Shown here in pieces: positions 1 through 32,000 of a stretch of DNA of 32,000 nt. The position numbers and the translations under genes are program-made. Numbering within the stretch: position 1 is the first letter of the stretch; every line of letters begins with the position of its first letter. The stretch comes from Acaryochloris marina MBIC11017 (lineage in GTDB: Bacteria > Cyanobacteriota > Cyanobacteriia > Thermosynechococcales > Thermosynechococcaceae). The notes beneath the pieces are model-generated. The model was given only the letters and a program-made list of their open reading frames with translations, had not been told where the DNA came from and made no database searches. Location of the stretch: assembly GCF_000018105.1 (NCBI RefSeq), contig NC_009925.1, forward strand, positions 2,430,001 to 2,462,000, given 5' to 3'.

Positions 1-156
1 TAATATACCCTTCTCTCTTCTAAGATAAGAGCAAAAAACCTCATAAATACAAGAGAAATTCAGGAGTTATAAGCTATTGATCGCCTGATTATTCTTCAGT
101 TAATATCTCGTAAATTTTGATGCAAAATATCCAATAATTCAACTAACTAAAATACC

Positions 157-1479
157 ATGAATGACAAAGAAAGATGCTTAAATAGCCAAAGCAATGATTT
201 GCTATTGAGCTATCAAGAAAGTATAGAAATAATAGAAAATGAAGATAAAAAATTATCAGCCTCAGAAATTATAAATACCTTCAAAATTCGTGACATTATC
301 CAGACTATTATCAATAGCAAAAAAGATGACTATTATGAGATATCACCAATCCTTTTAAAGTTAGATGCAAGACTAGAAAAACAATCTGACAAAATTACAC
401 AAGCTATTAATATTGAAAAGCTATGTAGAAGTTTTCATCCTAATAAAGATTTTTGGTGGTGGCACCTAAAACCAACTATTCCAGTTCATTGGTACGATAA
501 ATATGATCGATTATTTAATATATTTTCTATTATTATTTTGGCTGCGTCTTTATGTATTTTATTCGACATCTCTTCCAGGGTTATCAGTCCTGATCCTGAC
601 TTGCTAAGTTCATTATTCCTTGCAGTTCAAGGTGCACTGACAACCTTATTCGCAGCAGTCATTATTACTCATGAAGGGCAGGAACTAGTTACAAGAATAT
701 TCAGTTTCATGAAAATCTCTCCTCATTTTAGGCAAGAAGTGCAACTAGGTGCAGCAGTTTTTTGTTTGATCCTCTTAATTATCTTTCGTACCTTTTTACC
801 TAACATCTCCAATCATTTTTACAATAAAGGTCTGAATTTTACTGATACAGGTAGTATTAGTAGTGCTATGGCTTCATACCACCGTGCTCTTTCAATCGAT
901 CCAGAGAATGATTTAGCTAGATTTAATATTGCTGTCATATATGAAAAGCTAAGCGAATACAAAAAAGCTGAAGAAAACTTCAAGATTGCAAGTTTAAAAC
1001 TAAAAATAGAAGCCTCAGATGAATCACCTTTAAAACCCATTGAGAAACTACAGTTAGAAGCTATAAATAGATTATCACGGTTATATATAATAAGAGAAAA
1101 TTACTCAGAAGCTGTCAAGCGACTAGACAAAATAAAAGCAATAATAGATCAAAAAGCTGGAGAAAAAATAGATCCAGAACTAGGATATGCAACAATTAAG
1201 AACTTAGGCTGGGCTAGATATGAGCAATCACGATATAATGAGGCTATTCCATTATTAGAACAAGCCATCGGCTTTCCTATTAAAGATGAAAAAAAGGCTT
1301 CTGCATTCTGTCTATTAGCACAATCACTTAAAAAAGCTAAACATGCTGATTACGCAGTATACCAAAACTATGAAAAGTGCATTCAGTATGCAGACTCAGA
1401 AATCCCAGAAGAAGACGAATGGATTCCTCAAGCTAGAAATTTCATCTCTAACTCCTATCAAGAATTAAAGTCTCAATGA
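157..1479 (+). CDS. Membrane-anchored TPR-repeat protein, function unknown
   Basis: 440-codon ORF. Central hydrophobic segments (IFSIIILAASLCILF, LFLAVQGALTTLFAAVIIT, LGAAVFCLILLIIF) are followed by TPR-like repeats (AMASYHRALSIDPENDLARFNIAVIYEKLSEYKKAEENF; NLGWARYEQSRYNEAIPLLEQAI). It lies in a markedly AT-rich, HIP1-free segment. Confidence 0.6.
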   Translation: MNDKERCLNSQSNDLLLSYQESIEIIENEDKKLSASEIINTFKIRDIIQTIINSKKDDYYEISPILLKLDARLEKQSDKITQAINIEKLCRSFHPNKDFWWWHLKPTIPVHWYDKYDRLFNIFSIIILAASLCILFDISSRVISPDPDLLSSLFLAVQGALTTLFAAVIITHEGQELVTRIFSFMKISPHFRQEVQLGAAVFCLILLIIFRTFLPNISNHFYNKGLNFTDTGSISSAMASYHRALSIDPENDLARFNIAVIYEKLSEYKKAEENFKIASLKLKIEASDESPLKPIEKLQLEAINRLSRLYIIRENYSEAVKRLDKIKAIIDQKAGEKIDPELGYATIKNLGWARYEQSRYNEAIPLLEQAIGFPIKDEKKASAFCLLAQSLKKAKHADYAVYQNYEKCIQYADSEIPEEDEWIPQARNFISNSYQELKSQ

Positions 1480-1743
1480 TGTAGACCTCTGAAAATCAGT
1501 ATTATGGCAACTTGAATGACGCCAATTTATTCAACTAACAATAACTTGTCTAATAACCCCTGACATCTTTGCCGATAGAAATCAATCATTTTTATCTAGT
1601 TAATTTTCTTTGCACATAACGTTTTTTAGAAAAATTTTTCATAATTGGCAACATTATTCATGTGTTTAACGTCACAGTATTTCTTGAGTGCTAGTACCTT
1701 TTTGAGTTCTAATTCCTACATAAAGATGTGAGTGAGATTATTT

Positions 1744-2106
1744 ATGATTTGTAGACAATTGTGCAAGCACAACTATATATTTATCTCTTTGCCTTTTATC
1801 CTGAATGTTTTCACTGCCTTTACAGCATTTGCCCAAGAACTACCATATGCAGTTCTTGAAGATGTTAGTGGTGACGTTAAAGTTATGCGAAGACAAGAGA
1901 ATAGAAGATTTCAGCCCATTTATCAAGGTGAAAAGCTTCACTCAGGAGATTTATTGAAGCTAAATTTCGATGCACGTGCTCGGGTGAGATGTCCAGATAG
2001 AACTTCATGGCATGTTCCAGTAGGGACTATCTCTGGAGTTAATAATGGATGTAGTTTTTCCAAAAAGAGAAGCAATATTAATATTCATTTTTTGATGAGT
2101 TATTAA
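1744..2106 (+). CDS. Small secreted protein. It resembles the Cys-containing N-terminal module seen in cyanobacterial FecR-like/CHAT-TPR proteins and may be a truncated remnant.
   Basis: The track ORF starts at GTG 1732, and I prefer the in-frame ATG at 1744. There is a signal-peptide-like N-terminus (ISLPFILNVFTAFTAFA|QE). The mature part, GDVKVMRRQENRRFQPIYQGEKLHSGDLLKLNFDARARVRCPDRTSWHVPVGTISGVNNGC, matches a pattern I recall from FecR-like modules. The C-terminus is abrupt and low-complexity. The region is AT-rich. Confidence 0.4.
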   Translation: MICRQLCKHNYIFISLPFILNVFTAFTAFAQELPYAVLEDVSGDVKVMRRQENRRFQPIYQGEKLHSGDLLKLNFDARARVRCPDRTSWHVPVGTISGVNNGCSFSKKRSNINIHFLMSY

Positions 2107-2281
2107 ATCAAATATTTAATTTAAAGTAGCAATCTTAGCTGAGGCTTGAGAAATCGGCATGTTTTGAGAAACATTTTACACTCTGGTTTCAAAGATCACA
2201 GTCATTCAAGCTTTCCAGACTATTTTTCAAGATCTCAAAAATGTGCAAGAAATTCTCTACATCACTTCTAGAGTCAACTAT

Positions 2282-2345
2282 TAATAATTCACCAATAATT
2301 CACCACTTGGTTTTAATAATTCACTAATAATTCACCACTCGGTTA
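2282..2345. repeat. 32-bp tandem direct repeat, two units, overlapping the 3' end of the Cry-DASH gene
   Basis: Unit A is 2282-2313 (taataattcaccaataattcaccacttggttt). Unit B is 2314-2345 (taataattcactaataattcaccactcggtta). They match at 29 of 32 positions. The core TAATTCAC occurs 4 times, at 2285, 2296, 2317 and 2328. Confidence 0.9.
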
Positions 2346-3778
2346 TAGATCTGCTCATTTACCTTAGCTGACTGCCACAAATCTACCATTGGTTCTGGAT
2401 AATCCTTGCCAATCGTCAAGCCAAACATCTCTTGCTCCAATGCTGTTAACTGCCAAGGCGTCTGCACCTGTCCCCCTGGTACATCCTTCAACTCCGGTAA
2501 CCAATGGCGCACATAATCCCCTTGCGGGTCATAATCCTTTGCCTGTTTAACAATATTGAAAAACCGAAATCCTCGGGCATCATTTCCCACTCCCGCCGCA
2601 TAATTCCAATTGCCCCAATTGCTGCACACATCGTAATCAATCAGGCAAGATTCAAACCATTCTGCCCCCATTTGCCAATTCAGACCCAAATTCTTGGTTA
2701 AAAAGCTGGCCACATTCTGCCGTCCCCGATTCGACATAAACCCCGTCGCCGCCAACTCCCGCATATTGGCATCAATTAGCGGAAATCCCGTCTGGCCCGT
2801 TTGCCATTTCTCAAAGGTTTCGCGGTTGTCCTGCCAGGGCAATGCCAGCCCCTGCAACCCCGATACCCGAAAGACTCGCTTGCCATGCTTGGCACAAATA
2901 AACCGGAAATAATCGCGCCAAATCAGCTCAAAAATCAGCCAGTACGTGGAGTTATTTTTAACCCGGTCTTGCTCATAGGTCTTGACCTGCTGGTGAATAT
3001 ATCGCGGCGATACACAGCCCAAAGCCAACCACGGCGAAAACTTCGTGGAATCATTCGGCTGCAGCATGCCGTTACGAGTTTCCTTATAGCGCTTGAGGCG
3101 ATCCTGCTCCCAGATATAGTCCTGCAATCGGGCCAGTGCTGCCGTTTCTCCCCCGGAGAATTGAATCATCGCTCTGGCGTCAGGCTCAGGAGACGATAAT
3201 CCCCAGTCCTCCAGTTGAGGCAGCTCACCTGGAGCAATATCGGGTAGCGTCGATAAAGACTGGGGGGTGGGGAAGGGGGCTTTGGGCTTGGCAGATTTCT
3301 CCACCTGCTTGCGAAACTGGGTGAATACTTCTGGCAGCTCTCGGATGGGAAAAGGCAGCTGCTCTGGGTGAAAGAGCGTACTGCTCCAAAAACGTAGGCA
3401 CTCAATCCCTAGATCGGCTAAAGCAGAACGCAAACGATTCTCGACCTCAATTTCCTCAGCCGTAACTTCCCGGTTGAAATACACCGTCTCCACCTTCAAG
3501 GCTTGGGCCAACTCAGGCAGAACCGTTTCGGGATGACCCTGGCGCAGGATCAGATCACTCTGCTTGCCTCGCAAGGATTGACGCAAATCTGCCACACTCT
3601 CCAATAAAAACTGGGCTCTAAACGGTCCCGTTTTGGGAAAGCCAAAGGGGGTTTGGCCGAACTGACGGGGGTCAAAGCAGTAGCAAGGAATCACATCGGC
3701 ATTGGAACGCACCGCTTGATGGAGCGGCGCATGATCATGGAGCCGCAAGTCATTGCGAAACCAAATGAGGACTCGCAC
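2324..3778 (-). CDS. Cryptochrome DASH (photolyase/cryptochrome family flavoprotein)
   Basis: N-terminus is VLIWFRNDLRLHDHAPLHQA. The FAD-binding region reads TGFPLIDANMRELAATGFMSNRGRQNVASFL and IDYDVCSNWGNWNYAAGVGNDARGFRFFNIVKQAKDYDP. The DYDVCSNWGNW motif is typical of DASH-type proteins rather than class I CPD photolyases. The start codon is GTG (plus-strand cac at 3776-3778), 2 nt after the tolC-like stop. Confidence 0.9.
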   Translation of the reverse strand: MRVLIWFRNDLRLHDHAPLHQAVRSNADVIPCYCFDPRQFGQTPFGFPKTGPFRAQFLLESVADLRQSLRGKQSDLILRQGHPETVLPELAQALKVETVYFNREVTAEEIEVENRLRSALADLGIECLRFWSSTLFHPEQLPFPIRELPEVFTQFRKQVEKSAKPKAPFPTPQSLSTLPDIAPGELPQLEDWGLSSPEPDARAMIQFSGGETAALARLQDYIWEQDRLKRYKETRNGMLQPNDSTKFSPWLALGCVSPRYIHQQVKTYEQDRVKNNSTYWLIFELIWRDYFRFICAKHGKRVFRVSGLQGLALPWQDNRETFEKWQTGQTGFPLIDANMRELAATGFMSNRGRQNVASFLTKNLGLNWQMGAEWFESCLIDYDVCSNWGNWNYAAGVGNDARGFRFFNIVKQAKDYDPQGDYVRHWLPELKDVPGGQVQTPWQLTALEQEMFGLTIGKDYPEPMVDLWQSAKVNEQIYNRVVNY

Positions 3779-3780
3779 CC

Positions 3781-5475
3781 TTATCCCCCTAGAGGCGTTA
3801 CACCACTAACGGGTTGAGCAAAGCTCGTGGCCCGCTGGAGGGCGATTAAAGCTCGGTTATAGTTGAGAATGGCCGACACCAAGTTCCCTTTGGCTTGAGT
3901 CAGTGAGTTTTCTGCACTGGTCACATCTAACTGGGTGCCAATCCCGGCACTGGATCGCAACCGTGCCAGGGCCAAGCTTTCTTCAGCGAGCTGGACACTG
4001 CTTTGGGCCGTATTGATATTGCGTAAATTCGATTGCAGATCGGCATAGGCTTGCTCCACCTCAAACCGCAGATCATTTTTGGTATCGGCAAATTGGGTTT
4101 CTGCGATCGCAATATTCTCTTCCTGCTGCGCCGCCCTAGACTTAGCCGCTCCGCCATCAAAAAAGTTGATGGAAACTTGCAGCCCAACCGCATAGCCAAA
4201 CGCACCCGAAACATTATCATCCAGCTCATCCACCACTTCCGCACTAGCAAAAGCCTGAAGCTGGGGTTTATTGGCCGCCAGGGCGACACGGCGCTGCTGT
4301 TGAGCCAACCGACGTTGACTAAGAAGCTGCGCCAGCTCCACCCGATTTTGAAGGGCCAACACAATACTGTCTTCCAAGTTCAACAGCCAGCCGCCCGCAA
4401 TATTCACCTGATCTGCCGCCGATAGGTTGACCGTTTCTTTGACATTGAGGCGCTGGGCCAGTTGGCGTTGGGCAATTTTCTGGAGGTTATCGGCCTGGGT
4501 GGCATTTTGGATCGTATCCGCTAGCTGAACTTCCGCCTGCAACACATCAAACTTGGTGCCAATCCCAGCCTGCTCCCTTACCCTGGCCACCTCTAAGCTG
4601 GCCTCTGCATTGCGAACGGCATCTTTCGAAACGGTAATCAGAGCTGAGGACTGTTGCAAATTGTAGTAGTCATTCGCCACATCTAACCGCAATTGCTCAA
4701 GCTGTCGCTTTAGCTCTAACTCAGAAATTTTGACCTGGGCCTTCGCAGCCTCAATTTGCCCTGACCGGAACCCTGACGTGTAGATATTGTAGGTAGCCGA
4801 GACCGTCCCTTGAATACGATTCGAAATCCCCCCAGTATTACCTTGGCTAATCGGTACCGCTGCAATGGGCTGCAAAGGGGTTACATTCGTAATCGCAAAG
4901 GGGGTTGCACTGGTATTGGCCCGCAATTGCAGCTGCTGAATTTGCTGATCAAAAATTTGTTGTTGACTCTGGTTTTGATCCTGCTGTAACCGCAACTGCA
5001 GTTGCTGAATATCGATAGACAGTTCTTGCTGGGATTGAAACTGTTGCGTTTGCAAACTGAGCAACGTTCGCTGCTGGGCTTGGAGTTGTGCCGCTGCATC
5101 CACCTGAATCGGCGTTTGGTTGAGGAGAAAATTAGCGGAATCCGTCCGGGTCAAAGCTGACTGCACACTCAGAGTGGGCCAGTTAGCTGCTTTCGCCTGG
5201 GATAAAAAACTCTGGTTTTGCTGCAGCTGCAGCTCCGTAACTTGTAGGGTCAGATTATTGCGCAGGGCCAGCTCATAGGCTTGCTGGAGTGTGAGGGGCT
5301 GATCGAGTTTAATCTCAACATCTGAGGCTTGCGTGGGCACACTCAACAAGGAGGAATCTCGGTTCAGCTTAGACTCTGGCACAGTTGCCTCAGGGGCCTG
5401 CCCTAAAGACGGCTGTATCCCAAGGCCAATCAGGGCTATTCCTAAACCCGCCGCCAGATAAAGTCGGATCACCAT
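3781..5475 (-). CDS. tolC: TolC-family outer-membrane efflux channel
   Basis: Signal peptide is MVIRLYLAAGLGIALIGLGIQPSLGQA. There are two tandem TolC-like repeats with typical motifs (LTLQQAYELALRNNLTLQ; LEDSIVLALQNRVELAQ; AGIGTKFDVLQAEVQLADT; AGIGTQLDVTSAENSLTQAKGNLVSAILNYNRALIALQRA). It contains a Gln-rich insert at about aa 127-186. Confidence 0.85.
   Translation of the reverse strand: MVIRLYLAAGLGIALIGLGIQPSLGQAPEATVPESKLNRDSSLLSVPTQASDVEIKLDQPLTLQQAYELALRNNLTLQVTELQLQQNQSFLSQAKAANWPTLSVQSALTRTDSANFLLNQTPIQVDAAAQLQAQQRTLLSLQTQQFQSQQELSIDIQQLQLRLQQDQNQSQQQIFDQQIQQLQLRANTSATPFAITNVTPLQPIAAVPISQGNTGGISNRIQGTVSATYNIYTSGFRSGQIEAAKAQVKISELELKRQLEQLRLDVANDYYNLQQSSALITVSKDAVRNAEASLEVARVREQAGIGTKFDVLQAEVQLADTIQNATQADNLQKIAQRQLAQRLNVKETVNLSAADQVNIAGGWLLNLEDSIVLALQNRVELAQLLSQRRLAQQQRRVALAANKPQLQAFASAEVVDELDDNVSGAFGYAVGLQVSINFFDGGAAKSRAAQQEENIAIAETQFADTKNDLRFEVEQAYADLQSNLRNINTAQSSVQLAEESLALARLRSSAGIGTQLDVTSAENSLTQAKGNLVSAILNYNRALIALQRATSFAQPVSGVTPLGG
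4103..4110. repeat. HIP1 octamer GCGATCGC (representative copy of a dispersed, highly over-represented palindrome)
   Basis: Perfect copies seen starting at 4103, 5871, 8885, 9043, 10881, 12747, 17477, 18657, 19516, 22218, 25016, 25307, 27658, 27982 and 31756. About 0.5 would be expected by chance in 32 kb. This over-representation is a hallmark of many cyanobacterial genomes. Confidence 0.9.
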
Positions 5476-5624
5476 ATTGTTGGACCTATCAATTCTTTGC
5501 TCATACGCTATGGGGATCGGCCTAATTCCACCTTAAAACCACTTAGAGTCGCAAATCTCAGTGTAAACCATTGTCTGTGATCGCCTCTGTTACATAAAGA
5601 TGGCATACAGAGATTAGCAGGGTT

Positions 5625-6992
<1,368 letters not shown>

Positions 6993-7096
6993 TTACGGAA
7001 ACTATTTTTTCTCTGAGAATCAATATTTGTAAGGTGCTCAGTCATTGATACCCCATCAGATATTCGAGCCCTCCTGAACCAGGCACGATGCCTGCG

Positions 7097-7135
7097 AAAA
7101 AATGGCTCAGCCTTTCCTAAGGGCTGAGCCATTTT
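7097..7135 (-). terminator. Rho-independent terminator downstream of the SLH-protein gene
   Basis: Perfect stem of 12 bp or more: aatggctcagcc (7101-7112) pairs with ggctgagccatt (7122-7133) around a 9-nt loop. On the minus strand it is followed by a run of six T (plus-strand A run 7097-7102). It sits 86 nt after the stop at 7221. Confidence 0.8.
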
Positions 7136-7220
7136 GATGTCTTTCCCTTGGATACAGGACGCTACGACGGCGGCATAGCCCTATCGGTAGAGACGGCATC
7201 CAGGATCATGAATGAGAGTC

Positions 7221-8570
7221 CTAGGGCTTAGGAACAGATGGCATCGGTACCGTTGGAGCGATATTAGACTCCGAAGGAGGCGCTGTTGGTGCATCCGGCA
7301 CGGCAGGAGTGGTCGGTACTGATGGCTGGGGAACAGACGGTAACGGCACGGTTGGTGCAACAGAAGGATCCGATGGTGCTCCAGCCGGAGCAGGCGATGC
7401 ACCAGTTGATGCATCTGCTTTCACACAGTTGAGGGTACGCAAGGTGGCTGCTGCCGCATAATTACGCTGAGCCGATTGATTGGGCGTAAAGGCCAAACCC
7501 TTTTCATTCAAGGGAGAGGCCACACCACAATAGCTGGACATTTCGGTAATCACAGCAGATGCCCAGTGACCACTGGTATCGGTGAAATTGAGAGCCGGTT
7601 GCTTCTCAGCCAGTTGAGTCTCCAGTCCTCCCAAAGATTTGGCATACAGGGCCGCTTTCTTAAGCACTGCCATCATTTCTGCTCGAGTGACTTTACGAGT
7701 GGGCTGGAAGGTTCCATCCGGATAGCCTTTAACAATATCGTTTTGCTGGGCAAAGGCAATTTTAGCTGCACTCCAACGACTGGCCGCCACATCTGGGTAG
7801 GGATTACCGCTGGCTTGGCTGGGAACCGTAAAGTTCACACCAGGGATATTCTTCAGAGACTCCAGAATCATGGAAACCAATTGCTCACGGGTCAAAGACT
7901 CTAACGGACGGAAGGTATTATCTTCAAACCCAGCAATAAATTTGAGGGCAACCGCCTGGCTGATGTCTTTGAGGTAAATGTCATTTTCAACATCTGGGAA
8001 CGGTACCGCGCTAATCCCTTTAGAGAGATAAACATGACCTAACGTTTTCTTCTTAAAGCTTCGTTTCGTGAGTCGCCATTCAGGATCGAGAATAATTTTG
8101 GCAAATCCAGGCGTTTTACCATTAGTGCGACCCAATTCAATATCCTGATCTCCCCCTGCCTTGGAGTCAGGAATCCCCATCAAAACCATATCTGTATCCG
8201 TTTTCCGAATTTGGACGAGATAACGTCCGCCCAAATCTTCACCGTCCACGCGAATTGAGTAGCCATTTTGATCCACACTGCGGCCACACAAACCGGTGAA
8301 GTCAAAGTTCAGTAAGAGGGGGTCGATGATAACCGGATTGCTGCCACTTTCACTCCAGCATTCTTTTTCAGAGGAAATTTGTTCCAGGATCAAGAGTTGG
8401 TGAATATTGCCATTGCCGATCGGGGCTGCTACCAACACAAACTTAGACTGATCGATTTCTCTCTCACTAAAGGTAGCGGCTCGGGCTTCTGGAACTGTGG
8501 CCCCTACTGCAAACGTGGCAGAGGCCGCAAAAGCGAGTAATTGAACAATGGGGCGTAATGATAATTTCAT
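7221..8570 (-). CDS. Secreted DUF3747-like / S-layer-homology (SLH) domain envelope protein with a Pro-rich tail
   Basis: I prefer the start at Met 23 of the track ORF (cat at 8568-8570), which gives the signal peptide MKLSLRPIVQLLAFAASATFAVGATVPEARA. SLH-type repeats are present (FPDVENDIYLKDISQAVALKFIAGFEDNTFRP; YPDVAASRWSAAKIAFAQQNDIVKGYPDGTFQP; FTDTSGHWASAVITEM). The C-terminus is proline-rich. Confidence 0.85.
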   Translation of the reverse strand: MKLSLRPIVQLLAFAASATFAVGATVPEARAATFSEREIDQSKFVLVAAPIGNGNIHQLLILEQISSEKECWSESGSNPVIIDPLLLNFDFTGLCGRSVDQNGYSIRVDGEDLGGRYLVQIRKTDTDMVLMGIPDSKAGGDQDIELGRTNGKTPGFAKIILDPEWRLTKRSFKKKTLGHVYLSKGISAVPFPDVENDIYLKDISQAVALKFIAGFEDNTFRPLESLTREQLVSMILESLKNIPGVNFTVPSQASGNPYPDVAASRWSAAKIAFAQQNDIVKGYPDGTFQPTRKVTRAEMMAVLKKAALYAKSLGGLETQLAEKQPALNFTDTSGHWASAVITEMSSYCGVASPLNEKGLAFTPNQSAQRNYAAAATLRTLNCVKADASTGASPAPAGAPSDPSVAPTVPLPSVPQPSVPTTPAVPDAPTAPPSESNIAPTVPMPSVPKP

Positions 8571-8725
8571 GGGTTTGGCTCTACAACGTGATGGTGAATT
8601 ATGTTGAGCGATATGGATCAGCCCTTGTGACGACAAGCATCATCTGGCTTGTTCCAGGGGTTCGTTTTAAGTCGAGAGTGTATCACGCCAAACCGTTTAT
8701 TTTTCTTTATCCTCCCAAAATATAA

Positions 8726-9436
8726 CTAATTTTTAAGCCCTGATTTTGGTAGTGAAGGTGGCCTATACCAACGCCACAAACGATGAGGACTCACCCCCAA
8801 GGTATACAGCCCCAACAACGCCCAATTCCGCAAGGTACAGCGGAGAATGCCTTCCTGTTCCCAACGCCGAGGCGAGACCAAAACGCGATCGCACACAAAC
8901 TGAATCGGAATCCCCTGTTGTTTCAGCCGCTGCATCAGCGCCACATCCTCCATAATCGGAATATTAGGGAAGCCGCCCACTTGATTAAACGTAGTCCGAT
9001 TCACAAAAATCGCCTGGTCTCCGTAAGGGATACGCGTCAGGCGCGATCGCACCGAGGCGACGCGGCTAATCCACTTCAGGCCCGCTCTAGGACTATCGAT
9101 TCCCAAGTCAAAGGCCCCAGCAGCAGCTTGCGCCATCGTCAGCTTGATTTGAGCCAGTGCCGTTGATGGTAGTCGGGTATCCGCATGTAAAAACAGTAGG
9201 GTGGGCGCTTGGGCCAGTTTAGCCCCGGCATTCATCTGGGATCCGCGTCCTGCCGGAGCAGTGATTCCTTGGATGTCAGGGGGGAGATATTTCAGGGTTG
9301 AACCTTCTGGATCACCGTCCACCACAAGGACTTCATAAACTATATCCCCGGCAATGGCCTGAAGATGGTCAACCAAGCGCAAAATATTCGCCCCTTCATA
9401 CAGCACAGGAATAACAATGGAAAGTTCAGGGTGCAT
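8726..9436 (-). CDS. Family-2 glycosyltransferase of the TIGR04283 type. As I recall, NCBI family naming lists it as arsenosugar-biosynthesis / rSAM-selenodomain-associated transferase 2.
   Basis: LSIVIPVLYEGANILRLVDHL is a GT2 N-terminal motif, and LFLHADTRLP is a DxD-like region. It is paired with a DUF2064-type gene immediately upstream. The start is probably Met 7 of the track ORF (cat 9434-9436), overlapping the upstream stop by 11 nt. Confidence 0.7.
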   Translation of the reverse strand: MHPELSIVIPVLYEGANILRLVDHLQAIAGDIVYEVLVVDGDPEGSTLKYLPPDIQGITAPAGRGSQMNAGAKLAQAPTLLFLHADTRLPSTALAQIKLTMAQAAAGAFDLGIDSPRAGLKWISRVASVRSRLTRIPYGDQAIFVNRTTFNQVGGFPNIPIMEDVALMQRLKQQGIPIQFVCDRVLVSPRRWEQEGILRCTLRNWALLGLYTLGVSPHRLWRWYRPPSLPKSGLKN

Positions 9437-10145
9437 CGTGGCCCAAGAGGTCAAGATGTTGCTGCAGAAAAGTCATACTTTCGGTTTGGGCACCCGCCTG
9501 GGATAGTCGTTGGTGGAAGTGACGTAAGTCGTCTAATGTATCGACATCATACCAAGTCGGTAGTTGGTGCACAGAACAGAATTGGAGGCGCTGCAGAGTT
9601 TGCTCGAACACCGTCTCTGTACTCCAGGGCATATCTGCAAAAACCCCAGGTGTAAAGGTCTCAGGTGTAAACCCGAGGGTATAGTACCCACCATCATCAC
9701 TCGGACCAATCACGACTTGCTGCTGCGTCAAGGAACGAAGTCCATGCTGTAAATAGGTCAGGGGTAAATCCGGACTATCACTGCCCGTAATCAATGCACC
9801 GCCATATCCCCGCTCAAAACAGGTGGCAAAGGCATGGGCCATGCGCTCACCCAAATCATCTCCTTGCTGGGGCAGGTAGGTATATTGAGGCCCTAACCAA
9901 TCCTGCACCGCAGTTTCCGCTGCCGCCGGAGCATAAAAAATCAGGTGGTCTATCCCCAATTGTCGGGTGGTGAAGAGTAAATCCCTAGCAAAGCAGCGGT
10001 AGAGCGCCGCAGCTGCTTCAAACCCAATACTTCGTCCTAATCGAGATTTAACCGTGCCAGGGATAGGATTTTTGACAAAGAGCAGTAGGCAAAACGGAGC
10101 ATTGGAGGAGGACCTATCCTGGTCGTTCATAAAAACTAAGGCCAA
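9426..10145 (-). CDS. DUF2064 / TIGR04282-type nucleotidyl- or glycosyl-transferase-like protein (partner of TIGR04283)
   Basis: LLLFVKNPIPGTVKSRL is the characteristic DUF2064 N-terminal motif. GSDSPDLP and DGGYYTLG motifs are present. It overlaps the downstream GT2 gene. Confidence 0.7.
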   Translation of the reverse strand: MALVFMNDQDRSSSNAPFCLLLFVKNPIPGTVKSRLGRSIGFEAAAALYRCFARDLLFTTRQLGIDHLIFYAPAAAETAVQDWLGPQYTYLPQQGDDLGERMAHAFATCFERGYGGALITGSDSPDLPLTYLQHGLRSLTQQQVVIGPSDDGGYYTLGFTPETFTPGVFADMPWSTETVFEQTLQRLQFCSVHQLPTWYDVDTLDDLRHFHQRLSQAGAQTESMTFLQQHLDLLGHDAP

Positions 10146-10169
10146 ACGAACGTCCTTATCATATCGGCT

Positions 10170-10607
10170 CTAAGCCGCTTTCAGGTTAAGGGAGCGGGCG
10201 CGACGATGCCCCAGGGCATAGCATAAACGGCGCTCTAGGGTGCGATGGGTGCAGCGCACCACCCGGTTCTGATCGGCATTGGCAAAGAACCAATCACAAC
10301 GCCATAAATGACGCTGACAGGTCAACACCCACTGTTGCCCCTCAAATTCAAACTGAGCCATGAAATGAGCTTGGTGTTTCGATTGCTCACTCAAACGAAT
10401 TTTTAGCCCCAAGCCTTTTTGCAGTCTGGCACTCATCGCTCGATCCAATTCTTGCTGAAATGCAGCCCGCAAAAACACTAACCGCCGCCGATACCGAATT
10501 GCCATACGGAGCTTGCGCTGTTGATAGCGCTGGCGTTGGTTGCAATAGGCTTGATCCACTTGGGTTGCCACAAAAGCTTGCGTAGGCGTGGTTAGACCGA
10601 TGGACAT
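10170..10607 (-). CDS. Hypothetical basic protein, Arg-rich N-half and Cys/His-rich C-half
   Basis: 145-codon ORF with its own upstream signals. GGAG lies 9 nt before the ATG. A TTGACA-17-TAAAGT promoter and a LexA-type box lie upstream, and the ftsH terminator lies further upstream. I recognise no family. The ORF ends 24 nt before the DUF2064 gene. Confidence 0.6.
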   Translation of the reverse strand: MSIGLTTPTQAFVATQVDQAYCNQRQRYQQRKLRMAIRYRRRLVFLRAAFQQELDRAMSARLQKGLGLKIRLSEQSKHQAHFMAQFEFEGQQWVLTCQRHLWRCDWFFANADQNRVVRCTHRTLERRLCYALGHRRARSLNLKAA

Positions 10608-10634
10608 TGCTTGCGTCTCCAGAGGGGCTAAATT

Positions 10635-10648
10635 AGTACAAATGTACT
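10635..10648. promoter_or_regulatory. Candidate cyanobacterial LexA box
   Basis: AGTACAAATGTACT, and its reverse complement AGTACATTTGTACT, both fit the published cyanobacterial LexA consensus RGTACNNNDGTWCB exactly. It is the only perfect match I found when scanning every GTAC in the window. It overlaps the predicted -10 element. Confidence 0.4.
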
Positions 10649-10674
10649 TTATTCGTATTTTTTGCCTCTGTCAA
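10646..10674 (-). promoter_or_regulatory. Sigma70-type promoter for the 145-aa orphan gene
   Basis: On the minus strand: TTGACA (plus 10669-10674), a 17-nt spacer, then TAAAGT (plus 10646-10651). It lies about 40 nt upstream of the ATG at 10607. Confidence 0.45.
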
Positions 10675-10783
10675 TCCCTAAACAAGTGCAAGGTGGATTG
10701 GAACAATATGTAACCAATACACCATATATAGCTAATTTATTTAGTTCAAATACTACATATAGTGCTTTGAATCCATCGCAATC

Positions 10784-10813
10784 AAAAAAGAGGCTCTGCA
10801 AGCAGAGCCTCTT
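10784..10813 (-). terminator. Rho-independent terminator of ftsH
   Basis: aagaggctctgc (10788-10799) and gcagagcctctt (10802-10813) form a GC-rich stem of about 11 bp. On the minus strand it is followed by a T run (plus-strand A run 10784-10789). It sits 63 nt after the ftsH stop. Confidence 0.75.
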
Positions 10814-10876
10814 GAGGTAGTCAATGATTAATGCAGGATGTGAAATCACCCAAACTTGATAGTGGGTGATGCAGCG

Positions 10877-12712
10877 TTATGCGATCGCAGCCATCTTCAC
10901 TTCATTGGTATTGAGAATTTCCTGAAGTTCATCAGAATCTACCGTTTCTTTCTCAACTAGTCGACGAGCGATTTCATCAAGGACAGCTCGGTTAGACACC
11001 AAGACATCTTTAGCACGACGGTAGGCTTGATCCACTAGGTTACGCACTTCATCATCAATGGTAGAAGCAGTTTCTTCCGAGAAGTCCCGCTCACTCATGA
11101 TGTCACGTCCCATAAAAGGATTGCCTTGCTGACGACCTAAGGCCACAGGACCCAAGCGGTCGCTCATACCAAATCGAGTAATCATTTGGCGAGCCACACG
11201 AGCCACCTGTTGTAAGTCGTTGGAAGCACCGGTGGTGACTTCCTCTTCACCAAAGATGATTTCTTCAGCAATCCGACCGCCTAAAGCAACCGCCATTTGG
11301 TTCTGCAAGTAGCTGCGGCTGTAGAGGCCAGAATCCATCTGATCTTCGTTCGGTGTGAACCAGGTCAGGCCCCCGGCACGACCCCGAGGAATAATGCTAA
11401 TTTTTTGAACTGGATCATAATCTGGCATCAACGCACCCACCAGAGCATGACCAGCTTCGTGATAGGCCACCAAACGCTTACGGCGCTCACTCATGACCCG
11501 GTCTTTCTTCTCGGGTCCAGCCAAGACACGGTCAATCGCATCATTGATTTCATCCATGGAAATCTCAGTCAGATTTCGGCGAGCCGCTAGAATCGCAGCT
11601 TCATTTAAGAGGTTGGACAAGTCAGCACCGGTAAATCCAGGGGTCCGGCGAGCCATTTTCTCTAAATCAACATCCTTAGAGAGGGTTTTGCCGCGAGCAT
11701 GGACATTAAGAATTTCACGACGTCCTTTGTAATCAGGGCGATCCACCACCACTTGGCGGTCAAAACGACCGGGACGCATGAGGGCTGCATCCAATACATC
11801 AGGACGGTTAGTCGCTGCAATGATAATGATGCCAGTGTTACCTTCAAAACCATCCATTTCTGTTAGGAGCTGGTTGAGGGTCTGTTCCCGCTCATCATTA
11901 CCGCCGCCTAAACCAGCTCCTCGCTGACGGCCAACGGCGTCGATTTCATCAATAAAGACGATGCAAGGGGCGTTGGTCTTAGCTTGCTCAAACAAGTCTC
12001 TGACTCGCGAAGCACCCACACCCACAAACATTTCCACAAACTCTGAACCAGAGATGGAGAAAAAGGGCACACCAGCTTCTCCAGCCACAGCCTTCGCTAA
12101 AAGGGTTTTACCAGTTCCAGGAGGACCCACCAGCAGTACGCCCTTAGGAATCTTGGCACCGACTGCGGTAAAGCGGTCTGCATTCTTTAGAAAGTCAACG
12201 ACTTCTGTCAGCTCTAATTTGGCCTGCTCAATACCCGCCACATCATTAAAAGTGACTTGGGTTTGAGGCTCCATCTGCACACGAGCCTTGGACTTACCAA
12301 AGTTCATGGCTTGGTTACCCGGTCCAGACTGCGCCCGGCGGAACAAAAAGAACAGTCCCACGAGTAAAAGGACAGGGACCAAAAATGTACTCAATGCCTT
12401 AAACCAAACCCCTTCTTCTCTTTGAGGAAGGACAGCAATATCAACATCTTGCTTCGTCAAGATATCGATAAAGTCTGGATCCGGTGGCAAGTTAACGGTA
12501 ATAACACCCTCGCCAGACTTCACTTCAGCCATCGTTCGATCGGCGCTGATGCGAATTTTTTCAACGTTGTTATTTTCGACTTCTTCGATCAGCTTGCTGT
12601 AACGCCAAGTTGGGTTATCAGCAGGCTGGCGCTCTAGCAACGCTGTCCCTAATGCCAAGACAACAATGGCCAACAGCGCATACAATCCTGCATTTCTCCA
12701 CCGCTTATTCAC
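10877..12712 (-). CDS. ftsH: ATP-dependent zinc metalloprotease FtsH
   Basis: N-terminal TM helix. Walker A is [19 protein letters not shown] and Walker B is [10 protein letters not shown]. The SRH region reads [20 protein letters not shown]. The zinc motif is HEAGHALV. Confidence 0.97.
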
Positions 12713-12793
12713 GGACTTTAATCCTCCAGGTTCAGAATGGGGCGATGCGATCGCTACATTAACTAATGTTAACCCATTCTTTCAGAGGTGGGG

Positions 12794-14032
12794 CTAGCTG
12801 CTGGTAATTACGCTGTTTTCTGGATTCACCAAACGCAAGAGCTTCTGCTTAATTTGGGTATCGTAGACGCTCCACTTCAGCTTGGCGTAATCCGAGTTCT
12901 CATTCAGCCCCGATAAAAAGCCCATAGGAATTTCAAATCCACCCGCCAGGGAGCGGCCACCGCCAAAAAATCGGCCCTGAGTATCTTGACCAAAGGCTTC
13001 TTTAATAAATTCATCAGGGTCCAGAGTTAGCTTCGTTGTGCGCAAGGACCCGACCACCAATTCCAGATCTTCATCTTCATCATGGACAATGCCATACACT
13101 ACGGCTGTATGCACATTATCTTCGGTGACCAAAAAATCTGCCGCTTGAGGGATGGCATCGCGGTTGTCATAGCGGAGAAAACCGACACCAGCAATCGTCA
13201 CGTTGTTGTAGACGCTGCGATTTTTGAGAGCGCTCTCAATCACATCCATGACCTGCTTCGACCGAGAAGATTGCAGCACCGTATTCAGGAGCTGACTATC
13301 GTAGAAGCGGCTTAAGTAGGCCGCTGCCAGAAAATCTTCTTCTTGGGCTTGCTTGAGAAAGTTGGTGTCAGACCGCAGGCCATGCATGAGCGCCGTTGCA
13401 CAATTCACATGTTCACTGACATTGCTATCAAACTCTAGCAAACCGGTCCGGAGATACTGGGTCAGAATCGTCGCTGTCGCCCGAGTATTGGGCCGTACAT
13501 CTGTAAATTCAGCTTCCACGCCTTCTTGCAAACTGTGGTGATCGATAACGACGGTGATCGGAATATCCGCCGCCTGTAAAATCGGTAATAATTGGCTGGT
13601 CGTGCCCTGATTATCAATCAAGACACAGCCCTGGTAAGCTGATAAATCTTTTCCTTTGGTTTTTGGAGACTGACAAGCCCATCGTTGCACGGGCAGATTG
13701 GTCAGTTTCACTAGGGCAATATTTTCTTGATGGCTCAGGGTGCCAGCGTAGAGAATTTCGCATTGAATATCATACTGCTCTGCAATCAGCTTGTAGGCCC
13801 AAGCAGAAGACAAAGCATCTGGATCAGGAAAGTCTTGCAAAATCACAAGTTGCGAATCGCCGCGATGACTTTCGAGCACCTTAGCAAAGGCGTCAGCACG
13901 CTGTTCCTGGGCTCGCCCATTCAGACTCGTGAGATTACTAGAAGATCGAGCACCCAGTTTTTCAGACGAGTTGAGATTGGCTGAACGAGTCTCTAATTTA
14001 GGGTCAACTGACTTCAAAGAAGTTGAAACCAT
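12794..14032 (-). CDS. DHH-family phosphoesterase (NrnA-like)
   Basis: DPDALSSAWA, VVIDHH and GGGRSLAGGF (DHHA1-type GGGH-like) motifs occur in the canonical order. There is a Ser-rich N-terminal extension, so the start is uncertain. Confidence 0.75.
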   Translation of the reverse strand: MVSTSLKSVDPKLETRSANLNSSEKLGARSSSNLTSLNGRAQEQRADAFAKVLESHRGDSQLVILQDFPDPDALSSAWAYKLIAEQYDIQCEILYAGTLSHQENIALVKLTNLPVQRWACQSPKTKGKDLSAYQGCVLIDNQGTTSQLLPILQAADIPITVVIDHHSLQEGVEAEFTDVRPNTRATATILTQYLRTGLLEFDSNVSEHVNCATALMHGLRSDTNFLKQAQEEDFLAAAYLSRFYDSQLLNTVLQSSRSKQVMDVIESALKNRSVYNNVTIAGVGFLRYDNRDAIPQAADFLVTEDNVHTAVVYGIVHDEDEDLELVVGSLRTTKLTLDPDEFIKEAFGQDTQGRFFGGGRSLAGGFEIPMGFLSGLNENSDYAKLKWSVYDTQIKQKLLRLVNPENSVITSS

Positions 14033-14310
14033 AGTAAAAACCTAATGTTAGGTAGGAGTAATATTCAGATGGAACATAGACACGGACAGAACCGCTTGAT
14101 TTAAGGCAAAGCAGATTCTGAAGATTATCACGAATCGCTGGGATTGGGATCGGTGCTAGCTATCCCGCAGGCGCTTACTCCACTATTCCCCTACAATTAT
14201 TTTCTTTGATCCTAATTGAAAATACCAGCCCCTTGATGTGAGGATACCCCTAAAGTTATGGGGAAGAATACTCGTCTTTATGCGTTTAAGGCAGAGTAAA
14301 AAGCAACAAA

Positions 14311-14808
14311 TTACATACCAATGACATATTTACGCCATTCTTGATGAACCCCATTTCGTAGATGCTTAGTGACCTCAAAGTACAAGCTACTGTAAGGACG
14401 ACGCGGCGTTTGTTTCAGGATCATCCGGGCTTCTTTGGGCGTCCGATTGCCTTTCTTGACGTTACAGCGGACACAGGCCGTCACCATATTTTCCCAGGTA
14501 TCTCCCCCTCCTCGTGATCGGGGCATCACATGATCTAGGGTTAAATCATCGCCAGCATGTCCGCAATATTGACATGTATGGCTATCGCGATGTAGTAGGT
14601 TTCGGCGAGTTAAGGGAATTTCTTTGTAAGGCACCCGCACATATTGGCGCAATCGAATGACCGTCGGCAAGGGAAAGTCTCGATACACAAACTTACCGTT
14701 GTGTTCTACTTGCTCAGCTTTTTCTTTGAGGACTAAAACAACCGCTCGACGCCAACTGGTGATATTAAGCGGCTCATAGGAGGCATTCAGAACGAGAACT
14801 TTGCCCAT
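14311..14808 (-). CDS. Small HNH endonuclease-family protein (conserved cyanobacterial type)
   Basis: CQYCGHAGDDLTLDHVMPRSRGGGDTWENMVTACVRCNVKKGNRTP is a complete HNH/zinc-finger motif. I prefer the start at MGKVLVLNASYEPL (cat 14806-14808) over the 37-codon upstream extension in the track. Confidence 0.85.
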   Translation of the reverse strand: MGKVLVLNASYEPLNITSWRRAVVLVLKEKAEQVEHNGKFVYRDFPLPTVIRLRQYVRVPYKEIPLTRRNLLHRDSHTCQYCGHAGDDLTLDHVMPRSRGGGDTWENMVTACVRCNVKKGNRTPKEARMILKQTPRRPYSSLYFEVTKHLRNGVHQEWRKYVIGM

Positions 14809-15300
14809 GAATCCTTGCCCAGGCAGATCTGATACAGATAGTAGCACATACCCCATGAAACCTATGATTGGGCAATACTTAGGCCCATTTACTGGGGGCT
14901 GACGGTAAATACCCCCCAAACGTTACGGTTGTCCCAACGACAGTCTGTAGAGGTGCTGCTTATAGTGATGAATGTATGGATTCAGCAAACCAAGTCCTGG
15001 AAATCGTTAGGGTTACCCCCTGACGATTTACGACTGACGGCTCCCCCTGGTGCTGCCCTACTGCAAAGTCATTTGATGACCGCTTGGTAATCCCCACAGC
15101 ACTAAAACCGTCTACACCAGGTTCGGTAAATACGCCTTCAAGATCTGGCTAGGAAAGCCAAGTATAGAGGTAAGTTAACCCTCCCACGGCGCTTGTTATT
15201 AGTACAAATGAACTACTACTTCGTCTATGGGTGTTCTAGAACCCGGTCAGTGACCTGTTTGCTTAACAGACAATTTTTTAGAAGGAGCTTGTAAAAACCT

Positions 15301-17208
15301 ATGGCAAAAGTTGTTGGAATAGATTTAGGAACCACTAACTCTTGCGTAGCAGTGATGGAAGGGGGCAAACCCACGGTCATTGCCAATGCAGAAGGATTCC
15401 GGACAACCCCCTCCGTTGTCGCTTATGCCAAAAATGGTGATCGCTTGGTCGGTCAAATTGCCAAGCGCCAATCGGTCATGAACCCTGAGAATACGTTCTA
15501 CTCAGTGAAGCGATTCATTGGCCGCCGTCAAGACGAAGTCACCCATGAAACGACTGAAGTCTCCTATCAAGTCCTCACTGAAGGGGGCAGCATTAAAGTG
15601 GACTGCCCTGCAGCAGGCAAAAAGTTTGCCCCTGAAGAGATTTCAGCTCAGGTACTCCGCAAATTAGTCGATGATGCCAGTAAATATCTCGGCGAAAAAG
15701 TCACTCAGGCGGTAATTACCGTTCCCGCCTATTTCAACGATTCCCAACGCCAAGCCACAAAGGATGCCGGCAAGATTGCCGGTGTGGAAGTCCTGCGGAT
15801 TATCAACGAGCCCACCGCTGCTTCGCTCGCCTACGGTTTAGATAAAAAAAGCAACGAAACCATTTTGGTATTTGACTTGGGGGGAGGAACCTTCGACGTC
15901 TCCGTACTTGAAGTGGGTGACGGTGTGTTTGAAGTACTCTCCACTTCGGGTGATACCCACTTGGGCGGGGATGACTTCGACAAGCAGATTGTGGATTACT
16001 TGGCAGCCGAGTTCCAGAAAGCCGAAGGGATTGATCTACGCAAAGACAAGCAAGCCCTACAGCGTCTGACTGAAGCAGCAGAAAAAGCCAAAATTGAGCT
16101 TTCCAATGTCACCCAAGCGGATGTCAACCTTCCCTTTATCACAGCGACTCAAGATGGTCCTAAGCATTTAGACACCACCCTTACTCGCGCTAAGTTTGAA
16201 GAGCTCTGTTCTGATTTGATCGATCGCTGTCGGATTCCCGTTGAGAATGCCGTCCGTGACGCCAAAATCGATAAGAGCGCTCTTGATGAAGTGGTGATGG
16301 TTGGGGGTTCCACCCGCATTCCCGCGATTTTAGAAGTCGTTAAGAAAGTCCTCGGTAAAGAACCCAACCAATCCGTTAACCCTGATGAAGTGGTTGCCGT
16401 CGGTGCTGCCATTCAAGGGGGTGTGCTGGCCGGTGAAGTTAAAGATATTCTCTTACTAGACGTCACACCGCTATCCTTGGGAGTTGAAACCCTTGGTGGT
16501 GTGATGACCAAGCTGATTCCCAGAAACACCACGATTCCCACCAAGAAATCAGAAGTGTTCTCAACGGCGGTGGATGGCCAAACCAATGTGGAGATTCATG
16601 TACTCCAGGGTGAGCGGGAAATGTCTACAGACAACAAGAGTCTGGGAACCTTCCGCTTAGACGGCATTCCTCCCGCACCGCGAGGCGTGCCTCAAATTGA
16701 AGTCACCTTTGATATTGATGCCAACGGTATTCTCAATGTCACTGCTAAAGAAAAAGGCACTGGCAAAGAACAATCCATTAGCATTACGGGGGCTTCCACC
16801 CTGTCCGATGCTGAAGTCGACAAGATGGTTCAAGATGCAGAGCAAAATGCCTCTGTAGACAAAGAACGTCGCGAGAAGATCGAGACCAAGAACCAGGCCG
16901 ATACGCTGGTGTACCAATCCGAGAAGCAGTTGTCTGAATTAGGCGATAAGGTTTCCGGTGAGGATAAAGAGAAGGCTGAAGGTCTGATCAAAGATCTGAA
17001 AGAAGCTATCGCCAGTGAAAACCATGAGCAAATGCAGTCTCTAACCACTGAGTTGCAGCAAACCCTATACAGCATCAGCACACAGCTATATCAGCAAGGT
17101 GATGCCGCTGCTGCAGGGGCACCCGAAGGGGCTACTCCAGATGAGCCCAGTGATACCGCTGGTGGCGACGATGATGTCATCGATGCTGATTTCACTGAAA
17201 CGAACTAG
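15301..17208 (+). CDS. dnaK: Molecular chaperone DnaK (Hsp70)
   Basis: [23 protein letters not shown] and [10 protein letters not shown] signatures are present, with an acidic C-terminal tail. AAGGAG (15282-15287) lies upstream of the ATG. Confidence 0.98.
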
Positions 17209-17278
17209 AGTTCGCGATCTATCGACTCTAGCGAACCGATAGATCCGTCTTAAGACTTAGGTTTCTATTACTCCTTCT

Positions 17279-17313
17279 AAACTCTGCTCTTAATCAAAGA
17301 GCAGAGTTTTTTT
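17279..17313 (+). terminator. Rho-independent terminator of dnaK
   Basis: An 11-bp stem, actctgctctt (17281-17291) paired with aagagcagagt (17297-17307), encloses a 5-nt loop. It is followed by a T run through 17313. Confidence 0.85.
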
Positions 17314-17639
17314 CATGAGTGAAACCTGGGGCCTTTTGCAGACGTAATCCAGAGACAAATTGTATTGCAGCTCATCCGCTAGTTATGCAGATGCTAGCAA
17401 TGAGGTCCCCGCTGGCAAATGCGCGACATCAAAGGCCAGGTCAATAGTGATGGGTTATGAAATTCACTACAGTTGCGCGATCGCAATCACCGCATCCAGC
17501 CCATAGATGGCTTCCAATAAGACATAGATAGCTTTTAGGCAATGCACAAAACCAGGTACATTCTCGGCCGCAAGGTTGTAGGGAAGAAGTCGGCGTTTCG
17601 CCTAGCCAAGCTGTCTACTGATGATGTGGAGCAGGTCGA

Positions 17640-19628
17640 ATGTTAGGGGCAGTTGCCTTAATACCGATTACCGAAATAGCAGCTGTTATTCTCAGCATAT
17701 TTATCGGGTTGCGAACCCGCCCCAACGCTTATCCAGTAGCAGCGGCCCTGGCCCTGGGTATTGTGTCTGGCCTGGGCCTTCTCTCGTTCTTGCTTCAGAT
17801 CGGCTTTTTGCTAGGACGACCTGAGTGGCTACCCTTTGTGGAACTGGCTGTTTTACTGCCTTTGGTGGGACTGCAATGGCGACGATGGCCCATCATCAGG
17901 GATATTCCCCACCGCATCATTGTGGTTGGTCGAGAGGCTCCAGTCACACTGACAGTCTTGGCCGTTGCCCTACTCTACCTGTTGCTTCAAGCCGTGCTAC
18001 TACCACCGAGTAGTTGGGATGCTCTGACCTACCACTTACCGAGAGTCCTACTCTGGGAGCAAAATCGCAGCCTGTTGCTTCGAGATTTCATCATTACGCC
18101 CCAAGCCGCCTTCCCGGTGGGGTCAGATATTCTCTCGCACTTATTCTTACGATTCGGGACGGACTATGGGTTGGGGCTATTTAGTTGGCTATCGTATCTG
18201 ACGATATTGCTGGCTACCTATGGACTCGCACGTCCGCGAGTGAATCGCTACATCGCTTTAACCACAGCCTTTGTCATCGCTTCACTCCCCGAAGTGGTCT
18301 ATCAGGCCACGGCCACCAAAAATGACATTATCCTAGCGGCAGTGGCGATTGCCTGTGTAGTTTGGGCAGATCGCTGGTTGCAGTCTCCTTCTTTTGAGTC
18401 ACTGTTGGGGTTGGGCTTGACTCTCTGTTTTGGCGTAGCGGTAAAAACAACCTTCGTTTTATTTGCCTTTTTCTTTGGCTTGAAGTGGCTGAGTTTAGTG
18501 GTTCAGAAAGGACGATTGGGCTTGCTGGTGCAGTCATCCATGCGCCATTGGCGCTGGATTGGGGTCAGCTTCCTTCCGGCTGTAATTCTGTCCCAGGCCT
18601 GGTTATTTTGGGATAACTATCGCCAGTTTGGTGGGTTTCTGGGGCCTGCTAAGTTTGCGATCGCAAACCGTAACAATGATGGATTAGTTGGAGGGATTGC
18701 GAACTTTATCCGCTATAGCTTCCAAAGTATTCACCTACTTCAGCCTGTGGATATCCTGTGGAAAAAGGGGATGGGTTGGTCCCTGACAGATGGATTACAA
18801 CACCTCTACAACACACTTTGTGAGCCGATCTTAGGAGTTGCAGGCCGAAGTCAATTGGCTTTATCCACACCCTTCGTGATCCTCTGGGATATGAAGGAAG
18901 ATACATCCTGGTTTGGGCCATTGGGAATTTTTCTAGTGGTCCCAGCGATGGTTTGGTGTGCTGTTAAAGGCCAACGACTCCCTAGAATCATGGCATTTGT
19001 CTCCATCGCCTTGGTATTGGCCCTCTGCTATGCCATGGGCTGGTCACCGTGGAAGAGTCGGTTCTTTATTTTGGTGGCGGCAATGAGTGGACTCTGTGTA
19101 GCCATGCTGTTACAGCGACTTCAACCAAGGCCTTGGATGCTCAATGGTTTACAGATGCTGAGTTTGGTGATTCTTTGCTATGCCTGTGCATTTAATTTCG
19201 CCAAGCCGCTTTTGTTTATGCCTTCGCCTAAGCCTTTAGACAATATTTGGGTCTTGAGTGACTGGACACGCAACCGCTTGATTTATGAGCAAGCCAATGG
19301 GGGAGATCGAGTAGAACAGATTGGACAAAATATCCCGCCAGGAAAGAAGGTAGCGATTGTGGGCTACGACCATTACTTTCCGATGATGTTTCATAATCCA
19401 GGGCGTGAGTTTGTTTTACTCCCGGCGGACAAGACCCCTGATAAACAATACGATTTGGCGACAATCGAAGCCCGCTTAGCAGAGGTAGATTATTTGTTGT
19501 GCTTGGAACAAGCGTGCGATCGCAACAACTTAGATCTCCAACTCAATTTACTCTGGCAAAATGCCCCTCACTTCCGTTTTACGCAACTCTACGAGATTAC
19601 CTCTCCTACCCGGCTTAAACAGAGGTAA
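17640..19628 (+). CDS. Polytopic integral membrane protein, possibly a GT-C-fold (ArnT/PMT-like) glycosyltransferase
   Basis: 662-codon ORF with more than 10 hydrophobic helices across the first roughly 520 aa and a soluble C-terminal domain of about 130 aa. The overall architecture resembles GT-C enzymes. I recognised no specific catalytic motif. Confidence 0.6.
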   Translation: MLGAVALIPITEIAAVILSIFIGLRTRPNAYPVAAALALGIVSGLGLLSFLLQIGFLLGRPEWLPFVELAVLLPLVGLQWRRWPIIRDIPHRIIVVGREAPVTLTVLAVALLYLLLQAVLLPPSSWDALTYHLPRVLLWEQNRSLLLRDFIITPQAAFPVGSDILSHLFLRFGTDYGLGLFSWLSYLTILLATYGLARPRVNRYIALTTAFVIASLPEVVYQATATKNDIILAAVAIACVVWADRWLQSPSFESLLGLGLTLCFGVAVKTTFVLFAFFFGLKWLSLVVQKGRLGLLVQSSMRHWRWIGVSFLPAVILSQAWLFWDNYRQFGGFLGPAKFAIANRNNDGLVGGIANFIRYSFQSIHLLQPVDILWKKGMGWSLTDGLQHLYNTLCEPILGVAGRSQLALSTPFVILWDMKEDTSWFGPLGIFLVVPAMVWCAVKGQRLPRIMAFVSIALVLALCYAMGWSPWKSRFFILVAAMSGLCVAMLLQRLQPRPWMLNGLQMLSLVILCYACAFNFAKPLLFMPSPKPLDNIWVLSDWTRNRLIYEQANGGDRVEQIGQNIPPGKKVAIVGYDHYFPMMFHNPGREFVLLPADKTPDKQYDLATIEARLAEVDYLLCLEQACDRNNLDLQLNLLWQNAPHFRFTQLYEITSPTRLKQR

Positions 19629-19744
19629 AGCTCTATCACCCCATTGCCATATCTTTTCTGGTGCTGTCAGGAATGGCCATCGCCAAGCCCCGTTCAGCCA
19701 CCAACTTTACTCCAGTCTTGATCCATCCTCTTAAAGCAAGCCAT

Positions 19745-19808
19745 GGATTCTAGACAGAGGCCAATGAGCACCATCCTTGATGCAATCTTTGGCCTCTGTC
19801 TAGAATCC
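19745..19808. repeat. 20-bp perfect inverted repeat (strong hairpin) between convergent genes
   Basis: ggattctagacagaggccaa (19745-19764) is the exact reverse complement of ttggcctctgtctagaatcc (19789-19808). The loop is 24 nt. No flanking T tract is present. Confidence 0.9.
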
Positions 19809-19871
19809 TGGTACGAGTCTTGGTGAGGGTTTTCTTCAATCCAAGGCTTTAGTCGACAATCAATCTAATCG

Positions 19872-22256
19872 TCAGAAATTCAGTGGTTCCCAACGACTAC
19901 GGGCTTGGGAACCATCGCCTTGACGAGCCATCGCCAGTAGAAAGTCACTGGTTCCAATCAGCAAAGTGTAAATTAAATCCACAGTGAAGTCTTCTTCATC
20001 GACCGCACTAGGGGGTAAACGGGTCGCATTGGAGTCATCAAACACATCAAACCGATAAACCGGTCCCGACAGCGATCGACCTGTTTCACTTTGAGCCTCT
20101 CTCAGACTGATATTCGTGGATTCAAGCTTTTGAAAGGAAAGGATATGGAGTGATGCTTTATTCCCAACAGGTTCTAGTGTCCGATACATCCGTAGAGTCG
20201 CTAAAATTCTGCTGGTATACTCCTGAAAATCAATATCCTTGGTGGCCGCGATGGAAAAGCGTCCTTCCAAAGCATTAAAGGTATAGTCCGCATATTCATA
20301 GATGGGATAACGGACAGTTGTGCGGCTGCTATTTTCTGCAATCACCCGTGGCCCTCGCAAACCGTCCCAAGAAACACTGCCGTCTGTGGCACCATTTTCT
20401 TGATCAGTGAGTGGGCAAACAGTTCCAGTCCCTTGCGGACTACTAGATTGATCCCCAAAAAAAGTTCGTTCAGTATCGGGAGCAACTGCTGGCCAGAACG
20501 TACTCAAGGCGGCACAGAGCTTTGCATCTTCGGGAAACGGACTTCCCAATCCATAGGCAGAGAGATGAGTCGCTCCTCCAGGAATGCGATCACCGCTCGT
20601 ATCCCAGCCTGGAGCGAATACCCCGGCAGCAGCATCAGGGAGTGCGGCATGACGTGCTGTCGTGGGTACAACGGGCTTAGGCTGCAGTAAATTGATGTCT
20701 TGGAGTGCCGTCACAATCGCTGTAACCGTACTATCATCTTCACGAAATTCAGCATTAGCCAAGGTGATATTGGGGGCCGATCGCTCATCCGACAACGGAA
20801 TAGGTCCAGCTCGCCAAAAATCCCAGTACCCTCCTAGAACAAGCTGACGGAGCCAAGGAGGTTGAGTGGATAATGTGCTTTGGTCTTGAATCTCGCTCCA
20901 CCATTCATAGACTTCCCGTTGGTCTACTGCTGGGAAGAAGTCGGGAGCCGCGATTAGAGAGTAAGCAGGTATGGAATCCAAGGAATCCAGGGCAGGCACA
21001 GTAGCCTTGATCCAACCATCCCCCGTAAAGTCAGCAATATTGAGGGCTCGATATCCTCCCTGCGTGGCCTTGCCAACTACATCTGGACGATTGCCAAAGT
21101 AGACGGTTCTGCCATTGTCTACTTCAAATCGGACATGAGCATATTCCGGCCAGGGACGGACAGGAGGCCCTTCAGGTTCATTAAAACTGAGGGTCGGAGA
21201 AAAAGCATCATAAAAAGCACCCTGCATGGAAGGCGACTGAAACGTCAGCGGTGCATTGTTAAAGCTAGCCCGTGCCACCAGCGGCTGAGGTTGTGGACTG
21301 AGGAGACATGAACCCCCTTGAAAAATAGCCAATCCTTCTATGAGACCTTGTGCATTAATAAAGGGAGATTGCTGTCTCTCAGCAGCACTAAATCCTGACG
21401 GGAAACCAGCATCTTCCATGCGTTGATGCAATCGCTCCAACTTTTTATTCTCATGGTGGATGGAAAAGTCAATATCAATGGTTTCATCCTTCAGGCATTC
21501 ATCGCCATTGAAGAGTTTATGAACAGGTACCCAAAAGTCCCGAGTCTCGTCTCCTGGACGGGCCCGCGCAGGACCGAAGCGGCTTTCTTGAGCCCGAGAA
21601 CGAACGGCGATCCAAATACTGTAATAGCAAGGCAAAACTCGGATCATATTTTGGCTATCCCCCTCGCGAAACGGAATATAACCCCGGAGTTCTCCATCAT
21701 AAATAGCGTTTGCTGTTCCGACTCGGGCCGTTCCTGTGCGGGAATGGCATAAATCTGCATAACGCTGATGGGGGGTTTCAGGTGCAGGGCGATACTCTGA
21801 GGCAAAAACAGCGACAGCCAGCTCTACTGTGCCAATATCAGTGGCTAAGAGTTCGGCAGCATGTTGACGGACGTCAGCCAGACTACGATTAGTCGTGGAA
21901 TAAATGTAGTTAGCAATGGTATCGAGTTCTTCCAGCGTGGGAAACTCAGTAATAGCCTGGCTCAAAGCGCCTAACGGGGTGGACTGATCTGGTACCCGGC
22001 TGACGTTTGGTGAAGCAAAGGCGTGATACAGCAAGCTCGCCGCTGGATTTCCAGGTTCAATGCCTTTGGCCTGATTGGCAACAAAGTCTTCAAACCCTGG
22101 AATAGTTTTGTCGACATCGACTACCTCGTTTAATGCACTGGCAAGGGCACTCTCACTCATGTGCTTGATGCTGATACCATGCTTGAGCATGAGCCTCTGC
22201 CACCCTGAATTAGCCAGGCGATCGCAGATTCGTTTCACATCTGTAATTAATGCCAT
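19872..22256 (-). CDS. Large (794 aa) uncharacterised cytoplasmic protein
   Basis: Uninterrupted 794-codon ORF with host-like composition and one HIP1 site at 22218. It has no signal peptide or TM helix, and I recognise no catalytic or domain motif. Confidence 0.7.
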   Translation of the reverse strand: MALITDVKRICDRLANSGWQRLMLKHGISIKHMSESALASALNEVVDVDKTIPGFEDFVANQAKGIEPGNPAASLLYHAFASPNVSRVPDQSTPLGALSQAITEFPTLEELDTIANYIYSTTNRSLADVRQHAAELLATDIGTVELAVAVFASEYRPAPETPHQRYADLCHSRTGTARVGTANAIYDGELRGYIPFREGDSQNMIRVLPCYYSIWIAVRSRAQESRFGPARARPGDETRDFWVPVHKLFNGDECLKDETIDIDFSIHHENKKLERLHQRMEDAGFPSGFSAAERQQSPFINAQGLIEGLAIFQGGSCLLSPQPQPLVARASFNNAPLTFQSPSMQGAFYDAFSPTLSFNEPEGPPVRPWPEYAHVRFEVDNGRTVYFGNRPDVVGKATQGGYRALNIADFTGDGWIKATVPALDSLDSIPAYSLIAAPDFFPAVDQREVYEWWSEIQDQSTLSTQPPWLRQLVLGGYWDFWRAGPIPLSDERSAPNITLANAEFREDDSTVTAIVTALQDINLLQPKPVVPTTARHAALPDAAAGVFAPGWDTSGDRIPGGATHLSAYGLGSPFPEDAKLCAALSTFWPAVAPDTERTFFGDQSSSPQGTGTVCPLTDQENGATDGSVSWDGLRGPRVIAENSSRTTVRYPIYEYADYTFNALEGRFSIAATKDIDFQEYTSRILATLRMYRTLEPVGNKASLHILSFQKLESTNISLREAQSETGRSLSGPVYRFDVFDDSNATRLPPSAVDEEDFTVDLIYTLLIGTSDFLLAMARQGDGSQARSRWEPLNF

Positions 22257-23064
22257 AGTTTTGATCTCTCTTTAATGGGCAAATGAGACTAATGGGGAAA
22301 GATTGAATATTCAATTTCAGAGCACAACTAGGCTGCCCCCTTAGCTTGTACAAGTGCGTGATAGTTCAGAAAAATGACTCTGGTTGCTCGCGTTAATAAA
22401 CCAGCTTTTAGAATGTTGCTCGATGGAGCTAAAGCAGGGGCCAATAGTTCCAATCAGATAGTTTTAAATCAGCCCTAAGTGCACACAAACAAGGGCTAAA
22501 CTATCCTTCATAATTTATGAGAGTGAATTAACAGACCTCACATATAGTAGAGATTAAAAAGCACCTGAAATTCATAAAATCTGGTTGATTTGGCCTATAA
22601 ATCGTCCACGACTTATCAAGCTAAAGTCTTAGGCAGAAATATCTCATAAATTCTTTTATTAAGAAATAATTCAAGCACAAAAAATTCTCCACCTTAAACG
22701 AATACGCTTTACCCTTGTGCAAGCTATCAGTCGGTTGAGCAGTATTTATGCAACTCAGTTTAGATAAAGGCTTCTATATTCAGAGCTGCGTGCACAGCTT
22801 TTAGGTAGAAAGTAACGTAAACACTCTAAAAACCTCAACAATGAGTCTACCTTCCCGAAAATCCATAAGGCTTAATAAAATTTATAAACATTAATATCAA
22901 TAGGGAAAGGATGAGATTTATTTTAGGTTGCACTGATTATACTGATTAAAAATCCATAGACATAAAAAATTCACAGCTCTAGCACAACCATTTCTGACAA
23001 TGCTATTAACTTCTTAAAGTGTCTATATTTTCTTGTTAAAACTAAGCTTACTCAGCTTGACTTT

Positions 23065-24519
23065 ATGCCTTTACTTTCTTTGTCTAGAACAGCAAATCAT
23101 TCCTACTTATTGGCAATAGGGATGACCATCCTATGCAGTTGTAAGTTCATCTCGCCTCCCGTACCTTCAGCAGCAGAGCAGAGTCGTCTGACTGGACAGA
23201 AGGCCACGCAAGATTTGTGGCTTGACGATGAAGTTCGCCCATTATCTGGGAAACTTGATCAGATTCCCATGTTCAATAGCAATAGTCCAGAATGGATTAA
23301 GCAACCTGGCATTCTACTCTCAACCTTTCCTTCATCAGGCAAAGCTACTCCTGAAGCTCATCTCAACTTCGGCTTTAAGAACAACTTCACGTTATTTAGT
23401 CATCATTTTTCGCACACTCCCATTGATCTAAAAACGCTCTATTTAGGCATCATCGTTCATAACCCCAATACAGAAACGGTCACGTTAGCACTCAATACGG
23501 CTGCTAGTTACCAACTCGCTGAAGCCCCTTTCGACAAGAAGCCCTCCATTGCAGAAAATCCTGAGGGAACAGTTTTCTCCGGCCCCGGAGTCCGAACGGT
23601 GGATCAGATCCTTCGACAACTCAAGACCAATCAGCAACCTCAAAATCAAGCTGATTTCCCCAAAGTCCTGATCATTCCACCAGGGGAGTATCGTCTTCTA
23701 TTGAACCACCCAATTCCTGTGAAGGGTCTTGAGAAGCCTATCAATGGACGATCCACCTTCATGCAACTCCACAGCAATCAAACCGTGAATCTTGCTGAAC
23801 TTGCGATGTATGCGCCAACTACAAAATCGGGAGATGAACGAAAGCCGACCCTTGAAGAGTGGAAAAAACTACTGCTGACCGGAGGGCTTGCAGGTCCAAG
23901 GGACAAAAGGCCAACGCCACCAGGTCAGGGAGGCGTTTTAATATACAGTCGAGTATCTGGAGTGCAGGCAGGTTCCAACTGGCAAGCCCTATTGACGGAT
24001 CCAGGATCAAAACACTTATCTATTCCTGCTTCAGGCAAAGGCATTTCCTATGGAATTAGCACCTTGAGAGCCGGTCGTTTAGGTACAGCACAGACTCAGG
24101 CTGCTAAACTCCTAGCCCGATACACTGATACAGCTTACGAAGCTCATGGGAATTATTGTGTGTACTACGATTTATCTTTGCCATTACATAACCCCACGTC
24201 TAGCCCCAAACAGGTGACACTGACCCTTGCAACGCCCATCAAGGTAGACAAACTCAATCCAAAAGGATTACAGTTTACAATCCCGCCTCGCACACACCCC
24301 TATTTCCGAGGAACAGTTAGGTTGAGAATATCTGAGGACGATGGCGCTATCACGACTCAGTACGTTCATCTATGGCAAAGAACGGGAGAGCTGACCAAGC
24401 CAATGAGTACCCTAACTATCCCTCCAAAGACCACTAAAACGGTTTCAGTTGATTTCCTCTATCCACCTGACTCAACACCTCCACAAATCCTGAGGATTGC
24501 AACATCACCTGTTAAATAA
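23065..24519 (+). CDS. Secreted or lipoprotein-like conserved cyanobacterial protein, possibly DUF3370
   Basis: 484-codon ORF. The hydrophobic N-terminus has a lipobox-like LCSC (LLAIGMTILCSC). The size and all-beta-looking sequence fit my recollection of DUF3370, but that assignment is unverified. Confidence 0.6.
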   Translation: MPLLSLSRTANHSYLLAIGMTILCSCKFISPPVPSAAEQSRLTGQKATQDLWLDDEVRPLSGKLDQIPMFNSNSPEWIKQPGILLSTFPSSGKATPEAHLNFGFKNNFTLFSHHFSHTPIDLKTLYLGIIVHNPNTETVTLALNTAASYQLAEAPFDKKPSIAENPEGTVFSGPGVRTVDQILRQLKTNQQPQNQADFPKVLIIPPGEYRLLLNHPIPVKGLEKPINGRSTFMQLHSNQTVNLAELAMYAPTTKSGDERKPTLEEWKKLLLTGGLAGPRDKRPTPPGQGGVLIYSRVSGVQAGSNWQALLTDPGSKHLSIPASGKGISYGISTLRAGRLGTAQTQAAKLLARYTDTAYEAHGNYCVYYDLSLPLHNPTSSPKQVTLTLATPIKVDKLNPKGLQFTIPPRTHPYFRGTVRLRISEDDGAITTQYVHLWQRTGELTKPMSTLTIPPKTTKTVSVDFLYPPDSTPPQILRIATSPVK

Positions 24520-24643
24520 GACCGCATAAAAAGTGCAAGGGGTATGCGCTTTCTGCGAATTGCTAGCTGCAAACCCTCGTGTTTCGGCCACGGCAATTCA
24601 AACTATAGGAAGTAAAGGCTATTAGGCGTTCATCTGATAACAA

Positions 24644-25492
24644 ATGGTGGTAAATCAAATGATACCCATCGCACTAACCATTGCTGGCTCCGACAGCGGT
24701 GGTGGAGCGGGTATCCAAGCTGACCTGCGGACCTTTGCTTTTCACCGGGTTCACGGCACCAGTGCCCTCACCTGTGTGACAGCCCAAAATACCGTGGGAG
24801 TGAATCGGGTGGATGCCTTACCCGCAGCAGCAGTAGTGGCTCAAATCGATGCAGTTGCCTCTGATATTGGTGTGCAAGCAGCCAAAACAGGGATGCTGCT
24901 CAATGCAGAGATTATGGAAGCAGTGGCGGCGGCAGTTCAGCAACAGGATATTCACCAGCTAGTTGTTGATCCGGTGATGGTGTCGCGGGCTGGAGTAGTG
25001 CTGATTGATGAGGTTGCGATCGCAACCCTCAAAACCCACCTACTCCCCCAAGCCTTAATCCTCACCCCTAATCGCTATGAAGCCCAAATCCTGTGTGGTA
25101 TAAAGATTCAGACTCTCGAAGATATGCAGAATGCTGCCCAAAACATCTTCGATATGGGACCTAAAAATGTCTTAGTCAAGGGCGGAGGGATGAGCGATAC
25201 GCTTTTAGGTATCGATGTTTGGTTTGATGGCCAACAGATGGAGACCCTGAAGACGGAAACCGTTGCTACCACGAATACCCACGGCACGGGTTGTACGTTG
25301 TCGGCTGCGATCGCAGCCAATCTCGCCCTAGGCAAATCCCCCCTAGCAGCTGCTAAAGCCGCAAAAACCTACGTCACTCAAGCCTTGAAATATGCCTTAG
25401 ATATTGGTCAAGGTCAAGGCCCTGTCGGCCATTGGTTTCCCCTCGTCTCTAAAGCACCAGAAGCCTTAGGCTTTTCCCGCCTCTGGAGTTAA
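24644..25492 (+). CDS. thiD: Hydroxymethylpyrimidine/phosphomethylpyrimidine kinase ThiD
   Basis: LTIAGSDSGGGAGIQADL, VKTGML, KGG and THGTGCTLSAAIAA motifs are present. The start may be the Met at 24659 (MIPIALTIAG). Confidence 0.92.
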   Translation: MVVNQMIPIALTIAGSDSGGGAGIQADLRTFAFHRVHGTSALTCVTAQNTVGVNRVDALPAAAVVAQIDAVASDIGVQAAKTGMLLNAEIMEAVAAAVQQQDIHQLVVDPVMVSRAGVVLIDEVAIATLKTHLLPQALILTPNRYEAQILCGIKIQTLEDMQNAAQNIFDMGPKNVLVKGGGMSDTLLGIDVWFDGQQMETLKTETVATTNTHGTGCTLSAAIAANLALGKSPLAAAKAAKTYVTQALKYALDIGQGQGPVGHWFPLVSKAPEALGFSRLWS

Positions 25493-25710
25493 TCCTCAAA
25501 AGTTACAGTGTGCAAGGAAATAGCTATAAGTAGTCAGGTTCCATATCAAGCTGCACAGACAAAGCTCTCTCTTTCTTGAGATAATTATCCAAGTCTTTGC
25601 TGTCAAAGATACTGGTTACCATTTCGAATTACAACTCACCACAAAGATGTTTGTAGTTCGTCTCATCTAATATTTTGGCATACCTAATCATTATCTTTTA
25701 AATATAAATC

Positions 25711-26157
25711 ATGAAAAGAAAGCCCAAATTTAAGTTATATTACTCAAGCTTTATTCCCGTTTATAGAAGCAACTGCATATTGCTAATTACTTGCATGATT
25801 GGTAGTTCTCTGTTGTCAGGTAATATATCCGTTATCTCAATTCTAAACTTGATAGCAGGAGCAATGATTATTTCACTTTTTATGACACAGATTTCAATTT
25901 TATGCTTTCCAGTTGGGATTAATTCTATAGGTATTCGATCTTCCACTTATCAAATGTTTCACTGGCATCATACTATTGCCTGGCATGACATTCAGCAGGT
26001 TAAATCACAAAATATAATAGGGTTACGGCACTTGATTGCATCCGATTCTAAAAATCATCAAATCTATGTACCATTATACTTATCTAAACAGCGACAATTC
26101 GAACAAGAACTAAAAGATCTTTCCGGAGATTCAAATCCTTTAGCTAAAGCTCTTTGA
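25711..26157 (+). CDS. Small membrane protein with a possible bacterial PH-like (YdbS/bPH2-type) C-terminal domain
   Basis: Two N-terminal hydrophobic helices are followed by IGIRSSTYQMFHWHHTIAWHDIQQVKSQNIIGLRHLIASDSKNHQIYVPLYL, which resembles the bPH2 pattern. It lies in an AT-rich, HIP1-free patch. Confidence 0.45.
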   Translation: MKRKPKFKLYYSSFIPVYRSNCILLITCMIGSSLLSGNISVISILNLIAGAMIISLFMTQISILCFPVGINSIGIRSSTYQMFHWHHTIAWHDIQQVKSQNIIGLRHLIASDSKNHQIYVPLYLSKQRQFEQELKDLSGDSNPLAKAL

Positions 26158-26313
26158 TAGATTTAATGCATTTATGAAAAATTAATTTTTAACAGAGATT
26201 ATTTCGGTGAAATAAATGCTTTTATCAATTCATTTTTTTAGTCTTTTCTTAGTGACATCGATTCTTGCAGCTTTTATGAATTGTCAAATTGTTGCTAGTC
26301 AGTTTCCCTCATA

Positions 26314-27306
26314 ATGCCGCTTCAAATCCAAGCTCTGCTGCTAGCCATCACCACGATTTACCAAATCATTGTTTGCCTAATCGAAAACCGAACCTCACCG
26401 CCAGGGCAGCGCATTGATATCGGTAGCTATACCCTGCATCTCCAAACAATGGGTACGGGGCAGCAGACCATTGTGTTAGACCACAGCTTAGGGGGCCTGG
26501 AAGGCTATCTATTATTAAACAAGCTGGCCCCTCTAGGCCGAATCTATATCTATGATCGAGCGGGATATGGATGGAGCGATCATAGCCCTTACCCCAGAAC
26601 CAGCGATCAAGTGGTTAAGGAATTAGACCTGCTATTAACCCACGCCAAAGCCGAACCGCCCTATCTTTTAGTAGGAGATTCCTTTGGCAGCTACAACATG
26701 CGACTCTATGCCCATCGTTTTCCCGCAAAAGTGTCGGGATTAGTGCTAACCGATGGCCTTCATGAGCGCGCCATGCTGAACATGCCGTTGCAGCTCAAGG
26801 CCCTGAAGCTCTTCTTTATCTCCGGTTTTTTGATGTCAATTGTGGGGTCAGCCTTTGGCATTATTCGCTTGTTGCGGCTTTGCCAAGTGTTTAAGCTAGT
26901 GAAGCCAGCGTTGAGAAAGTATCCTCCAGCAGAGCTAATGCACGTTACCCGTTCCTTTTGTCGTCCCAAGCATTGGATTACCATGTGTCGAGAGCTGTGG
27001 AATTTAGACCAAAGTGGACGCCAGCTCCGAGTAGCGGAGAACTTAGGCACTTTGCCCCTCGCCAGCATCAAGTCCCAGTCCTTTTTCAAACCGTCGCTGC
27101 TAACGAGGCTGACGCCGCTGCGGAGTGCCAACCGCTTACGAGATAAAATCCATATCGATTTGATGCAGCTTTCTTCTGTGAGTAAACAGTTTCCCGCTAG
27201 CAATAGCAGTCATTTTGTGTGGGTAGATGAGCCAGAGGTAATGGTAGCGGCGGTGAAGTGGGTGCTAGCAAATCAGTCTAAAAATTCAAAGGAGCATGAT
27301 GACTGA
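26314..27306 (+). CDS. Alpha/beta-fold hydrolase with an N-terminal hydrophobic anchor
   Basis: HSLGG is an oxyanion-hole-type motif. The nucleophile elbow is GDSFG (G-x-S-x-G). A SSHFVWVDEP region supplies a C-terminal His. Confidence 0.8.
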   Translation: MPLQIQALLLAITTIYQIIVCLIENRTSPPGQRIDIGSYTLHLQTMGTGQQTIVLDHSLGGLEGYLLLNKLAPLGRIYIYDRAGYGWSDHSPYPRTSDQVVKELDLLLTHAKAEPPYLLVGDSFGSYNMRLYAHRFPAKVSGLVLTDGLHERAMLNMPLQLKALKLFFISGFLMSIVGSAFGIIRLLRLCQVFKLVKPALRKYPPAELMHVTRSFCRPKHWITMCRELWNLDQSGRQLRVAENLGTLPLASIKSQSFFKPSLLTRLTPLRSANRLRDKIHIDLMQLSSVSKQFPASNSSHFVWVDEPEVMVAAVKWVLANQSKNSKEHDD

Positions 27307-27880
27307 ACTTGCCCCTTGGAGATCGGCATTGAGTCGCGCCCTGCATCGGAATCGGTCATTGGTTTATGCCCGCTATGCCCAGTTGGCGACGGTACAGGCA
27401 AATCGTCCTGCCAATCGCACGGTGGTGTTTCGCGGTTTTTTAGAGGACAGCAATACGCTAAAGTTTGTGACGGATCGGCGCAGCAAAAAGATCGAGCAAA
27501 TTGCGAAGAATCCTTGGGGGGCATTATGTTGGTATTTCCCGAAAACCCGTGAGCAGTTTCGGATTTCTGGGGAATTGATGGTGGTGTCGGCCACAGAGGA
27601 GGATTCCGATCTTCTCCATTTGCGTGAGGTGGCTTGGTTAGCGTTATCAGAAGGGGCGCGATCGCAATTCGCATGGCCCCATCCAGGACAACCTAAAAGC
27701 GAGTCTGAAGCATCATCACAGGAAGCGATTGATCGCACAACTCCCTTGGAAGCATTTTGCTTGCTATTACTGGCCCCCCAAGAAGTCGATCATCTAGAAC
27801 TCAAAGGACAGCCTCATCAGCGATGTGGTTATACCTTAGAAGCCAACGATACTTGGAAACAACAAGTGCTGAATCCTTAA
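27296..27880 (+). CDS. PPOX-class FMN-dependent flavoprotein (pyridoxamine 5'-phosphate oxidase-related, Npun_F5749-type)
   Basis: WRSALSRALHRNRSLVYARYAQLATVQANRPANRTVVFRGF...CWYFPKTREQFRISG is typical of this family. It overlaps the hydrolase gene by 11 nt, which suggests an operon. Confidence 0.8.
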   Translation: MMTELAPWRSALSRALHRNRSLVYARYAQLATVQANRPANRTVVFRGFLEDSNTLKFVTDRRSKKIEQIAKNPWGALCWYFPKTREQFRISGELMVVSATEEDSDLLHLREVAWLALSEGARSQFAWPHPGQPKSESEASSQEAIDRTTPLEAFCLLLLAPQEVDHLELKGQPHQRCGYTLEANDTWKQQVLNP

Positions 27881-28608
27881 GCGGATACTGCAGCATGTCT
27901 TAAAACTTCCAGCACTTGAGTTGGGTCACAACCATAGATTCCAGCCCCCCAGGCTGCGTTTTGTTCGACCACTGCCCAACTGCGATCGCAAATCACACCC
28001 ACATCCACCACAGCTGCTTGGGGCAGGTCAATCGTCTCATCCGCTAAAATCTCGCCAACAAATTCAACCAGAGCTGCTTCTTCCTCAGGAGAATGGGCAA
28101 AGTGATTATCCCGCTGCAACACTCCCTCGTGGAGGTACACTGAGAAAGTTTTCAACGTCCGATTCAGAATAAAACAGCGAAATTCCTTTTCCCACTGCAC
28201 AATCTCAGAGATCAAAACGGGGGTTTCATCAGGGTATCCATTCGGTAGTTCAGACCCTGTATACACCCGCGCAGGGAAACTTTTATCATTTGGTGGTTTG
28301 ATAAAAGCAGCCGTCTCGATTTGCCTAGCCTGCTCCAAAGTACTCAAACGAATCGAACGCTGGCGATATGGCTCTGGTAGTTTTGGCAACCAGTCGATGG
28401 GTGGCTCTAGCAGACGGCGTTGAAATTGCTCAGCCAGAAGTGGCGCCATCAAAGCCTCCAAATAGAACACAGGCTCTTCAACTTCCAGCAGATGCGCAGG
28501 TACATCCCAACAAGTAATTCGCTCCACATCCCAACCCAGTTCAATCGCAGCACGCCATAAAGCTTGGGCATCGTCTGTATAGCGGGGTGTCAGCAGGAGT
28601 GTTGGCAT
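27877..28608 (-). CDS. Small stand-alone ATP-grasp domain protein (DUF4343 / R2K-clade-like)
   Basis: The N-terminus MPTLLLTPRYTDDAQALWRAAIELGWDVERI and the C-terminal VVDVGVICDRSWAVVEQNAAWGAGIYGCDP and EFRCFIL motifs match proteins I recall annotated as DUF4343 ATP-grasp. An HMM search is needed to confirm. Confidence 0.7.
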   Translation of the reverse strand: MPTLLLTPRYTDDAQALWRAAIELGWDVERITCWDVPAHLLEVEEPVFYLEALMAPLLAEQFQRRLLEPPIDWLPKLPEPYRQRSIRLSTLEQARQIETAAFIKPPNDKSFPARVYTGSELPNGYPDETPVLISEIVQWEKEFRCFILNRTLKTFSVYLHEGVLQRDNHFAHSPEEEAALVEFVGEILADETIDLPQAAVVDVGVICDRSWAVVEQNAAWGAGIYGCDPTQVLEVLRHAAVSA

Positions 28609-28667
28609 TAGAAGCTATCACGCAGTTCACACAAATCGTAGCGTGCAAAGTTATATCCAGCAGTCAT
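28608..28667 (-). CDS. Candidate 19-codon micro-ORF (MTAGYNFARYDLCELRDSF) translationally coupled to the ATP-grasp gene
   Basis: The ATG is at 28667-28665. The TAA stop at 28610-28608 shares base 28608 with the ATP-grasp ATG (TAATG). In the reconstructed pre-IS sequence, its ATG likewise overlaps the stop of the 106-aa gene (TAATG). I have no homology evidence. Confidence 0.3.
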   Translation of the reverse strand: MTAGYNFARYDLCELRDSF

Positions 28668-28674
28668 TAATCTT
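28667..28674. repeat. Target-site duplication, left copy (TTAATCTT)
   Basis: Identical 8-mer directly abutting both IS ends. An 8-bp duplication is the ISL3-family norm. Confidence 0.9.
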
Positions 28675-30059
28675 GGCTCTCCGGGAATTAGCGTGGTAGC
28701 CGCTAGATATAGTGTTTAGGTCACAGCGAATGTCTGATACCCATTGAGGTCAAGAGAAATCCTTTGGAAGAGTCTTTCAATATCGAAAATACCGTAGCAT
28801 CGTCTTTTTAAGACTTTGACTCGGTTATTAAATCCTTCCACAAAACCACTGGTCCACCCCTCCAGGAAATAGTTGGTCATCTCGTCCATCCAATTATTGA
28901 TAGTGGTCAGAAAACAATCGAATTCCTTGATGTCACTCTTGAGTACTTGTTTACACCAAGCACGGATGGCACATTTAGCTCCGTGCTTGGTGTACCTGCC
29001 CTCAAATATCTGCGTGAGTTTCTCTCGGAGGTTGTACGCCTGTTTCAGTTGTGGAGAATAAGCAAACAATCGCTCAAGGAGTTGTTGCTCTGACTCTTTC
29101 AGATTCTCTGGTCGTTTTCTAAAAGGCCACATCGCGCCTTTGATGCTGTCATACTCTTGCTTAGAGAGCTCTCGTCGTAGACGTTTGACCTCACGTTTAC
29201 GAACCGTATCAGCACAATTACGATAGGCTTTGGTCACATGAAAGCGGTCAATGACAATTTTGGCTTGCGGCAATTGTTCTCGGACTGCACTGACAAATCC
29301 TTGGTACATGTCCGTACAGACGCGCTCAATGGTTTGGCGTAAATCAATGGGAATCGATTGAAGGAAATTTGCCACTGTCTGCTGTTTACGGTCGGCTAGA
29401 ACTGCCAATATATCCACCCCATCCGTCGTAGGAATCGTGATCAAAACCACAAAATCACGATGGCCTCGTTTGAGAGAAATCTCATCCATCCCCATAACTT
29501 TGAGGTCTGCATATTCGCTCCAGTCAACTTGAGCGGCAATCCAACGATCAATGATTCCACTGACGATATCCTCACTAACGCCTAGTTTTCTGGCAACATC
29601 TGAGACCGTTGAATTGATCAAGATTCGCAGAAGCCAACGCTCATATGCTTTTGTATTGGGACTGCGAGGTTCGTGCCATTCTAAATGTTGAGTTGTTGTG
29701 GGATGGTCATCGCAATACTTGCATCGATAACGCTTGGGCCGAATTTCTAAGTAAACGGGGACTTCAAATAATGGCAGGTGACGAATCCGAAAAGGCTGAT
29801 CATGACAATGGAGGTCAGTAATCTCACGTCCGCATTGATGACAGGTTGTTCCTTGAAGCGTACTCTCAATCTTGATGAGCCAATCCCCTCTCTCAGTCTT
29901 CGATAGCTCTAGAACTCGAATATCAGGAAGGTTGAGCGGGATGCGAATTGAGTTATCCATTACGCCATTGCTCTGAAGTACTACCTCAGATCATTCCATA
30001 GGGATGAAAAAGGAAACACACTAAATGTAGGACTGCTACACGCTAATTCCCAGAGAGCC
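28675..30059 (-). mobile_element. Intact ISL3-family insertion sequence (1385 bp)
   Basis: The left terminal inverted repeat begins at 28675 (ggctctccgggaattagcgtggtagc). The reverse complement of the right end, finishing at 30059, is ggctctctgggaattagcgtgtagc. They differ by 1 mismatch and 1 indel over about 26 bp. The GGCTCT termini are typical of ISL3. It carries a single full-length transposase ORF, is flanked by a perfect 8-bp duplication, and has no HIP1 site inside. Confidence 0.92.
28716..29960 (-). CDS. ISL3-family transposase
   Basis: N-terminal zinc-finger region (CHQCG...RYRCKYC), an HTH region (STVSDVARKLGVSEDIV), and a DDE domain (GMDEISLKRGHRDFVVLIT...DMYQGF...NNRVKVLKRRCYG). 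Confidence 0.93.
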   Translation of the reverse strand: MDNSIRIPLNLPDIRVLELSKTERGDWLIKIESTLQGTTCHQCGREITDLHCHDQPFRIRHLPLFEVPVYLEIRPKRYRCKYCDDHPTTTQHLEWHEPRSPNTKAYERWLLRILINSTVSDVARKLGVSEDIVSGIIDRWIAAQVDWSEYADLKVMGMDEISLKRGHRDFVVLITIPTTDGVDILAVLADRKQQTVANFLQSIPIDLRQTIERVCTDMYQGFVSAVREQLPQAKIVIDRFHVTKAYRNCADTVRKREVKRLRRELSKQEYDSIKGAMWPFRKRPENLKESEQQLLERLFAYSPQLKQAYNLREKLTQIFEGRYTKHGAKCAIRAWCKQVLKSDIKEFDCFLTTINNWMDEMTNYFLEGWTSGFVEGFNNRVKVLKRRCYGIFDIERLFQRISLDLNGYQTFAVT

Positions 30060-30067
30060 TTAATCTT
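30060..30067. repeat. Target-site duplication, right copy (TTAATCTT)
   Basis: Identical to 28667-28674. It contains the stop codon (tta = TAA on the minus strand) of the 106-aa ORF. Confidence 0.9.
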
Positions 30068-30380
30068 TCAGCTTCGCTTGGTAGCGTTGGGTTGTCCACA
30101 ACTCACTATCCCAAAATTCTTCCACCGTGAGCTGTTGATCCGTCCCTCGCTTAATGGCCCAATGATAGTGACGAATGGGTTTGCTGCTGTCATCAAAACC
30201 AATACGAACACAACGACCCACTAGCTGCCACGCACAACAAGCCACAAAATATTCCCTGGCATGTTTTGACGTGGGCTCTGGCAGAGATTCATTAAACAGC
30301 TGATTGAAAGTGCGAACAAATTTCGTTGCCCGTTGTTCAATAGACATTAACGGAAATAAAATGAGTGAGAATAACTTCAA
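30060..30380 (-). CDS. Hypothetical protein (95-106 aa)
   Basis: The track ORF starts at a TTG. The first ATG (cat 30345-30347) would give MSIEQRATKFVRTFNQLF..., 95 aa. I recognise no family. It is on the same strand as, and 71 nt downstream of, the 202-aa gene. Confidence 0.55.
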   Translation of the reverse strand: MKLFSLILFPLMSIEQRATKFVRTFNQLFNESLPEPTSKHAREYFVACCAWQLVGRCVRIGFDDSSKPIRHYHWAIKRGTDQQLTVEEFWDSELWTTQRYQAKLKD

Positions 30381-30451
30381 ATGTCTATGTCGTAAGTCTT
30401 TGAGGTCGATTTTCCTCCAAAAATAAAATGCTTTCCCAGTAAGGCTTTCAG

Positions 30452-31060
30452 CTATTTCCGATAAGGTCTAATTAACGGGTCTACTTGCCAACGATACTCA
30501 GATTCTTCAGGATTATAGGCACTACCCGGTGGAAGGAAAGCATATAAGACAACTGATTCACGGCAGGCTGCCAGCACGACTGGGTCTTTTGACAACGCAG
30601 CAAGTGCCACTAAGGAATAGTCATTGGACTCAATCGCAACATGAAATGTTTCAGCCGTTAAGTTGGCAATCGTCCAGGCCGGAAAGCTTTGCTCCATCGC
30701 GATGGATAATGCATCTTTACCGGTAGGCAATAAATAGCGTTGGTCCGCTGGAGTTCCAAATATGAGTGACCCAGTCACCTGTTTTAGACGTTGGAAACTC
30801 TTTACATCAGAAACGTCCGCTTCCCTTTCCCGTGGGACATTTTGCAGCGTCTGGACTAATTGAAAATACCGAGTCAGTTCTGGCGATTCTGTATAGTACC
30901 CCTCAACTGGAACATTGCCAGGTGCAAGAGACAATACCGAGGCCACCTCTTCTGCACACTGGAGTAGCTCAGTACGCTCATGGCATTTCATCGCCTCGCG
31001 GTAGAGTTCATCTAAACCCAGCACAAAGACTCGGTTAGTCACAATTCGTTGTTCTGGCAT
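30452..31060 (-). CDS. Hypothetical protein (202 aa)
   Basis: Clean ATG-initiated ORF with no TM helix or signal peptide and no recognisable motif. It is the first gene of the minus-strand cluster that ends in the ATP-grasp gene. Confidence 0.6.
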   Translation of the reverse strand: MPEQRIVTNRVFVLGLDELYREAMKCHERTELLQCAEEVASVLSLAPGNVPVEGYYTESPELTRYFQLVQTLQNVPREREADVSDVKSFQRLKQVTGSLIFGTPADQRYLLPTGKDALSIAMEQSFPAWTIANLTAETFHVAIESNDYSLVALAALSKDPVVLAACRESVVLYAFLPPGSAYNPEESEYRWQVDPLIRPYRK

Positions 31061-31311
31061 GGACTCGCGGTAAGGTTACAGCGCTGTTGACAGAGCAGAT
31101 TATTCAGCTCAGGTTCTCAATCAAAAAACAGCATATTCTCTTATTTTCCCCATTCTGATCAGGTTATCGGACACCTCTAACCCTATTAGGCGGATATAGC
31201 TCTTCTAACAGTATTAATAGGTTTCTAGTGAGCTTGATCTGACGAATCACTAGATCATGAGTAAAGATAGAAAGAGTCAACTCACACCGCTCCCAACCAA
31301 GGAAAACGATA

Positions 31312-32000
31312 GTGGCCGAACAGATAGACATCCTGGCGAGTTACGTCCCAGATATTGTCGTGCGTCGGTTACTCCAAGATCCGACTCCCATCGCTAAGCC
31401 CCAAATCGATCGTTTTCCTGCCGCCGTTATTTTTATCGATATCTCGGGATTTACCATCCTTACTGAAACCCTGGTGAAATCTGGACCGGATGGTTTAGAA
31501 ACCCTGACCGCCATTTTGAACGCCTACTTTGGCCAGATCGTGGATTTGATTTTGAAGTATGGCGGTGACGTCCTCAAATTCGCAGGAGACGCACTCCTAG
31601 CAGTTTGGCCCGTCCAGGAAGCTGACAAGACTCTCCAACAGCAAACGCTCCAAGCCTGCCAATGCGCCCTCGTTATTCAACAGTTTTCCCAGTCCTATAC
31701 TGCGACGAGTGATGTATCCTTAGCCTTACGGATTGGCATTGGGGCAGGTGATGTTGCGATCGCACATGTGGGCGGCGTCTATAAACGTTGGGAACACGCG
31801 ATCACAGGTGCCCCCTTAGGACAAATTCGCTTAACCCAAAGTTTGGCCCAACCCGGACAAGTCATCCTCTCGTCTGAAGTCATTACCTTAATTCAGTATC
31901 AAAGTATCGGCGCTACTATAGACAGCGGTTGCTGGCATCTAACTGCGTTATCAAAAGTAGATCCACCCCCAAAGACCAGCCCTAAAGAACTGACTATTGA
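31312..32000 (+). CDS. Class III adenylate/guanylate cyclase-domain protein, N-terminal part (runs off the window)
   Basis: My own translation from GTG 31312, the first start codon after the in-frame stop at 31258-31260, reads VAEQIDILASYVPDIVVRRLLQDPTPIAKPQIDRFPAAVIFIDISGFTILTE...YGGDVLKFAGDALLAVWP...LRIGIGAGDVAIAHVGG...WEHAITGAPLGQI. This contains the metal-binding FxDISGFT and KFxGDA motifs of cyclase homology domains. It is not in the ORF track because it is open at the window end. Confidence 0.8.
   Translation, partial: MAEQIDILASYVPDIVVRRLLQDPTPIAKPQIDRFPAAVIFIDISGFTILTETLVKSGPDGLETLTAILNAYFGQIVDLILKYGGDVLKFAGDALLAVWPVQEADKTLQQQTLQACQCALVIQQFSQSYTATSDVSLALRIGIGAGDVAIAHVGGVYKRWEHAITGAPLGQIRLTQSLAQPGQVILSSEVITLIQYQSIGATIDSGCWHLTALSKVDPPPKTSPKELTI

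Follow-up and report, generated by a model that had tools for sequence, protein, structure and literature searches.

A stand-alone ATP-grasp gene lies on the minus strand of Acaryochloris marina MBIC11017, preceded by several shorter open reading frames and a transposase gene, and this arrangement raises the question of whether the enzyme works together with its neighbours. The original prediction read the locus as four cistrons running head to tail (two orphan proteins, a micro-ORF and an R2K/DUF4343-like ATP-grasp) that would form a coupled peptide- or protein-modification module. All positions refer to the analysed window, which is the whole stretch of 32,000 nucleotides. The minus-strand ORFs at 31060-30452 (202 aa), 30380-30060 (106 aa, with a TTG start) and 28608-27877 (243 aa) are correctly placed, and a 19-codon ORF is visible at 28667-28608. 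The count of four cistrons does not stand, because the 202-aa and 106-aa ORFs are pieces of a single gene separated by a 131-bp insertion.

A variable islet between two conserved genes

The locus is a variable islet with conserved borders. On one side, the divergent gene that had been noted for its cyclase domain is a cyclase-AAA-TPR gene that begins at 31312 on the plus strand (31312-32000 within the window; Guanylate_cyc match 5e-13), and a syntenic 1350-aa version is found in the loci L001, L003, L064 and L065. On the other side is a convergent gene for a PPOX-type flavoprotein (27296-27880, plus strand; TIGR04026 2.6e-86, PF12766 1.9e-32), the 3' end of which shares 4 bp with the ATP-grasp gene. 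The content between these borders differs between Acaryochloris strains, in line with the accessory character proposed for the region. Islet ORFs from other Acaryochloris strains gave no significant Pfam match and one sub-threshold match to DUF4363. The observation that the region lacks HIP1 sites is accurate, with zero sites in 27989-31756, but this is not exceptional for a window that has 15 sites per 32 kb and a second gap of 4.7 kb (12754-17477). HIP1 depletion was rejected as a sign of foreign origin in view of that comparable gap and because 1.4 kb of the gap is the insertion sequence. A scan for promoters and terminators returned sites no more frequently than in shuffled sequence and is therefore uninformative on transcription.

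One conserved gene interrupted by a MITE

Homologues of the 202-aa ORF are 290-303 aa long and cover the full query, and their C-termini correspond to the 106-aa ORF. In turn, the stretch 30060-30341 of the 106-aa ORF matches the last third of the uninterrupted homologues P0122, P0124 and P0134 (290-303 aa), while P0121 is 100% identical to the N-terminal ORF. By comparison with the orthologues in S15 and CCMEE 5410, the insertion was defined as the 131 bp at 30342-30472, and its removal in silico gives a clean ORF of 289 codons with no further defect. The supposed orphan proteins are two halves of one conserved gene of about 290 aa, here called p290, with codons 1-196 at 30473-31060 and codons 197-289 plus the stop at 30060-30341, both on the minus strand. 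Insertion after codon 196 shifts the reading frame and introduces a stop, with the result that p290 now reads as two ORFs: the 202-aa ORF runs six codons into the element before it stops, and the 106-aa ORF takes its first 13 codons, TTG start included, from within the 131-bp insertion. In this genome p290 is a recent pseudogene.

The inserted element itself is 128 bp long (30342-30469, no strand assigned). It has no coding capacity, is bounded by imperfect 17-nt terminal inverted repeats (AGACCTTATCGGAAATA and TATTTCCGTTAATGTCT), and is flanked by a 3-bp ATT duplication at 30339-30341 and 30470-30472. A second copy on plasmid pREC2 of A. marina MBIC10699 is 95.7% identical and has the same ends and ATT flanks. 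The element, being short, non-coding, present in more than one copy and equipped with inverted repeats and a target duplication, is a MITE.

The p290 family is well conserved and has so far escaped classification. We see no match in Pfam, NCBIfam, PADLOC or PHROGs, and comparison of a p290 profile with PDB sequences gave only noise. When 1.8 billion representatives were searched with a p290 profile, 401 clusters were recovered, nearly all of around 290 aa, and p290 loci span about ten phyla, including Planctomycetota, Gemmatimonadota, Chloroflexota, Verrucomicrobiota, Acidobacteriota, Bacteroidota and Cyanobacteria. Copies in cyanobacterial metagenome-assembled genomes are 56% and 51% identical, no nearer than planctomycete copies, and p290 was found neither on the viral contigs scanned nor on plasmids. 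The structural model comprises a helical N-terminal part and an α/β C-terminal part, with a low-confidence loop at residues 172-183 between them. A Foldseek search with this model against PDB and BFVD gave best E-values of 0.4-0.5 and TM-scores near 0.12, and p290 may represent a new fold. A confidently modelled family with neither a family model nor a structural neighbour is a modest lead. Rare fusions of p290 to FHA, to an L12-CTD-like segment and to a partial T2SSE were also seen; they are too few to interpret and are possibly gene-call artefacts.

An ISAcma10 copy and a chance ORF in the spacer

The second insertion is an ISL3-family element at 28675-30059 on the minus strand. Its transposase (28716-29960) has a DDE_Tnp_ISL3 domain (5e-75; NF033550 5e-101) with a zinc ribbon and HTH, and the element ends in 21-nt inverted repeats (28675-28695 and 30039-30059) and is flanked by an 8-bp target duplication (28667-28674 and 30060-30067), so the reconstruction originally made for this element was correct. 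Copies that are 99.9-100% identical and annotated as ISAcma10 occur on plasmids of A. marina MBIC10699. The insertion here is recent, and the insertion point is exactly the p290 stop codon, 58 nt 5' of the ATP-grasp start.

Excision of this element does reveal the TAATG overlaps that had been described, one joining the stop of the 106-aa ORF to the ATG of the micro-ORF and the other joining the micro-ORF stop to the ATG of the ATP-grasp. The homologous spacer in S15, where the locus is intact, has no ATG and contains an in-frame TAG, and the sequence 5' of the ATP-grasp gene in CCMEE 5410 is unrelated to the MBIC11017 spacer. About 70 loci extend far enough 5' of the ATP-grasp gene to be scanned, and there they contain neither a similar small ORF nor one that is consistently coupled. 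With 91 ORFs of 20 aa or longer counted over 6 kb here, an ORF of 19 codons is not above chance. Judging from these sequence comparisons, we take it to be an accident of the spacer and not a gene, which removes it from the proposed module. A RiPP-type precursor peptide beside its ligase was considered and rejected, as the micro-ORF has no homologue and is stopped in S15.

The ATP-grasp is an R2K.2 protein under purifying selection

The 243-aa protein matches PF18299 (R2K_2) over profile positions 1-147 of 147 at 5e-35 (120.9 bits, where the cut-off is 26.2) and PF14243 at 2e-19, as anticipated by its assignment to the R2K/DUF4343 type; its R2K_3 score is 70.9 bits. The R2K.2 family has been defined by two lysines, one ending strand 2 of the RAGNYA unit and a second one (Lys or Arg) shortly after it in the loop, without an ssxGbGl motif (Burroughs, Zhang and Aravind 2015, PMC4431377). 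Here these are K104 and K109, which sit in FIKPPNDKSFPA, and the loop lacks a GxG motif. Both lysines are invariant among 24 sequences, as are R144, D202 and E215-x-N217. The ATP-grasp catalytic set is present as R144 (in EFRCF) for the arginine of the first kinase-like strand, D202 for the acidic residue of the fourth strand, and E215-Q-N217 for the terminal ExN motif. In the AF2 model (pLDDT 93.6), K104 lies in strand 101-104 and the catalytic set is carried by strands 139-148, 198-206 and 211-217. A Foldseek search of the PDB with this model gave 240 matches at E<=1e-3, of which the top matches listed all have the ATP-grasp fold, the best being LysX, ArgX, Ddl and RimK; a profile search against PDB sequences returned only noise.

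The protein is a bona fide member of R2K.2, a family already described. The gene is intact and under purifying selection, with a dN/dS of 0.06-0.15 among Acaryochloris orthologues. The nearest relatives outside this group are cyanobacterial (74% and 69% identity), and identity between cyanobacterial and planctomycete proteins is 63-65%. On the basis of its family membership and modelled fold, the most likely role of the protein is that of a stand-alone ATP-dependent carboxylate-amine ligase. In the literature searched we located no biochemical function for the R2K clade, in agreement with the original prediction, and no biochemical study of R2K.2.

p290 and the ATP-grasp gene are linked only in Acaryochloris

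At least four Acaryochloris lineages keep p290 and the ATP-grasp gene at one site. The expectation that they would co-localise in IS-free genomes holds for S15, where the two genes lie side by side with a 55-nt spacer, but in other strains unrelated genes stand between them: CCMEE 5410 has a 1.5-kb insert with a 232-aa ORF, and L064 has two ORFs. The Acaryochloris-like lineage L065 has the ATP-grasp gene at the same site without p290.

Outside the genus the linkage disappears. None of 52 p290 loci, taken with up to 8 kb of flank per side, carries the ATP-grasp gene, and none of 79 non-Acaryochloris ATP-grasp loci carries p290, although roughly one in three comparison contigs is short and effective numbers are therefore smaller (1.5 kb or more of flank is available upstream for 41 and downstream for 39 ATP-grasp loci, and for about 40 p290 loci). 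Among 85 non-redundant ATP-grasp loci, p290 is present only in L064, and no conserved neighbour gene was seen for either p290 (52 loci) or the ATP-grasp (85 loci). Ser/Thr kinases, found at 6-7 loci near each gene, were rejected as partners because they are common in those phyla and have no fixed position. The genes directly beside the ATP-grasp encode 170 aa in Hyella, 161 aa in L065 and 134 aa in Fimbriiglobus, and are related neither to one another nor to p290. Measured against CCMEE 5410, dS is 0.09 for the ATP-grasp gene and 0.45 for p290, and by their sequences the two genes appear to have different histories.

Interpretation of the locus

It is highly probable, in our judgement, that the islet between the cyclase-AAA-TPR gene and the PPOX flavoprotein gene holds two independent, sporadically distributed genes and two mobile-element insertions. 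The MITE has entered p290 after codon 196 and turned it into a pseudogene by frameshift and stop, and a copy of ISAcma10 has landed at the p290 stop codon, between p290 and the ATP-grasp gene. The ATP-grasp would act alone, with no dedicated neighbouring gene, by activating a carboxylate as an acyl-phosphate and then coupling it to an amino acid or an amine, in the manner of LysX, ArgX and RimK at protein C-termini. As this orthologue group is strictly stand-alone and about 65% identical between cyanobacteria and planctomycetes, its target is probably not a neighbouring substrate but some conserved protein or metabolite of the cell, encoded at another place. The analysis also serves as a correction: an apparent orphan operon is mobile-element debris beside an enzyme of a described family, and follow-up work on a non-existent peptide substrate is avoided.

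We think it unlikely that the ATP-grasp is instead a conflict or defence effector that modifies phage or host proteins during infection, with the islet as a defence island. Such a role was proposed for R2K.2 by Burroughs et al. 2015 (PMC4431377). It fits with a sporadic family whose member here lies in a hypervariable islet of ORFans, and with the viral matches: phrog_7313 at 8e-18 in PHROGs, a 49%-identical copy on one IMG/VR contig in a scan of viral contigs, and distant relatives in mycobacteriophage Myrna and a Pseudomonas jumbo phage. However, the phage relatives are just 28-30% identical, PADLOC recognised neither the ATP-grasp nor p290 nor any of ten islet neighbours, and there are no recurrent defence-gene neighbours in the 85 loci. 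Cross-phylum identity of 63-65% with a dN/dS near 0.1 would also be unusual for arms-race genes. On plasmids, only distant actinobacterial relatives of the ATP-grasp were found.

A second alternative supposes a real lineage-specific partnership in Acaryochloris, with p290 as target or regulator of the ligase. The same-strand adjacency in S15, with its 55-nt spacer, would be improbable if genes were placed at random, and a link special to this lineage, whether functional or by co-transfer, may therefore exist; we nevertheless rate the partnership itself as quite improbable. If true, it would offer a first way to approach the substrate of an R2K.2 enzyme.

The original prediction is of a module in which p290, whether one protein or two, is co-transcribed with the micro-ORF and the ATP-grasp, the peptide or p290 serves as substrate or partner of the ligase, and the IS is a recent arrival. 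Same-strand adjacency in the four Acaryochloris lineages, the TAATG overlaps after IS excision, and the fact that both genes are sporadic yet strongly conserved between phyla speak for such a module. Against this, p290 is split, the micro-ORF is not conserved, and the linkage is limited to the genus. L065 retains the ATP-grasp without p290, the dS values of the two genes are discordant, and purifying selection on the ATP-grasp persists despite unrelated DNA between it and p290 in three lineages and a p290 pseudogene here. We regard the co-transcribed module as largely refuted and very unlikely.

It is scarcely credible that split p290 still functions by reassembly of the 202-aa N-terminal and TTG-started C-terminal polypeptides: the MITE does supply the in-frame TTG, both halves are otherwise undamaged and the break is close to the loop at 172-183, but at residue 196 it falls past strand 188-191, at the start of helix 195-212, and therefore outside the loop and within the C-terminal part, no split version is evident among the full-length homologues listed, no Shine-Dalgarno or promoter evidence was found, and absence of further damage is equally expected of a very recent insertion.

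Comparison with known systems

The insertion sequence shares its transposase domains, inverted repeats and 8-bp duplication with ISAcma10 of the ISL3 family, and has identical copies elsewhere. The 128-bp element resembles MITEs of Acaryochloris in its terminal inverted repeats, 3-bp duplication and second copy, although an autonomous partner was not found.

RiPP systems of the microviridin/graspetide type have a short ORF directly 5' of the ATP-grasp gene, as does this locus. However, the short ORF here is unconserved even within the species, and the enzyme is an R2K protein and not of MdnB/MdnC type; the macrocyclases are weak fold matches to the model (AMdnB, TM 0.39; 7mgv, TM 0.47). CDC123, an eIF2 assembly factor, belongs to the same R2K clade, as family R2K.1 (PMC4431377). 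It represents a different R2K family, no eIF2-like partner is evident here, and the 50 best Foldseek matches listed from the PDB for the ATP-grasp model include no CDC123 structure.

LysX (3vpd; E 4e-9, TM 0.64), ArgX (3vpb) and RimK (5zct and 7qys) are the best structural neighbours and share the ATP-grasp catalytic residues. Sequence identity to them is 10-15%, the R2K-specific lysine arrangement differs, and near the ATP-grasp gene we see neither a gene for a LysW-like carrier nor genes of lysine/arginine biosynthesis, and no S6 context; we do not claim membership of these families.

The closest correspondence is with R2K.2 itself. Some R2K.2 genes are operonic with R2K.3, GNAT or ADP-ribosylglycohydrolase genes (PMC4431377), and such links are missing here, with no recurrent neighbour family in the 85 loci. 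An Acaryochloris sp. sequence is among the species abbreviations of the R2K.2 alignment in Figure 1 of that study. With its full-length R2K_2 match, its K104/K109 pair, the lack of a Gly-rich loop motif, and its stand-alone and sporadic occurrence, the ATP-grasp shows no essential difference from the R2K.2 family.

Two apparent orphan proteins are halves of one gene

The original prediction described a minus-strand module of four cistrons, namely a 202-aa protein, a 106-aa protein, a 19-codon micro-ORF and an R2K/DUF4343-like ATP-grasp. The window is Acaryochloris marina DNA, with its 202-aa ORF 100% identical to a protein of that species. All of these ORFs are present where they had been placed, but the cistron count was wrong. 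Homologues of the 202-aa ORF are nearly all 288–303 aa long and span 95–98% of the query; the 106-aa ORF has few matches, which are C-terminal parts of those same proteins. The sequence ...QVDPLIEQRATKF... is unbroken in other Acaryochloris strains (proteins P0122 and P0124), and in the window a 131-bp insertion lies between QVDPLI and EQRATKF. Deletion of these 131 bp restores an ORF of 289 codons with no further lesion, so the two ORFs are a single conserved gene, here called p290, split by a MITE. The insert comprises a 128-bp MITE core (30342–30469) with 17-nt imperfect terminal inverted repeats (AGACCTTATCGGAAATA and TATTTCCGTTAATGTCT) and a 3-bp duplication, ATT, such that element and flanks together occupy 30339–30472. 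The MITE itself supplies the TTG start of the ‘106-aa protein’ along with its first 13 codons, and p290 is a fresh pseudogene in this strain. Upstream of yidD on pREC2, a plasmid of A. marina MBIC10699 (L149 1501–1638), lies a second copy of the MITE with 95.7% identity, sharing both its ends and its ATT flanks. No autonomous partner IS was identified for the 128-bp element.

The p290 family is uniform, with 401 clusters at 50% identity, a length of ~290 aa and many invariant polar residues in its alignment, and it is not represented by any model in Pfam, NCBIfam, PADLOC or PHROG. Foldseek searches of PDB and BFVD with a confident AF2 model of the S15 protein (strain locus L001, 6001–6873; pLDDT 86.5, pTM 0.87) gave no neighbour (best E 0.4–0.5, TM ~0.12–0.15), and there is no sequence match in PDB. 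Judged against PDB and BFVD, the modelled structure may represent an undescribed fold. Rare fusions have an FHA domain or an L7/L12-CTD-like segment at the N-terminus, or a partial T2SSE match at the C-terminus (P0288, P0191/P0194, P0250), although the contigs are short and these may be gene-call artefacts.

A variable islet with repeated insertions

The site between the divergent gene that starts at 31312 (+), confirmed to have a cyclase domain, and the convergent PPOX-type flavoprotein gene at 27296–27880 (+) is a variable islet within the genus. In S15, p290 is followed by 55 nt, the ATP-grasp gene and then a 735-aa ORF. In CCMEE 5410, p290 is separated from the ATP-grasp gene by 1.5 kb of inserted low-GC DNA carrying a 232-aa ORF (L003 6913–8402), and in a further Acaryochloris locus (L064 6546–9226) by ORFs of 320 and 130 aa; in an Acaryochloris-like lineage (L065) the ATP-grasp is present and p290 is wholly absent. 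Neither Pfam nor PADLOC gave a match for any of these inserted spacer ORFs. The p290/ATP-grasp spacer has been struck independently by ISAcma10 (window 28609–30059), the CCMEE 5410 cassette and the L064 ORFs, and looks like an insertion hotspot.

As predicted, the element in the window spacer is an ISL3-family IS (28675–30059), with 21-nt inverted repeats, an 8-bp target duplication (28667–28674 and 30060–30067) and profile matches to DDE_Tnp_ISL3 (5e-75) and NF033550 (5e-101). Plasmids of A. marina MBIC10699 carry copies that are 99.9–100% identical and annotated as ISAcma10, which indicates that the insertion is recent. In-silico excision also reproduces the two proposed TAATG overlaps. The micro-ORF lacks conservation. 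The 55-nt spacer of the intact S15 locus is recognisably homologous to that of the window, lacks an ATG and has TAG in place of the window's TAC; in CCMEE 5410, the sequence 5′ of the ATP-grasp gene is unrelated. No similar peptide or consistent coupled small ORF was seen in the ~70 ATP-grasp loci whose upstream region was long enough for a scan. ORFs of 20 aa or more number 91 in the 6 kb of these genes, so one of 19 codons is not evidence of a gene, and these comparisons indicate a chance mini-ORF that is not conserved.

Several smaller features of the region were also noted. The ATP-grasp and PPOX-type (TIGR04026) genes share a 4-bp 3′ overlap (27877–27880), which is seen in CCMEE 5410 and L065, and neither in S15 nor outside the genus. 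A patch of low GC at 25500–26400 (0.33 versus ~0.48–0.50 in the surrounding sequence) contains a 148-aa ORF with no Pfam match (25711–26157), between genes for a ThiD-like kinase and an alpha/beta hydrolase. No gene is called there in S15, and in CCMEE 5410 the site is occupied by a 264-aa ORF; the patch may be another small variable insertion. The reported HIP1-free stretch is real but unremarkable, as HIP1 occurs 15 times in the 32-kb window, a second gap extends over 4.7 kb, and the IS accounts for 1.4 kb of the stretch.

p290 and the ATP-grasp are not linked outside Acaryochloris

Scanning one genome per species gave 52 p290 loci, from Planctomycetota, Gemmatimonadota, Chloroflexota, Verrucomicrobiota, Acidobacteriota, Bacteroidota, Cyanobacteria, Proteobacteria and others. 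In none of the 52 did the flanks, which extended to at most 8 kb either side, contain the ATP-grasp, and clustering of all flanking ORFs revealed no conserved neighbour; the sole recurrent family was Ser/Thr kinases (6 loci, position not fixed). Conversely, 85 non-redundant ATP-grasp loci (49–85% identity) were drawn from a metagenome scan together with five direct look-ups and a single viral contig, with more than 1.5 kb of flank upstream in 41 and downstream in 39. Among these we see p290 solely in L064, an Acaryochloris contig, and no conserved neighbour.

The two genes also differ in history. Outside the genus, the ATP-grasp has its nearest relatives in cyanobacteria (74% and 69%; HIP1-rich loci), while p290 from cyanobacterial MAGs (56%, 51%) is no nearer than planctomycete p290. 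Relative to CCMEE 5410, the ATP-grasp has a dS of 0.09 and its neighbour p290 (30060–31060) one of 0.45, which suggests that one of them was recombined or replaced inside the islet. The ATP-grasp is under purifying selection (dN/dS 0.06–0.15) irrespective of upstream content. Given the lack of co-localisation outside one genus (an outcome that the original prediction had itself named as refuting it), the absence of conserved neighbours and the differing histories, a conserved p290/micro-ORF/ATP-grasp modification module is not supported, although the observations behind the original prediction were largely accurate. It is improbable that the two genes lie side by side in Acaryochloris alone because they are real partners. 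In short, the islet varies between strains and contains a conserved gene split by a MITE, a recently inserted ISAcma10, a mini-ORF due to chance, and an intact R2K.2 ATP-grasp.

An intact R2K.2 ATP-grasp

The 243-aa ATP-grasp (27877–28608, minus strand) would act stand-alone, as an ATP-dependent carboxylate–amine ligase using an acyl-phosphate intermediate. Its identity between cyanobacteria and planctomycetes is 63–65% and it has no dedicated neighbour, so it probably acts on a conserved component of the cell whose gene lies elsewhere. In Burroughs et al. 2015 (PMC4431377) the family is sporadic, sometimes carried by phages and possibly a conflict enzyme that modifies proteins. The case for a defence enzyme is weak, as only distant phage relatives are seen and PADLOC returned no matches. 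Those relatives, at ~28–30% identity, include Mycobacteriophage Myrna gp254 and a protein of a Pseudomonas jumbo phage. A 49%-identical copy lies in a dense same-strand gene array on a putatively viral IMG/VR contig of 174.7 kb (L148 8001–8696).

A literature search found no biochemical work on the R2K.2 family. The window protein matches Pfam R2K_2 over its full length (120.9 bits against a cut-off of 26.2), has K104 (the strand-2 lysine) and a second lysine, K109, and lacks the glycine-rich loop motif; R144, D202 and E215-x-N217 are invariant across 24 orthologues. In its AF2 model (pLDDT 93.6), the best PDB fold neighbours are LysX, ArgX, D-Ala-D-Ala ligases and RimK. These residues and the missing loop motif match the definition of the R2K clade given by Burroughs et al. 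2015, whose Figure 1 species list includes Acaryochloris sp., and the enzyme is an intact member of this already described R2K.2 family.
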